Notes: generated by a model not told the origin, from the letters alone. Positions 1 to 64,000 are shown, counted from the first letter of the stretch. The stretch is DNA of 64,000 nucleotides from Pseudomonadota bacterium (GCA_021785515.1 JAJYEX010000006.1:32887-96886); one strand, 5' to 3'. Numbers and translations: made by a program.

Positions 1-2304
1 CGCCGTAACTGCCATGCGGGACGACACATCGAAGATGAAACGCCCCCGGACTGGACCAGTCGGGGACCATATGTTGCGGATACCCACGGACAGAGGCAGA
101 GTCAGCCGCGCTTGCGCGGTACCCAGTTTCCCCCTCAGCCTCAGTCGGCTTCGGATCGCGAGCGCACCGGGCGCGGTTCGCACATGGGCAGTCCACGAGG
201 ATACAGGCAGCTCGAATGTCCGGCCCGACTGGTGCCACGCAAGTATCGCGTCAACAAAGCTGGCGTCACCGACTACTGCACACACGCCGTCGCAGCGTGC
301 CGCAACATCAAGGTCGAGCCTGCCCTTTGCCTGGATGTGCCCAGGCCCCCATACCACATCCAAAGGCAGGGCATGCAGGTGCAGACTTCCACGCCCGCGC
401 TGGCTGGCGAAGGCCCAGCGGCCCACCAATTGGATGTTCGCCCCCCGGGAATCCGCAAGCCGCAACGCAGAAACCGACACCCGTCCGCCGGTCCAGCTGA
501 AACTGGCCGGCGCCACCAATCTCCAGCGACCGACGCTCTGGCCGTCTGTATTCAGACCGTACAGAACTGCGGTCCAGACCGTGACACGACGGGAAACTCG
601 CGCGGCAAGGTGCACTACATCGTTCCGCCACTGGATATCCATGTGGCAGCCAAAATCGGACCACGCCCCCCGGGCCCTGGCATTCAGATCGAAAGTCTCT
701 CCGATGGCACTTATCCCCTGTGCCTGCAAGACCAGGTCGACTGACCTGCCATCGGTCGATACGGCCGAAAAATGCAGTACAGCTGCATGATAGGTGCGCC
801 AGCGCAGATTGCGGGCCTGACCGGCCACTCTCCCCCGCCAGTGGCCATCGACACGGGCCAGCCAACCCGAGAGGCGGCCCGGCCCCCGCATGCCAAACGC
901 GATCCCCGCCCAGTGAGAGGCGCGCGCAACAAATTCAATGCGCCGCTGAAGCACCCCCGAGGCGCCGACAAACAAACCGGGGCCCCTGAGTTCCAGGGTA
1001 TCTACCCGTAACACCCGCGGGGCAAAACGGACGACTGCCCTGCCCTGGAACACCTGGCGCCAGAGGTGGCCGGACACAAGATTCAGTTTCAGGTATCCGG
1101 TGAGCCCCGCGCGCTCCCTGGCAAGCTGCAGCGCCAAGTCCCCGCTTATCCTGCCTTGCAGGGATGGCATCAGACTCCCGGGGTCAGCCCCGGCCACAGT
1201 CACCCGAGCTGCGAGGTGCAGCCCCGCTCGCCACGCCAGCGCCATCTGCCCTGCGGTCGCGCGCCCCCCCAGGATATGGCCACGTAGCGCTCGTACCTGG
1301 AATCCGGATTCGTTTCCCGTAACATCCGCGGCAAGGCGCGAGTGGATCCGCGGCGCCCGCAAGACCATGGACCCGTGATAACCGTGAGGGTTTCCATCCA
1401 GACACAGCTCCACCATGTATGGCCCCGCCAAGGTGACCCCCTGCCAGCGACGCAGGCGGATATCCTCTGCCTGCAGCTCGAGGCGGTAGCGATCGGACCG
1501 TAAATGGAAGGCCAGCACCGCGCCCAAGGTCGCTGGTGTGCTAAGCCCAGGAGCGAGCACATGCACACCGCGCAGCTGAATTGCGCGTTTACCGAGCCGC
1601 GCCTCGCCTCTGGCGGTCACGGAGACACGCCCTTGCACACGGACGGTTACCGGTCCACCGAATGTCCTGTCCACACCAGGCTTCCAGTCCGCATCCCAGC
1701 TTACCTGCGTGCCGGACGATACCCACGTGCCAGCACTTCTAAGACTCGGCTTCCCCCAGCCCAGGTCCAGCGATCCTGCGGCCTTCCATCCGGATGACAG
1801 AACACGAACCCGCCTTGAGTACAGGTGCGTACCGTTCCACGTCACCTCGGCCATAACCTGTCGAAAATCGAACTGCCGCTGCTGGCCGGTCCAGGAAGAG
1901 ATCCGAACCAGGTCCAGACGCGCAATCTGCAGGTGCAGCAGATGAGACCAGAACGGCGGGCGCCTGAACATAACGTCCGGCGATAAAACGGGGCGCGACG
2001 AAGCGGCCAGATGAATCTCCACATCACTCACCCGCAGCAGTCTGACCCGGACCTGTGCGCGCCACAGCGCGGCCGGTGCCCAGTCAAGATCGAGGCGATC
2101 CGCGGATATCCGATCGGAACCCTTGCGCCAACGCAGACCACTCAGCCTCAGCCTGCCAGCCAGGCTACCGCGCACAGCCGCGACCTTCAGCCCGGGGATC
2201 TCGGTCACGATCCAGCGGACTCCCCCTGGGGTAAAAATCAGCCAATACCCGAACGCGCCGCCCGCCAGCAGCAAACAGGCGACCAGAACAAGGATCTTTC
2301 TCAC
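1..2304 (-). CDS. tamB: Translocation and assembly module protein TamB, N-terminal part (C-terminus lies beyond the left window edge)
   Basis: Absent from the supplied ORF track because it has no stop inside the window. Manual minus-strand translation from the GTG at 2304-2302 (overlapping the tamA stop as GTGA) gives VRKILVLVACLLLAGGAFGYWLIFTPGGVRWIVTEIPGLKV..., an N-terminal membrane anchor. The frame stays open to position 1. No sub-ORF of this frame appears in the track, which fits an absence of stops. It sits immediately downstream of tamA, as in tamAB operons. Confidence 0.7.
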   Translation of the reverse strand, partial: MRKILVLVACLLLAGGAFGYWLIFTPGGVRWIVTEIPGLKVAAVRGSLAGRLRLSGLRWRKGSDRISADRLDLDWAPAALWRAQVRVRLLRVSDVEIHLAASSRPVLSPDVMFRRPPFWSHLLHLQIARLDLVRISSWTGQQRQFDFRQVMAEVTWNGTHLYSRRVRVLSSGWKAAGSLDLGWGKPSLRSAGTWVSSGTQVSWDADWKPGVDRTFGGPVTVRVQGRVSVTARGEARLGKRAIQLRGVHVLAPGLSTPATLGAVLAFHLRSDRYRLELQAEDIRLRRWQGVTLAGPYMVELCLDGNPHGYHGSMVLRAPRIHSRLAADVTGNESGFQVRALRGHILGGRATAGQMALAWRAGLHLAARVTVAGADPGSLMPSLQGRISGDLALQLARERAGLTGYLKLNLVSGHLWRQVFQGRAVVRFAPRVLRVDTLELRGPGLFVGASGVLQRRIEFVARASHWAGIAFGMRGPGRLSGWLARVDGHWRGRVAGQARNLRWRTYHAAVLHFSAVSTDGRSVDLVLQAQGISAIGETFDLNARARGAWSDFGCHMDIQWRNDVVHLAARVSRRVTVWTAVLYGLNTDGQSVGRWRLVAPASFSWTGGRVSVSALRLADSRGANIQLVGRWAFASQRGRGSLHLHALPLDVVWGPGHIQAKGRLDLDVAARCDGVCAVVGDASFVDAILAWHQSGRTFELPVSSWTAHVRTAPGALAIRSRLRLRGKLGTAQARLTLPLSVGIRNIWSPTGPVRGRFIFDVSSRMAVTA

Positions 2305-4040
2305 AGGCTGACGCCGACAGAAAATACCACCCGCAGATACGGAACCGTGGGAGCCACCAGGGGATGGGCAATATCCAGGCGTACCGGCCCGAAAGGTGAA
2401 TACCAGCGCACTCCAACCCCCATATCTCGCAACACGCGGAAAGCGGCAAAGCTGTTGAGGGCATTACCGGCGTGATAGAACGCCACGATGCCCCAGTTTC
2501 TGGCAACCAGTCGCTCCAGGTCGACACCCCCGACTAGAAGACTCCGCCCTCCCAGCACTACCCCATTTTGCGACGGACCCTGCGAAAGATACGCGTACCC
2601 CGGCAGCGTTCCTTCACCGCCGGCGAAAAAACGTAGCGTAGGCGAGAGGTTGTCGATCGGCCCCGAAAGCCAGGTCGCCCCAGCCTCAGCCCGCAACCCG
2701 ACCACCCATCTGGCACCCAGGCGACGACGCCATACACCGTGTGCGCGTACCTGCATGAAGTTGGCATCCCCGATCAGCATCCGCGCCCCGCCTTGGATGA
2801 CCGCGCTCCAGGAATCGCCCTCGAAAGGCCGGACCGGATTTGCAAAATTCTGCGCTGAATACCGCAATGACGGCATCGTAACGCGTGACTGACCGGATAC
2901 ACCGTTGATGGTGTAGATGATCTTCTGATAGGACAGAAACGCGCCGAGGGTGGCACCGCTCCCCACGGCCCAGTCGCGCCCGAATCCGGTATCGAATACG
3001 CCCGCGCTGTAGGGAATAAGATTCAGGTGCTGATAGTTCAGTTGCGCAACGTACTGGGCTCCAAATCTGTTCCCCACCGGCCATATGTAACTGGTACTCA
3101 CATCCAGGACACGCTGCGCCAACGTCATCAGGACGTGCGCATGCTCGCCGCGCCGCAGAGCGTTGTAATCGTCGTAACCCAGCGCCAGGTTGGCGCCCAG
3201 ATCCGAACTGTAACCTGCTCCTAGTTTGAGACGCTTCGGCCGCAGGGCCCTGAGCTGCACCTGGACCGGAATTCGGTCGTTGGCGGCGTGCTGTAGATCA
3301 GCCCGCACAGCGATTTCCGAAAACCGGTCAGCATTCCGGAGGTTGGCCTGCGTCTGCGCGAGCCGTACCGGACTGTACCAGTCGCCCGGCCTGAAATAGA
3401 GATACCGGGACAGGAAGCTGCGTGAATAGATTTTGGCCCCGCTGAACGTAACCTGTCCGAATTGGTATCGGTCACCACTGTCGACTGTGAGAAAGATATC
3501 GGCCCAGTGATGATTTCTGTCGACAAGGATCTCGTGGCGCGAAAATGCCGCCATGGCGTATCCGTCCGCGTGCAGCGTCTCCAGGACGCCGGCCTTCCAG
3601 TCCTCATAGAGAGGCTGATTCAGCGCCTGCCCGCGTCGCAGCGGAAACTTTCCCAATATATGGCGAAGCGCCGGGAGACCGCGTCCCGCGCCCAGCACCC
3701 GCAGCGTGACCTTACGTACCAGAACGCGCGGCCCGGGCCGCAGCGCAAAAGTCAGAATGTAATTGTCATCTCTCTTGGCCACCTGCTCCTGCCAACGGGC
3801 GTCGAAATAACCATAGGCCTCGAGCGTCTGACGCAGGCGCAAGAACGCCGCCATCCGGGCGTCGGCGATATCCGGAGGCGTGTTCAGCCGAACCGGGGGC
3901 ATCGCGTTCTGCAGGAGCGTACGCAGGTCGGTCGACACGCCGGTGAACGAAAAACTCAGCTCTGCAGCCCCGACGACGGGCGCGGCGAGCAGCCCACAGA
4001 TGAGAACCAGCGCACGGGCAACATTAAGCCGCCGCGACAT
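2301..4040 (-). CDS. tamA: Omp85-family outer-membrane translocation/assembly protein TamA (surface antigen D15/BamA family)
   Basis: Taken from the 640-aa ORF 2301..4223. The internal Met at 4040 gives a signal peptide MSRRLNVARALVLICGLLAAPVVGAAELS. A POTRA-like N-terminal region is followed by a long Gly/Tyr-rich beta-barrel region (GAGYSSDLGANLALGYDDYN...). It is translationally coupled to the downstream tamB. Confidence 0.85.
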   Translation of the reverse strand: MSRRLNVARALVLICGLLAAPVVGAAELSFSFTGVSTDLRTLLQNAMPPVRLNTPPDIADARMAAFLRLRQTLEAYGYFDARWQEQVAKRDDNYILTFALRPGPRVLVRKVTLRVLGAGRGLPALRHILGKFPLRRGQALNQPLYEDWKAGVLETLHADGYAMAAFSRHEILVDRNHHWADIFLTVDSGDRYQFGQVTFSGAKIYSRSFLSRYLYFRPGDWYSPVRLAQTQANLRNADRFSEIAVRADLQHAANDRIPVQVQLRALRPKRLKLGAGYSSDLGANLALGYDDYNALRRGEHAHVLMTLAQRVLDVSTSYIWPVGNRFGAQYVAQLNYQHLNLIPYSAGVFDTGFGRDWAVGSGATLGAFLSYQKIIYTINGVSGQSRVTMPSLRYSAQNFANPVRPFEGDSWSAVIQGGARMLIGDANFMQVRAHGVWRRRLGARWVVGLRAEAGATWLSGPIDNLSPTLRFFAGGEGTLPGYAYLSQGPSQNGVVLGGRSLLVGGVDLERLVARNWGIVAFYHAGNALNSFAAFRVLRDMGVGVRWYSPFGPVRLDIAHPLVAPTVPYLRVVFSVGVSL

Positions 4041-4730
4041 CAAAACTGGCCGCCTGCTGTTCGACAGTACCGCGCGAGCTCGACACCTGCCGACATCGGC
4101 CGGAACGGTTCGCAAGCCGCCCGGGGATGGCCGGCAGGCGGCACCCGCGCCGTAAGGTCCACGCCAGCCCGTTCCAGACCGGCAGCCCCTCATCCCGCAC
4201 CTCCCGGTTTTTCTGGTTTGCACCGAACGTCAACTTACCGCCCCAGCTGCGAAAAAGCATGGGGAAAGCACCTGGCCTGCCCCGGTTAAAGCGAGGCATG
4301 GTGCCGGGGTGGTGTGCTTGATCTCTCTGACTCCAGGGCAGGACGATCATGAATGCACAACAGAGTTCCAGACTGCGGAACCACTCGATGGGACAACCGG
4401 AGGGAATCCCGGCCGGGCAAGCCGCGTGACCCAACATCGTTTGGCTCTGCGGACCATGCCACACGCTGCACACGGGAACAACCGCCGTAACCGCGCGTCA
4501 CCCGACAGCGTCTACAACCGGGTCTTGTCCGGGCCGTAACCATCTTCACAAAAGTCAATATAAGCAATAGCGCCTGCCGCAAATCGCGACACGTACGGAA
4601 GCCTGCAGCGGCCACGCAGACAACCGCTACCTGCACACCACGTCCCGGTGGCTTTCACACCATGGCAGGCAGCGATGGAGACATGTCAAGATCACACAGT
4701 TTACTATCCCAGATCTTGGCCATGAAGTCG

Positions 4731-4759
4731 TTGACCGGGAAAGCATCCGGCCCTATATT
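4731..4759 (+). promoter_or_regulatory. Candidate sigma-70 promoter for the zapB-like/zapA/ssrS unit
   Basis: TTGACC (4731-4736), a 17-nt spacer, then TATATT (4754-4759), about 30 nt upstream of the ATG at 4790. Motif match only. Confidence 0.35.
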
Positions 4760-4789
4760 TGATAGAAGATCACTGCAGAAAAGCGGGAC

Positions 4790-5017
4790 ATGGACAGCGA
4801 GAATCTGGCAAAACTTGAAGAGCGGATTAACGAGCTCATTGACACCTGCCGGCGCCTGAATCGCGAGAACCATGCACTGAAGACGGATCACCGGAATCTG
4901 ACAAACGAACACGGGAACCTTGCAAACGAGCATGCGCGTCTGATTGAGAAGACGCAGGTTGCACGGGCACGGATTGAAGCGATGATCGGCCGCCTCAAGG
5001 CACTGGAGCGAAGCTAG
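4790..5017 (+). CDS. Small coiled-coil protein upstream of zapA (ZapB-like / TIGR02449-type)
   Basis: 75 aa with a heptad-like Leu/Glu/Arg/Asn-rich sequence (LEERINELIDTCRRLNRENHALKTDHRNL...). It abuts zapA directly, with its stop adjacent to the zapA GTG. Confidence 0.7.
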   Translation: MDSENLAKLEERINELIDTCRRLNRENHALKTDHRNLTNEHGNLANEHARLIEKTQVARARIEAMIGRLKALERS

Positions 5018-5323
5018 GTGAAAACAGCTCAGGGCGGTGTCAATATATCGATTTTGGGCAAGGACCTTATGGTCTCCTGCCCGGAAAGCGAACGCACCGC
5101 GTTGATTGCAGCCGCGCGTTACCTGGACGAGAAGATGAGGGAAATCCAGGACGGCGGAAAGGTTATCGGAACAGAGCGCTGCGCAGTCATGGCGGCGCTG
5201 AATCTTGCTAACGAACTTCTTGAATTGCGCAGACAGGCGGCCAGCATGCCGGTCGACGTGGATAGCCGGTTGCGGTCGCTGCGTGGCAAAATTGACGCTG
5301 TCTTGCATGAAGAGATGGCGTAG
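5018..5323 (+). CDS. zapA: Cell division protein ZapA
   Basis: 101 aa with a GTG start. VNISILGKDLMVSCPESERTALIAAARYLDEKMREI...AALNLANELLELR is typical ZapA. The gene is followed by 6S RNA and ygfA, as in E. coli. Confidence 0.85.
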   Translation: MKTAQGGVNISILGKDLMVSCPESERTALIAAARYLDEKMREIQDGGKVIGTERCAVMAALNLANELLELRRQAASMPVDVDSRLRSLRGKIDAVLHEEMA

Positions 5324-5356
5324 GGCCGGTTTGCCAAAAATTGGCATGCAGAGTTA

Positions 5357-5544
5357 GGCGCCCTCTGCGGTGTTTGTATCCGCCTTTGGTCCCTTGAACC
5401 TATATATTCAATGCCTGGGGGCCGCTACAGTAGACGCTGTTGTGCAAGTCCGCCATGCAGCGGAAAGCCTGAAGCGTCTCAGTGGCTCCCACCTGAACCT
5501 TCGGTTCAGGGCAACGGGGCGGTACGGCACAGGCGGAGGGCGCC
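5357..5544 (+). ncRNA. ssrS: 6S RNA (SsrS)
   Basis: Located between zapA and the 5-formyl-THF cyclo-ligase gene, the conserved position. The 3' half CACCUGAACCUUCGGUUCAGGGCAACGGGGCGGUACGGC resembles E. coli CACCUUGAACCAAGGGUUCAAGGGUUACAGCCUGCGGCGGC. The 5' end GGCGCCCU pairs with the 3' end AGGGCGCC to close the long hairpin. Length is about 188 nt, followed by CCUUUUCU. Confidence 0.8.
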
Positions 5545-5554
5545 TCCTTTTCTG

Positions 5555-6160
5555 GTGAACGTGAACGCGGCAAGCTCCAGGACCGAACAGCGGCAGCGTT
5601 TGCGTATGAAGCGCAGGGCGCTGTCGGCAGCGCAACAGGCGCGGTCTGCGACACTTCTGGCGAACCGGGTTTCGGCATCGCCCATGTTCCGGTGTGCGCG
5701 GCGCATCGCCTGCTATCTTCCGAATGATGGCGAGATCGATCCACGTCCGCTGATGCAGCGCATATGGCGGATGCGCAAGTTTTGTTTTCTTCCGGTCCTG
5801 TCGCGCCTGTTCCACGACCGCCTGTGGTTCGCTCCGGCCACATCACGCAGCATATTCTGGCCGAACCGGTTCGGCATCCCTGAACCTGTAACGGACCCGC
5901 ACCAGTGGCTTCGTGCTCAGGAACTTGATCTCATATTGGTGCCATTGGTCGGATTTGACCCACAAGGCAATCGGCTCGGAATGGGCGGGGGTTTCTATGA
6001 TCGCAGCCTGGAATTTCTGCAAGGGCGGAGCCGCTGGTTACATCCCCGGCTGCTCGGTCTGGCCCATGACTTTCAAAGGCTTGAGGCCGTTACGCCGTCG
6101 CCCTGGGACGTGCCACTACAGGGGATAGCCACCGAACGCGCGCTCTACCTCGCGCCGTGA
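5555..6160 (+). CDS. ygfA: 5-formyltetrahydrofolate cyclo-ligase
   Basis: ORF 5411..6160 trimmed to the in-frame GTG just after the 6S RNA. Motifs seen: RQRLRMKRRALS, ACYLPNDGEIDP, LILVPLVGFDPQGNRLGMGGGFYDR. The start codon is uncertain (5555, 5561 or 5606). Confidence 0.8.
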   Translation: MNVNAASSRTEQRQRLRMKRRALSAAQQARSATLLANRVSASPMFRCARRIACYLPNDGEIDPRPLMQRIWRMRKFCFLPVLSRLFHDRLWFAPATSRSIFWPNRFGIPEPVTDPHQWLRAQELDLILVPLVGFDPQGNRLGMGGGFYDRSLEFLQGRSRWLHPRLLGLAHDFQRLEAVTPSPWDVPLQGIATERALYLAP

Positions 6161-6276
6161 AGGCGGCACACCCGCGCTTATTATCGGCGGCAAAAATTGT
6201 TTTTGCCGGCGCTCAGGGAATGGCGTGCGGCGGCGTATGAGGAAAACGGGGTTTTGACACAGTTCGAGAAAAGCTC

Positions 6277-6765
6277 ATGACCCGTGGCAAACCGGCGTCC
6301 GTTGGCTACTGGCTATTCAAGACCGAACCATCCGCCTTCAGCATTACGGACCTCAAAAACCGCAAAAGCCGCACGGAACACTGGGATGGGGTGCGGAATT
6401 TCCAGGCACGCAATTTCATGCGCGATGACATGCGCCTGGGAGATCTTGGCTTCTTTTACCATTCGAGCTGTTCTGATCCGGCTATTGTGGGGATTGTGGA
6501 GATCGTCAGGACTGGCTACCCCGATTTCACGGCATTCGACTCGAAAGAGCCTCATTACGATCCGAAAAGCACACCGCAACGACCTCTGTGGTACATGGTA
6601 GACGTGCACCTGAAACGTGAACTCCGGGAACCGATAACACTGCGTGAACTGAAAGCTCAGCCCGCACTTGCAGACATGCGTCTGCTGTCCCGGGGTAACC
6701 GGCTGTCGGTCATGCCCGTGAATTTGCAGGAATGGGAATACATCCTTGGAATGGATCACCGTTGA
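6277..6765 (+). CDS. EVE domain-containing protein (PUA-like, DUF55)
   Basis: 162 aa. YWLFKTEPSAFSITDL...HWDGVRNFQARNFMRDDMRLGDLGFFYHS...IVGIVEIV is the characteristic EVE signature. Confidence 0.85.
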   Translation: MTRGKPASVGYWLFKTEPSAFSITDLKNRKSRTEHWDGVRNFQARNFMRDDMRLGDLGFFYHSSCSDPAIVGIVEIVRTGYPDFTAFDSKEPHYDPKSTPQRPLWYMVDVHLKRELREPITLRELKAQPALADMRLLSRGNRLSVMPVNLQEWEYILGMDHR

Positions 6766-7439
6766 TTGCGCTTTATCATTTCTGGTGGTCCCCGGCCTCG
6801 CAGCGGGTGCGGCTCGCGCTGGGTTATAAGGGGATTGTTTGTGAGAACCGGCCGCTTGCGTTTGACGACGACGAAACCTTCTTTGCGCTCGGCGTGGCAC
6901 GCAGCGTGCCGGTACTACAGCACGACGATGGCCGCATCTGGACCGACTCTGTTGCAATACTGGAACAGCTGGACACGCTCTGGCCGGACGAACCCATTTT
7001 TTCTGGCGTACTTCCCACAGTCGAGTGGGATGGCCTGCTCGCGTGGCGAAAATCCGCAAACGCGCTTTTTGACCGCCTGTACGCGCCGGTCATGCCTGCC
7101 TTCCGCGGACTTGGAGACAGCGAGCCGGCCATGACTGCCTACCGGTCGGAAGTCTTACACCGTTTTGGGGTCAGCATCGAAGAGTTGTCAAATGACCGCT
7201 ACGCCGCGTATGACCAGCTCATGACAGTGGCGCATCTGCGGGATTTGGCGACGCGGCTGGCCCGAAGCAGGTTTTACGCGGGCCGACCGTCTGCTGCCGA
7301 CATGCTACTGGCGGCGGATCTCTTTCCGCTGCAGCTGCTCGATGGCGTCACGCTGCCGCTGGACCTGATGTATTACGTTCGGCGAGTGGAGGAGATTTGC
7401 CGAACCAGTCTACGTGACGGACTATGCACAATAGGGTAG
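6732..7439 (+). CDS. Glutathione S-transferase family protein
   Basis: Thioredoxin-like GST N-domain: LYHFWWSPASQRVRLALGYKGI...SVPVLQHDDGRIWTDSVAILEQLD. The start is either the ATG at 6732 (overlapping the EVE gene) or the TTG at 6762. Confidence 0.7.
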   Translation: MGIHPWNGSPLIALYHFWWSPASQRVRLALGYKGIVCENRPLAFDDDETFFALGVARSVPVLQHDDGRIWTDSVAILEQLDTLWPDEPIFSGVLPTVEWDGLLAWRKSANALFDRLYAPVMPAFRGLGDSEPAMTAYRSEVLHRFGVSIEELSNDRYAAYDQLMTVAHLRDLATRLARSRFYAGRPSAADMLLAADLFPLQLLDGVTLPLDLMYYVRRVEEICRTSLRDGLCTIG

Positions 7440-7660
7440 CGGCGGGCTGCATGGACGCTTGTCAACCTGCCCCGATTCCACAACAATGCGCTGCTGTGTA
7501 TCCTTGCAGGTCAGCATGGAGAGCGGATCAAGCGGCAACTCCGCTGTCCCGGGATTCCATGACAGTACCGGCGTGCAAGAATGCGCCTGCAACGGGCCGC
7601 GGGGGGCCCGGAGCCCAGGCCGGCACGTACATCAACCACCCGCTTCGACAGAGGATCCTC

Positions 7661-8257
7661 ATGCGCAACGTGATTCGCAGCATACTGGCCGTGCTCATTG
7701 TCGCTTTTGCCGCCGCCGCAGCAGCCAAGCCGCTCCCCCATCCGGGGCACGATCCGGTGGTTCGGATGGTCACCAGTCTCGGAACCATCGAGCTGGAGCT
7801 CTTTCCAGGCAAGGCGCCAGTAACGGTCAAGAACTTTCTGCACTACGTGAATTCTGATTTCTATGATGGCACCATTTTCCACCGGGTCATACCTGGGTTC
7901 ATGATTCAGGGCGGCGGCTTCGAACCGGGGATGCACCAGAAACCAACCGGCGCCCCGATCGTCAATGAGGCCAGCAACGGCCTCGACAACGCGCCGGGCA
8001 CAATCGCGATGGCGCGCACTAGTGATCCCAACTCCGCTACTGCTCAGTTCTTCATCAATACTGCCGACAACCGGTTTCTCGACCACCGGGATGACAGCAT
8101 CAGCGGCTGGGGTTATGCGGTTTTTGGCAAGGTTATCAGCGGCATGGGCGTAGTGAAGCGAATCGAAGAGGTGCCCACAGGATCTTTCGGTCCGTACCAG
8201 AATGTGCCGCTGCACGACGTCGTGATCAGAAGCATGGCGGTAACCGGGTATCGCTGA
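7661..8257 (+). CDS. ppiA: Periplasmic peptidyl-prolyl cis-trans isomerase (cyclophilin type)
   Basis: The internal ATG gives a signal peptide MRNVIRSILAVLIVAFAAAAAAKP, followed by cyclophilin motifs FPGKAPVTVKNFLHYV, FHRVIPGFMIQGGGF and SATAQFFIN. The upstream 79 codons of ORF 7424..8257 look non-coding. Confidence 0.9.
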   Translation: MRNVIRSILAVLIVAFAAAAAAKPLPHPGHDPVVRMVTSLGTIELELFPGKAPVTVKNFLHYVNSDFYDGTIFHRVIPGFMIQGGGFEPGMHQKPTGAPIVNEASNGLDNAPGTIAMARTSDPNSATAQFFINTADNRFLDHRDDSISGWGYAVFGKVISGMGVVKRIEEVPTGSFGPYQNVPLHDVVIRSMAVTGYR

Positions 8258-8272
8258 ATTCCGGAGGGTTAG

Positions 8273-9784
8273 TCAGCTGAGGAACAGACGGTAGGCAGGA
8301 TTTTGCGTCTCCTCGACAAATTCATAGCCGAGCTGCTCCAGGAACTCGCAGAATGCCGACTTCTCGGAAGGAGGAACCTGCATTCCAACCAGCACGCGTC
8401 CGAAATCGGCGCCGTGGTTCCGGTAATGGAAGAGACTTATGTTCCACGACTGACCCATTCGATCGAGAAAATTCATCAGCGCGCCCGGACGCTCGGGAAA
8501 TTCGAACCGGTAAATGATCTCGTGCAGCACATTAGGCGCATGACCGCCGACGAGATGACGAATGTGCAGTTTTGCCATCTCGTTGTCGGTCATGTCGAGG
8601 ACATCATAGCCCGCAGTACGTAGCCCGGTAACCAGGTCATCGGCCTCGCGTGCGCCCCGTATCTGGACTCCTACAAAAACATGGGCGCTGCTGGGACTTC
8701 CGTAACGGTAGTTGAATTCTGTAATCAGCCGATGACCGATGACCGAACAGAATTTCCGGAAACTTCCGGGCACTTCGGGAATGGTCACCGCCAGGATGGC
8801 TTCGCGCCGCTCGCCCACCTCGGAGCGCTCAGCCACGTGACGCAGGCGATCGAAGTTCATGTTGGCACCGGATGCGATTGCCACAAGCTCCCGGTCGCGC
8901 AGGCCTTCGCGGGTAACGTATTTCTTCAAGCCCGCAACTGATAAGGCCCCTGCCGGCTCGAGAATCGAGCGCGTATCCTCGAAAATATCCTTGATAGCCG
9001 CACAGATCTCGTCGTTGCTGACAAGTATGACCTCGTCGACGAACTGCTGCGCCAGCCGGAATGTCTCCTCACCGACCTGACGTACGGCAACACCATCCGC
9101 AAAAATGCCGACATGATCGAGCGTGATCCTGCTCCCTGCAGCCAGGGAACGGTACATTGCGTCAGCCTCTTCGGGCTCGACACCGATCACCCTGATGTCC
9201 GGACGCAGAGCCTTGAGATAGACAGCCATTCCGCCGATGAGCCCGCCGCCGCCCACCGGAACGAAGATGGCGTGAAGATTACGGGTATGCTGCTTGAGCA
9301 CCTCCGCGGCAACCGTCCCCTGGCCCGCTATGACATCCTGGTCATCATAGGGGTGTATAAACGTCAGCCCGCGCTGCTCGCCCAGGCGTCTGGCAAAAAA
9401 GTACGCGGCGTCGTAGTTATCGCCCTCCAGCACCACTTCGCCACCCAGACTGCGAACCGCATCGATCTTTATTTCCGGAGTCGTAACGGGCATGACAATC
9501 ACGGCATGGACACCGAGCTTCTTTGACGCCAATGCAACACCCTGGGCATGATTGCCCGCAGACGCGGCTATTACACCACGCGCCAGAATGTCGGCCGAAA
9601 GCGATGCCATCTTGGCATAGGCTCCGCGGCACTTGAACGAGAAAATGGGCTGCTGGTCTTCGCGTTTGAGCCAGACCTGGTTTCCCAGGCGGCGGGACAG
9701 ATTCGCAGCGAAATCGAGCGGAGTCTCCTTGGCAACCTCGTAGACACGCGTGGTGAGGATCTTTTCCAGATAGCGCTGCGGCAT
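8273..9784 (-). CDS. ilvA: Biosynthetic threonine ammonia-lyase (threonine dehydratase)
   Basis: 503 aa with a PLP motif FSFKCRGAY and two C-terminal ACT-like regulatory repeats. Typical full-length IlvA. Confidence 0.95.
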   Translation of the reverse strand: MPQRYLEKILTTRVYEVAKETPLDFAANLSRRLGNQVWLKREDQQPIFSFKCRGAYAKMASLSADILARGVIAASAGNHAQGVALASKKLGVHAVIVMPVTTPEIKIDAVRSLGGEVVLEGDNYDAAYFFARRLGEQRGLTFIHPYDDQDVIAGQGTVAAEVLKQHTRNLHAIFVPVGGGGLIGGMAVYLKALRPDIRVIGVEPEEADAMYRSLAAGSRITLDHVGIFADGVAVRQVGEETFRLAQQFVDEVILVSNDEICAAIKDIFEDTRSILEPAGALSVAGLKKYVTREGLRDRELVAIASGANMNFDRLRHVAERSEVGERREAILAVTIPEVPGSFRKFCSVIGHRLITEFNYRYGSPSSAHVFVGVQIRGAREADDLVTGLRTAGYDVLDMTDNEMAKLHIRHLVGGHAPNVLHEIIYRFEFPERPGALMNFLDRMGQSWNISLFHYRNHGADFGRVLVGMQVPPSEKSAFCEFLEQLGYEFVEETQNPAYRLFLS

Positions 9785-9926
9785 TGCGATAATTTACCAG
9801 AAATCCGGGCGTGGACGCAGTGCCGCCTTCGGCCGCCGAAGCTCAAGTCGTTCCGGGACCCTTGTTTTGTAGTCCGTACAAACGGTATTCTCGCCATGCA
9901 CAAGTGCCAACAGGGGACCTGCGAGA

Positions 9927-10583
9927 ATGACACCGGACGAAATGAAGAAGGCGGCTGCATTCGCAGCTCTCGAATACGTCGGCAGTGGCGGCATAATCGG
10001 GGTTGGCACCGGCTCAACCGCCAACCACTTCGTTGATGCACTGGCTACCATCAAGGGCCGGATTGACGGGGCCGTTGCAAGCTCCAACGCCACCGCCGAA
10101 CGGCTGAAAAAAAACGGGATCCCGATTGTAGACCTCAATGCCGCCGGGACCCTCAAGCTCTACGTTGACGGTGCTGACGAAGCCACCAAGCATCTGCATT
10201 TGCTGAAAGGTGGCGGTGGCGCCCTGACGCGTGAAAAGATCATTGCGGCGGCTAGCGACATCTTCGTGTGCATCGCAGATGAGTCAAAACTCGTGGATGT
10301 GCTTGGGCGATTTCCGCTTCCCGTAGAAGTCATCCCCATGGCGCGCAGCTATGTTGCACGCGAAATAGTCAGGCTTGGCGGCGAACCCGTATTCCGGCAG
10401 GACTTTGTCACCGATAATGGCAATGTCATTTTGGATGTTTACAACCTCGAGATTCTGAATCCGGTCGAGACCGAGCAAACGCTTAACCAGATCACCGGCA
10501 CGGTCACCAATGGGCTGTTTGCACAACGCCCGGCTGATGTGCTGATTCTCGGTACCGGAGCCGGGACCCGGACACTAAAGTGA
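9927..10583 (+). CDS. rpiA: Ribose-5-phosphate isomerase A
   Basis: 218 aa with [24 protein letters not shown] and [13 protein letters not shown]. Confidence 0.95.
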
Positions 10584-10594
10584 ACGACCGGGAC

Positions 10595-11986
10595 TCAGAT
10601 GAACCGGCGGTTGATCTGAATATTGAGTTTCTTGATGCGATGCCATAGGCTGCGTTCGGAAATCCCCAGGCGTTTGGCGGCATGCACCTGGACCCCCCCG
10701 CAATCCTCCAGAGCCTTAAGAATCGCGCGGCGCTCAACGTCGGCCAGCCAGCTGTCCAGATCCTGATTCTCGGCGCGGTCTCCCGTGCAACCGGCTGTCT
10801 GCCCGGAAATTGCAGCGCCCCGTACTGCTTCCGGAAGATCCCGAGGCCCTATCTCGCTACCCCGGCACGAGAGCAGCGAACGCTCGACCGCATTGCGCAA
10901 TTCGCGGACGTTTCCGGGCCACGGATAGCGCGCCAGGACCTGAACCGCCTCAGGGGTAAATCGCCGCACTGGCTTGTCCGTTTCCCGTGATATTTCACGC
11001 AGAAAGTATTCGGCAAGCAGCTCGATGTCGTCTCCCCGCTCACGCAAGGGCGGCACCACAATGTTGTATACATCTAGCCGGTAGAGCAGGTCCTCCCTGA
11101 ATTTTCCTTGTCGCACCAGCTCCTTGAGATCACGGTTGGTTGCAGCAAGAAAGCGCACGTCGGCGCTGCGCACCTGATCGCTGCCGACTGGAGAAAACTC
11201 ACGCTCTTGAAGGACGCGCAACAGCTTTGCCTGGAGCGCGGGCGCCAGGTCGCCGATTTCGTCAAGAAACAGGGTTCCGCCCTGCGCCTGCTCAAGCCGG
11301 CCCAGACGGTTTTGGACCGCACCGGTGAAAGCACCCTTGACGTAGCCGAAGAGCTCGCTTTCCATAAGGTCATGGGGAATCGCCGAGCAGTTGATGGCCA
11401 CCCAAGGATACGGGCATCTCGGACTGTTTTCGTGGATCGTGCGCGCCACCAGCTCCTTGCCGGTTCCGCTTTCGCCCGTGATCAGCACACTGGTACGGTA
11501 TGGCGCGACTAGGCGCACCTCATCGAGCAGACGCTGGAGCGCCTGGCTTATCCCGATCAGGCGCGGGCGAACCAACACTTCGGACACCGTCTCCTTCAAT
11601 CTCTGATTCTCATGGAGGATATCGCGAAGCTTAGTTGCATTGTGGACAGTGATTTCGAGGTCTTCGGGCTCGAAAGGCTTGGTCAGGTAATCAGTCGCCC
11701 CCGCGTTGATGCTCTGTACCGCGGATCGAATGGTTCCATGCGCGGTGACCACGATAACCGGCACATCCGGCCGCTCCAGGCGGCAGATTCGAATGAACTC
11801 CTCTCCACCCATTCCTGGCATCCTGAGGTCCGACAGCACCACGTCGAGGTTGGGGTTGGTCAGGTGCGCAATACCCGCCTCTGCGTTATCGGCAAGCATC
11901 ACTTCATAACCGGCGCTCTCCAAGATCATGCGGATCACGGTCTGCATGTTTTGCTCGTCATCAACAACGAGAACGGTTCGCTTCAT
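10595..11986 (-). CDS. Sigma-54-dependent two-component response regulator (NtrC/ZraR family)
   Basis: Receiver domain (VLVVDDE...DVVLSDLRMPGMGG), AAA+ domain with Walker A GESGTGKE and the sigma-54 contact motif GAFTGA (VKGAFTGAV), and a C-terminal Fis-type HTH (AAKRLGISERSLWHRIKKL). Confidence 0.9.
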   Translation of the reverse strand: MKRTVLVVDDEQNMQTVIRMILESAGYEVMLADNAEAGIAHLTNPNLDVVLSDLRMPGMGGEEFIRICRLERPDVPVIVVTAHGTIRSAVQSINAGATDYLTKPFEPEDLEITVHNATKLRDILHENQRLKETVSEVLVRPRLIGISQALQRLLDEVRLVAPYRTSVLITGESGTGKELVARTIHENSPRCPYPWVAINCSAIPHDLMESELFGYVKGAFTGAVQNRLGRLEQAQGGTLFLDEIGDLAPALQAKLLRVLQEREFSPVGSDQVRSADVRFLAATNRDLKELVRQGKFREDLLYRLDVYNIVVPPLRERGDDIELLAEYFLREISRETDKPVRRFTPEAVQVLARYPWPGNVRELRNAVERSLLSCRGSEIGPRDLPEAVRGAAISGQTAGCTGDRAENQDLDSWLADVERRAILKALEDCGGVQVHAAKRLGISERSLWHRIKKLNIQINRRFI

Positions 11987-11995
11987 GTGGATCGT

Positions 11996-13780
11996 CTAGG
12001 CATGGGTTGGAAATGACATGGCGAACCGGGCGCCGCTCCTGCCGGGCTCGAGCACCCTTAATCTTCCGCCGTTTACTTCTACGAGCGTATTGGCGAGCGA
12101 CAGACCAAGCCCCGTACCACGTTCCTTAGTGGTAAAGAACGGCTCGAACAGACGCGGCATGACTTCCGCCGGAATGCCGGGTCCGTTGTCTTCCACGGAT
12201 ACTGTTACCTCACCGGCCTTTACCTCGGTCACGACCTCCAGCTGCCCTCCCGAGTCCCCCATCGCCTGCAGCGCGTTCGTGAGTATGTTTGCCCACGCCT
12301 GCTGCAGCAGGCCGGCATCTGCCATGATGCGTGCAGATCCGTGACCTATTCTCTCATGCACCCCGACGGCGACGTTTCCTGCCAGTGCGGCAGCAAGCGC
12401 CCGCTTTAGTGGTACCAATGGATCAATCGGTGCGGACTCTGGATGCCGGCGCCGCGAGAGCTGCAGAAAATCCTGCACGAGACTTCCAACCCTCATGCTT
12501 TCCTCGCGGATCATCCGCAGCAGCTCCGCCTTCTTTTGTGGAGCCAGATCCGGTTTCTCCATAAGCGCCGATGCGCTGTTAATGACCCCGATCGGATTGC
12601 GGATTTCGTGGGCCAGAGAAGCGGAAAGCTCGCCCAGGGCGGCAAGCTTGTCCCGGTGAAATCTCTGCTGCTGTTCGTCGCGCGCCTCGCGCAAGCTTCC
12701 AGCCATGGCATTGAAGGCCTTGGCTAGATCGCCGACCTCATCGTCGGATGTCACCGGAACGGCAGCATTGAAATTCTGTGCCGCAAGCTGCATAACGCCA
12801 TCACGCAGGTGCTCCACCGGCCGTACGACAAGGCGGCTGAGCAGATACCCGGTGACAACACCGAACACTACACCGATAAGGGAAATGCCGGAAAAGAGCA
12901 TCAGACGGCTGGTTAGCACTTCCTCATATCCCGCACGCTTGAGGCCGTTGAAGATTACCGCCTCGACCCGGCCGTCGTTAGTGATGACCGGGGTGTACTG
13001 GCCCCTGAAATCGGCGTTTTCAGCCTTGACGCTGTAGTAGGGCGTGCGCCGCGACTGCAGCCGCTTCATCAAGTATGGCGGGAGGCGTCTGAATGATTTC
13101 CGTCCTGCATTGGAAAACATGTCCCGGTAAACATCTCCATCGCGGTAATACAGCCGCGTCGTGAGGCCCGTCAGACGAGATAGTTCATTGATAAAATTCC
13201 GGCCAAGAAAACTTCCCATGACCAGATAGTACCGGGTCGGCCCGCGCGCCGGCACGCGCGTGATGCCCACTGCCACAAGCTGTGCACGCCCGCCCTGGTT
13301 TACCTTTAGCACAGCCTCGGTCTGAACTTTGTCCCACATGGTGCGCATGCCCATCGGCCGCGAGGAATACACCAGGGTCTGGTCACCGCTGTAGATCTGA
13401 ATGAAGCTTATCCCCATCTCCCGAGCCATGTGCACAAGCGAGGGTTCGACGGGATTCGGGTCGCCCGCATTGAGTCGGGCCAGAAAAGCGGGGTCCTGAG
13501 CCAGGATGCCGCCGAACATTACCGCATCATTCTGGTAGGCACGCAGCCAAGTCTGATCAACCCGCGCGGCATCGACGATATAGTGCTTCAGTCGTTCCTC
13601 AAAGCCCGAAGACACCCACTCGGAGGCCAGCATGGCAGCACCCAGCATTGGGACCACGATGATCGCCAAGATCAGCAGCAGCACTTTGCGCTGAAGACGA
13701 TTGAGGTGGAAGGATTCCGGGCGCACAAAGGTTCCTGTTTTCGAGTAGTCTACAAAATTTGGAGTTTGCGAGGGATCCAT
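11996..13780 (-). CDS. Sensor histidine kinase with a large periplasmic sensing domain, HAMP, HisKA and HATPase domains
   Basis: 594 aa. Two TM segments flank a roughly 270-aa extracytoplasmic domain. HAMP (DEVGDLAKAFNAMAGSL), H-box SLAHEIRNPIGVI, and G-boxes DNGPGI / GTGLGLS. The gene lies 9 nt upstream of the response regulator gene. Confidence 0.85.
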   Translation of the reverse strand: MDPSQTPNFVDYSKTGTFVRPESFHLNRLQRKVLLLILAIIVVPMLGAAMLASEWVSSGFEERLKHYIVDAARVDQTWLRAYQNDAVMFGGILAQDPAFLARLNAGDPNPVEPSLVHMAREMGISFIQIYSGDQTLVYSSRPMGMRTMWDKVQTEAVLKVNQGGRAQLVAVGITRVPARGPTRYYLVMGSFLGRNFINELSRLTGLTTRLYYRDGDVYRDMFSNAGRKSFRRLPPYLMKRLQSRRTPYYSVKAENADFRGQYTPVITNDGRVEAVIFNGLKRAGYEEVLTSRLMLFSGISLIGVVFGVVTGYLLSRLVVRPVEHLRDGVMQLAAQNFNAAVPVTSDDEVGDLAKAFNAMAGSLREARDEQQQRFHRDKLAALGELSASLAHEIRNPIGVINSASALMEKPDLAPQKKAELLRMIREESMRVGSLVQDFLQLSRRRHPESAPIDPLVPLKRALAAALAGNVAVGVHERIGHGSARIMADAGLLQQAWANILTNALQAMGDSGGQLEVVTEVKAGEVTVSVEDNGPGIPAEVMPRLFEPFFTTKERGTGLGLSLANTLVEVNGGRLRVLEPGRSGARFAMSFPTHA

Positions 13781-13808
13781 CTGGCGTCACCAGCTATCGA
13801 ATTCTTTA

Positions 13809-13821
13809 TAAGACATTGATT
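13809..13821. promoter_or_regulatory. IHF-consensus site between the kinase gene and the sigma-54 promoter
   Basis: TAAGACATTGATT is the reverse complement of WATCAANNNNTTR with every specified position matching. It is centred about 60 nt upstream of the predicted sigma-54 start site, in the only AT-rich patch of the locus. Confidence 0.3.
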
Positions 13822-13850
13822 ATAAACAATAGTATAAGCAAGTCCCAATT

Positions 13851-13866
13851 TGGCACGTGGATTGCT
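13851..13866 (+). promoter_or_regulatory. Sigma-54 (-24/-12) promoter
   Basis: TGGCACgtggaTTGCT is an exact match to TGGCAC-N5-TTGCW. It lies about 85 nt upstream of the GTG of the small His/Arg-rich ORF and is divergent from a sigma-54 activator operon. Confidence 0.7.
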
Positions 13867-13951
13867 TTTAGCCACCCAGCAAGGATGGACTGAAGTTAGC
13901 TCCGTCCATCCGGCATGCAGTCAGAAACGTCAACTGTTTGAGGATAAATAC

Positions 13952-14164
13952 GTGAAAAAGACTCTGTTGGGCCTCATAGCCCTCGCGTTGGTAGCCGTGT
14001 CCGGTAACGCTGCGATCGCTGCGCCCGTGGTTAAACACAAAGCCGAGCATCGGCTTGTGCACAGAAGGGTGGTGCACAGACGGATAGTTCGTCACCGCAT
14101 CGTTCACCGGCGCGTGGCGAAAAAGGTCGGGCACAAGAAGATGGTTGCCCACCACAAGAAGTAA
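13952..14164 (+). CDS. Secreted 70-aa His/Arg/Lys-rich mini-protein with HRR(V/I)V pseudo-repeats
   Basis: GTG start preceded by GAGGA. Sec signal peptide VKKTLLGLIALALVAVSGNAAIA|AP. The 47-aa mature part is APVVKHKAEHRLVHRRVVHRRIVRHRIVHRRVAKKVGHKKMVAHHKK. A strong hairpin follows. The longer track ORF from 13850 would include the promoter itself. Confidence 0.6.
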   Translation: MKKTLLGLIALALVAVSGNAAIAAPVVKHKAEHRLVHRRVVHRRIVRHRIVHRRVAKKVGHKKMVAHHKK

Positions 14165-14225
14165 TTGCTTCAACCGCCGGTATAGACCCCGGTCTGGGGA
14201 CTGCTTTACGCAACCGGCGACCAGT

Positions 14226-14263
14226 CAGACAGGGCGGCGGGAAATCGCCGCCCTGTCTGCTTT
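14226..14263. terminator. Intrinsic-terminator-like hairpin between the convergent mini-protein gene and trxC
   Basis: Perfect 14-bp GC-rich stem CAGACAGGGCGGCG / CGCCGCCCTGTCTG with a 6-nt loop, followed by CTTTCC on the plus strand. Confidence 0.6.
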
Positions 14264-14341
14264 CCAAACGTCAACGGCGCAGGTACCTTAGCGCCTGGTA
14301 ACACCCATCTGCCCTGCATCGGTTTCCTGGGGCATGTACAC

Positions 14342-14776
14342 CTACACATGCTGCTCGATCCACGATTGCAGGCCGCGCGGGTCAAGCGCACCTGACACTC
14401 TGGCGGCTTCGCGCCCATCTTTGAAGAGAATCAACGTCGGAATTCCGCGGATGCCATACTCGCTCGCGAGGCCCTGTTCGACGTCGGTATCCACCTTGGC
14501 GAACTGGACACGGCCAATCATCCGAGCCGCAGCTGAGGCGAATACCGGGGCCATCACCTTGCACGGTCCACACCATGGCGCCCAGAAATCCACAAGCAAT
14601 GGAATATCACCATGCTGTGCGTGCCGATGAAAATTGCCCGCCTTTAGCTCCAGAGGCCGGCCTTCGAACAACACACCATGACAGACTCCACACTTGGGCT
14701 GATCCCGAATGCGGTCTTCGGGCACCCTGTTCAATCCTTCGCAATGCGGACACACAACCACTTTTGGCGAAGCCAC
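14342..14776 (-). CDS. trxC: Thioredoxin 2 (zinc-finger thioredoxin)
   Basis: N-terminal CPHC...CGVC zinc-finger pair, WCGPC active site, and GIRGIPTLILFKDG. The start is placed at the GTG at 14776 by analogy with the length of E. coli TrxC. The track ORF extends to 14863. Confidence 0.85.
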   Translation of the reverse strand: MASPKVVVCPHCEGLNRVPEDRIRDQPKCGVCHGVLFEGRPLELKAGNFHRHAQHGDIPLLVDFWAPWCGPCKVMAPVFASAAARMIGRVQFAKVDTDVEQGLASEYGIRGIPTLILFKDGREAARVSGALDPRGLQSWIEQHV

Positions 14777-14975
14777 GGAACAATACCCCACAAATATTGC
14801 CTGCTTGGAAAATGGGGGCAGTGGGGTGGATTTTCCACACTGGACGAGGCGGGAGCAGCACAAACGGGGGCCCGAAGGGTCCCCAGCCCGGATCTTTGGC
14901 TTTCGATTGACTCTGGCGCCTCTTGGAAGGGGCCCGGCGGGGACCCCTTCGCACGCAAGCAGCTTGCGGAAGCGG

Positions 14976-15671
14976 TCAGCGGCGGCGGGTGCGCCCAGCC
15001 CTGCCCTTCGACCGCGGCATGGACTTCTTGCCGGCAGGCTTTTTCGCCGCCTTTTTCTTCACAGCCTTTTTGGCCACAGCGGACCTAGCCTTGACGGCAA
15101 GGGCTGGGGATTTCGCCTCTCGAGACGCGGCGCGTTTGGCAGTCTTGGCAGTCTTGGCAGTCTTGGCAGTCTTGGCAGTCTTGGCAGTCTTGGCAGTCTT
15201 GGCAGTCTTGGCAGTCTTTCTTGGCTCAGACAACACAATGGACTTGATCCTGTCGGCAACCAGACTGAGATATCTGCGATTGGTCGCCATGTGTTCGATC
15301 GCCGCTTGCGCCATGTCGGACGCCGTTTCGTCCGTCCTGAACTGGCGAAATGCCATTTCGATCAGACTGTCCTCGTACGCGCGGGACCGCGCCGTCTCAG
15401 GTCCGGCGGTCGCAAGCAGCGTACGGAGCGTGTCCACTGAGCTGAGATGAATCTCGTAAAGTCTCTTCGCGCGTTCCGCACCAACCCAGCTTATTGGCGT
15501 CCAGTGGTCACCACCAGACCCGGGGTTGCCCAGATAATCTTGCCAGACTGTGATCGCCTCTTCGCAGTTTGACGCAAGCGACCCCAGGCATTCTGCTATC
15601 CGGTCACGATCCGCGGAGCGCTCCCGGCTCCAGCCCTTTACAACAGCAACGACATCGTCAATACCCTTCAT
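14976..15671 (-). CDS. Hypothetical protein: unknown roughly 150-aa N-domain, (Thr-Ala-Lys)x9 repeat, and a histone-H1-like Lys/Ala-rich tail
   Basis: 231-aa ORF with a balanced N-terminal composition (MKGIDDVVAVVKGWSRERSADRDRIAECLGS...). This is followed by PRK(TAK)9RAASREAKSPALAVKARSAVAKKAVKKKAAKKPAGKK. The competing plus-strand frames read GSLGSL.. or LAVLAV.. within otherwise Arg/Gly-rich junk. Confidence 0.7.
   Translation of the reverse strand: MKGIDDVVAVVKGWSRERSADRDRIAECLGSLASNCEEAITVWQDYLGNPGSGGDHWTPISWVGAERAKRLYEIHLSSVDTLRTLLATAGPETARSRAYEDSLIEMAFRQFRTDETASDMAQAAIEHMATNRRYLSLVADRIKSIVLSEPRKTAKTAKTAKTAKTAKTAKTAKTAKTAKRAASREAKSPALAVKARSAVAKKAVKKKAAKKPAGKKSMPRSKGRAGRTRRR
15135..15215. 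repeat. Tandem 9-bp repeat (CTTGGCAGT x8 perfect, plus one TTTGGCAGT variant), in frame within the CDS
   Basis: Direct reading: tttggcagt followed by eight identical cttggcagt units, 81 bp in total, encoding TAK x9 on the minus strand. Confidence 0.95.
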
Positions 15672-15830
15672 GCAATCCTCCCCGAGCGACGATCGAACAA
15701 CCCGATCAACTCATGATAACGGTCAGCGATATCCCCTAGCAACTGAGATGTCACAGTCCTGCCGCTATGCAAGAGATGGACGGATTGTTACCATCAAAAA
15801 TATTTCCGACACTCTGCGAAATGTAGGAGC

Positions 15831-16970
15831 GTGAGGCTGGGCATGATTGAAATGGAACCCGAGCCGGGATCAGGGTTCATCCAGGCATTACAGCCTATTA
15901 CGACATTGAGTCCCCTGCGTATCGAGGAACTGAAACCGCTGTGCCACATGGAGAGTGTTCCTGCAGGCATGACACTTTTTCGTGAGGGGGAAGCTGACCA
16001 CCAGACCATCTACCTGTTACTGGGCGAGGTGGTCTTGAGCAGCACGGCCAATGAACTCAGCTGTGTGCTGACGGCACCCGGAGACAGGGGTGAGCCGGAT
16101 CGGCTGTTTCGTCCCATAGCCGACCAGCAACCGCGCCGGCTGTCCGCGATGGCGATCACCCGTCTCGATATCATGCGAGTCGACAGCGAGCTGCTGGATA
16201 TCCTTGTTACATGGGACGCGCTCGCGCGCTGCCAGGCAGCAACATCGATCAGCTCCGGTACCCAACCCGGCGTCAGGCATGACTGGATGGGCAATGTCCA
16301 GCAATGCCTTGCATTCCGCAGCCTGCCCGCACCCAGTCTAGCCATGCTCGGCGTAAAGCTGGAGCCGGTTGCGGTGCGCGCTGGGCAAGTCGTGGCCCGC
16401 GAAGGCGATCGCGCCCGCGACTATTATCTGATTGAAAACGGTACGGCAACCATGACCCGCGAAACCGACGGTCTCGGCCCAGCCGATACGACAACGCTGG
16501 GTCCCGGGGCAGGATTTGGCGGGGAAAGCCTGGCGGATGAAGAATGCAGCTGGCAGGCCAGCGTTGCCATGGACACACGCGGCACCCTGCTCCGCTTGGC
16601 CCGCGCCGATTTCGTTGATTTGAGGCGAATACCGTTGCCGAACAGCCTGTCCCCTTCCCAAGCCCTGTCGAAGACCGCGTCGGGGGCGGTCTGGCTCGAC
16701 GTCCGAGAGCTGGAAGAGTCGCCGGACTCCCTTCTGCCGGACGCCCATCACGTGCCCCTAGACACGCTCTGCCAAGTAGCCGACAGTCTGGAACAGGGCC
16801 GCGAATACATCTGCTGCTGCAATACCGGCCGGCGCAGCGCGCTGGCGGCCTACCTCCTCGGACAGCGTGGCCTGGACGCCTACGTGCTGGCCGGAGGGCT
16901 AAGGAGTGTGCCCGAAGGCTTCGGGGTTGTGGCTCATGACAGTATTCCAGCCACAAACCAGTCAGGATGA
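15831..16970 (+). CDS. Protein with two cyclic-nucleotide-binding domains and a C-terminal rhodanese domain
   Basis: GTG start. Two CAP-effector-like segments (VPAGMTLFREGEADHQTIYLLLGEVVL and VRAGQVVAREGDRARDYYLIENGTA...GFGGESL). A rhodanese module follows, with active-site loop CCCNTGRRS and AVWLDVRE. Confidence 0.8.
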   Translation: MRLGMIEMEPEPGSGFIQALQPITTLSPLRIEELKPLCHMESVPAGMTLFREGEADHQTIYLLLGEVVLSSTANELSCVLTAPGDRGEPDRLFRPIADQQPRRLSAMAITRLDIMRVDSELLDILVTWDALARCQAATSISSGTQPGVRHDWMGNVQQCLAFRSLPAPSLAMLGVKLEPVAVRAGQVVAREGDRARDYYLIENGTATMTRETDGLGPADTTTLGPGAGFGGESLADEECSWQASVAMDTRGTLLRLARADFVDLRRIPLPNSLSPSQALSKTASGAVWLDVRELEESPDSLLPDAHHVPLDTLCQVADSLEQGREYICCCNTGRRSALAAYLLGQRGLDAYVLAGGLRSVPEGFGVVAHDSIPATNQSG

Positions 16971-17063
16971 GCGTGCCTACACCTTCGGCCTGCGTGCTCC
17001 GCCGCAAAACGGGATGGACCGCTGCATGCTCGCCGCAGCGACGGACACACAGGGCTGCTCAAC

Positions 17064-17315
17064 ATGGATAGCTCCGGGACAGACTCAGGGTACCGCCCGA
17101 TTTCGTGCGCAAACCACGATGTTTTCGAGATCGCCATCCTTCATCGGACACCACTGCGCCTGACGTGGATGGAGGATGATATCTTGCACGAACAAACGCT
17201 GATGCCCGTCGACCTGGAAACCAGGGATCACCAGGAATTTTTGATTGGCCGGGCTTCCGACGGAAAAACGTTACGCCTGAGACTGGACTGGATACGCGAA
17301 TCCCGACCCGCCTAG
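17064..17315 (+). CDS. rof: Rho-binding antiterminator Rof-like protein
   Basis: 83 aa. YRPISCANHDVFEIAILHRTPLRLTW...KTLRLRLDWI parallels E. coli Rof (YQPINCDDYDNLELACQHH...RELRLDKI). Confidence 0.7.
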   Translation: MDSSGTDSGYRPISCANHDVFEIAILHRTPLRLTWMEDDILHEQTLMPVDLETRDHQEFLIGRASDGKTLRLRLDWIRESRPA

Positions 17316-17414
17316 CGCGTGCCGCCCAAAGGTAATATAGTTCCGAGCTGCCCAACGGCAGCACCCCATGAACGTGCAAATAACGCGGGAGAACAATCCG
17401 TGACTCGATATCGC

Positions 17415-17939
17415 ATGTCTGCTCGCAAAATCGCCATCCTGGCGTTGCTCTCTATGGCGGGACTTTCCGGATGCGTAAGCCTGCCACCGCCTGCCAGCGC
17501 GATCACAATTAATTCTGATCCATCCGGCGCGAACGTCATTGTTGGGAACAACCCTATTGGCACCACCCCGGTCCGGGTCGTGCTCGACAAGGTATTTCCG
17601 CGACACTGGACCGGACGCATCAAGAGCGACGTCGGTCCGGGTTTCGCGTTCTACCGGCGCCTGGAGACTGTAACCATCAAGAAAATCGGCTGCAAACCTT
17701 ATTCGAAACAGTACACCGGACACTACTTGAGACATGACTTCACCGTAAACCTGACTTGTGGACCGCAATACATGCCGACCCCGCAGGCGGCTCCTGCGCC
17801 CTTGGCGGGCGCGGCCTCGCCAAGCGGGTGTCCGACCGTCGAACAGCGTCTCCGCGAACTGCTGAGGCTCAAGAATCGGAATTTGATCACCGACAAGGAG
17901 TACCGTGAAGAGCAGCAGAGGATCCTGAAACAGCTTTAG
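17415..17939 (+). CDS. Lipoprotein with a PEGA domain and a C-terminal SHOCT domain
   Basis: The internal ATG gives MSARKIAILALLSMAGLSGC (lipobox LSGC). PEGA-like ITINSDPSGANVIVGNNPIGTTPVRV. C-terminal SHOCT-like LRELLRLKNRNLITDKEYREEQQRILKQL. Confidence 0.7.
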   Translation: MSARKIAILALLSMAGLSGCVSLPPPASAITINSDPSGANVIVGNNPIGTTPVRVVLDKVFPRHWTGRIKSDVGPGFAFYRRLETVTIKKIGCKPYSKQYTGHYLRHDFTVNLTCGPQYMPTPQAAPAPLAGAASPSGCPTVEQRLRELLRLKNRNLITDKEYREEQQRILKQL

Positions 17940-18390
17940 GCCGCTTCCTGGCAAACACGACGCGACAGGCCCCCGGAACGGGACGGTCCAGAGCAAAAAC
18001 GTGCGAGGTGTGACAGAGAAGCCGCGATCTGGATAATCCGGCGCCCAGGCCAGACCCCGTCGGCAGCCTGTACCGAGGCCGGTCCTGCTGCCCAATGGGA
18101 TGAAGCCCAGGCACACCTCGCACTGATCGGTGCCGGCCGGACACTCCCGACGGCTCCGCGTCGGTGCACCGTTTCGCAGAACCCCTTATAATGCCGACCT
18201 CTCCGGACCCGGCGGAAGGACAGGCGGCGCCGGGAGCGTAAGCCGGGCAGCGGAGACATGCGGAAGATCCCCTTGCCCGGCCGATACCAGGGCTTGGAAC
18301 AACAGGCGCGGGGCGGGGTACAATCACCGGTTCCGCACCCTTGCGGCGCCGAGCCGGAACCCGTCCAACCGATACCAAAGCAGAACCCAA

Positions 18391-19512
18391 ATGAACGTTG
18401 GCATACCCGTTGAAGTCTCAAAAGGCGAAACGCGCGTCGCCGCCACGCCTGAGACGGTAAAGAAGTTGTGCGCTCTCGGTCTCGACGTGCTTGTTCAGCG
18501 CGATGCGGGCCGCCTCTCGCATTTCACCGATGCTGCGTTCCAGCATGCAGGGGCCAAAGTCGTCGACAACGAACGGGCGCTGGCGGCCGATATCGTACTG
18601 AAAGTGCGCAGGCCGGAACCAGAGGAAGTGGCCCGTATGAAAAACGGCGCCATGCTGTTGAGCATGATGGCCCTTTGTAGCCACGAAGATATCCTGGATA
18701 TTCTGGCGGCACGCGGCGTCGATACGTTCGCGTTGGAGATGATCCCGCGCATTTCACGCGCCCAGGCGATGGACGTGCTGTCCTCGCAGTCCAACATCGC
18801 CGGGTACCGCGCTGTACTCGAGGCAGCGTACCTGTACGGCCGTTTTTTTCCGATGATGATGACCTCCGCAGGCTCGGCAAAACCGACGCGCCTGGTGGTG
18901 CTGGGTGCCGGGGTTGCTGGATTGCAGGCGATCGCCACTGCGCGTCGCCTGGGCGCACAGGTTTCTGCTTACGACGTGCGCCCGGAAGTTAAGGAACAGA
19001 TCATGTCCCTGGGGGCAAAGGTCATTGAGCTGGACCTGGGGGAATCAGGCTCCGGCAGCGGCGGCTATGCACGACAACTTTCCGGCGAAGCACAGGCCAG
19101 GCAGCAGCACCTGCTCACTGAAGAACTCAAGAAGGCGGATGTCATTATTTCCACCGCCCTCATTCCGTGCAGGCCGGCTCCGGTCCTGATCACCGAAGAT
19201 GCGGTCAAGGGAATGAACGAGGGGTCGGTGATCATCGACATGGCTGCCGCCAGCGGCGGCAATTGCCCGCTAACCGAGGCGGACCGGACCGTTACCAGGC
19301 ACGGCGTCACCCTTTGCGGCAACACGAATTTTCCGGCCCTCATGCCAGGCGACGCCAGCGCCTTCTACGCACGAAACCTGTTCAACTTCCTGTCGCTCCT
19401 GATTACTCCGTCTGAAGGGCGGCTACAGGTGAAAGACTACCTTGAAGACGAAATCACGGCGAGCGCCCTGATCACCCACAAGGGAACGGTGCGCTTCCAG
19501 GAAAAGAAATAG
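18391..19512 (+). CDS. pntAA: NAD(P) transhydrogenase subunit alpha, part 1
   Basis: [26 protein letters not shown]... with Rossmann motif [20 protein letters not shown]. The upstream 87 codons of the track ORF are Arg/Gly-rich non-coding sequence. Confidence 0.95.
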
Positions 19513-19528
19513 CAACCGGGAGATATTC

Positions 19529-19813
19529 ATGTCGGCCTCAATGATTGCGCTCTATGTGTTCGTGCTCGCTTGTTTCGTGGGCTACTGGGTTGTCTGGGGA
19601 GTCACACCCTCACTGCACACGCCGCTACTGTCCCTAACTAACGCGATTTCCGGGATTATCATCGTCGGCGCCATCCTTGTGGCCGGTTTCGGCCATGGCG
19701 GCCGCGCCGCCGAAACCATCGGATTCATTGCGGTCACGCTGGCATCCGTCAACATATTCGGAGGCTTCGTGGTCACACAGCGCATGCTTTCCATGTTCCG
19801 GAAGAAAAAATAA
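19529..19813 (+). CDS. pntAB: NAD(P) transhydrogenase subunit alpha, part 2 (membrane)
   Basis: 94 aa, three TM helices, [19 protein letters not shown]. Confidence 0.9.
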
Positions 19814-19826
19814 GGGGCACAGCGGC

Positions 19827-21221
19827 ATGCAACTGACTGGCAACTATCTGGCACTCGCCTATCTCGTTTCGGCGACGCTGTTTATTCTCGGCCTGAAAGG
19901 GCTGACACACCCCGCAAGCGCGCGCCGCGGAAACTACTACGCGATGACCGGCATGCTGCTGGCGATCGTCGCCACGGTGCTCGATCCGGCCGTGAAATCG
20001 TACGGCTTTATCGTTGCCGGGGTTGTCGTCGGGGCAACAATCGGCACCGTGATTGCGCTCCGGATCCGCATGACGGCGATGCCGCAGCTGGTGGCAGCAC
20101 TACACAGTTTCGTCGGCCTGACGGCCGTTCTCGTTGCCGTTGGCACCTACCTTACTCACAGCCACGAAGACGCCCTGAACAGGGTGCTGATGACGGAACT
20201 GTTTGTAGGTGCATTCATCGGTGCCATCACCTTTACCGGGTCGCTGGTGGCATTTGGCAAGCTGCAGGGAATCATCTCCGGGAAACCGCTTCTGTTCCGG
20301 GGTCAGCACATTCTGAACCTGGCAATGGCGGTGGTAATGCTCGGATTCGGCCTGCAGTTTCTTCTGCACAACCACTTTTGGGCGCTGCTAGTCATGATTG
20401 CGCTGGCGCTGGCGCTGGGTATTCTGCTGATCGTCCCGATTGGCGGCGCCGACATGCCTGTCGTCGTATCCATGCTCAATTCCTATTCCGGCTGGGCCGC
20501 TGCCGCCACCGGCTTTACTCTCGGCAACAACCTGCTGATCATCACCGGTGCGCTTGTGGGTTTTTCCGGGGCAATCCTGTCCTACATCATGTCGCGCGCC
20601 ATGAACCGCTCCATCGTCAGCATAATACTCGGGGGTTTCGGGGGCGGCGAAGGCGCATCCGGGGCCAGCACGGCCACCGCCGGATCGAAAGGCATCAAGA
20701 CGGCTGCGGTCGAAGACGCCGCGTTCTTCATGACCAACGCCGCCAAGGTCATTGTGGTTCCCGGGTACGGCATGGCCGTTGCGCAGGCCCAGCACGCACT
20801 GAAGGAGCTTGCCGACATCCTTGAGAGCAAGGGGGTCACCGTTCATTTCGCGATTCATCCGGTTGCCGGCCGGATGCCGGGACACATGAACGTGCTGCTG
20901 GCGGAAGCGGACGTGCCGTACGATCACGTTTTCGAGATGGAGGAGATCAATCCGGAATTTGCGACGGCTGATGTCGCGCTTGTGGTGGGGGCCAACGACG
21001 TAACCAACCCGGCGGCCAAGAGCGACAAGTCGAGTCCGATCTACGGGATGCCGATTCTCGATGTGTACCGCGCACGTCAGATATTCTTCGTCAAGCGCAG
21101 CATGAACCCGGGGTATTCCGGCGTGGAAAACCAGCTCTTCTACCAAGAGAACTGCTCACTGGTCTTTGGAGACGCGAAGAAGGTCTGCGAAAAAATGGTC
21201 CTGGAGCTGAAGGCCGTCTGA
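19827..21221 (+). CDS. pntB: NAD(P) transhydrogenase subunit beta
   Basis: Starts at MQLTGNYLALAYLVSATLFILGLKGL. C-terminal NADP(H) domain VIVVPGYGMAVAQAQH...HPVAGRMPGHMNVLLAEA. The track ORF start at 19677 overlaps pntAB. Confidence 0.95.
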   Translation: MQLTGNYLALAYLVSATLFILGLKGLTHPASARRGNYYAMTGMLLAIVATVLDPAVKSYGFIVAGVVVGATIGTVIALRIRMTAMPQLVAALHSFVGLTAVLVAVGTYLTHSHEDALNRVLMTELFVGAFIGAITFTGSLVAFGKLQGIISGKPLLFRGQHILNLAMAVVMLGFGLQFLLHNHFWALLVMIALALALGILLIVPIGGADMPVVVSMLNSYSGWAAAATGFTLGNNLLIITGALVGFSGAILSYIMSRAMNRSIVSIILGGFGGGEGASGASTATAGSKGIKTAAVEDAAFFMTNAAKVIVVPGYGMAVAQAQHALKELADILESKGVTVHFAIHPVAGRMPGHMNVLLAEADVPYDHVFEMEEINPEFATADVALVVGANDVTNPAAKSDKSSPIYGMPILDVYRARQIFFVKRSMNPGYSGVENQLFYQENCSLVFGDAKKVCEKMVLELKAV

Positions 21222-21248
21222 GGCGTATCGAGCGTCTCCTGTGTTCTC

Positions 21249-21950
21249 CTACACCGAACGCCGGAAGATGAGCTCCCAGACATCATGCCCGAGCCGCTGA
21301 CCGCGACGCTCGAACTTGGTATAGGGGCGGTCCTCGGAGCGTGAGGCGAACAGGCCCGGGCCGGCACAGTTTTCGAACCCTTGCGCCCCGGTCAGCACTG
21401 TCATCATTTGCTGGGCGTAGGGCTCCCAGTCCGTCACTGCATGCAGATACCCGCCGACGATCAGCCGGCTGTGCAGGATTTCGAGAAACGCCGGCTGCAG
21501 CAGGCGACGCTTGTGGTGACGGGCTTTAGGCCAGGGGTCCGGAAAGAACAGGTGCACCCCCGATAATTGCTTGTCCCCTATCCGGCTCACAAGTACCGAA
21601 CGGGCGTCGTCACAGATCACCCGGACGTTAGTTATGGCCTGCGCGTCCAGGGTCTGCAGCAAGCGCCCGATACCCGGTCTATGAACCTCGACACCCAGAT
21701 AGTTCCGCTCGGGACTGGCTGCGGCCATGGTATGCAGCGCCTGCCCGTCACCAAACCCGATCTCGAGAATGACGGGCGCATCACGGCCGAAGAGCGCGGC
21801 CAGATCAAGCTGTGAGCCGCCGTCATCAACGCCAAAGCGCGGCCACAACTCCGATAGCGCACGGCGCTGGGCCGCCGTGATGCGGCCCTCGCGACGCACA
21901 TAACTGCGGATCTGGCGCAACGGCGGATTCGTTTTGTGGACCCCACTCAT
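21249..21950 (-). CDS. trmB: tRNA (guanine-N7)-methyltransferase
   Basis: 233 aa with VILEIGFGDGQAL, LFFPDPWPKARHHKRR. Confidence 0.9.
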   Translation of the reverse strand: MSGVHKTNPPLRQIRSYVRREGRITAAQRRALSELWPRFGVDDGGSQLDLAALFGRDAPVILEIGFGDGQALHTMAAASPERNYLGVEVHRPGIGRLLQTLDAQAITNVRVICDDARSVLVSRIGDKQLSGVHLFFPDPWPKARHHKRRLLQPAFLEILHSRLIVGGYLHAVTDWEPYAQQMMTVLTGAQGFENCAGPGLFASRSEDRPYTKFERRGQRLGHDVWELIFRRSV

Positions 21951-22000
21951 TACCTGCGCCTCTCGGGCAGCTTAAGCGAATGCAGGAGAGAGTGGGCGCC

Positions 22001-22822
22001 CTAGAAGAAGGTACCGTCGATCGGAGAAGATGCCGAGGCATGGAGCTTGCGCGGCATGCGCCCGGCCAGGTAAGCGTCCCGCCCCGCTTCAACGGCCTTC
22101 CTCATGGCGGTCGCCATCAGCACCGGATTGCGCGCCGCCGCAATGGCAGTGTTCATCAGGACGCCGTCGCAGCCAAGCTCCATGGCCACCGCGGCATCGC
22201 TCGCTGTCCCTACGCCGGCATCAACCAGGATCGGAACCCGGGCATTCTCGACAATAATGCGGATATTGTAGGGATTCCGGATCCCGAGACCCGATCCTAT
22301 CGGTGCGGCCAATGGCATCACCGCCACGCAGCCCAGCTCTTCGAAACGTTTCGCCATGACAGGATCGTCGGTGGTGTACACCATGACCTGAAAACCCTCC
22401 TTTACAAGGATCTCAGCAGCGCTCAAGGTCTTCGGAATATCCGGAAATAGCGTTTTTTCGTCGCCCAGGACCTCAAGCTTCACCAGGTTGTGGCCATCGA
22501 GCAGCTCACGTGCCATGCGACAGGTCCGTACCGCATCTTCCACTGTGTAGCACCCTGCCGTATTCGGCAAAAGTGTGTAACGCTGCGGCGGCAGAACCTC
22601 GAGCAGGTTCGGTTCCTTGGGATTCTGGCCGATATTGGTGCGTCGGATCGCAACAGTCACGATCTCGGCGCCGCTCGCTTCGACCGCACGCCGCGTTTCG
22701 TCAAGATCGCGGTACTTTCCGGTGCCCACGAGCAGCCGCGACCGGTACTCGCGTCCTGCAATCGTCAAAACATCATTCGAGCCAGCCGGCTGTCGCGACT
22801 GCGATATCGCCACTGTCATCAA
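22001..22822 (-). CDS. thiG: Thiazole synthase
   Basis: 273 aa with [32 protein letters not shown]. Confidence 0.95.
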
Positions 22823-23019
22823 CCACCCCCTATCGCGACCACGACTTCGACACGGTCATTGTCACCCAGAACACGCTTCGCGTGCATGCTGCGCGGCACA
22901 ATTTCGTGATTGACCTCTACCGCCACCCGTCTATCAGCCACCCCCAGGTCACGGAGCAGCACGGCCACGGTAGGGGCTTCATCCAGGGTCTTTTCAGTGC
23001 CATTGAGCAGGATTTTCAT
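22819..23019 (-). CDS. thiS: Sulfur carrier protein ThiS
   Basis: 66 aa from the internal ATG ([10 protein letters not shown]...), ending in GG (VAIGGG). The stop overlaps the thiG start (ATGA). Confidence 0.85.
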
Positions 23020-23128
23020 AGGTCTTCCCGTAGGCGGAACCACGACCGAACCCCTACGCAAACCGCCTTAAACTGGATATGATATTCTATCGTCGGCGGA
23101 CCAACAATGCAGCTGGGATCCGCACCGC

Positions 23129-23202
23129 GCGGGTGTAGTTCAATGGTAGAACGAAAGCTTCCCAAGCTTTAGACGTGGGTTCGATTCCCATCACCCGCTC
23201 CA
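23129..23202 (+). tRNA. tRNA-Gly (anticodon CCC)
   Basis: Manual cloverleaf: acceptor GCGGGTG/CACCCGC, D arm GTTC..GAAC, anticodon arm AAAGC-TTCCCAA-GCTTT, T arm GTGGG-TTCGATT-CCCAT, encoded CCA. Confidence 0.9.
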
Positions 23203-23295
23203 ATCATCTCGACGTGGCGCCGGACGTGACCGGCGCCACGGTGATGCGCAGTCTTCCTGTATTCACGAAATACGGCGGCAGATCCAGAGGGAAGT

Positions 23296-25227
23296 ATGAA
23301 AAAAACTCTAAAAGTCATCGGCGTCTTGCTGGGAATTCTGGTCATCCTTCTCGTCATAGCCGCGGTCATTGCAACGCTGACGTTCAATCCAAACCGCTAC
23401 AAGGGTGAAATTACGCGCCTGGTGGAAAAGCAGACCGGACGTACACTCACCATAGGCGGAAAGATTTCCCTTTCGTTCTTCCCCTGGATCGGCGCAGAGG
23501 TTAACACGGTATCCCTATCCAACGCGCCCGGATTCGGCAGCGGCCCGTTTGCCCAGGTCGCAAGGGTGGGCATTAAGGTAAAACTACTCCCGCTGTTGCG
23601 CCGGAAGGTGGAAGTAGACCAGATCATCATAGATGGCCTCAAGCTTAAACTGATTAAGGATCGTTATGGTCGCGGAGACTGGCAGGGGCTCGCCGGACAG
23701 AGCAAGCCGACCGCGGCGGCGACTCCCGGGAAAACTGCAACGCCGCCGGTGGCAGGACTTTTTGTGGGCGGCATCAACGTGCAAAACAGTGAAGTCGTCT
23801 GGGACAACGAGCAGAAAGGGCAGCGGTATACGGTGCGAAACCTGGACTTCCAGACCGGCCAGCTCGGCTCGGGGAAATTGACGGATGTCAGCCTCGGGTT
23901 CGACCTCGATTCCGGTAGTCCACCGCTCAAGACGCGCGTAACGCTCAAAGCCCGGCTCGCAATTGATCTCGGGAAGCAGACGCTCGACGTCCCACATGCG
24001 ACCCTGGAGGCAGCCGGCGTTAAGGTCCGGCTAACCAAGCTGCAAGGCACGCGGATTCTTGCAAAACCCGCATTTAAAGGAAATCTGGAGATTCCGTCCT
24101 TTAATCCCCGCCGGCTTCTGGATCGTCTCGGCATCCGGTATCAGCCAAATGACCCGCACGCGTTGACGAAAGTGGCGTTCGATGGGCCATTCAGCGTTTC
24201 GGCGACGGGCGTGGCCCTCCGGGGATTCCGGCTAAGCCTTGATACCAGCACCCTGAACGGCTCATTCGAGCTGTCTGACTTCAGCCATCCCGCCTACCGG
24301 TTCGACCTTAACCTGGACAAGATCGACCTCGACAATTACCTGCCACGCTCGTCGGCACCCGCACCGAAGGCGCAACCTGCGCCAACAACCCGCGCGACCG
24401 TGGTCCTGCCGCTTGCGGCGCTGCGTGCCCTCGACATAAACGGAATTGTGAAGGTACAGAAGCTTACGGCCACGAACATCCACACGAGCAATGTCCGCGC
24501 GAGCATCCTGGCTAATCACGGAGTGATCGTGCTGAATCCCCTGCAGGCGCAGCTGTACGGCGGCAGCTATCGCGGTTCGGTCAAGATCGACGCACGCGGC
24601 CGGATACCGTATTTCTTCATGAATGAGCAGCTCCAGGCGGTCCAGGTCGGCCCATTGCTCAAGGACATGCAGGTATTCAGTCACTTTACCGGTACGGGCA
24701 ACCTGGCGTTCAACCTGGACGCCCACGGACTCACACCGCAGCAGATCACATCAAACCTGAACGGCAACGGCTCGTTCGCGCTGCGCAACGGAAGCATAAA
24801 AGGCGTCGATCTCATTACGATGATTAATCGGACCAGGGCAATTGCGGAACAACTGCGCGGCAAGCCGGTCGGCGCCCAGCTATCGCATGGAGGCACCACG
24901 GTGTTTAACAGCCTTACGGGCACGGTGCATATTACGAATGGTGTGGCCCACAACAACGATCTCGTGCTCAATTCGCCAACGCTGGCTGCTACCGGCAGCG
25001 GCAGTGCGAACCTCGTGGCCCAGAACATGGATTACACACTCAGGGTTACCATGGACCGGGATAACCCGTCCAAGAGGGTTACGGTTCCGGTGACAATCAG
25101 GGGTCCGTTCAAGGCACTGACATATCACGTCGACTGGAGCGACATCATCAAGCGGCAGGCCGAAAAGACAATAAAGCAGCAGCTGCGCAAACAGCTTGAC
25201 CAGGGCTTGCGCCGGCTTCTGCAGTGA
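23296..25227 (+). CDS. asmA: AsmA family outer-membrane assembly protein
   Basis: 643 aa with an N-terminal anchor MKKTLKVIGVLLGILVILLVIAAVIA. Long beta-rich body, with the AsmA C-terminal region GSIKGVDL...LNSPTLAATGSGSANL. Confidence 0.85.
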   Translation: MKKTLKVIGVLLGILVILLVIAAVIATLTFNPNRYKGEITRLVEKQTGRTLTIGGKISLSFFPWIGAEVNTVSLSNAPGFGSGPFAQVARVGIKVKLLPLLRRKVEVDQIIIDGLKLKLIKDRYGRGDWQGLAGQSKPTAAATPGKTATPPVAGLFVGGINVQNSEVVWDNEQKGQRYTVRNLDFQTGQLGSGKLTDVSLGFDLDSGSPPLKTRVTLKARLAIDLGKQTLDVPHATLEAAGVKVRLTKLQGTRILAKPAFKGNLEIPSFNPRRLLDRLGIRYQPNDPHALTKVAFDGPFSVSATGVALRGFRLSLDTSTLNGSFELSDFSHPAYRFDLNLDKIDLDNYLPRSSAPAPKAQPAPTTRATVVLPLAALRALDINGIVKVQKLTATNIHTSNVRASILANHGVIVLNPLQAQLYGGSYRGSVKIDARGRIPYFFMNEQLQAVQVGPLLKDMQVFSHFTGTGNLAFNLDAHGLTPQQITSNLNGNGSFALRNGSIKGVDLITMINRTRAIAEQLRGKPVGAQLSHGGTTVFNSLTGTVHITNGVAHNNDLVLNSPTLAATGSGSANLVAQNMDYTLRVTMDRDNPSKRVTVPVTIRGPFKALTYHVDWSDIIKRQAEKTIKQQLRKQLDQGLRRLLQ

Positions 25228-25379
25228 TCCGGGAAACGGCACCACCGCAGCCGCTTCTAGGCGTGACCGAGGCAGCAGCACCCCGCCCGCGGACAGCCTG
25301 CGATGTCAGTATGGTCCGGGTGTCATCATGACGCGCGCCATGCCGGCACGCACGCGGCATGGTGCATTAGGGTCAGGCT

Positions 25380-26438
25380 ATGACTGCTGAGCGGAACTTC
25401 AGCACAGCCGTTCTGCGCTGGTTCGACTCCAGCGGCCGCAAGGACCTGCCATGGCAGGTCAGTTGTGACCCCTACTCCATCTGGGTTTCCGAGATCATGC
25501 TGCAGCAGACCCAGGTTGCCACGGTAATTCCCTATTACCGGCGGTTCATGGAGCGGTTTCCAGATATCGCGACGCTTGCAAGCGCTCACATCGACGAGGT
25601 GCTGCATCTGTGGACCGGCCTCGGATACTACGCGCGCGGCCGCAACCTCCACCGTGCGGCTGTGGAGATCGTTGTTCAGCACGGAGGACATTTCCCGCAA
25701 TCATTCGCCGACGTATGTACCCTGCCAGGGATCGGGAGATCGACGGCCGGAGCCATCCTGGCGTTCGCCTACGGACAGCGCCATCCCATCCTGGACGGCA
25801 ACGTGAAGAGGGTTTTGGCGCGTTACCACGGGGTGTCTGGGCAAGCCGGTACCCGCACGGTTGAGCAACACCTCTGGGCTCTGGCAGCCGCGCATTTACC
25901 CGAGATCCGGATAGGCAATTACACCCAGGCAATCATGGACCTTGGTGCAACAGTTTGCCGGCGTCGGCGACCGGACTGCAAATCCTGCCCGGTCGCCGAC
26001 AGCTGCGTTGCCCGCGCCCAAGGAAATGCAGAAACCTACCCCGTCCGGGGGCAGCGGCGGGTCCTTCCGGTAAAGGAAGTCTGGATGATTCTCCTGCGGG
26101 ACCGCAGGGGCCTGGTTTTGCTGGAGCAACGTCCACCATCAGGCATCTGGGGTGGATTGTGGGGACTGCCCGAATGCAACACTGGCCTGGATGCCGGTAG
26201 TTGGTGCCGGAGAGAATATGGGCTCGATGTCGCGGTTGATGAATCCTGGCCGACGCTCCGGCACCGATTCACCCATTTCCAGCTCGACATCACCCCCATA
26301 CCCGCGCGAGTCTTAGGGGAAAACCCGCAAGCCATGGAGAACTCGCGCACAGTTTGGTATAACGTTCACGAGCCGGATGCGCGCGGTCTTGCAACCCCGG
26401 TGAAGCGATTGCTGCAGCAGCTGAGGACCTTGTCGTGA
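25380..26438 (+). CDS. mutY: A/G-specific adenine DNA glycosylase
   Basis: [25 protein letters not shown], HhH-GPD motif [15 protein letters not shown], Fe-S cluster C-x6-C-x2-C-x5-C ([17 protein letters not shown]), and a NUDIX-like C-domain. Confidence 0.95.
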
Positions 26439-26713
26439 CCCGTACGGTGAAATGTGTAAAGCTCGGCAAAGATGCGCCGGGCCTGGATTACCCTCCCTAT
26501 CCGGGAGAACTGGGCAAGAAAATCTTTGAGAATGTTTCGAAGGAAGCATGGCAGCTGTGGTTGAGCCACCAGACCATGCTGATCAACGAGTATCGCATCA
26601 GCCCTCTCGATCCCAAGGCACGCAAGTTTGTCGAAGGGGAAATGGAGAAATTCTTCTTCGGCGAAGGATCGCAGTTGCCGGAAGGCTACCGCCCCCAAGC
26701 AAGCAAGAAATAG
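26435..26713 (+). CDS. yggX: Oxidative damage protection / Fe(2+)-trafficking protein YggX
   Basis: GTG start overlapping the mutY stop. [48 protein letters not shown]. Confidence 0.9.
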
Positions 26714-26815
26714 CGGCGGCGGCCCACGAAGAGGTCAGGTGGCTGCGGGAAACCTGGGCGGCCAGGGGCCCCGCGTCGGAGCACCGGCCGCTACGCGGTC
26801 ATGTCTACTCGAAAA

Positions 26816-27448
26816 TCACGCTCCGGGTTTCGCCTCCAGGACGGAGCGATCCGGGCGTATCTCGCGAATCAGGCGCCCGAAAGCGGCCTTGTCCACGGAA
26901 CCGACGTGGACCCCGATCCGGCCGTTGCGATATCGCCACATGATGAGCGGCACCACGTCGGGCCCAATCTGCCGGAACAAGAACATATTCCTGGCAAGGG
27001 CGGCCTCGGTGGTCCCCGAAGGCCGTATCGGCACGATGCCGCCGCCGCCAGGGTGGCGATACCCGTTCTCGTTCTTCGCCAGGGCCGCAGGCCGGTCTTT
27101 GGCTTCCAGGATGGCTGCCGCTTTGCCCTCACTCGAAGATACGAGCAGCCCCAGAGGAATCCAGTGCATTTCCACCTGGCCGGTGCGCACAAACGGCTGC
27201 GAGACATCGTACAGATAGTGGCAGTACGGGCAATTTGGATCGAAAAAGACATACATGGCGCGGGGGCTGTGCCCGTCCGTCACCCACCGCGCGTCCCGCA
27301 GATGATTAAATACGGCAGCTGCCGCCGTGTGACCGGTCGCCGCGCGGTCCAAATGCCGGCCCCCGGCGATCGCTACCTGCAACGCCGCCACCACGGCCAG
27401 GAGAGCGCACAGCATCGTACGGCGGTAGCGAGACCCGATCAGCAGCAT
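26816..27448 (-). CDS. Periplasmic thioredoxin-fold thiol:disulfide interchange protein, DsbG/DsbC-like
   Basis: Internal ATG followed by a signal peptide (MLLIGSRYRRTMLCALLAVVAALQVAIA). The CPYC active site sits in FFDPNCPYCHYLY. At about 210 aa it appears to lack most of the DsbC/G dimerisation domain. Confidence 0.75.
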   Translation of the reverse strand: MLLIGSRYRRTMLCALLAVVAALQVAIAGGRHLDRAATGHTAAAAVFNHLRDARWVTDGHSPRAMYVFFDPNCPYCHYLYDVSQPFVRTGQVEMHWIPLGLLVSSSEGKAAAILEAKDRPAALAKNENGYRHPGGGGIVPIRPSGTTEAALARNMFLFRQIGPDVVPLIMWRYRNGRIGVHVGSVDKAAFGRLIREIRPDRSVLEAKPGA

Positions 27449-27540
27449 GTCCGATTCCCCCCGCCGGTTCACGCTATGCGCCGGCACTGGACACCCGGGA
27501 AGCCGCCTGGCAACGCGCCTGTGCAAGCCAAATCGCCCAT

Positions 27541-28680
27541 TCATGCCGACTTCCGGCCCGGCATCAGCCTCATGTCGACGAACGCCCGGTAGACCGCGTG
27601 CCGCCATCCTTGCTCGTCCAGCAGGTAGTATTGGATCTTCTGCGTGAGGGCGCTACCGGTAATAATGGAAACGAGCGTGATCAGGGAACCCAGCGCCAGC
27701 GTGGACATCCCCGTCACCCCTTGCCCGATCGTGCACCCCAGTCCAAGCACACCGCCGAAACCCATCAAGGAACCACCCACCAGATGCCGGATCATGTCGG
27801 ACCGGGTTGAAAACGTCTCAATCCGGAATCGTCCGGACAGCACCCCGTACACAAACGAGCCAAAGGCGACGCCCAGCATGGCCGCGATCCCGAATGTGAT
27901 GGACGAACCCGTGTAGGTCATCACGAAATCGAGCAGGTGAGCCATCGGTGCGATAAAGGTGAATGACGCAAGCGGCACCGGATTGAAGGGGTCCTTGCCG
28001 TAGACACCGGTGACATACCAGGCCAGCGCCACACAGACCCCAATGGCAACCCCAGCCAGCATGTTATCGAAGCTGCGCCGGAAATCACGATCCTTGAACG
28101 CGTACACCACGAGTCCAAGACCGAAAATGGCGGCGAAGATCTCCTGCACCAGGCGCGCATTCTTGACTCCGGAGAGCGCTACGAAGAATGACGGTATGCT
28201 CTGATCAGTCATGTGGTGTAGCACCAAATCGACATTTGTCTTTTGCACATAGTCTACGCGGAACGGTGCGAGCAATCCGCCGAGAGTCATTGCAGCCGTG
28301 ATGGCCAGAGTGATGGCCACAACCAGCGATTTCAGGTTCCCGTTGCCAACCCGCACGAGAGTCCGGTAACCGCAACCGCTGCCAAGCGTCATGCCAACCC
28401 CGAAACAGAGTCCACCGAACAAACTGCCAAGCCATCCGAAACTGGTGCTGAGGTAGATTGATTTGTCGAGGTTTATAAAACCGTGCAGATCCATGAACTG
28501 CGCGGCGATAGTGGCGAGCCCGATTCCGAGAAACCAGGCCCGGAGGCGGCCCTTGTCGCCCATGTTTACCCAATCCGACACCGCGCCCATCGTGCAAAAA
28601 TTGGTCTTGTTTGCGACCGCACCGAATACCGCGGCAATTCCGAACGCAGCAAGCGCGACTCGATGTAAATTGTCCATCAA
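27541..28680 (-). CDS. YeeE/YedE family sulfur-compound transporter
   Basis: 379 aa, polytopic. Duplicated YeeE/YedE signature with conserved Cys in TNFCTMGAVSDW and a second half GLGCTIGQG. Confidence 0.85.
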   Translation of the reverse strand: MMDNLHRVALAAFGIAAVFGAVANKTNFCTMGAVSDWVNMGDKGRLRAWFLGIGLATIAAQFMDLHGFINLDKSIYLSTSFGWLGSLFGGLCFGVGMTLGSGCGYRTLVRVGNGNLKSLVVAITLAITAAMTLGGLLAPFRVDYVQKTNVDLVLHHMTDQSIPSFFVALSGVKNARLVQEIFAAIFGLGLVVYAFKDRDFRRSFDNMLAGVAIGVCVALAWYVTGVYGKDPFNPVPLASFTFIAPMAHLLDFVMTYTGSSITFGIAAMLGVAFGSFVYGVLSGRFRIETFSTRSDMIRHLVGGSLMGFGGVLGLGCTIGQGVTGMSTLALGSLITLVSIITGSALTQKIQYYLLDEQGWRHAVYRAFVDMRLMPGRKSA

Positions 28681-29496
28681 AACCTCCGTCGTGGCACTTC
28701 AGTACACAATTCAGTGAATCGTCCCTGGCGACGCACTCAACACGCTACCCGCAACCGTATCGTGCGGCAATTCCGCCAGAGGCACATTCCGTAAAATTCG
28801 CGGTTCCTACCGCCTCTACAGTCAAGAATATCCGGTAAAACACCGCGCTGCCATGGTCTACCGGACAAACCCCAATCGGTCTGTCGGGGTTGTAGAACCC
28901 CCTGCCCGCTAAACGGCAATTTACTCTTATCTACTGGCGACTCCCGGTTCACATCCGGCCACGACGCCACGATTTCGAGACGTCTGACCTTTTGCGCTCC
29001 GCAACTGCCGCGTCAATATGAAGCTCTGTAAGGCGCCCGCATCGGGCACGTCCGCCTGGCGGATGTCGATGACATGACGCGCACTCCCGTCACCGCCTGA
29101 GTTAAAGAACCCTCAAGGGTCCTTCGCCGACGTGCCCCGCGCAAAACTTACGCTCGACCGCCTGTTTATAGGTTTTCCCGGTATAGACGATCCCGGTGCG
29201 ATTCCATACCGGACCGCTCGGCAGGTTACCGGGCTTGATCCACCTGCACTTCTCCACGATGTCCGAATGCGCTTCGTGGTGCAAGGGTAGAACATGCACC
29301 TATCATTAAACAGCACCGCCCACGCAGCTTCAGACTGCCCGTCAGGCCAGGCACTTTGAATACCGAACAAACGCCCGTAACCTTTGCGTAAAGACGTGAC
29401 AATACGCCGTGTTATTCCATGGCGACACGTTCCACGGGCTGGATGAAATTGCCCCTCGTCTAGCGTCAATGCGGCGTGGTTGCGACAAGTCCATCG

Positions 29497-30099
29497 TCAG
29501 TTTGCGTCGCCTTCTGGAGCGCCGGACGCGTCCAGGGTCGCGCAATAGCTCTGAAATGCCGCGCGCTTGTCAATCGTGCCGAACTGCATTCCAAACGCCA
29601 GGTGTGAACCGACATAGGCGTCAACAGCGCTGAACCGGTCCCCTAGCAGATACGGAGCCGCCTGCATTACGGCATGCTCGATCGCGTCCACCACCTCGGG
29701 ATAGCTGCCGTATCCCATCATACGTTCACGCCCGGCCGGTACAACAAAACCGAGCGCCCGGTTGCTGACCGCAGCCTCTAGGGGTCCTGCGGCGAAGAAC
29801 ATCCAACGATAATAGGGCCCGCGCAGTGGCGATGTCGGGGAAGGGGCAAGCCCTGCAGCGGGAAACGCATCGGCGAGGTAGGCGCAGATCGCCGCTGTTT
29901 CGGTAACAATGACGCCGCCGTGCCGTATCGCCTGGACCTTACCCATGGGATTGATTGCACGATATTCCGGCGCCTTCATGCTGGCACCCTACTCAAGCAG
30001 TACGGTTTCATATGGCACGCCCAGCTCTTCAAGCATCCAGCGCACGATCCGTCCGCGCGATTGTGGGTGGGTATAGGAAACTATGGGGGCTTCGATCAC
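29497..30099 (-). pseudogene. Glutathione S-transferase gene interrupted by an in-frame TAG
   Basis: GTG at 30099 preceded by AGGAG. The N-terminal 35 codons read VIEAPIVSYTHPQSRGRIVRWMLEELGVPYETVLLE, then TAG (29989-29991). The same frame continues GASMKAPEYRAINPMGKVQAIRHGGVIVTETAAICAYLAD to the stop at 29497. The combined 201 codons match normal GST length and N-domain motifs. Confidence 0.7.
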
Positions 30100-30525
30100 A
30101 ACGCATCTCCTGATTAGGTCGCGTCATTTGGTGTTGCCTCTGCCGCATGTGGTTGCGACAGGACTGTAAAGTTTCCTGCAGCACCGGAAATAGCGCCCCA
30201 GCCGTGCTAACTGGGGCCAGCGCTGTATCGTATCGATCGTACCCGGCGAAGTCACTGGCCTTGAGCACGCAAAACAGCCACTGATTCCGGAAGCGGTCAC
30301 ATTTTCATGGCCGCAAAGCGATCAGCAGCGCTACAAGTCTCTGGCTTCCAGCGACCGCAGACCGCGGGCGAAACAATCGCAGCAGTCGCCTGCACAAAAA
30401 ACCTGCAAGACTTCGCCCGATAGCATTGGGAACAGAAATTTGTGACAGGAACTGGAAGCCCAAGCCCGCCAAGCGGCAGCCTTGTGCTTCCAGTGACATG
30501 ACAATCTGTAACTTATTGAATTTAT

Positions 30526-30601
<76 letters not shown>

Positions 30602-31057
30602 GACAAGAGGTCGGCGCATTATAGTGAACTCCCGTGGGATTGTAAAAATGCCGGCAACAGGGCAATCAGCCTCTGATTCATGCGGTGCGATGGAACGCCT
30701 GGACAACAACGCTTCTCAATTTCCGGGTACGGTTTTCCGTCCGAAAATCGGGCGAGACCTAGCGACATCCGACTCCCTTGCGCTGCTCCTGCATAACCGA
30801 ATTGGGCGGGATCATTGCGATGTTCGTTAGACATGTATCGTCACACGAGGGTACGCCCCGGGCAGTCGCACCAAAGCAGGATGCACCTGCGAAAATCGGT
30901 TCCCGCGCAGTTTGTCGGGACAAATTTTTTCAGGATAGCCAGCTCCACCCGTACCAGTATAAAATTGCCAGCGTTTCGAGAAGCGGATATCGCCCTCCCG
31001 TCTTTTGCTCGCGTTTTGCTTTTCGGTGTCCTGTTCCAGCCTTTCATCTGGTGAGCA

Positions 31058-32446
31058 ATGAAGGTCGTCCTGATCAATCCTTACGAACTTGGTCGTCAAC
31101 CATTCGGGTTGGCCCATCCCACGGCGTGGCTGACGCGTGAAGGCTGCCGCGTTTACTGCCTGGATCTGTCTCTTCAGAAACTTGACCCTGAAGTCATTGC
31201 CGATGCGGACCTGGTTGCCATCTACGTTGGCATGCACACCGCTACCCGCATCGCGGTGGATGCCATCCCCCGTATTCGCGCGATTGCGCCCGGGACCTGT
31301 CTGTGCGTATACGGCCTTTACGCCCCGATGAATGGAGACTACCTGCGCACACTGGGGGTGGAGGTTATTTTAGGCGGAGAGTTTGAGCCTGCGCTCAAGT
31401 CTCTGGTGCAGCGGATCCGTTCCGGGAACAGGCAGGCGCAAGTAGAACCGGTTGTCAGTCTCTCAAAAATTGAGTTTTGTACACCTGATCGCAGCGGACT
31501 GCCGGCGCTTGACCGTTACGCGCATCTCCGGATTCCGGGCGCGGCCAACCGTGTGGTTGGGTTTGTCGAGGCGAGTCGCGGATGCAAACATCTGTGCCGG
31601 CACTGTCCTGTGGTTCCGGTGTACGAGGGGCGGTTCCGTGTCCTGCCGGTAGACGTCGTGATGGCGGACATCCGCCAGCAGGTGGCCGCCGGTGCCCGGC
31701 ATTTATCGTTCGGAGATCCCGATTTTCTGAATGGGCCCACGCATGCCGCCAAAATCGTGCAGGCGCTGCATGCTGAATTTCCGCAGCTCAGCTACGACGT
31801 GACGATCAAGATCCAGCATCTGATTGAACGCGCCGATCTGTTACCGGTACTCAGGAAAACGGGCTGTCTATTCATCACCAGCGCCGTTGAATCGGTCGAT
31901 GACCGGATTCTCGAACTGCTCGCCAAGAACCACACCAGCCTGGATTTCGACACTGCAGTTGCGCTGGTGCGCGCGGCCGGTATCGCACTTGCCCCGACCT
32001 TTGTTCCTTTTACACCATGGACCACTCTTTCCGGATACCTTGACCTGCTGCGACGCCTCGTCGCCCTGCGGCTGGTCGGAAGTGTGCCCCCGATACAGCT
32101 TGCAATCCGGCTGCTGATTCCTGAGGGTTCCCATCTTTTGAACTTGCCGGGATTCCGGGAGCTGATTGCGTCATTCGATGCGCGCACCCTGGGCTATCCC
32201 TGGCAGAATCCGGACGGGCGCGTTGACGCACTGCAGCGGGCAGTGCAGGACCTGGTTAGCAAGGGCGAGCAACTCGGGATGACGAGAGGGGAGCTCTTTG
32301 CAAGTATTTGGCAGACGGCACACGAAGCCGCCGACCTGGTTCCACCGGTACTGCCTGCGGATGTGACTGGCGGGGAGATACCGCACATGTCCGAACCGTG
32401 GTACTGCTGCGCTGAACCCACGGAACAGCAGTTGCAAAGCTTCTGA
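31058..32446 (+). CDS. B12-binding-domain radical SAM protein with a C-terminal CCAEP tail
   Basis: 462 aa. N-terminal Rossmann-like B12-type domain (MKVVLINPYELGRQPFGLAHP...). Radical SAM cluster motif CKHLCRHC (CxxxCxxC). C-terminus ...MSEPWYCCAEPTEQQLQSF, with CCAEP at 32405-32419. Confidence 0.85.
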   Translation: MKVVLINPYELGRQPFGLAHPTAWLTREGCRVYCLDLSLQKLDPEVIADADLVAIYVGMHTATRIAVDAIPRIRAIAPGTCLCVYGLYAPMNGDYLRTLGVEVILGGEFEPALKSLVQRIRSGNRQAQVEPVVSLSKIEFCTPDRSGLPALDRYAHLRIPGAANRVVGFVEASRGCKHLCRHCPVVPVYEGRFRVLPVDVVMADIRQQVAAGARHLSFGDPDFLNGPTHAAKIVQALHAEFPQLSYDVTIKIQHLIERADLLPVLRKTGCLFITSAVESVDDRILELLAKNHTSLDFDTAVALVRAAGIALAPTFVPFTPWTTLSGYLDLLRRLVALRLVGSVPPIQLAIRLLIPEGSHLLNLPGFRELIASFDARTLGYPWQNPDGRVDALQRAVQDLVSKGEQLGMTRGELFASIWQTAHEAADLVPPVLPADVTGGEIPHMSEPWYCCAEPTEQQLQSF

Positions 32447-32640
32447 GCGCGGTTGGTTCTCTGCAGGACCATACCGGAACCACGCATCCGTGCGTACCGG
32501 CACTTCGGACCCGGGCACCGTTGTGCAGGCCGCAGCAGCAGGCAACCGCTGATTGCCGATGCAGACTCGCTAGAAATACAGGGTAACTGACGGCGGTTTC
32601 CGTGTTCTCTGTGCGACTGCAATCTAGTACATTAGTTGCT

Positions 32641-33390
32641 ATGGGATTACCTGAACTCATTGCCCATCGCGGCTATGCCCTGCACTATCCTGACAACACG
32701 CTCGTTGGCATTGAAGCCGCAATTGCTGTTGGAGCGCGTTTTATCGAGGTCGACGTTCAACTTACCGCTGACCGGGAACCGGTGCTGGTTCACGACCGAA
32801 ATTTAGAACCCCTCTGTGGAATTTCCGGACAGGTACACGAGTTTTCTTTGATCCGCCTGCAGCGCCTCCGTGCCGCGGAATTCGGACGGTTCGGCTACCG
32901 CTACGCGCAGGTCCGGATTCCGACGCTGGCAGAACTGGTGGCGCTGCTGTGCGACAAGCCACAGATCGGGGTGTTTGTCGAGATAAAACGCATCGCCATA
33001 GAACACTTTGGCGTAGAACCGGTTCTGGCCCGCGTGCTGCCGATGATCGAGGCACTGAGGGGTCACTGTGTACTGATTTCGTTTTCACTGGAGACGCTTC
33101 TTGCCGCACGCGCTCACGGCTGGCAGCCGGTTGGCGCAGTTTTGGACCGGTGGGATGAGCGAAAAGGCGATTTGGTGCGGCAGATTCGGCCCGAGTATTT
33201 TTTCTGCGACGCCACCGGCCTTCCACGACACGGAATGTTACACGCGTCGCCGGCGAGGCTCGCCGTCTACGAAGTTGCGGATCCAGACGAGGCGGTGGAC
33301 CTAGGCAGACGCGGTGTCGATATGGTCGAGACGTTTGCGATCGGCGAGATGCTCTCCGCATTCGAGTTGCTGCGCGAGCGGACACAATGA
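32641..33390 (+). CDS. Glycerophosphodiester phosphodiesterase family protein
   Basis: Starts at the internal ATG. LIAHRGYALHYPDNTLVGIEAAIAVGARFIEVDVQLTADREPVLVHD is the GDPD signature. Confidence 0.85.
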   Translation: MGLPELIAHRGYALHYPDNTLVGIEAAIAVGARFIEVDVQLTADREPVLVHDRNLEPLCGISGQVHEFSLIRLQRLRAAEFGRFGYRYAQVRIPTLAELVALLCDKPQIGVFVEIKRIAIEHFGVEPVLARVLPMIEALRGHCVLISFSLETLLAARAHGWQPVGAVLDRWDERKGDLVRQIRPEYFFCDATGLPRHGMLHASPARLAVYEVADPDEAVDLGRRGVDMVETFAIGEMLSAFELLRERTQ

Positions 33391-34556
33391 CAGCGAACAC
33401 CTATGACATCGCGGTTGTCGGAGGTGGCATCCACGGAACCGGGGTGGCACAAGCGGCTTCAGCCGCTGGCTACCGCGTGCTTTTGATTGAACAGACGGCG
33501 CTGGCAAGCGGTACCTCCGGACGATCGAGCAAACTGGTACACGGCGGTCTTCGTTATCTTGAAAGCGGCCAGTTGCGGCTGGTGTACGAATCACTGCACG
33601 AGCGTTCCAGACTGCTCGCGCTGGCTCCGGATCTGGTACGGCTTACCCCTTTCTATATCCCGATATACCGCGACACTGCCCGCCGGCCCTGGACGGTCGG
33701 CCTCGGCTTGTCCCTGTACGCAATGCTCGGAGGCTTTACGCGTGGCACCCGGTTCACAATGGTTTCCAGACGCGTATGGGGAGATCTGGACGGGCTGCGC
33801 ACTGACGGTCTTCAGGCCGTTTGGCGCTATCAAGACGCCCAAACTGACGATGTTGCGCTTACGCGCGCCGTAGCGCGTTCTGCGATCCAGCTTGGCGCAG
33901 AACTGGCGTGTCCCGCCGAATTCCTGTCGGCCCGGCCGACAGATGATGGCTATCGGCTCATCATTCGGAACGCGGGCGCCGACAAGGAAATTTTCTGCCG
34001 GGTCATCGTGAACGCCGCCGGCCCCTGGGTTGACAGCGTTGCACAGCGAGTACACCCGGCGGTACCTCGTCTGGCCATGGAGCTGGTTCAGGGAACACAC
34101 GCGATTTTTCCAGGTCAGCTGACCCGCGGTGTGTACTACGTCGAGGCGCCTCAGGACCGGCGCGCCGTATTTGTCATGCCCTGGCATGAGGGCACTCTTG
34201 TCGGCACCACGGAAACGTCCTATACCGGCGATCCCGCACAGGTCCGGCCACTGCCTGAGGAGTTCACGTACCTGCAGGAAACGGTGCGATATTACTTCCC
34301 TCGACGGAGCCTGGACATAATCGACGGGTTCTCGGGGCTGCGCGTCCTTCCGCGCGGCGATACGCGCCTGTTCCGCAGGCCACGCGGGACTCTTTTTCTA
34401 CAAGAACCCGGGGCTGGCCGTTATGTAGCCATTTACGGGGGGAAGCTCACGGGGTACCGTTCAGCGGGCGCACAGGTCATGAAGCTCTTGCGAAGCGTAC
34501 TGCCGCCGGCAATGGTTATTGCAGATCCCGCAAACATCCCGCTGCAACCGGACTGA
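33387..34556 (+). CDS. FAD-dependent oxidoreductase, glycerol-3-phosphate dehydrogenase/oxidase-like
   Basis: The start overlaps the GDPD stop (ATGA). Dinucleotide fold DIAVVGGGIHGTGVA and the GlpD-like motif SSKLVHGGLRYLE. At 389 aa it is shorter than classical GlpD. Confidence 0.8.
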   Translation: MTANTYDIAVVGGGIHGTGVAQAASAAGYRVLLIEQTALASGTSGRSSKLVHGGLRYLESGQLRLVYESLHERSRLLALAPDLVRLTPFYIPIYRDTARRPWTVGLGLSLYAMLGGFTRGTRFTMVSRRVWGDLDGLRTDGLQAVWRYQDAQTDDVALTRAVARSAIQLGAELACPAEFLSARPTDDGYRLIIRNAGADKEIFCRVIVNAAGPWVDSVAQRVHPAVPRLAMELVQGTHAIFPGQLTRGVYYVEAPQDRRAVFVMPWHEGTLVGTTETSYTGDPAQVRPLPEEFTYLQETVRYYFPRRSLDIIDGFSGLRVLPRGDTRLFRRPRGTLFLQEPGAGRYVAIYGGKLTGYRSAGAQVMKLLRSVLPPAMVIADPANIPLQPD

Positions 34557-34760
34557 GTTCCTGCGACCGGTCATTGTCGCCGGATTCAGGAATCACCCTG
34601 ACGGCCCGGTCGGGGCACCGACACCACAACCTGCTCCGAAGCCGAACCCGGGACGGCCCGCTCGTTGCCGTCTGGATGGCTGGGGCGCCATTAACCCTTC
34701 TATGTATGTGTATTTAGTTGACTATATTCTGGGCGACATGCCCCGGGCTATATTTAAAGC

Positions 34761-37151
34761 ATGTTCCGGAAACAGTCGCGCACCATTATTGGGCTCGGCT
34801 TTGCCCTGGTCCTGGGCTTGCTGCTCGGGGTTGCAGCAATCGGGCTGCACGAAATGAAGACCATAAATCGTCGCCTGCGGGAGGTGATTCACGACAACAG
34901 CATCAAGACGGAGCTGATATTCACCATGCACTACGCCGCCCGGGAGCGCGCGCTGCTGCTTTTCTCCATGGCCATGACGCAGGACCCCTTTTCCCGGGAA
35001 AATCAGTTCACGCGCTTCAATCAGATGGCGACGACATTCGCCATCGCGCGCCGGCAGCTTCTGGCAACTGATCTGAACTCGGCAGAGAAAGTCATACTGG
35101 CACGCCAAACCAAACTCATCGAAACATCCGAATCGCTGCAACGTCGGGTTGCAAACCTCTTAGTCTCCGGCCACAACAATCGCGGCACAGACCTTTTGCT
35201 GTCCAGGACTGTCCCTGCGCAGAATGCGGTGCTGCGGCAGCTCCGGACCCTACTCGCCCTGCAGATTACCGTGGGACATCAACAAGTCGCACGCGTTGAG
35301 CACTCGTACCACAACGCTTATGTGTACATGATTCTGCTCGGGACGATTGCCGTCATTCTGTGCATCGTTGTGGCACTGTTCGTCATACGGCGGGTTACCC
35401 GGGTCGAGCGGGCGCTGTCCATGGAAAAGGAGCTTGCGGAAACCACGCTGCATTCCATTGCGGAGGCGGTCATTACGGTAGATGTGGCAGGAAACGTCGA
35501 TTACATAAATCCGGTAGCCGAGCAGATGAGCGGGTGGCAGGCACCCGCGGCCCGCGGGAGACCATTGGGCGAAGTACTGCATACCCTGGACGAGAAAACC
35601 CGCATACCGACAAGACTTACGGTCCGCACCAAAGCGCCAGAGGGGCCGGTTGTCGACATAGCACGCCACAGCATCCTTCAAAACCAAAACGGCAGCGAGT
35701 TCATAATTGAAACGGTGGTTTCGGCCATTCGCGACAGCACCGGCCGGGCAATAGGCTCTCTGCTGGTATTCCGCGACATAACCCAGGCACACCAACTCGC
35801 ACAGCAGCTGCAATGGCAGGCCGCACACGATCCACTAACCGGCCTGTTGAACCGGCGCGAGTTCGAGCGTGAGCTGGAACAGATGCTTCATAGTGCCAGA
35901 ACACTCAGAAAACCACATGGTCTGCTGTATATAGACATGGACCAGTTCAAGGTTGTGAATGATACCTGCGGGCACGTTGCTGGCGATGAACTGCTGCGGC
36001 AGCTTGCCACCATACTGGCACAACGGCTACGTGGGACCGATGTTCTAGCCCGCCTGGGCGGAGACGAATTCGGCGTACTGCTGGAGGGTTGTCCGCCGGA
36101 CCAGGCAAAGCGCATTGCCAACAGTCTGCTCGATGCGGTGAAGGATTTCAGATTTGTCTGGATGGAGAAGGTATTTGAAGTCGGCCTCAGCATAGGCCTG
36201 GTGTTGATAGACCCGGAAAGCCGGGATGTGGCAAGTATTCTCAGCGCGGCTGACGAGGCCTGCTACACCGCCAAGGACAATGGACGCAACCGGGTGCATG
36301 TCTATCACGCGGACGATCACGACGTGGCGCGAAGGCGCGGTGAAATGCACTGGATCGCGCGCATCGGAAGCGCCATGGAGGAAAACAGATTCCGCCTGTA
36401 TTTCCAGAAGATAATGCCCATCGACACTGTGGGGGGCGATGTGTACTACGAAATCCTTCTGCGCATGCTTGATGAGACGGAACAGATCGTTCTGCCCACG
36501 GCCTTCATCCCCGCGGCGGAGCGCTATCGCATCATGCCGTCCATAGACCGCTGGGTTATACGCACACTGCTGGGCACCCATGGCGCGGTCCTGCGGAATT
36601 GTGCGACACCAGGCGTCACGGACACAAGACCGCTGTGCGCGGTCAATCTGTCAGGAACCAGCATCGGTGACGATGCGTTCCTGGATTTCGTGCGGGATCA
36701 GCTTTCCATACATGGTATACCCCCCCATACAATCTGTTTTGAGGTGACCGAAACCGCCGCCATAACCAACCTGAACAAGGCCTCGCATTTCATGCGAGAG
36801 TTGCGGGACATTGGATGCCGATTTGCCCTCGATGATTTCGGTAGCGGCATGTCTTCCTTCGCATATCTGAAGTATCTTCCGGTTGATTTTCTGAAGATCG
36901 ACGGATCATTTGTCTCCAACATGGCCATGGACGCCGTGGACTTCGCACTCGTAGATGCGATCAACCGTGTCGGTCACGTGCTGGGGATCAAGACAGTAGC
37001 GGAGTCGGCTGAAAACCAGGCAATTTTAGAAAAGTTGCGGAGCCTCGGCATCGACTACGTGCAGGGCAACGCGATCCACATCCCCGAGCTTCTGCAGGAG
37101 TTTCCGAGATCCCGCATCCCTGCACAACCCGCACCACCAAGAGCCGGCTGA
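34761..37151 (+). CDS. Membrane-anchored PAS-GGDEF-EAL protein (c-di-GMP turnover) with an N-terminal periplasmic helical sensor
   Basis: 796 aa. Two TM segments flank a helical sensor region. PAS (LHSIAEAVITVDVAGNVDYINPVAEQMSGW), GGDEF (RLGGDEFGVLL), and EAL domain motifs (YYEILLRM, CFEVTE, DDFGSGMSS, KIDGSFV). Confidence 0.9.
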   Translation: MFRKQSRTIIGLGFALVLGLLLGVAAIGLHEMKTINRRLREVIHDNSIKTELIFTMHYAARERALLLFSMAMTQDPFSRENQFTRFNQMATTFAIARRQLLATDLNSAEKVILARQTKLIETSESLQRRVANLLVSGHNNRGTDLLLSRTVPAQNAVLRQLRTLLALQITVGHQQVARVEHSYHNAYVYMILLGTIAVILCIVVALFVIRRVTRVERALSMEKELAETTLHSIAEAVITVDVAGNVDYINPVAEQMSGWQAPAARGRPLGEVLHTLDEKTRIPTRLTVRTKAPEGPVVDIARHSILQNQNGSEFIIETVVSAIRDSTGRAIGSLLVFRDITQAHQLAQQLQWQAAHDPLTGLLNRREFERELEQMLHSARTLRKPHGLLYIDMDQFKVVNDTCGHVAGDELLRQLATILAQRLRGTDVLARLGGDEFGVLLEGCPPDQAKRIANSLLDAVKDFRFVWMEKVFEVGLSIGLVLIDPESRDVASILSAADEACYTAKDNGRNRVHVYHADDHDVARRRGEMHWIARIGSAMEENRFRLYFQKIMPIDTVGGDVYYEILLRMLDETEQIVLPTAFIPAAERYRIMPSIDRWVIRTLLGTHGAVLRNCATPGVTDTRPLCAVNLSGTSIGDDAFLDFVRDQLSIHGIPPHTICFEVTETAAITNLNKASHFMRELRDIGCRFALDDFGSGMSSFAYLKYLPVDFLKIDGSFVSNMAMDAVDFALVDAINRVGHVLGIKTVAESAENQAILEKLRSLGIDYVQGNAIHIPELLQEFPRSRIPAQPAPPRAG

Positions 37152-37174
37152 CCGCGGTCAGCCGGACGGCACCA

Positions 37175-38233
37175 TCACGCGGACTTTCGCCCGACCACAA
37201 CAGCTTCGTTACCGTTGACAAACAGATGCACGCTGGGTGTCAGGCCAACCTGGCGGAAGGCATCGGCAATCTCGTCGGGACGCAGAAAGTGGTTGCCCTG
37301 TACATGTTCTGTCAGGTTCTGGAACGCCATCATCCGCCGCCCCGGCTGCGTCAGATCGGCACGCTGCACGGGCCAGCTGGGTTCCCAGATCACGGCCACC
37401 CCGCCAGGTCTGAGCGAGTCTCTCAGTATTCCGAACACTTTCTCTTTTTGGTCCCACACATGGTGCAGTGCACGGGTCATGGCAATCAGGTCTACCTGCT
37501 CGGACACGGTGTAATGGTAGATATCGCCGACCTGAAAGTGCAGGCGCTCACCAAGCCCGGCGGCGACGGCACGCTCCTGCGCCTGGCGCACATTCTCAGC
37601 GAATCCGTCGAGGCCGATGCCGCGAATATGCGGAAACCGGGCGGCGAGCCGGCGCAGGTACCAGCCATTGCCGCACCCCAGATCTACCGCAACACCACGT
37701 CGCGCCTCGATTTCGGCAAATGCCGGAATCTGCGGAAGGATATGCTGCTCAAACATCGGCCCGAAGCTGCCCTCCAGCATTGCCCCAAACCATGGAAGGA
37801 TGCTTTCCCGCTCGGCCAGCACCTTCTCCCCGGGACGCTCGCCGGTTTTCATGTACGTTGCGGCCCGCTCCGCCATATGCGCCGACAGCACCGACTGCAC
37901 CGCGAACGGCATGAGCGTACCGGGGACGTCGGGGCGGAAGGCGCTCCCGAGATCTGTCAGGCGAAACACACCCTGCGACTCGGACAGATATCCGAAGGCG
38001 TAGGCAGCATCACACCAGCGCGCGACGTAGCCCGCGTCCACGCCGGCGGCAATCGAGAGTTCATCCGTGGTCGCCTGCCCCAGACGCTCGAGCTGCAACA
38101 ACAATCCGTTGGCGACGCCAATGAACGCGATTTCGAGGGCAACCGCTCCCTGCGCCTGACCCATGACGCGTTCCCGTTGTTCTTTGCTGATTTCCATCCG
38201 AAACTCCTGCAGCCAGCGCCGGAAACCCGGCAC
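37175..38233 (-). CDS. Class I SAM-dependent methyltransferase with an N-terminal winged-helix/dimerisation-like domain
   Basis: SAM motif I VAVDLGCGNGWY, plus post-I and motif II regions, in an O-methyltransferase-like layout. The start is either 38233 or the ATG at 38197. Confidence 0.8.
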   Translation of the reverse strand: MPGFRRWLQEFRMEISKEQRERVMGQAQGAVALEIAFIGVANGLLLQLERLGQATTDELSIAAGVDAGYVARWCDAAYAFGYLSESQGVFRLTDLGSAFRPDVPGTLMPFAVQSVLSAHMAERAATYMKTGERPGEKVLAERESILPWFGAMLEGSFGPMFEQHILPQIPAFAEIEARRGVAVDLGCGNGWYLRRLAARFPHIRGIGLDGFAENVRQAQERAVAAGLGERLHFQVGDIYHYTVSEQVDLIAMTRALHHVWDQKEKVFGILRDSLRPGGVAVIWEPSWPVQRADLTQPGRRMMAFQNLTEHVQGNHFLRPDEIADAFRQVGLTPSVHLFVNGNEAVVVGRKSA

Positions 38234-38268
38234 CCAAGTTGTTCAAGCTGTCGCGCTGAACCCTGATT

Positions 38269-39750
38269 CTAGCACGGGCAAGACAGACGCGACTTCAGCG
38301 CCTGATCCAGTGCGACACGCCACTGTCGGTAACGCTCCTGAAACGGCCTGTTTTCGACCGGCACAAACTGGGTGCCCGCCGACTCCGGCCACGTTGCGGG
38401 CGCATTCTGCAGCAGAAATGCGACCCCACGTGCGGTCGCCTCCTGCTCAGCTGGCCGGAATACCGGCACGCGGCTGATATCAGCCAGCCGCTGGCACAGG
38501 CCATCAAGCCTTGCGAGGCCCCCGCTCGCCTGGATACGCTGCAAGGGCGCACAATAATGCTGCATCTCCAGCAGATTCTCGTGAATCAGAAAGACGATGC
38601 TCTCGGCCACAGCCGCAGCTTTCTGCCACGGCTCACCGCAACCGACGAAACTCGAAGCGAAGGCCGGATCCCAGAACGGGGCGCCGAGGCCACCGATGCC
38701 ATTGAGGAACAGGTCCGGACACTGTTCATGCTCCAGCCAGGTCCCGAGTCGTATGCCGAGGTCCTCCAGTCCAAGCTCCTTTTCGGCCCACGCCAGCGCG
38801 CTACCGGCGCCGTTGACGGTTCCTTCGAGGACATAGCGATCCGCACCAGGACCCCCGAACGCAATACTGGTAAGCAACCGCGGGTGTCGCTGTGCAGTGG
38901 GTCCGCACAATCTTTGCACGAACGCTCCGGTACCGATGTTGACGTAGGCAACTTCTGCCCGCGGTGCCCCGTACCCGAAAAGCGCCGCTGCCTGATCTCC
39001 GGAAACAACACGCAGCGCAATCCTACGGTTGTCTATGTCCAGACTCCCGAAATCACCGCGCGTCGGGACGCAGCGCGGCAAAACTTGCCGCGGAACCTCG
39101 AACAGCCGCAGCAATTCGGGATCCCAGTCGCGACCCTCCAGATGATAGAGAAGCGTGCGTGCGGCATTGGCGGGATCAACGACAAACGACCGCTCTGCGG
39201 TCAGGCGATACACCAGAAAGCTTGCCAGCGGGCCGATGCACAAATCGCCATGCGCCAGAGCCTGATGCACGGCTGGCAGATTCTCGAGACACCAGTGCAG
39301 CTTGCTTGCCCCGTAGTGCGGCGACAGTCGCAGGCCGGTGTGCGCTTGTACCAGGTCCTGGTGCGGCGCGAACCTCTCAATCCACTCCCGGCCACGCCGA
39401 TCCTGCCAGCCGATTATGGGCGACAACGGCTCTCCGCTGCCCGCGCGCCAGCACACGATGTTTGAACGTTGCGTCACCAGCCCGGCGGCCAGAACCTTCG
39501 CGGAACGATTGCCTGGAAGAGCCTGCCGGACGCTGGAGACAATGCTGTGCAGCACGTCGTCCGGGTCCTGTTCGGACCAGTCCGGCCAGGGTTCGCGCGT
39601 ACCCACTTCCGCGTTCCCTCGACCGACAACACTGCCGACATCATCAATCAGCAACGCGCGGCTTGCGTGCCCACCCTGATCGATGGCGAGATACAGCGGT
39701 GCATGCGCGTCAGACACGTCCGTGCCGGGGCTGCGGGATTCAGCCTCCAC
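38269..39750 (-). CDS. FGGY-family carbohydrate kinase (glycerol-kinase-like)
   Basis: 493 aa with N-terminal LYLAIDQGGHASRALLID and C-terminal FGGY motifs (ASGGLARLDGLCQRLADI). It overlaps the cysQ stop by 11 nt. Confidence 0.8.
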   Translation of the reverse strand: MEAESRSPGTDVSDAHAPLYLAIDQGGHASRALLIDDVGSVVGRGNAEVGTREPWPDWSEQDPDDVLHSIVSSVRQALPGNRSAKVLAAGLVTQRSNIVCWRAGSGEPLSPIIGWQDRRGREWIERFAPHQDLVQAHTGLRLSPHYGASKLHWCLENLPAVHQALAHGDLCIGPLASFLVYRLTAERSFVVDPANAARTLLYHLEGRDWDPELLRLFEVPRQVLPRCVPTRGDFGSLDIDNRRIALRVVSGDQAAALFGYGAPRAEVAYVNIGTGAFVQRLCGPTAQRHPRLLTSIAFGGPGADRYVLEGTVNGAGSALAWAEKELGLEDLGIRLGTWLEHEQCPDLFLNGIGGLGAPFWDPAFASSFVGCGEPWQKAAAVAESIVFLIHENLLEMQHYCAPLQRIQASGGLARLDGLCQRLADISRVPVFRPAEQEATARGVAFLLQNAPATWPESAGTQFVPVENRPFQERYRQWRVALDQALKSRLSCPC

Positions 39751-40567
39751 CTTTCGTCACGGATATCCAGTCGAAGCTGCCGCCACCGCTGGCAAGAAAC
39801 CAAGGATTGAGCAGGGACTCCTTGTGGTTATAGGCGAGCGGCTCGCCGTCGAGGGTCGTAAGCCGGCCGCCGGCAACCTCCAGAACACACTGCGCCGCGG
39901 CCGTGTCCCATTCGCTTGTCGGTCCCAGCCGCGGATAAACATCGGCATTACCTTCGGCAACCAGACAGATCTTGAGCGAACTGCCCAAGCTTGCCGTATC
40001 GTATTCCCCTTCCCGGGCCTTGAGGCGCGCAAGAAATCCCCCCAGCTCCGGTCCTGCATGGGAACGGCTGGCCACCACAGTGGCCCGGCCACCGCCATAG
40101 TTGCGTACCTGTATCCTGTGGCGCTGCCCATCGGCGTCCTGCCGAAAGGCGCCGAACCCCTGGCAAGCCAGATAGGTCACACCGGATACCGGTACGTGCA
40201 CCACGCCGAGGATCGGCCGTCCACCTGCGATAAGGGCGATATTGACTGTAAATTCGCCGTTCCGGTTGGTGAATTCCCTGGTGCCATCCAAGGGATCCAC
40301 CAGCCAGTACTGATCCCAGCCTGCACGCTCACTGTAACTCGTCAGTTTCTCCTCCTCGGAAAGAAGAGGACGTTGCGGATTTAGGGCCGCAAGCCTATCG
40401 ACAATCAGGCGATTGGCGGCAGTATCCGCCTCCGTGAGCGGCGAACCGTCGGCCTTGTTGTCGACGTGGAAATCGCTCTGATAGACATCGAGAATGCGAT
40501 CACCGGCCGCGCGCGCAATTGCCACGACCTGTTCCAGTTCCTCACACCGATTCTGGGTACCTGTCAT
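39740..40567 (-). CDS. cysQ: 3'(2'),5'-bisphosphate nucleotidase
   Basis: 275 aa with KADGSPLTEADTAAN, WLVDPLDGTREF and GSSLKICLVAEG. Confidence 0.9.
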   Translation of the reverse strand: MTGTQNRCEELEQVVAIARAAGDRILDVYQSDFHVDNKADGSPLTEADTAANRLIVDRLAALNPQRPLLSEEEKLTSYSERAGWDQYWLVDPLDGTREFTNRNGEFTVNIALIAGGRPILGVVHVPVSGVTYLACQGFGAFRQDADGQRHRIQVRNYGGGRATVVASRSHAGPELGGFLARLKAREGEYDTASLGSSLKICLVAEGNADVYPRLGPTSEWDTAAAQCVLEVAGGRLTTLDGEPLAYNHKESLLNPWFLASGGGSFDWISVTKGGG

Positions 40568-40776
40568 TCCGCGCCCCGGCCATATTCACTGACGTGCAGG
40601 TGGCCCGGTCTCCCGCCGATGTCGCGGACTGAATCCGCCACAGGAGCTTCCGGGACCACGATTATGGTACTCTTTAAAGAACCACCAGGGTCGAACGGCT
40701 GCACGGAACCGAATCGTCTCTCAGCAACGCCCAAGGTCCTGGTGGCCCGACATTATACCCCAGGCACAAACCGATC

Positions 40777-41124
40777 ATGATTGTCATCCAGGACGAAAAA
40801 GGTCTCCTCAGGGCCAATATCTTTGCCGAATTCACCGTTGCTGACTATCGCGAACTGGAAGCGACGATCATCGCCAAACTGAAGGCACACCGAAAGTTGA
40901 ATCTGCTTCTGGACCTGACGAACATGGCCGGGTTTACGCTCGACGTTGCCTGGGAAGACATCAAATTTACCCGCAGCCACCCGCACGATTTTGCCCGGAT
41001 CGCGGTGCTTACCAGCGATCAGTGGAAGGGCTGGATCGGATGGCTGGCAACCGCGTTCACTGACGCGCAGATCAGCAACTTCACCGACTCCGGTCCGGCG
41101 GAAGCCTGGGTGCGCGGCCAGTAA
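40777..41124 (+). CDS. STAS/SpoIIAA-like domain protein (DUF3478 type)
   Basis: 115 aa with FTVADYRELEATIIAKLKAHRKLNLLLDLTNMAGFTLDVAWEDIKF...ARIAVLTSDQW. Confidence 0.7.
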   Translation: MIVIQDEKGLLRANIFAEFTVADYRELEATIIAKLKAHRKLNLLLDLTNMAGFTLDVAWEDIKFTRSHPHDFARIAVLTSDQWKGWIGWLATAFTDAQISNFTDSGPAEAWVRGQ

Positions 41125-41167
41125 ACGCGGGCCCCGGGTCGCCGGGGATGGGCACTGCGCGATTCCC

Positions 41168-41608
41168 CTATACCTTCGCGGAACTCAGTCGGCGCCGGAG
41201 CTGACGGACGAATCTGTTGGTATCAAACCTGCGCGAGGCGCCGCTCCGGTGCGCGGGTGACCAGACAGAATCGGGGAAACTGGCATCATCGCGGTACCGT
41301 GGGACAACATGCCAGTGCAGATGGGGCACCTGATTTCCGAGCGATGCCAGGTTGATCTTGTCCGGGCACATGACGGTACGGACCGCATGCTCCACCGCAA
41401 AAACCACCCGCATGAGATGCAGGCGTTGCGTGGACGCGAGGTCCGTCATTTCCTTCACGTGCGCCTGCCAGATTACGCGGCAATAGCCGGCATGATCTTC
41501 GTCGTCCACCAGGATGATGCGGCAGCAGCGGCCACGCCATAGCACCTGTTCCGCCTCTGGATGACACAGGGGACACCGTCTGGACCGTCTCTGGAAGTTG
41601 TCCGTCAT
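41168..41608 (-). CDS. HIT family protein
   Basis: The internal ATG gives 146 aa. Histidine triad HLHWHVVPR. The start overlaps the upstream thioesterase stop (ATGA). Confidence 0.8.
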   Translation of the reverse strand: MTDNFQRRSRRCPLCHPEAEQVLWRGRCCRIILVDDEDHAGYCRVIWQAHVKEMTDLASTQRLHLMRVVFAVEHAVRTVMCPDKINLASLGNQVPHLHWHVVPRYRDDASFPDSVWSPAHRSGASRRFDTNRFVRQLRRRLSSAKV

Positions 41609-42132
41609 CCGTAGTGTTTCCGCTTCATTTCGGAAAGATTGTTCCAGCTGCGGACCATATCCGGCATATGCGGGGCGGCAACTTCGATCTGCATCTTGCG
41701 CAGAACCGCGCTGCTCTCGACCCGGCGACCGGCACTCACGAACAGCCCCTTTACCAGCCCTATGGCACACAGCCGGCCTTCCGACTCGAACCGCTGCTCC
41801 ACATAGAAGTACTTGTCATCCCAGGTTACAACCCGTGTCGCAAGCACGAACCGGCGCAGCGGCCGGATCGGCCGTATGAAATTGATATTGGCAGCACCAA
41901 GCACGGGCATCCAGCGCGCCCGGATCATGGGCGCCAACATGCCCGTCTGGCCGAGCATGTGGATACGTCCCAGATCCATGAAGGTCAGATAGCGGCCGTT
42001 ATTCATGTGCATATTGATGTCACAGTCCAGCGGCATCGTGCGAAACGACAGGCGCGACGGCTCGAGCAGGTCCCGGCGTCGGCAAAACAGCGTCTTTATC
42101 AGGACGAACAGTAGCCGCAGATACAGATTCAC
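41605..42132 (-). CDS. Acyl-CoA thioesterase (hotdog fold) family protein
   Basis: 175 aa with FRTMPLDCDINMHMNNGRYLTFMDLGR, typical of 4HBT-like thioesterases. Confidence 0.75.
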   Translation of the reverse strand: MNLYLRLLFVLIKTLFCRRRDLLEPSRLSFRTMPLDCDINMHMNNGRYLTFMDLGRIHMLGQTGMLAPMIRARWMPVLGAANINFIRPIRPLRRFVLATRVVTWDDKYFYVEQRFESEGRLCAIGLVKGLFVSAGRRVESSAVLRKMQIEVAAPHMPDMVRSWNNLSEMKRKHYG

Positions 42133-42267
42133 ACAGTTTCTCCGATATCGGAAAATTCCCCTGAAATGCGTATAATACGCGCCGGCCAGCCGCGCAGCAC
42201 AGGTGTGCGCGGCCTAACGATAGAAACCTCACCCATCGCCGAAACCCAGACCGCCCCATCTGCCGCC

Positions 42268-42921
42268 ATGGTGAACTGGAAAGATGTATGTACCGTCCTG
42301 CTGGACATGGACGGCACGCTGCTCGACCTGCACTACGATAACCATTTCTGGCAGGTGCACGTGCCGCAGCGTTTTGCGGAGAAAAACCGCCTCACGATCG
42401 ATGAGGCGAAGGACGAGCTGTTTCCCCGATTCCGGCGCGCCGAGGGAACTCTTGACTGGTATTGCGTGGATTACTGGAGCCGGGAACTCGACCTCGACAT
42501 CCCCTTGCTCAAGAGGGAGGTGGCTCATCTGATCGCCATACGTCCGCATGTCGTTGACTTTCTTGACGCCGTGCGCCGACCGGAGAGACGTGTTGTCCTG
42601 GTAACCAACGCGCATAACAAGAGCCTGACGCTAAAGCTGGACCGCACTGAACTGTCTGGGAAATTCGACGCGATCGTGTGCTCCCACGAGCTCGGCATGC
42701 CTAAAGAGCATGACCGGTTCTGGGGACGACTGCAGGAAACCCAGCCGTTCGACCGCGGCCGCACGCTGCTTGTGGACGACAGCCTGCCGGTATTGCGTTC
42801 GGCTCGCAACTACGGCATTGCCCAGCTGTTTGCGGTCGCCAATCCGGACTCCCGGGGACCGGACAAGGAGGTCGGGGATTTCCCGGCAATTCGCTCGTTT
42901 CTGGAAATAATGCCAGACTAG
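42268..42921 (+). CDS. yrfG: HAD-family GMP/IMP nucleotidase YrfG-like
   Basis: Starts at the internal ATG. HAD motif [25 protein letters not shown]. Confidence 0.8.
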
Positions 42922-43043
42922 GGATCTCTCGAAGGGCCGCGGGAGCGGCTCCCCGCATCCGGGCCAAATTGCGGATCCGCGTGATATTATCCTTTATTGG
43001 GAAAAGCTGCCCATTCCAGGTTTTTTTCCAGACCCATGTAGAT

Positions 43044-44474
43044 ATGCGCATTCAAATGCCCGCTTTTGAGAACACCCGTGTGCTGGTAACCGGCGATATC
43101 ATGCTGGATCGCTACTGGCATGGATCGACCGCGCGTATCTCTCCGGAGGCACCGGTGCCGGTGGTTCTCGTCAAGCACATAGAGGAACGCCCGGGCGGTG
43201 CCGGAAACGTCGCTTTGAATGTCGCCGCGCTTGGTGGCCAGGCTACTGTGCTCGGGCTCACGGGACCGGACGAAGCAGCCGAAATCCTGGAAAAACGGTT
43301 GACCGCGGCTGGCATACGCTGCCTGTTTCAGCGCCAGCACGGATTTTCGACGGTTACGAAACTGCGGGTGATGAGCCGGCACCAGCAGCTGATCAGGCTC
43401 GATTTCGAAGACGGTTTCAGTGGCTTCGATCCCACACAGCTGCACGCGGAATTTGAACGCTGCCTGCCGGGTGTGGACGTTGTGGTCCTTTCGGACTACG
43501 GAAAGGGAGCCCTGCGGTCGGCGCGGGAACTCATTGCGGCGGCGCGCTCGGCCGGCAAGGTGGTGCTGGTGGACCCCAAGGGCGTGGATTTCGCTCGCTA
43601 TCGCGGCGCCAGCGTCATTACCCCGAACCTCGCCGAGTTTGAAGCGGTCGTCGGACCCTGTTCGGGTGAACGTGACCTTGTCGAAAAGGGCATTTCACTC
43701 CTGCGCATGCACGACTTTGGCGCGGTGCTCGTAACCCGCGGTGAACACGGGATGACCCTGATACGTGACGGCGCGGAGGAATTACATCTGCCGGCTCAGG
43801 CGCGGGAAGTCTACGACGTCACCGGCGCCGGCGACACCGTCATATCCGTGCTGGCGGGAGCGCTTGCGAGCGGGGTAGATCTGGAGGGTGCGACCGCCCT
43901 CGCCAACCTGGCAGCGGGAATCTCGGTTGCCAAACTAGGCGCCGCGACTGTGAGCGTCCCGGAACTCAGACGTGCGCTGCAGGGCGAACGGGCGGCGACC
44001 CGCGGCGTAATGACCAAGGAGCAGCTGCGCATCGCGGTAGAGGATGCGCGTACCGACGGGGAGACGATTGTCATGACCAACGGCTGCTTCGATATCCTGC
44101 ACGCCGGTCATGTGGCGTACCTAGAACAGGCCAGACAGCTTGGCAGCCGCCTGATCGTCGCCGTCAACGATGACGACTCGGTGCGAAAACTGAAGGGCGA
44201 TGGCCGCCCGGTGAACTCCCTGGAAAGACGCATGGCGGTTCTGGCGGGTTTGGCGGCGGTGGACTGGGTTGTACCGTTCTCCGAGGACACTCCCGAGCGG
44301 CTGATCTGCGAGCTTGCGCCGGATTATCTGGTAAAGGGCGGGGATTACCGTGCGGAGGATGTTGCCGGCTACGGATGCGTTACGGCGCGCGGCGGTGAAG
44401 TCCGTATCCTTCCCTACGAGAACGGGTGCTCCACCAGCAACATCATTGCGGCCATACGCGACGCGGGCAGCTGA
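43044..44474 (+). CDS. hldE: Bifunctional D-glycero-beta-D-manno-heptose-7-phosphate kinase / heptose-1-phosphate adenylyltransferase
   Basis: [16 protein letters not shown] and [10 protein letters not shown] (kinase), plus [21 protein letters not shown] (cytidylyltransferase). The start is 43044 or 43056. Confidence 0.95.
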
Positions 44475-44520
44475 CTGCTGGTATGTTGCCGCACAACGGC
44501 TCAACAATGGGAAGACAAAT

Positions 44521-45495
44521 GTGATCATAGTAACCGGCGGCGCCGGCTTCATCGGCGCAAACCTGGTGGCCGCGCTCAATGCGCGCGGGCGGCGTGACAT
44601 ACTTGTGGTGGACAATCTCAGCAACGGCGTCAAGTTCAGAAACCTGGCCGACTGCGATATTCTCGACTACCAGGATAAGGATGACTTCCTGCGGAACGTC
44701 GCAGCATGCGGAGCCCTGGGCGACCCGATTGAGGCGGTATTTCATCTGGGCGCCTGCTCCAGCACTACCGAATGGGACGGCCGCTACATGATGCGGAACA
44801 ACTACGAGTACTCCAAACTGCTTCTGCACCACTGCCAGGACAGACGGATCCCCTTTATTTATGCGTCTTCCGCCTCAGTCTACGGGGGCGGGAATGTATT
44901 CCGCGAGGACCGTGAGCTGGAGAATCCGCTCAATGTATACGGGTACTCCAAGTTTCTGTTTGACCAGTACGTCCGACGAATCATGCCGCAGACTACGAGC
45001 CAGGTCGTGGGGCTGCGGTACTTCAACGTGTACGGTCCACGCGAACAGCACAAGGGATCCATGGCCAGTGTCGCCTACCACTTCAACAGCCAGGTGCGCG
45101 ACAGTGGTCGCGTTCGACTGTTCGAAGGTACGGACGGCTATGGCGATGGTGAGCAACGGCGCGATTTCGTGTACGTCGGCGATACCTGCCGGGTCAAACT
45201 CTGGCTTCTGGACCATCCTGCCCGTTCCGGAATATTCAACATCGGTACCGGCCGCAGTCAAAGCTTCAACGACGTGGCCCGGGCGGTAATCTCCTGGCAC
45301 GGGCGCGGCGAAATCGAATACATTCCTTTCCCAGAGCAGCTGCGGGGGCGCTACCAAAGTTTCACCCAGGCGGACATCACCGCGCTGCGGGCAGCCGGTT
45401 ACCATGAGCCATTCATGACGGTGGAGCAGGGCGTCACCGAATACATGCAGTGGCTCAACAACACGCCATCGCAGACACCCAGGACGCAGGCATGA
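44521..45495 (+). CDS. hldD: ADP-glyceromanno-heptose 6-epimerase
   Basis: The in-frame GTG gives (M)[19 protein letters not shown], matching the N-terminus of E. coli HldD. The track ORF start at 44350 overlaps hldE. Confidence 0.95.
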
Positions 45496-46079
45496 CTTAT
45501 CGCAACAGACTTCTTAGCAATCTGCAGACGTCCATCGCGGCCAAGCAGGAATTCAGCCGGCAAGAGGAACAGATCGACAGCTTCAGCCGTGCGGTGGAAA
45601 CCGTTGTACGAGCGTACCGTCATGGAGGCAGGCTGTACATCGCCGGCAATGGCGGATCAGCTGCGGATGCCCAGCATCTTGCCGCGGAGTTCGTAGGACG
45701 TCTGGGAACACGCGAACGAGCCTCACTGGCGGCCGAGGCGCTTACCACCGACACTTCGATTATCACGGCGATCGGGAACGACTACGGCTACGACCAGATA
45801 TTTGCCCGTCAGGTGGTCGGCAAGATGCGCAGCCCGGACGTGTTTCTCGGCATCACCACATCAGGAAATTCATCCAACATACTGCGGGCCCTGGAACAAT
45901 GCCGCGCGATGGGTCTGTCCAGCATAGTCTTCTGCGGGCGGGATGGCGGTCAGGCTCGGCCGCTGGCGGACCACTGCATCGTCGTACCTGGACAGAATAC
46001 GAGCACCATCCAGGAACTGCACATCGTGCTGGCGCACGCGCTGTGTGAATGCGTGGAAGAGGCGATATTCAGTGGATGA
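45492..46079 (+). CDS. gmhA: D-sedoheptulose-7-phosphate isomerase
   Basis: ATGA overlap with the hldD stop. SIS domain [27 protein letters not shown]. Confidence 0.9.
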
Positions 46080-46121
46080 GGGGCCAGCGCGGTTCGGGCA
46101 TGACTGGAAGCGGTTTCCGGC

Positions 46122-46709
46122 ATGAGCGGTGGTGATGCGCCGGGACTCCGGAAAGCGGTCTTTCTCGACCGGGACGGTACAATCAATGTGGAAAAGAACT
46201 ACCTTCACCGCATCTCGGAATGGGAATGGATACCGGGGGCGATTGAGGCCATCCGGCGCCTCAATGACGCCGGATACCTGGTCATCGTAGTGACGAACCA
46301 GGCCGGGATTGCCCGCGGCATGTACAAGGAAGAGGATGTTCACAGGCTTCACAATCAGCTCGATGTGATGCTTGCGCCCCTGCGGGCACACATCGACGCC
46401 TACTACTACTGTCCCCACCATCCCGATTTCGGGGAAAAGATTTCCTGCGACTGCCGCAAGCCGGCCCCGGGAATGATCCTGCAAGCCCAGAAAGACTGGA
46501 ACATAGACCTGCCGCACTCATACATGGTGGGCGACAAAATCGCCGACATCGATGCCGCCCGGGCGGCCGGAGTCAGGCCCATCCTTGTCGCTACCGGTTA
46601 CGGTGCCGAATCCAGGCGGAAACTTGCCTCCGATGCGCTCTGCGTCAGCGATTTGGGAGCGGCCGCTGATTTGATCCTTGATACCGGAAACCGAGTCTGC
46701 CACACCTGA
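46122..46709 (+). CDS. gmhB: D-glycero-beta-D-manno-heptose-1,7-bisphosphate 7-phosphatase
   Basis: AVFLDRDGTIN, VVTNQAGIARG, CPHHP...CDCRKP, MVGDKIADI. Confidence 0.9.
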   Translation: MSGGDAPGLRKAVFLDRDGTINVEKNYLHRISEWEWIPGAIEAIRRLNDAGYLVIVVTNQAGIARGMYKEEDVHRLHNQLDVMLAPLRAHIDAYYYCPHHPDFGEKISCDCRKPAPGMILQAQKDWNIDLPHSYMVGDKIADIDAARAAGVRPILVATGYGAESRRKLASDALCVSDLGAAADLILDTGNRVCHT

Positions 46710-46712
46710 CTA

Positions 46713-47156
46713 TCAGGAACCCTTGCGCCTTACCGCCTCCCCCATTCCAGAGCGCCGGTCCCAGTTCTTGAACTTTTTCCGGCAATACTTGAGCAGTGAG
46801 CGATAATCCGGGAAAAACAGATCAAAGTCCTCGGCGCCCGCCGGGCCTTCGAATTCGCAGCCATCGTTGGAATGTTCGCGGCAGATCCTGGGCCGATCCT
46901 CATAGATCCCACAGCGCCCATCGTCCAGCAGGTGGCCACAGCGGTTGTTCACCAGCAAAAACCAACCATCCTCGTCCTTGTATGCCTGGGTATTGTGGTG
47001 GGAAACCTGCCACAACAGGGTATCGAAGTCCTCCATGGAGCGCGGCGTATCGATCTGCTGCGTCAGGTAGGTGCAACAGGTGGAATTCGTGCAGAAACCG
47101 CACTTGTTTTCTGAAGTAATTTCGACTTTGATAGGTATGGCGACTGCCTTGTTCAT
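46713..47156 (-). CDS. YkgJ-family cysteine-cluster protein (UPF0153)
   Basis: The internal ATG gives 147 aa, with CGFCTNSTCC and CGHLLDDGRCGIYEDRPRICREH. Confidence 0.75.
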   Translation of the reverse strand: MNKAVAIPIKVEITSENKCGFCTNSTCCTYLTQQIDTPRSMEDFDTLLWQVSHHNTQAYKDEDGWFLLVNNRCGHLLDDGRCGIYEDRPRICREHSNDGCEFEGPAGAEDFDLFFPDYRSLLKYCRKKFKNWDRRSGMGEAVRRKGS

Positions 47157-47259
47157 TAGCTTTCCGGTCAACCAGCGAAAGCGCGAGTGTAGCAGAAAGG
47201 AACGGGGGCCACACCGGCAATCCGGACACGGATTAGGTTGACGCCAGAAAGGAGGCAAG

Positions 47260-47625
47260 GTGGCGACTAGAGTGCAGCTTCTTGCGATGGCCCTGCTGGC
47301 CGCGGCAGTGCTTTCCGCTTGCGGCGGCGGCACCGCGTCAGGACCTAAGACCATTACGTCCCATGTCGTTACCCTCACGTGGACAGCCAGTGATCAGAGC
47401 GGCGTCAACAGCGCGGGCGGTGGCTATCAGGTGCTGGTGAACAACAATGTGGTGGCGACCATACCATATGTTTCCGGCAGCACGGCGCCAACATCAGCCA
47501 AACTCACTCTGACCACCGGCATCTACATGTTGGCCGTCCGTGCCTATGCAGCGCTCGACGCACAGGGCGGTAACAGCGGTTCGTACAGCGCTCCGTCCCA
47601 GGTTCTCATGATCACGGTCCCTTGA
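47260..47625 (+). CDS. Lipoprotein with a fibronectin-type-III-like beta domain
   Basis: GTG start and lipobox LSAC (MATRVQLLAMALLAAAVLSACGGG). VTLTWTASDQSGVNSAGGGYQVLVNNNVVATIPY...YMLAVRAY resembles FN3. It lies 22 nt upstream of the S8 protease gene. Confidence 0.6.
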   Translation: MATRVQLLAMALLAAAVLSACGGGTASGPKTITSHVVTLTWTASDQSGVNSAGGGYQVLVNNNVVATIPYVSGSTAPTSAKLTLTTGIYMLAVRAYAALDAQGGNSGSYSAPSQVLMITVP

Positions 47626-47647
47626 AACAGGCGGATTATAAAGATCC

Positions 47648-49540
47648 ATGCATACCGGAAAATCACCACTGCGCTTTTCTCGCCTGCTGATTCTGGGCAG
47701 CATGCTGTTTGCGGGCTGCGGCACTGCCAATGCCGCCGGTACAGCAAGGCAGCGGTACGTGTCGGGCGAGGTGCTGGTCCAGTTCAAGCCCACCCTAACC
47801 AACCAGGAACGGGCGGCAATGGTATCCGCGATGGGCAGCGCAGTGCGCGCCAACTACCGCAACCGCTGGGTGCAGGTCACGCTTCCCGCCGGAGAGTCGG
47901 TGCAGCAGGCGGTCGCAACATACCAGAGCAATTCGCACGTCCAATATGCACAGCCAAACTACATCTACCACACTGAAGTGGTGCCAAATGATCCGGATTT
48001 CGGTCAACTCTGGGCGTTCCAGAATACCGGCCAGACGGTGAACTTTGCCCCCCTGCCCGATAGCGAGGGCTGGATTTACCCATACCCCAATGCCAGCGGA
48101 ACGGCTGGCATTGCGGGCGACGACATGGACATCGTACCGGCCTGGAATCACATCACCGACTGCAGCAGCGCAATCGTCGCGGTAGTCGACACCGGGGTCA
48201 ACTACAACCAGGAGGACCTCGCCGGCAACATGTGGAACGGCTCGAACGTGACATACAACGGGGTACAGCTTACCGATCACGGCTACAATTTCGTCGATAA
48301 CAACAACAATCCCATGGACCTTAACGGCCACGGAACCCACGTCGCCGGCATTATCGGCGCCGTGGGTAACAATGGCGTCGGCACCACCGGTGTCTGCTGG
48401 AAGGCCAGCATCATGGCCGTGCGCGTTATGGACGCTAGCGGGTCCGGAACAACAGCAACCATTGCGCAAGGGATCGATTTTGCGGTGACTAACGGCGCGA
48501 AGGTGATCAATTTAAGTCTTGGCGGTAACGGTCCCTCTGACCCGATTTTCAGTGACGCCATTACCAACGCTGAAAACCACGACGTGGTTGTGGTGGTCGC
48601 GGCAGGCAACAACGCTGCGGACAATGACGCCAGCGGGAACAGCATCTACCCCTGTGACTTCACCCAGCCGAATCTCATCTGCGTCGCGGCACTGGACCAG
48701 AATTTTGCGCTGGCGAATTTTTCTGATTGGGGACCGGTCAGCGTTGACGTGGGGGCCCCGGGCACCAATATCGTCAGCACCTATGCCGGCTCCAACGGAG
48801 AAGTATCGGTCCCGTTTTCCGGCTGGACCACAACCAGATCCCCGCTCGGCGGCACCGGCTGGGCTGCGGTCATCACGGGCCTTCCTGGGGGCATCCAGTC
48901 GTCCATGCTGACCGACCCGCCGAACTGGCCGTCCGGAACATACACGCTCAATACCGACGATCGGGCTTATGCCACGTTCAATCTGGGCGGGGTAAGTTCG
49001 GCGGTGGTCAACGCCAATCTTTACGCCAATGTCACCTCAGACGGATCGATCGGCCTCGCCTACAGTCCAACGGGCGGCGATCCGTTCGCCCCGAGCTCTC
49101 CCGATTATCTGTGGGGCCCCTATTACACCGATACCTCGCCAACCCAGCCTTCGGCATCCAGCCTGATCCCGATCAGTACGGACATTTCCGCCTGCATCAC
49201 GACGAGCTGCACAGTCGGAATCAGGTTGACCACGGGTTCGACAGCCGATTACGGCGCCGCACTGTCCTCCGTCGGTGTTACAACGCTGACCCTGACCACC
49301 AACGCCTATAACATATTAAATGGCACATCGATGGCGACACCAGAGGTCTCAGGGTTGGCAGCAATGTTGTTCGCGTTCAATCCCCAGGACACCTACAGTG
49401 ATGTGGTCGGCGCAATCGAGAATGGCGGCAGACCGGTGGCAAGCCTGGCTGGTTTGACCACATCAGGCAATGCGATCGACGTCATGAAGTCACTCGCGTA
49501 TCTCAGCCCGCCGACCGGTCTGCAGGCAACAATTCAGTAG
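47648..49540 (+). CDS. Secreted or lipid-anchored S8 (subtilisin-family) serine peptidase with an I9 prodomain and a large insertion
   Basis: Signal or lipobox-like peptide LLILGSMLFAGCGTANA. I9-like prodomain GEVLVQFKPTL...VQYAQPNYIYH. Catalytic Asp (VAVVDTGV), His (HGTHVAGIIGA), Asn (AAGNNA) and Ser (GTSMATPEVSG). Confidence 0.9.
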   Translation: MHTGKSPLRFSRLLILGSMLFAGCGTANAAGTARQRYVSGEVLVQFKPTLTNQERAAMVSAMGSAVRANYRNRWVQVTLPAGESVQQAVATYQSNSHVQYAQPNYIYHTEVVPNDPDFGQLWAFQNTGQTVNFAPLPDSEGWIYPYPNASGTAGIAGDDMDIVPAWNHITDCSSAIVAVVDTGVNYNQEDLAGNMWNGSNVTYNGVQLTDHGYNFVDNNNNPMDLNGHGTHVAGIIGAVGNNGVGTTGVCWKASIMAVRVMDASGSGTTATIAQGIDFAVTNGAKVINLSLGGNGPSDPIFSDAITNAENHDVVVVVAAGNNAADNDASGNSIYPCDFTQPNLICVAALDQNFALANFSDWGPVSVDVGAPGTNIVSTYAGSNGEVSVPFSGWTTTRSPLGGTGWAAVITGLPGGIQSSMLTDPPNWPSGTYTLNTDDRAYATFNLGGVSSAVVNANLYANVTSDGSIGLAYSPTGGDPFAPSSPDYLWGPYYTDTSPTQPSASSLIPISTDISACITTSCTVGIRLTTGSTADYGAALSSVGVTTLTLTTNAYNILNGTSMATPEVSGLAAMLFAFNPQDTYSDVVGAIENGGRPVASLAGLTTSGNAIDVMKSLAYLSPPTGLQATIQ

Positions 49541-49551
49541 GAGCGCCACAC

Positions 49552-49923
49552 GTGGCAACGGAGCTTCATCGCGGACTTCTCGGAATCCTGGTATTTGCGA
49601 CCCTGATCTGCGTGCCGGCATGCGCGCAGGTGCCGTCTTTTTCGCATGCCGGCGCGACACGCGCCCCGATAGGCCGCACGAGAGTCGCCGGGGAGTATCT
49701 GGTTACCCTCTCGCCGCACGCGAATCCGGCGGTCCTCGTCAATCTGTACAGTCGCTACGCAATGCGGCGCATCGACAAGCTCGGTACAGATCGCTTTTTG
49801 ATGGTTCTGGGAAAAGACCCAGGGCCACAAAAGATCGAGACTCTTGGCACCCGGGAACCGCAGATCAAATCGGTGCAGCCGAACTTCCGCTACTGGGCCA
49901 CCCCTGCCACGCGGCCACGGTAA
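49552..49923 (+). CDS. Free-standing I9 (subtilisin prodomain/inhibitor)-like secreted protein
   Basis: GTG start 11 nt after the S8 stop, with a signal peptide LLGILVFATLICVPACAQ. GEYLVTLSPHANPAVLVNLYSRYAMRRIDKLGTDRFLMVLGKD...IKSVQPNFRYW aligns by eye with the neighbouring protease's own prodomain (GEVLVQFKPTL...WVQVTLPAGES...VQYAQPNYIYH). Confidence 0.55.
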   Translation: MATELHRGLLGILVFATLICVPACAQVPSFSHAGATRAPIGRTRVAGEYLVTLSPHANPAVLVNLYSRYAMRRIDKLGTDRFLMVLGKDPGPQKIETLGTREPQIKSVQPNFRYWATPATRPR

Positions 49924-50081
49924 CCACCCGCATGCCCGGGGAAAGGACCACCCCGGCATTTCGCCCGGACGCCCGGACGGTTTCCCTCCGGCTGAGTCCG
50001 GATACGTCGCGCCACCTAAACTGGAGGATAGCGGCCTGTTGTGGATTACAATACACCCGATCTACTGTTTGGAGCGCGAAC

Positions 50082-50927
50082 GTGAAGCTGAGCGGCAAAG
50101 AGTTCCGATCCTGGGACAACAAGTGCGTAACCCTGCTCGGAATGTCCGGGGTCGGAAAAACACGTCTGGCGAACACGCTCTGCAAGCGTCACTGGTTCCA
50201 CTACTCTGCTGACTACCGCATCGGGACCCGCTACCTGGGCGAGCCGATACTGGATAACATCAAGAGCCAGGCGATGCAGATCCCGTTTCTGCGGGAATTG
50301 CTGCGGTCAGATTCGATATACATCAGCAACAACATCACGGTCGATAATCTCAAACCGGTCGCCAGCTTTCTCGGCAAGCTCGGGAACCCTGAACTCGGCG
50401 GACTCGGTTTGAAGGAATTCAAACGCCGCCAGGCGTTGCACCTGAACGCGGAAATTGCTGCGATGAAGGATGTGCCGGAGTTCATACGGAAAGCCAGGGA
50501 GATCTACGGATACCAGCACTTTGTCAATGATGCCGGGGGCAGCGTGTGCGAACTGGACGACAGCGACACCATCCGGACACTGGCCGCACATACGCTGATC
50601 GTCTACATCAAGGCCACCGAACGCGATGAACAGGAGCTTATCAGGCGCGCTGAAGAAGACCCCAAACCGCTCTACTATCGGGAGCAGTTTCTCGATGAAC
50701 AGCTCACCATATACATGCGTGACAATGGTCTGCCGTATGTGGCGCTTGTAGATCCGGACCAGTTCGTACGCTGGATGTTTCCGCGGCTATTTTACACGCG
50801 CATTCCCCGCTACCAGGCTATAGCTGACGAACATGGCTACACCATCACCACCGAGGAACTGGCCCATGTCCGGGACGGCGCTGGGTTTCTGAAGCTGGTA
50901 GAAAACACGGTAGAAAAGCAGTCGTGA
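50082..50927 (+). CDS. P-loop NTPase, shikimate-kinase-like fold, function unknown
   Basis: ORF 49620..50927 trimmed to the in-frame GTG. Walker A LLGMSGVGKT, and GGS in VNDAGGSVCE at the position of the shikimate-kinase GGG motif. The 5' extension in the track is Arg-rich and overlaps the I9-like gene. Confidence 0.7.
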   Translation: MKLSGKEFRSWDNKCVTLLGMSGVGKTRLANTLCKRHWFHYSADYRIGTRYLGEPILDNIKSQAMQIPFLRELLRSDSIYISNNITVDNLKPVASFLGKLGNPELGGLGLKEFKRRQALHLNAEIAAMKDVPEFIRKAREIYGYQHFVNDAGGSVCELDDSDTIRTLAAHTLIVYIKATERDEQELIRRAEEDPKPLYYREQFLDEQLTIYMRDNGLPYVALVDPDQFVRWMFPRLFYTRIPRYQAIADEHGYTITTEELAHVRDGAGFLKLVENTVEKQS

Positions 50928-50977
50928 CTGATTTATGCCTATAATGACCGCAGCATTTTGCACCTGGGCCGATTAGC

Positions 50978-52048
50978 ATGCCACTCATTGCCAGCACCGA
51001 CCTGCCGACATTTGACCGCCTGAAACAGGAGGGCGAGAACGTGGTGCCACGGGAGGCGGCCCTGCGCCAGGATATACGGGAGCTGCATATCGGCCTGCTG
51101 AACATGATGCCGGATGCGGCGCTGGCGGCGACCGAACGCCAGTTCTTCCGGCTTGTCGGAGAGAGCAACCAGATCGCCCAGTTTTACATGCACCCCTTTA
51201 CCCTGTCGGAACTGAGACGCGGAGCGCAAGGCGCGGCCCATGTGGAGCGCTATTACGAAAGCTTCGACCAGATCCGGCGCGATGGTCTGGACGCGCTGAT
51301 TATCACCGGCGCAAACGTAAGCCAGCCGGATCTTTCGCACGAACCGTTCTGGAAACCTCTGATTGAGGTCATAGACTGGGCCTACGAAAACGTCACGTCC
51401 ACGCTATGCTCCTGTCTTGCGACACACGCGGTGCTGCAGTTCCGATATGGACAGAAGCGCCGTCCTCTGGGCTTCAAACGCTGGGGCGTTTATTCGCATC
51501 GGGTCGTAGATCGACGTCACCCGCTCGTATCAGACGTAAATACGCGCTTTGACGTACCGCACTCCAGGTTCAACGACATCAGCCGCGAACAATTCGAGGC
51601 CGCGCGGCTGCGGGTGCTGGTCGAGGGCGACGGTCCCGGGGTGCATCTGGCCGTGAGCGAGGACCTGTTCCGGATCGTATTCTTTCAGGGCCACCCAGAG
51701 TACGACACCATAAGCCTGCTCAAGGAGTACAAGCGGGAGGTGGGGAGGTTCATCAAGGGCGAACGCGACAGCTATCCGCCCTGCCCTGAGAACTACCTTT
51801 CGTCCCGGACACAGGCGGTGCTGGAGGAACACCGTGACCAGGTCTACGCGGCGCGTGAGCGCGGCGCCATCATTCCCGACATTCCGGAATCCCTGGTTAC
51901 CGGCACTCTGGACAACACTTGGCACGACACGGGCGAGGCGGTTATCAACAATTGGATGGGCAAGGTCTATCAGATCACCAACAATGACCGCCGCCTTCCG
52001 TTTATGGAAAACGTGGATCCCGACAACCCGCTCGGGCTCCGCGGCTAG
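50978..52048 (+). CDS. metA: Homoserine O-acyltransferase, MetA family (succinyl- or acetyl-transferase)
   Basis: MPLIASTDLPTFDRLKQEGENV...IRELHIGLLNMMPD...ALIITGANV...FFQGHPEY are MetA hallmarks. This is a long 356-aa form. Confidence 0.9.
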   Translation: MPLIASTDLPTFDRLKQEGENVVPREAALRQDIRELHIGLLNMMPDAALAATERQFFRLVGESNQIAQFYMHPFTLSELRRGAQGAAHVERYYESFDQIRRDGLDALIITGANVSQPDLSHEPFWKPLIEVIDWAYENVTSTLCSCLATHAVLQFRYGQKRRPLGFKRWGVYSHRVVDRRHPLVSDVNTRFDVPHSRFNDISREQFEAARLRVLVEGDGPGVHLAVSEDLFRIVFFQGHPEYDTISLLKEYKREVGRFIKGERDSYPPCPENYLSSRTQAVLEEHRDQVYAARERGAIIPDIPESLVTGTLDNTWHDTGEAVINNWMGKVYQITNNDRRLPFMENVDPDNPLGLRG

Positions 52049-52072
52049 CCGTGCGCTACGGGCGTGCGGTCG

Positions 52073-53854
52073 CTAGATGGTCCTGTCAACATTCATCTGC
52101 AGCCACAACTCAAGAAACGCCAAATGTCGCAGCGGCGCGCCGCCAATGGGCGTGAGTCTTGCGTCCGGCGCCGCCAGCAGATTCTCCACAGACTCCCGGT
52201 CGAAGAGACCACGCTCACGACAGGCCTGCGAGCGGAGTATGTCGCGGACAAAATCCAGGAACCCGCCACGCAGGTTCGTGAGCGCCGGCATCGGAAAATA
52301 GCCCTTGGGACGGTCGATCACTGCGTCCGGGATCAGACCACGTGCAACCGCCTTGAGCGGATGTTTGCCGCCTTCCCGGAGCTTCAATTCCGGTGGCATC
52401 TGCGCCGCGAGTTCCACCAGCTCATGATCCAGCAGGGGCACTCGCGCCTCCAGCCCCCAGGCCATGGTGAAGTTGTCCACCCGCTTTAGCGGGTCGTCCA
52501 CCAGAAGCGCGGTCACATCCAGCCGGAGCACCCGGTCGAGAAAGGTATCTGCTCCAGGCTCTGCAAATCGCGCCTCGACGAAGGCTGAAACGTAGTCAGG
52601 GCCGCGATATTCCGGCGCGACGATGGCATTGAACTCCGCGTGAGTGCGGTCGAAATAGTGGGCACGGAACCGCTCAAGATCACTGCCCGGCTCGGCTTGC
52701 ATGCGCGGGTACCAGTAATATCCGGCAAACGCCTCATCAGCCCCCTGTCCCGACAGGACCACCTTGACTTCTTTGGCAACGCGCTCGGCCAGCAGATAGA
52801 AGGCGGCCACATCCTGACTCACCATGGGCTCCGCCATTGCGGCGATCGTATCGGGCAACACCCGAAGCAGCTCCTCGTTGCTGAGCAGGTAGCGGTGGTG
52901 ACAGGTCCGAAATCGTTCCACGACGGCGTCGGAATACTCGAATTCATCGGCGCGCTCCTCACCGGACCGCTCAAAGCCGATGGAGAACGTAGGGATATCC
53001 TTGACCCCGGCAGCGTCCAGGAGGCCGACAAGCAGACTCGAATCGAGACCACCCGAGAGCAGGACGCCTACGGGGGTGTCGGCCGCGGAAAACTGGCGCT
53101 GCACCGCCCGGATCAGGGCGGCGCGAACGAGCCCCAACCACTCCTGCTCGCTGCGATCACCATGCGGACGCACGGCACTGAGCGCCCAGTAACAGCGTTC
53201 ATGCTTTCCGCCGTCTTTGGTAACGCGCAGCGTGGTGGCTGGCGGCAGCTTGCGTATTCCACGCAGGATAGTGCGCGGCGCCGGCACGACACCGTGTAGC
53301 GTGAGCTGGAACTGCAGGCCTACCGGATCCACTGAAGTGTCGACGTCACCGGCGGCAAGCAAGGCCTGGGGGCTTGAGGCGAAGCGGAAGCGGGATCGGT
53401 CGGTTGCATAATAAAGCGGCTTTATCCCGAGCCGGTCCCGGGCCAGCAGCAGCTCATGCCTGTGCCCATCCCACACTGCGAAGGCAAACATGCCGTTCAT
53501 GCGCTCGACACAGCGCTCTCCCCAGGCGTGGTAGGCCTTTAGTATTACCTCGGTATCTCCGCTGGAGAAAAAGCGGTAACCCATGGTTGCAAGCTCGGAC
53601 CGAAGCTCGCGATAGTTGTATATGGTGCCGTTGAATACGACACAGAGCTTGAGATCGCTGTCCACCATCGGCTGGTCGGAGCCTTCGGACAGATCAATGA
53701 TTGCAAGCCGTCGATGCCCGAAGGCAACCGGCCCATCTGCGTGTGCGCCTTCATGATCGGGACCCCGGCGCCTGAGTGCCCCCATCATGCGTGCGACAGC
53801 CCCCAAATCCGGGTCCGTACCGTCGAACTTCAGTTCACCGCAGATTCCACACAT
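52073..53854 (-). CDS. Glutamine-hydrolysing asparagine synthase family amidotransferase (resembles the N-acetylglutaminylglutamine amidotransferase subgroup)
   Basis: The start is set at MCGICGE because the Ntn Cys must follow the initiator Met. GHRRLAIIDLS, VFNGTIYNY, SGDTEVIL, and PP-loop LLSGGLDSS. Confidence 0.9.
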   Translation of the reverse strand: MCGICGELKFDGTDPDLGAVARMMGALRRRGPDHEGAHADGPVAFGHRRLAIIDLSEGSDQPMVDSDLKLCVVFNGTIYNYRELRSELATMGYRFFSSGDTEVILKAYHAWGERCVERMNGMFAFAVWDGHRHELLLARDRLGIKPLYYATDRSRFRFASSPQALLAAGDVDTSVDPVGLQFQLTLHGVVPAPRTILRGIRKLPPATTLRVTKDGGKHERCYWALSAVRPHGDRSEQEWLGLVRAALIRAVQRQFSAADTPVGVLLSGGLDSSLLVGLLDAAGVKDIPTFSIGFERSGEERADEFEYSDAVVERFRTCHHRYLLSNEELLRVLPDTIAAMAEPMVSQDVAAFYLLAERVAKEVKVVLSGQGADEAFAGYYWYPRMQAEPGSDLERFRAHYFDRTHAEFNAIVAPEYRGPDYVSAFVEARFAEPGADTFLDRVLRLDVTALLVDDPLKRVDNFTMAWGLEARVPLLDHELVELAAQMPPELKLREGGKHPLKAVARGLIPDAVIDRPKGYFPMPALTNLRGGFLDFVRDILRSQACRERGLFDRESVENLLAAPDARLTPIGGAPLRHLAFLELWLQMNVDRTI

Positions 53855-54086
53855 ACCGACGCTGTCCGCCAAGGGGAGCCGCCATAGTAGGCGGGATCCG
53901 GGTTAGCAATCGCACCGGCCGCTCCTGCCGACGGTTCGGCCGAGGGAGCCCACACACGGGTCGATTGCCCAGCACAGGCTGGTCAACCCTCTTCGCGATC
54001 TCTTCCCGGGTTAGATTACGGAACGCAACGGTAGCAGCGCACAATGCGCTCGTCTGTTTCGCCGCCAGCCGCCACCGCATGCCGCA

Positions 54087-54383
54087 TCAATGTTTGCCGC
54101 TGTCCATCTTCTCTTTGAAAGCCTTGTTTCCCGCCCGGGCTGCCGCACCGATGGCCTTGCCGGTCTTTTCCGCATCATGCGCGATGGCCTTTCCAAACTT
54201 CTTCGCACTATGCCCGATCTGGTGAACTGCCTTGCTGGTTGCGTGACCCAGCTGCTTTGCTGCATGTTTTATGGATCCTTCGGCCGCAAACGCCCGAGGC
54301 GTGCCGACGCCGACCAGTACCGCTACGCCGGCACAAACAAGCATCCTGACCGCTGCTCTTTTGCACATCGATTTGTATGTCAT
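54087..54383 (-). CDS. Small secreted His/Lys-rich protein with loosely repeated GHxxxK / GKAI motifs
   Basis: Signal peptide ...RMLVCAGVAVLVGVGTPRAFA|AEG. The mature part is SIKHAAKQLGHATSKAVHQIGHSAKKFGKAIAHDAEKTGKAIGAAARAGNKAFKEKMDSGKH. The start is 54383 or 54368. Confidence 0.55.
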   Translation of the reverse strand: MTYKSMCKRAAVRMLVCAGVAVLVGVGTPRAFAAEGSIKHAAKQLGHATSKAVHQIGHSAKKFGKAIAHDAEKTGKAIGAAARAGNKAFKEKMDSGKH

Positions 54384-54438
54384 TGACTAAACTCCACCTG
54401 TTTCTGTTCTGAACCCGGCTGCGGAGCGGATAACCGCA

Positions 54439-54990
54439 TTAGGGTCTGGATACATACGGATTGTCTCTGATGTAGAACCGCAACAACCGCCTCGCCCACA
54501 CACCGGCGTATTCCACGCCGATGCGGGGCCGTTTCACGATCCGTAGCTGCGCCGTACGGGAGGCGGCTGCGATATGAAAATTCTCGCTCATCAGGTCGTG
54601 GGCATTGAGCCGCCGGTCGATACGCATTGCCCGGCACAACAAGCCAGGACCCTGCGTGCGCCCCCTTACGTGTTCCACGGGCTCCACCGCCCGCAGCAAC
54701 ACGGCGGAGGCATGACCGGCACGTTCGGTCACGACATTCATGCAGTAATACATGCCGTAGATCATGTATACGTAGGCGTGGCCCGGCGGGCCGAACATCA
54801 CCTTCGTGCGCTCGGTCAACCCCCTGGCCGAATGCGCTGCCAGGTCGTGCGGGCCAAGATACGCCTCCACCTCCACGATCCTGCCGACGCGCCGCACCCC
54901 GCGCGAACAGTGCACGAGATACTTTCCCAGCAGCTCACGGGCAACAACGGCTGTATCTCTGGCGTAGAATGTCCGGTTCAGAATACGCAT
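54439..54990 (-). CDS. mpg: DNA-3-methyladenine glycosylase (Mpg/AAG family)
   Basis: 183 aa with VARELLGKYLV, GRIVEVEAYLGPHDLAAHS, GHAYVYMIYGMYYCMNVV. Confidence 0.9.
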   Translation of the reverse strand: MRILNRTFYARDTAVVARELLGKYLVHCSRGVRRVGRIVEVEAYLGPHDLAAHSARGLTERTKVMFGPPGHAYVYMIYGMYYCMNVVTERAGHASAVLLRAVEPVEHVRGRTQGPGLLCRAMRIDRRLNAHDLMSENFHIAAASRTAQLRIVKRPRIGVEYAGVWARRLLRFYIRDNPYVSRP

Positions 54991-55323
54991 GGAATTTTAT
55001 ACTAAATCCGTGCGCTGTTTGAGTTCCAGTCCGTTCACAGGACCCGCCGCACCGTCTGTCTTCCGGTACCCGGGCCTGCCGTGGGACGCCGGTGGCGAAC
55101 CTCACGACATGCCAATCCTGTCGCTCCGGCGAAAAATCCTTATCGCATGCCGAAACCCGGTGGTGCTATCATCAACCGGTGCGGTAACACCACGCAAATA
55201 CCGGGTGTCTCGAACCACTTTCGAGCTGTCTGGCGGCGGCCGTCGATGCCTGAGAACGCAGGATGGGCATTGGCCACGCCGGCATCCCGTATGCCGCCCC
55301 GGGCAGCTGGAGAACCGACCGGA

Positions 55324-56040
55324 ATGCTGAATCTGAAGGACAAAGTCGTAGTGATCACCGGGGCAGTCGGTAACCTCGGCCGCGCCGTCGCAAAGTGCGT
55401 ACAGGCCCTTGACGGCCGCATGGTTCTGGTTGACCGTTCCGGCGACCGGCTGCGCGAGGTGTACGCGGATCTGGCAGCCAGTACGTCGCACTGGCTGGCC
55501 GGGGAGGTCGATATGACCGACCTGAAGTCGGTTAACAGCCTGATGGCCGAAGTCCATGGGCGGTTCGGACAGCTGAACGGACTGGTCAATACGGTCGGAG
55601 GATTCCGCGGTGGCAAGCCGGTCCATCAGGCGGATGTCGCCGACTGGAACTGTCTTTACGACATCAACGTGCGGACCACGCTCAATGCCTGCCGCGCTGC
55701 GGTCCCGTACATGCTGCAGTCGCATGGTGGTCACATAGTCAATGTCGCCGCACGCGGTGCCTTCCATGGTGACGCCAATTACGCCGCCTACAGCGCGACC
55801 AAGGCGGCCGTGCTGAGACTTACGGAGAGCATGGCGGGAGAGCTCAGGGCCCGGGACATCACCGTCAACTGCGTTGCGCCCGGAACACTCGACACGCCCC
55901 AGAACAGGGATTCCATGCCGCAGGCTGATTTTGCTTCCTGGGTTCCACCTGCGGATGTGGCCAACGTGATCGCGTTCCTGCTGTCTGACGAGGCCCGATC
56001 GGTCAGCGGCGCTGCGATACCCGTATACGGTCGGAGCTAG
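55324..56040 (+). CDS. SDR family oxidoreductase
   Basis: Starts at the internal ATG. TGAVGNLGRAVA cofactor motif, and the catalytic YxxxK in YSATKAAV. Confidence 0.85.
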   Translation: MLNLKDKVVVITGAVGNLGRAVAKCVQALDGRMVLVDRSGDRLREVYADLAASTSHWLAGEVDMTDLKSVNSLMAEVHGRFGQLNGLVNTVGGFRGGKPVHQADVADWNCLYDINVRTTLNACRAAVPYMLQSHGGHIVNVAARGAFHGDANYAAYSATKAAVLRLTESMAGELRARDITVNCVAPGTLDTPQNRDSMPQADFASWVPPADVANVIAFLLSDEARSVSGAAIPVYGRS

Positions 56041-56057
56041 CCTGCGGAGCACAAGGT

Positions 56058-58080
<2,023 letters not shown>

Positions 58081-58194
58081 GAACGCTATCGGATTCTCCG
58101 GCAGATTGCAACTTTTCAGCGCGGTACGCTTGCACCGCGCATCTAAACTGCTTACGCTTGTCCGGTTTTATCCAGCGATTTTCGGGAAACTATC

Positions 58195-58857
58195 ATGGGT
58201 CAGGTGAATATTGACGCGGCGCGACTGAACATGGTCGAGTCACAGGCCCGCACGTGGGACGTGCTGGATCCGCGCGTGATTGACCTTCTGGCCCGGGCAC
58301 CCCGCGAACAGTTTGTGCCGGAGCAATATCGCAACCTGGCCTACGCTGACCTGAGCCTGCCTCTGGGTCGAGGTCAGGCAATGATGGCGCCAAAAGTCGA
58401 AGCACGTCTGCTGCAGGCTCTGGCGGTGGGTCCTAATGACCGGATCCTGGAAATCGGAACGGGCAGCGGTTACATGACCTGGCTTCTTGCCACCCTCGGC
58501 GGCGAGGTCTTCAGCGTGGAGATCATCCCTGAGTTCAAGATGAAGGCAGCGGAAAAACTTGCGGCTACCGGTATCGCGAACATCACGCTCGATATTGGCG
58601 ACGGCGCCCGGGGATGGAACCGCCATCAGCCGTACGATGCGGCCCTGCTCACCGGCTCCGTTCCCGCCCTGGCGGAGGCGTTCCGCGGCGGACTAGCGGT
58701 TGGAGGCCGACTGGTCGCGGTGATCGGCCGGCCACCGGTTATGGAGGCGGTGCTGATAAGGCGCACCGGTCCGGAAAGCTTTACCGAAGAGCCGCTGTTT
58801 GAAACCGTGCTCACACCGCTGATCAATGCCGACGAGCCGGAGAAATTCAGGTTCTGA
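58195..58857 (+). CDS. Protein-L-isoaspartate O-methyltransferase family protein
   Basis: 220 aa with SAM motif ILEIGTGSGYMTWLLA and the PCMT-like layout. Confidence 0.85.
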   Translation: MGQVNIDAARLNMVESQARTWDVLDPRVIDLLARAPREQFVPEQYRNLAYADLSLPLGRGQAMMAPKVEARLLQALAVGPNDRILEIGTGSGYMTWLLATLGGEVFSVEIIPEFKMKAAEKLAATGIANITLDIGDGARGWNRHQPYDAALLTGSVPALAEAFRGGLAVGGRLVAVIGRPPVMEAVLIRRTGPESFTEEPLFETVLTPLINADEPEKFRF

Positions 58858-58996
58858 CAGCAGCCCGATCGGACAGACCCCGTGCCTGCGCTGCGCAGAA
58901 CCCGCATCACCCCGTTTGGCGGGAGCGTGTCGATTGATCGCGGGACGCCGGGCGCCTATCCTGCGATGACCTTTACCTGTTCCGGAGGAAGCCGGA

Positions 58997-59512
58997 ATGC
59001 AGCTTCCGCAACCCGCACCCGGCTTTGATCAGCCGGTCGACATGCTTCTGGCCTGCCACGCGCGCATTCTGCGGCAATGCGATACGCTGATGCGCCTGGC
59101 CGAGCACCTTGGAACCAAGGGCAAAACAGCCGAGGCGCGCACGGCAGCGCAGCAGGTATACCGGTACTTTTCCACGTCCGGCAGATACCATCACGAAGAC
59201 GAGGAACAGGGCCTGTTTCCAGCATTGCTTGCCTGCCGCCCGGAACTGGCCGTCGCGATAAGCGAGCTCGCGCACGATCACCGCGAGATGAGCCACCGCT
59301 GGGCACAGCTGGAACCGAGCCTGCTAGACATCGGATCGGTGTTTGACACAGCCGCGTTTTCCCGGGATGTACTGGATTTCCGGACGATCTATGCCGCCCA
59401 CATCGAGCGTGAAAATACCGAGATCCTGCCAATAGCCAGGCAGGCGCTGTCAGCAGGCCAGTTCGAAAAACTGGGTCAAGAGATGGCTCGTCGCCGCGGC
59501 GTCAACCTGTGA
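58997..59512 (+). CDS. Hemerythrin (HHE cation-binding) domain protein
   Basis: 171 aa. His/Glu ligand pattern: LLACHARI, YHHEDEEQGLFP, AHDHREM, AHIERENTEILP. Confidence 0.8.
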   Translation: MQLPQPAPGFDQPVDMLLACHARILRQCDTLMRLAEHLGTKGKTAEARTAAQQVYRYFSTSGRYHHEDEEQGLFPALLACRPELAVAISELAHDHREMSHRWAQLEPSLLDIGSVFDTAAFSRDVLDFRTIYAAHIERENTEILPIARQALSAGQFEKLGQEMARRRGVNL

Positions 59513-60770
59513 GCAACGGATCGAGCAGCGCGAGCGTACGCTGAAGCGCTCCCCGGTTCTCCTCCACGACCATTCGGCCGGACTCACCGGCATTGAACCG
59601 CAATTCGGCGTTTGCCAGGTAGCCGGCTACCACCACGCCCAGCTCGCCACTGTCGCGCACCCGCTTTCCGGCACCGCGTTCCGCAACCAGGCGGGCGATC
59701 TCCGTGAAATTGAACATGTGCGGTCCAAACACGACGGGGACGCCAGCCGCCGCGGGCTCAAGCAGATTATGCCCGCCGGTCGGCACCAGGCTTCCGCCGA
59801 CGAAGGCCACATCGGAGGCTGCGTACAGAAGCGGCAGCTCCCCCATGGTATCGCCGACCAGGATGTCGACATCCGCCGTAAGCCCAGCCTGCGATTCGCT
59901 GCGCAATGCGGTCACCAGGCCGGTGCGGCGGCAGAGGCGAATCACCTGGGTGAACCGCTCGGGGTGGCGTGGTACCAGTACCAGCACCAGCGTCGGAAAA
60001 CGTTCGCGCAACCGCCGGAACTGCTCCAGCACCAGCTCATCTTCTCCCTCTCGCGTGCTGGCTGCAATCCAGACGGGGCGCTGGGCACCCCACTGCCGGC
60101 GCAGAACATCGGCCTGTTCGCGCAAACTGGCCAGCGGACTTATCTCAAACTTCATGCTGCCCGTGACGTGGATATTCCGGGGATCGGCGCCCAGCATTCG
60201 CAGACGTGCGGCGTCGTCCTCGGATTGGGCGGCAAACATACTGGCCCTGGAGAGCGTTGCCCGCGTAAACGCGGCGAAGTGCAGGTAGCGGCGCATGGAT
60301 TTTTCCGACATGCGCACGTTGGCAACGACAATGGGAATCTGACGCTCCGCACAGGCATGGAAGAGGTTCGGCCACAACTCCGTTTCCATGATCAGGGCGA
60401 TCCGCGGTCGCGTGCGCCCCAGAAAGCGGGCCACTGCCGATGGCAGGTCATAAGGCAGATAGCAGTGCGCAACGCGGCCCGCAAAAAGCTCCCGCACCTG
60501 GGCCGAACCCGTGGGGGTCATGGTCGTTACCAGAATATTCTGGCCCGGGCAGCGTTGCTCGAGCGCGGCGATCAACGGGACCGCGGCACGCACTTCGCCA
60601 ACCGATACCGCGTGCACCCATAACGCCCCTGCGGGCATGCGCGCCACAAATCCAAACCGTTCGTTCCACCGGCACCAATAGCCGCGGTTGCGTATGCCCC
60701 GCACCAGCAACCGCACTATGGCTGCGGGAATCAGCAGGTAGAGCAGCAGCGAGTAGATTTTTTTTGTCAC
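59502..60770 (-). CDS. waaA: 3-deoxy-D-manno-octulosonic acid (Kdo) transferase
   Basis: (V)TKKIYSLLLYLLIPAAIVRLLVRGIRNRGYWCRWNERFGF parallels the E. coli WaaA N-terminus, and HAVSVGEV is present. The start is the GTG at 60770, preferred over the ATG at 60824. Confidence 0.9.
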   Translation of the reverse strand: MTKKIYSLLLYLLIPAAIVRLLVRGIRNRGYWCRWNERFGFVARMPAGALWVHAVSVGEVRAAVPLIAALEQRCPGQNILVTTMTPTGSAQVRELFAGRVAHCYLPYDLPSAVARFLGRTRPRIALIMETELWPNLFHACAERQIPIVVANVRMSEKSMRRYLHFAAFTRATLSRASMFAAQSEDDAARLRMLGADPRNIHVTGSMKFEISPLASLREQADVLRRQWGAQRPVWIAASTREGEDELVLEQFRRLRERFPTLVLVLVPRHPERFTQVIRLCRRTGLVTALRSESQAGLTADVDILVGDTMGELPLLYAASDVAFVGGSLVPTGGHNLLEPAAAGVPVVFGPHMFNFTEIARLVAERGAGKRVRDSGELGVVVAGYLANAELRFNAGESGRMVVEENRGALQRTLALLDPLLTG

Positions 60771-60867
60771 GGTGGTCCGATACGGGAATGGGGGCAGGAT
60801 CCGGCGCCGATGGCGCACGGCCAAGGGCTGACGGGGTCGGCCACTGGTGCCCGCAGCCGGGTACCCG

Positions 60868-61101
60868 TCATCCCTCGGTTTTCAGCACATACACTGCGCC
60901 ACAGTAGGGGCAACGGGCCTCACGGCTTTCTTCCAGCGGCAGATAGACTCGCGGGTGCGAATTCCACAAACTCATCCCTTCCATTGGGCAGTGCAGCGGC
61001 AAATCGTCCTCCGTTACTTCGTACCGGTTCTGAGCATTGGCCTGGATTTCCCTGGTCTTCGGTACCTGTCGCAAAACACCCGTGTCACGCAGCTCCACCA
61101 T
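60868..61101 (-). CDS. Zinc-finger (zf-CHCC) domain protein
   Basis: LPLHCPMEG...ARCPYCGAVYVL. The start at the internal ATG avoids an overlap with ilvE. Confidence 0.7.
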   Translation of the reverse strand: MVELRDTGVLRQVPKTREIQANAQNRYEVTEDDLPLHCPMEGMSLWNSHPRVYLPLEESREARCPYCGAVYVLKTEG

Positions 61102-61112
61102 CGTCGCCTCCG

Positions 61113-62039
61113 TCAGTCGCTCACCTTTGCAAGCCACTCTGGAAACGTCGCGCGGCGGCCGTGTACCTGATCAAAATACAGCGTCTGCATTCGCTCGGTA
61201 ATGGGGCCACGGCTGCCGGCACCGATGCTACGCCCATCGAGCTCGCGGATCGGCGTGACCTCGGCGGCGGTGCCGGTGAAAAATGCCTCGTCGGCGATAT
61301 ACACCTCGTCACGCGTGATGCGCTTCTCCCGCACCGGAATACCAACCTCACCGGCCAGCTTGATGATCGTGTCACGCGTAATGCCGTCCAGAGCGGCGGT
61401 CAATTCCGGAGTAAACAGCGTTCCATCACGCACAATGAATATGTTCTCGCCGCTGCCCTCCGACACAAATCCTTCGGTATCGAGGAGCAGTGCTTCGTCG
61501 GCTCCTGAGGATAGCGCTTCGCGCAATGCAAGCATGGAATTCATGTAGTTGCCGTTGGCCTTAGCGCGGCACATGGCGATGTTCACATGATGGCGGTTAT
61601 AGGAGGAGGTGCGAACCCTTATTCCCTTCTTCTGGCCCTCATCGCCCAGGTAAGAGCCCCAGGTCCAGGCAGCCACGATGACATGCACCTTGAGGTTGTC
61701 GGCGCGCAGACCCATCCCCTCCGATCCATAAAAGCACATCGGGCGGATATAGGCAGACTCCAGGCTGTTTTCACGGACCACGGCTCGCACCGCCGAATCC
61801 AGCGTCGGCTTGTCGTATGGCATGGGCATCGCGAGGATGTGTGCCGACTGGAACAGGCGGTCAATGTGCGCCTTGAGCCGGAAAATCGCGGTTCCCCGCG
61901 CCGTCTTGTACGCGCGCACGCCCTCGAACACCCCCATGCCGTAATGGAGTGTGTGGGTCAGGACGTGGGTCGTAGCCTCGCGCCAAGGCACAAGCTTGCC
62001 GTCATACCATATGACGCCATCACGGTCAGCCATGGACAT
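61113..62039 (-). CDS. ilvE: Branched-chain amino acid aminotransferase
   Basis: 308 aa with GVFEGVRAY, EAYIRP, KANGNYMNS, GSGENIFIV. Confidence 0.95.
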   Translation of the reverse strand: MSMADRDGVIWYDGKLVPWREATTHVLTHTLHYGMGVFEGVRAYKTARGTAIFRLKAHIDRLFQSAHILAMPMPYDKPTLDSAVRAVVRENSLESAYIRPMCFYGSEGMGLRADNLKVHVIVAAWTWGSYLGDEGQKKGIRVRTSSYNRHHVNIAMCRAKANGNYMNSMLALREALSSGADEALLLDTEGFVSEGSGENIFIVRDGTLFTPELTAALDGITRDTIIKLAGEVGIPVREKRITRDEVYIADEAFFTGTAAEVTPIRELDGRSIGAGSRGPITERMQTLYFDQVHGRRATFPEWLAKVSD

Positions 62040-62085
62040 CTGCTTCTTTCTCCTTCAATCAAGCTGATACTTTTCGGACGAACAA

Positions 62086-64000
62086 TCAGCGGATACCCGG
62101 ACCCGCTTCCATCGTGGCACGCCAGATCCGTGTGACCTGTTCCGGAATGTCCCCGAGCTCTTCCGGCACAACCTGTGCTGGCTGCTCCTGCAGCTTCAGG
62201 TGATGCTCAGCCGACAAATACCTGCGGTATGCCCCGGCAAGGAACGTTGCCTCGCCGTCGCCGACCAGGCCCGCGCCGGCCAAGGCCTCCAGCAGGTGGA
62301 TATTGTCCCGGTAACCGGTGATTTCGGGAAATTCGTGTGCCCGCCACAGAACCCAGTATTGCACCATAAATTCTATGTCAAGAATACCTCCCGGGCCCTG
62401 CTTGAGATCGAACAACCGCCTGGGCAGCCCCATAGCGGCTGCGCGCATGCGTGCGCGCATATCGACAATGTCCTGGCGCAGACGATGCGGGTCGCGCTGC
62501 AGACACAGCACCTCCCTGCGAACTGCTTCGAACTTCTCCGACAGCGACACGCTACCCGTTACCGCCCTGGCCCGTATTAGGGCCTGGTGTTCCCAGGTCC
62601 ATGCGTCATGGAGCTGATAGCCCCTGAACCGATCCAGGGTTGCGACCAGTGGACCGCTTCCGCCGCTCGGACGCAGGCGCATGTCCGTCTGGTAGAGTAT
62701 TCCGGCCGGCGTGCGCGTGGTGACGATGTGGATGAGCCGCTGGCCAAGACGCGTAAAAAAGACCTCATTTGCGACCGGTCGGACCCCCTCAGTTGTTCCC
62801 TCCCCGCGGCATCCGTCATAGAGAAACACCATGTCGAGATCGGATCCATAACCCAGCTCACGGCTGCCAAGCTTGCCGTAGGCGATAATCGCAAACCCTG
62901 GACCGTCCGGCCGTTCGCCATCCGGACATCCAGGACGGCCGTGCCGGCCGATGAGATCCGCTTCGGCGAGCAGGAGCGTCTCGGCCAGCACGCAGTCCGC
63001 AATCTGCGCGAGCTGCACGCTTACCTCTTCCTCCTTCAGCCCTGCCCCTATGTCCGCCGCCGCGACGCGCAGCACATGCCCGTGATGAAATTCCCTGAGC
63101 ACCTCCATCTGCAGCTCCAGATCGGCCGGACAGGCGGCCAGACGCGCGCGGAGTTCCGCGCGCATCGGCGCCGGGTCCGGTAACGCGTAAAGGCTGGCGG
63201 GGTCTATAAGCTCATCGAGAAGTATGGGGTGCTGCGTGATCCAGTTTGCGATCCAGGCGCTGGCACCGCAAAGCTTGACCAGCTGCGTCAGCGCCATTGG
63301 GTTTTCCACGAGCAGGGAAAAATAGACGGAACGACGGGCAATGGATTCGACCAGGGTCGCAATCCGCGCCAATGTTGCGTCGGGCTCATGGCTGCGCCCG
63401 ACCGCCCCCAGCAGCCGCGGCATCAGTCGGTCGAGACGCTCGCGCCCCGTCGTAGACAACTCATCGTATTGCCCGGTCTGCCGGAGACCGTGCAGGACGT
63501 CGAGCACGGACGGCGGATCACGGAATCCTGCCCGCGCGAGCAAGTCCTCGGCAGCAGAACGGTCCACCGTCCCCAGCCATACGTCCGCGAGTTCCCGGGT
63601 CTCGGTTGTAGGCTGCGACCCCGGAGTGATGAACACGCTTTCAAAATATCCGTGCACGACGCTCATGTGGTGCGTCAGCCCGGCACGAAAATCTTCCCAG
63701 TCTGGGAAACCCATTGAAAGAGCCAAACTCAGTTGCTCCTCGGGGTCCTGCGGCAGCACATGCGCCTGACGATCCTCGGCCATCTGCAGGCGGTTTTCGG
63801 TACGCCGCAGAAACTCGTATGCAGCATCGAGCTCCGTCACGGCCTGGCTGCTGAGGTCGCCACGCCGCCCCAGGACGGACAGGATCGGGCGGATCGCACG
63901 CTGGCGCAAGGCCGCCTCGCGGCCGCCACGAACCAGCTGGAAGGCTTGTCCGATGAATTCGATCTCCCTGATTCCTCCGGGACCGAGCTTTATGTTGTGC
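62086..64000 (-). CDS. glnE: Bifunctional glutamine synthetase adenylyltransferase / adenylyl-removing enzyme, C-terminal part (N-terminus lies beyond the right edge)
   Basis: The frame stays open upstream of the track start to the window edge (HNIKLGPGGIREIEFIGQAFQLVRGGREAAL...). A second nucleotidyltransferase repeat contains FAIIAYGKLGSRELGYGSDLDMVFLY and LKQGPGGILDIEFMVQY. Confidence 0.9.
   Translation of the reverse strand, partial: HNIKLGPGGIREIEFIGQAFQLVRGGREAALRQRAIRPILSVLGRRGDLSSQAVTELDAAYEFLRRTENRLQMAEDRQAHVLPQDPEEQLSLALSMGFPDWEDFRAGLTHHMSVVHGYFESVFITPGSQPTTETRELADVWLGTVDRSAAEDLLARAGFRDPPSVLDVLHGLRQTGQYDELSTTGRERLDRLMPRLLGAVGRSHEPDATLARIATLVESIARRSVYFSLLVENPMALTQLVKLCGASAWIANWITQHPILLDELIDPASLYALPDPAPMRAELRARLAACPADLELQMEVLREFHHGHVLRVAAADIGAGLKEEEVSVQLAQIADCVLAETLLLAEADLIGRHGRPGCPDGERPDGPGFAIIAYGKLGSRELGYGSDLDMVFLYDGCRGEGTTEGVRPVANEVFFTRLGQRLIHIVTTRTPAGILYQTDMRLRPSGGSGPLVATLDRFRGYQLHDAWTWEHQALIRARAVTGSVSLSEKFEAVRREVLCLQRDPHRLRQDIVDMRARMRAAAMGLPRRLFDLKQGPGGILDIEFMVQYWVLWRAHEFPEITGYRDNIHLLEALAGAGLVGDGEATFLAGAYRRYLSAEHHLKLQEQPAQVVPEELGDIPEQVTRIWRATMEAGPGIR

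Follow-up and report, generated by a model that had tools for sequence, protein, structure and literature searches.

A conserved divergent module pairs a predicted double-Cache kinase and an NtrC-family regulator with a sigma-54-type gene for a putative polycationic periplasmic mini-protein

A conserved divergent module

The DNA analysed here, a 64-kb stretch that we call the window, carries what comparison across genomes indicates is a real and conserved genetic module, shared across an order of bacteria that oxidise sulfur and iron. Genes for a regulator and a sensor kinase point leftward (-), and beyond the kinase start there follow, reading rightward (+), a candidate enhancer (UAS), an IHF-like box, a sigma-54 promoter, a mini-ORF, and a hairpin. 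This layout supports a self-contained divergent unit of kinase/activator and sigma-54 mini-gene, and we consider it rather probable that the whole locus is a signal-transduction circuit dedicated to a single output gene beside it. An earlier sequence-only reading of the same DNA had proposed such a circuit, and all of the elements it listed were found where it had placed them. It had made its proposal depend on conservation of the promoter and the small ORF at orthologous loci, and both are conserved; it had also suggested looking for co-occurrence in other genomes, and in a comparison with 78 related loci the components of the module recur together among those, 47 in number, whose sensor identity is 43% or higher.

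The kinase and its regulator

The regulator (463 aa, 10595-11986, - strand) is an NtrC-family sigma-54 enhancer-binding response regulator, with a receiver domain (PF00072 REC, 4e-29), an AAA+ domain (PF00158 Sigma54_activat, 3e-68, followed by PF25601 AAA_lid_14), and a C-terminal Fis-type helix-turn-helix (PF02954 HTH_8). The GAFTGA motif by which the sequence-only reading recognised a sigma-54 activator occupies residues 218-223, with codons at 11335-11318. Its best NCBIfam scores are to AtoC (446 bits), NtrC (416), and ZraR (400), all of them under the equivalog cut-offs (714 for AtoC, NF008469; 760 for ZraR, NF007689).

The kinase gene lies 9 nt away in the same operon and encodes a 576-aa sensor histidine kinase (11996-13726, -). 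Its open reading frame extends to an ATG at 13780 (11996-13780), but gene callers and relatives agree on a GTG start at 13726 with AGGAA ahead of it, and the ATG extension would overlap the conserved enhancer palindrome. With the GTG start, the distance from the kinase to the promoter is 125 nt, not the approximately 70 nt previously given, which had been counted from the ATG. The large periplasmic domain noted earlier is borne out: approximately 260 aa lie between two transmembrane segments, followed by Pfam-detected HAMP, HisKA, and HATPase_c domains. The AlphaFold2 (AF2) model of the sensor (pLDDT 78.7) has a long N-terminal helix and then two tandem PDC alpha/beta modules between the two TM helices. 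Foldseek matches this model with probability 1.0 to the dCache structures 3lie, 7prq, 5lto, 5t65, 2zbb, and 4jgo, at TM-scores of only 0.4-0.5, and the Pfam dCache_3 and CHASE4 matches to the sensor are sub-threshold. The sensor is thus predicted to have a double-Cache (dCache) fold like that of DctB, PctA, or KinD, nearer to DctB than to ZraS. Sensors of this type usually bind small molecules, mostly organic ligands. Identification of the pair as AtoS-AtoC was considered and rejected, since both proteins score under the equivalog cut-offs; the match of the kinase to AtoS (NF008468, 199.7 bits against 646) is limited to the kinase core.

The control region

The sigma-54 promoter, TGGCAC-N5-TTGC (-24/-12; TGGCACGTGGATTGC), lies at 13851-13865 (+), is intergenic and upstream of the mini-gene, and keeps its GG and GC doublets at a separation of exactly 10 bp. 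It is the exact match that the sequence-only reading had reported and the sole one in the window, but the match is weak evidence taken alone, since 0.22 are expected by chance and 20 of 100 shuffles contain at least one. What places the module beyond chance is its conservation across related loci, which the single-window promoter statistic does not show: of the 47 loci that reach 43% sensor identity, 45 have an exact promoter at the equivalent position, at a distance of 108-141 nt from where the kinase begins. By the -12 convention, transcription would start near 13877.

At 13750-13764, with 95 bp between its centre and the -24 GG downstream, lies a 15-bp palindrome (CTACAAAATTTGGAG; consensus CTACAAAnTTTGTAG). 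It is unique in the window at up to 2 mismatches (expected 0.03) and almost invariant across approximately 48 loci, where its distances to the promoter group at 81-83, 91-98, 102-105, and 113-117 bp, a pattern of helical phasing. On these grounds the palindrome is likely the activator site. Between it and the promoter, in an AT-rich patch, an IHF-like site (AATCAATGTCTTA, 13809-13821, -) matches the consensus WATCAANNNNTTR in full, as had been noted before. Boxes at -30 to -50 (mostly -40/-42) from TGGCA are exact in 15 of 48 loci and within 1 mismatch in 32 of 48. The arrangement that IHF-assisted looping calls for, with WATCAANNNNTTR between UAS and promoter, is therefore present in the sequence, and IHF binding is putative.

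On the kinase side, no GG-N10-GC sigma-54 promoter was found on the minus strand of 13727-13900; a sigma-70-like match (TTGGGA-18-TATAAT, 10/12, 13819-13848, -) could drive the kinase operon, and its conservation was not clear in the alignments that we inspected. This match overlaps the IHF box at a possible -10 element for the kinase operon, an observation that counts against the proposed circuit. No rpoN was found in the window or in the related loci that were fetched.

The proposed circuit can be put together from these elements. The membrane kinase would read a periplasmic cue, probably a small molecule or ion, through its predicted double-Cache domain and phosphorylate its NtrC-type partner, which would then bind the palindrome approximately 95 bp upstream of the promoter. 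An IHF-type bend would let the regulator contact the closed complex, which would then be opened by ATP hydrolysis. The result would be a monocistronic mRNA of approximately 380 nt, with a conserved stem-loop at its 5' end and a strong hairpin at its 3' end, whose product would be exported by Sec as a mini-protein of approximately 47 residues with a net charge of about +16 and 9 His. In the periplasm, this protein would be a polycation that works by binding charge or ligands; in the clade of the window, its ladder of His residues would make binding dependent on metal or pH, and the protein may feed back on the kinase. Of this scheme, the sequence comparisons establish which domains the two proteins contain, that the cis-elements are conserved together with their spacing, and that the ORF evolves under purifying selection; the binding events, the dependence on sigma-54, export, and what the mini-protein does biochemically are inferred.

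A fast-evolving family of mini-proteins

The mini-ORF (70 aa, 13952-14164, +) begins with GTG and encodes a predicted Sec-type signal peptide (residues 1-23, MKKTLLGLIALALVAVSGNAAIA) and a 47-aa mature peptide. The latter would contain 9 His (19%), 9 Arg, and 8 Lys, is also Val-rich, and has a pI of approximately 12 and a net charge of approximately +16.6 at pH 7. The small, signal-peptide-bearing, extremely His/Arg/Lys-rich ORF of the sequence-only reading is accordingly present, with export predicted from sequence. Its dN/dS is 0.1-0.3 in signal and mature parts alike, clear evidence of purifying selection. AF2 predicts a single helix with a confident core. The window protein matches no Pfam or NCBIfam family, giving only a weak lipoprotein-signal match (E = 0.17), and in searches with 35 members at E up to 1, neither LTXXQ nor Asr (PF06392) is among the matches listed (25 of 68 families). 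The earlier statement that the effector lacks the LTxxQ motifs of Spy, CpxP, and ZraP is therefore supported.

The His/Arg richness that had been taken to characterise the module is a different matter, as it is limited to the clade of the window. Every readable locus has, approximately 90-110 nt after the promoter, a small ORF whose signal peptide is homologous, and start codon and signal peptide are kept in all loci, but most relatives are rich in Lys, Glu, Ala, and Pro. The family layout is a signal peptide, an Ala/Thr/Pro-rich spacer, and a low-complexity tail rich in Lys (or His), in which Lys is usually the last residue. The mini-proteins appear to form a narrow family of polycationic periplasmic proteins that evolves fast. 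Four loci contain an additional small paralog, each with a separate UAS and sigma-54 promoter, which argues that UAS, promoter, and mini-gene together are the regulated cassette.

The periplasmic location itself deserves some caution. Sec substrates usually have a neutral or acidic stretch before basic regions, and family members hold such a spacer, neutral or acidic and made of Ala, Pro, and Thr, ahead of the basic tail. The first 18 mature residues of the window peptide carry a charge of approximately +4, a feature unfavourable to Sec export, and the protein may instead be membrane-anchored with a cytoplasmic tail.

Comparison with known systems

DctB-DctD/dctA of rhizobia pairs a double-PDC kinase and an NtrC-type regulator with a single divergent sigma-54 target, whose activation involves an activator site further upstream and a loop assisted by IHF. 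The present module resembles it in its predicted dCache kinase, its NtrC-type regulator, its one divergent target, and its candidate UAS and IHF-like site, and the structural matches include the DctB sensor (2zbb). It differs in that the target of DctBD is a C4-dicarboxylate transporter rather than a mini-protein, that the kinase here has a HAMP domain, and that the sensor has no sequence-level relation to DctB.

The sequence-only reading had instead described the module as a copy of zraP facing zraSR. In Zra, an NtrC-family two-component system is divergent from a sigma-54 gene for a small periplasmic protein, and both divergent promoters are sigma-54-dependent (PMC4987338). The parallel stands as regards this layout: in E. 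coli and Salmonella, too, a divergent two-component system has as its main local output a sigma-54-driven small periplasmic protein with His-rich segments. It fails on the remaining points. The effector here is outside the LTXXQ/Spy/CpxP family, kinase and regulator are not equivalogs of ZraS (124.9 bits against 479, NF007688) and ZraR (400 against 760), the sensor is predicted to be dCache, and the sigma-54 promoter serves the mini-gene only, the kinase operon having the sigma-70-like match.

What the mini-protein might do

If the locus is a signalling circuit of this kind, the role of its output may be sought first in metal binding. The mini-protein could be a periplasmic Cu/Ni/Zn sponge or chaperone and the circuit a metal-stress response, like ZraP, PcoE, or SilE, a possibility that we hold to be doubtful. 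The sequence-only reading had spoken of an envelope or metal stress circuit, which is a conjecture. Besides the high His content of the mature peptide, five His are invariant in the window clade and fall at i/i+4 spacing (HxxxH) on the predicted helix. An ATCUN-type X-X-His mature N-terminus is predicted in approximately 18 of 45 relatives, with cleavage sites placed by the AxA rule, including many Sulfuricaulis-type members (EKHM, MKHE, AQHE); some relatives have Met adjoining this motif, Met-rich tails, or KKHHHK clusters, and many other family members have a Cys pair. The window peptide itself, however, is predicted to begin APVVKH, with its His at position 6, and so lacks the X-X-His motif. 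Several members, L039, L020, and L026 among them, lack His, Cys, and Met altogether, so that metal binding cannot be the function common to the family, and with His/Arg richness confined to one clade, a metal role is not to be inferred from composition across the family. Nor were metal-resistance genes found in the neighbourhoods of the window and related loci, or a ZraP/LTXXQ or metal-binding family among the matches listed, and dCache sensors bind mostly organic ligands. PcoE and SilE are small secreted His/Met-rich metal sponges under two-component control by OmpR-type sigma-70 systems. The mini-protein is like them in being small and, apparently, secreted and under two-component control, but it has no homology to them, and they are neither polycationic nor sigma-54-controlled.

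Alternatively, function could reside in charge and disorder rather than in sequence, making the mini-protein an Asr- or hydrophilin-like disordered periplasmic protectant against acid, osmotic, or desiccation stress; this we regard as rather unlikely. The family-wide layout described above would suit it, as would quick sequence turnover with kept composition. Like Asr of Enterobacteriaceae, the mini-proteins are small, apparently Sec-exported, low-complexity, and rich in Lys, His, and Ala, and three members (L051, L054, and L055; KKHHHKAKKHAKK) strongly resemble E. coli Asr, a likeness of composition rather than of aligned sequence. Against this, no Pfam Asr match appears among those listed for the 35 members, the core of the window peptide is modelled by AF2 as a confident helix, and this variant is rich in Arg and Val. 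Regulation differs as well, Asr being under OmpR-type regulators rather than sigma-54.

Pairing of the mini-gene with the kinase is strict across the order-level clade, and the genes beyond its far side vary. This could mean that the mini-protein serves its own kinase above all, as an accessory or a feedback regulator, in the manner of CpxP-CpxA, ZraP-ZraS, ExoR-ExoS, and MgrB-PhoQ. In a sister clade, the equivalent UAS and sigma-54 slot is occupied by a periplasmic protein with Sel1 repeats, the repeat family that includes ExoR, a feedback regulator of ExoS. We nevertheless judge this role quite unlikely. The mature parts are nearly unalignable while the sensor stays 50-85% identical, which argues against a sequence-specific partner, and some genomes carry two or three mini-gene paralogs.

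A more speculative proposal, which we rate as improbable, is that the mini-proteins form a new class of periplasmic effectors, polycationic and hypervariable, in which only the leader, the pattern of charge, and a few ligand-type residues are conserved. They would close a loop with the dCache kinase, whether by serving as its ligand or modulator or by remodelling the envelope as a polycation that switches with pH or metal. If the ligand/modulator option were true, the result would be an autoregulatory circuit based on a peptide in a Gram-negative bacterium, and if such a class exists, the Sel1-repeat swap in the sister clade would mark an interchangeable "periplasmic partner" position for the kinase family. 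A role as cationic antimicrobial peptide or bacteriocin is very improbable for the mini-protein: the window peptide is small, strongly cationic, and predicted to be secreted and helical, but its hydrophobic pairs return every 5 residues, so the predicted helix is not amphipathic, most relatives are Lys/Glu-rich with net charges of only +4 to +10, and immunity, processing, or outer-membrane export genes were absent next to the mini-gene in the neighbourhoods of the window and related loci.

The transcript

The short monocistronic unit, running from a sigma-54 promoter to a strong hairpin, also recalls regulatory RNA genes. Sigma-54-dependent sRNA genes next to bEBPs are a known pattern, as in LuxO-Qrr, where a short sigma-54-driven gene lies beside an NtrC-type regulator. 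GlmY and GlrR are a further such pair (PMC4987338). Near the predicted 5' end, a stem-loop (GGATGGAC...GTCCATCC, 13883-13911, +) has a 6-pair core in which 87.8% of cells are paired, against 20-55% in slid controls, with compensatory, both-sided changes at 5 of the 6 pairs; RNAalifold did not predict it. A transcript acting chiefly as a regulatory RNA, like Qrr, GlmY, or CrcZ, with the ORF secondary or dual-function, is nonetheless hardly credible. The products of the Qrr and GlmY genes are non-coding, whereas the ORF here is under clear purifying selection, and a Shine-Dalgarno sequence (GAGGA at 13940-13944, +, 7 nt ahead of the GTG; AGGAG/AAGGA among relatives) is kept, like the start codon and signal peptide, in all loci compared; an Rfam search gave no match.

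Downstream of the ORF, the hairpin at 14226-14259 (+, -33.5 kcal/mol, loop GAAA) has 15 pairs, the 14 Watson-Crick pairs reported earlier plus one G-U. It is terminator-like with a short T-tract: its tail, CTTTCC, has only 3 T, and a terminator scanner gave no call. Two related loci (L001 and L007) have non-identical hairpins with TTTT tails at the same location, and the hairpin may also serve the convergent thioredoxin gene.

A conserved cassette facing an NtrC-class two-component system

The histidine kinase of the window (ORF 11996-13780, minus strand; HAMP, HisKA and HATPase_c in Pfam) is the first gene of a two-gene operon, in which a 463-aa response regulator with an intact GAFTGA loop (10595-11986, minus strand; REC, Sigma54_activat, AAA_lid_14 and HTH_8 in Pfam) begins 9 bases downstream. 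Both proteins fall well under every NCBIfam equivalog cut-off, the kinase scoring 199.7 against 646 for AtoS and 124.9 against 479 for ZraS, and the regulator 446 against 714 for AtoC, 416 against 559 for NtrC and 400 against 760 for ZraR, so the pair is an unnamed member of the NtrC class. Kinase, regulator, promoter, IHF site, mini-ORF and hairpin, as described in a sequence-only reading of this DNA, were all located in the window sequence. That reading placed the kinase about 70 nt from the promoter; protein-database gene calls and all close relatives start it at GTG 13726, with AGGAA just before, and the distance counted from there is 125 nt. An alternative start at ATG 13780 was rejected: the extension lacks protein conservation and overlaps the candidate upstream activator site, and gene callers and relatives start at a GTG or ATG 54 nt downstream.

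Facing the operon on the plus strand is an exact match to the sigma-54 promoter consensus, TGGCACGTGGATTGC (13851-13865). Within the window alone this match is by itself weak evidence (an exact TGGCAC-N5-TTGC is expected 0.22 times by chance per 64 kb and is present in 20% of shuffles), and it is the comparative evidence that is decisive. Three database proteins are homologous to the mini-protein encoded behind the promoter (61-64% identity), and their genes all share the synteny of ilvA, rpiA, regulator, kinase, divergent mini-ORF and convergent thioredoxin, and an alignment of the window's intergenic region with theirs keeps the -24/-12 elements, an IHF-like box, a palindrome and a block in the 5' UTR while the flanking bases drift. 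A profile of the kinase sensor domain, scanned against one genome per species, gave 78 loci, mostly from Acidiferrobacterales, Sulfuricaulis, Sulfurifustaceae and 'Muproteobacteria' metagenome-assembled genomes. Among the 47 with a sensor identity of at least 43% and enough upstream DNA, 45 carry an exact TGGCAY-N5-TTGC, which lies 108-141 nt from the kinase start except in the loci L041 and L046, where inserted DNA accounts for the departure; one locus (L022) has a one-base variant of the promoter and one (L052) has lost the whole region. Every locus with the promoter and readable sequence has a small ORF that starts 81-116 nt beyond that promoter. The conservation of promoter and small ORF at related loci, on which the sequence-only reading had staked its circuit, is thus borne out.

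The locus L052 is the sole close orthologous one without palindrome, promoter and mini-ORF, and there the neighbouring region directly adjoins the kinase. The inserts in L041 and L046, about 120-150 bp, lie between kinase start and palindrome, with the palindrome-promoter spacing still at 95-96 bp; the L046 insert holds an internal direct repeat, which suggests that it may be a small mobile element.

Architecture of the intergenic region

A multiple alignment of the intergenic regions shows five conserved blocks. Among them, the palindrome CTACAAAnTTTG(T/A)AG hardly varies from locus to locus. Its window copy (13750-13764) has one mismatch, and with up to two mismatches allowed nothing else in the 64 kb matches, where 0.03 matches would be expected. 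The palindrome is centred 81-83, 91-98, 102-105 or 113-117 bp from the -24 GG, spacing classes that differ by roughly one helical turn, as expected if a bound protein must face the promoter, and we therefore take the palindrome to be the putative enhancer site of the regulator. A search of the window for other members of the regulon found no second palindrome and no convincing sigma-54 site.

Between palindrome and promoter lies an IHF consensus (13809-13821; the minus strand reads AATCAATGTCTTA). Across loci the corresponding box, YAAnnnnTTGATW, keeps a constant distance to the promoter, in most cases 40-42 bp; of 48 loci, 15 have it exactly and 32 have it with no more than one mismatch. In the window it overlaps a sigma-70-like promoter directed toward the kinase operon (13819-13848, minus strand; TTGGGA-18-TATAAT, 10/12), so part of the conservation of the box could stem from that promoter. 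If the sigma-70-like promoter is used, the leader of the kinase mRNA would include the regulator's own site, which could permit autoregulation. No sigma-54 promoter directed toward the kinase operon was found.

The predicted transcript of the small gene would carry a stem-loop about 6-35 nt from its start. RNAalifold did not yield a consensus structure in the 5' UTR, and a search of 13600-14400 against Rfam gave nothing but a chance lncRNA match on the opposite strand; when a 6-pair core is specified, 87.8% of cells are paired as against 20-55% with the partners slid, and 5 of the 6 pairs show double-sided change. We regard this support as moderate, since the structure was derived from the same sequences used to test the pairing and is supported only when specified. 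The translation start, a Shine-Dalgarno site (GAGGA at 13940-13944, plus strand, in the window) followed by ATG or GTG, AAA and AAG, is conserved across loci. Beyond the window ORF stands a hairpin of 15 pairs (14226-14259, plus strand; -33.5 kcal/mol), a putative terminator that may be shared with a convergent gene for a TrxC-type thioredoxin with an N-terminal zinc ribbon (14342-14863, minus strand).

The cassette also occurs in tandem. Four loci (L024, L044, L045 and L050) have a second copy immediately downstream, some 500 bp past the promoter of the first, with its own terminator, palindrome, sigma-54 promoter and paralogous small secreted protein bearing a KCPEGQVYNKKDKKC motif, which points to palindrome, promoter and mini-gene as the unit that is duplicated and regulated. 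At another locus, L087, three genes for small secreted proteins follow one another (5770-6803). More remote kinases (36-42% sensor identity; from Thiogranum, Ectothiorhodospiraceae and Imhoffiella) form a sister clade that retains the palindrome together with a TGGCCC-N5-TTGC promoter, and the gene behind that promoter encodes, in place of the mini-protein, a Sel1-repeat protein of about 290 aa; loci with such a gene upstream of the kinase are L056, L058-L064, L066, L070-L071 and L073.

A narrow family of small, probably secreted proteins

The window mini-ORF (13952-14164, plus strand) is GTG-initiated and has 70 codons. All of the small ORFs share a signal peptide, MKK(T/S)L(I/L)..ALAFA..FG..A.A, past which the proteins can hardly be aligned; column identity averages 32% and comes almost entirely from the leader. 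Shared traits are a net charge of +4 to +17, a neutral or acidic Ala/Pro/Thr spacer behind the leader and, in nearly all members, a C-terminal Lys. Within the window's clade, dN/dS is 0.1-0.3 in leader and mature part alike and five His are invariant; the ORF is under purifying selection, and the gene thus codes for a protein. That the transcript acts instead as an RNA regulator is unlikely. The family is narrow, only 49 clusters having matched its profile among 1.84 billion cluster representatives, and its database relatives are all annotated as hypothetical or with evidently spurious names. A literature search for a described system of this kind found nothing relevant.

We favour the view that the mini-protein is a polycation acting in the periplasm; in the window's clade its His residues would make binding responsive to pH or metal, and it may also exert feedback on the kinase. 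Three other readings are its main rivals: a metal sponge, an Asr-like protectant and an accessory protein of the kinase. On a metal sponge, the composition of the family speaks both ways. A mature N-terminus of the form X-X-His (EKHM, MKHE, AQHE), assuming cleavage by the AxA rule, is recurrent if not universal, and is the arrangement of ATCUN Cu(II)/Ni(II) sites; a Cys pair, ACKxKKxGxxVxVxGKxVxCP, likewise recurs without being universal, and His/Lys clusters occur in L051, L054 and L055. The His/Arg-rich tail is limited to the window's immediate clade (L001-L012); most members are rich in Lys, Glu, Ala and Pro, and a few lack His, Cys and Met altogether. Taken across the whole family, the metal or envelope role proposed in the sequence-only reading is weakened. 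Its statement that the effector is not of the LTxxQ type stands: Pfam and NCBIfam for the mini-protein, and Pfam for 35 relatives, gave no meaningful family among the matches listed, and this includes both LTXXQ (ZraP/Spy/CpxP) and Asr, the family that a protectant of the second kind would recall.

AlphaFold2 models the window mini-protein as one long helix (pLDDT 84-93 over residues 31-60), with His at i/i+4 (29, 33, 37 and 48, 52). This predicted helix would not be amphipathic because its hydrophobic pairs recur every five residues; an antimicrobial peptide is an unlikely reading of the protein. A lipoprotein was rejected, there being no lipobox Cys. A membrane-anchored topology is possible for the window protein, since its mature chain begins with net positive charge, a feature unfavourable to Sec export.

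Sensor domain and comparison with known systems

The kinase has a periplasmic region of about 260 residues bracketed by two hydrophobic segments. In an AlphaFold2 model of its N-terminal 300 residues (mean pLDDT 78.7), a long helix and then two alpha/beta modules lie between the two transmembrane helices. Foldseek matched the model to double-Cache sensor domains at probability 1.0 with TM-scores of 0.4-0.5, among them the histidine kinases 3lie, 3lif and 8w7p, the amino-acid and amine chemoreceptors PctA, PctB, PctD and TlpQ, and DctB and KinD; a sequence search of solved structures with the sensor profile gave nothing beyond one marginal chemoreceptor match. Double-Cache domains typically take small organic ligands.

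Circuits that pair an NtrC-family two-component system with a divergently placed sigma-54 target are a well-known type, ZraPSR being one example (PMC4987338). The likeness to ZraPSR drawn in the sequence-only reading holds for the gene layout but fails on all three testable features, namely the effector family, the kinase and regulator equivalogs and the paired sigma-54 promoters. DctBD is another known example of the type, and, given the match of the sensor model to double-Cache domains including that of DctB, the wiring of the predicted circuit is at least as close to DctB-DctD/dctA as to ZraPSR. Nothing in the module is at odds with current understanding; it is clean and testable, and its novelty lies in the effector family, in the definition of an enhancer motif and in an effector slot that holds unrelated proteins in sister clades.

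A model for the circuit

If the fold of the sensor is a guide, the dCache kinase would detect a periplasmic cue and, as the domain content implies, phosphorylate the NtrC-type regulator. The regulator would then bind the palindrome, as its conservation and phasing suggest, and DNA looped through IHF-type bending at the positioned consensus would bring it to the promoter. That promoter is present and conserved, and its opening would presumably depend on sigma-54; an RpoN-box regular expression run over the window and all fetched loci gave no match to rpoN. The product would be a leadered, monocistronic mRNA ending at the hairpin, whose translation product is probably exported by Sec, judging from its leader and, family-wide, from the export-compatible spacer.

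Sensor, activator, enhancer site, bend site, promoter, leader hairpin and effector would together form a complete, compact and apparently single-output sigma-54 circuit, kept across Acidiferrobacterales-like sulfur and iron oxidisers that are poorly studied and hard to culture. The clear definition of the cis-elements means that the circuit could be reconstructed in a heterologous host and used to look for the signal of the kinase, which would give a functional handle on sensing in mine, aquifer and sediment habitats. The mini-protein family, now defined, is currently annotated as 'hypothetical' or missed, and it offers an example of a secreted effector whose sequence diverges almost freely while the regulatory cassette stays fixed.

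Flanking genes

The genes on the regulator side (rpiA, ilvA and a PPIase) are syntenic throughout the order. Those past the mini-ORF vary between loci, and none hints at a function. In the window the thioredoxin gene is followed by one for a cNMP-binding/rhodanese protein (15831-16970, plus strand), and both are syntenic in close relatives. An ORF at 14976-15671 (minus strand) contains a perfect 9-bp tandem repeat, TTGGCAGTC, in 9.2 copies (15136-15218), which encodes a (KTA)n run within a 231-aa protein that has no Pfam match; L001 and L008, loci of the window's clade, have a syntenic orthologue of 221-225 aa.
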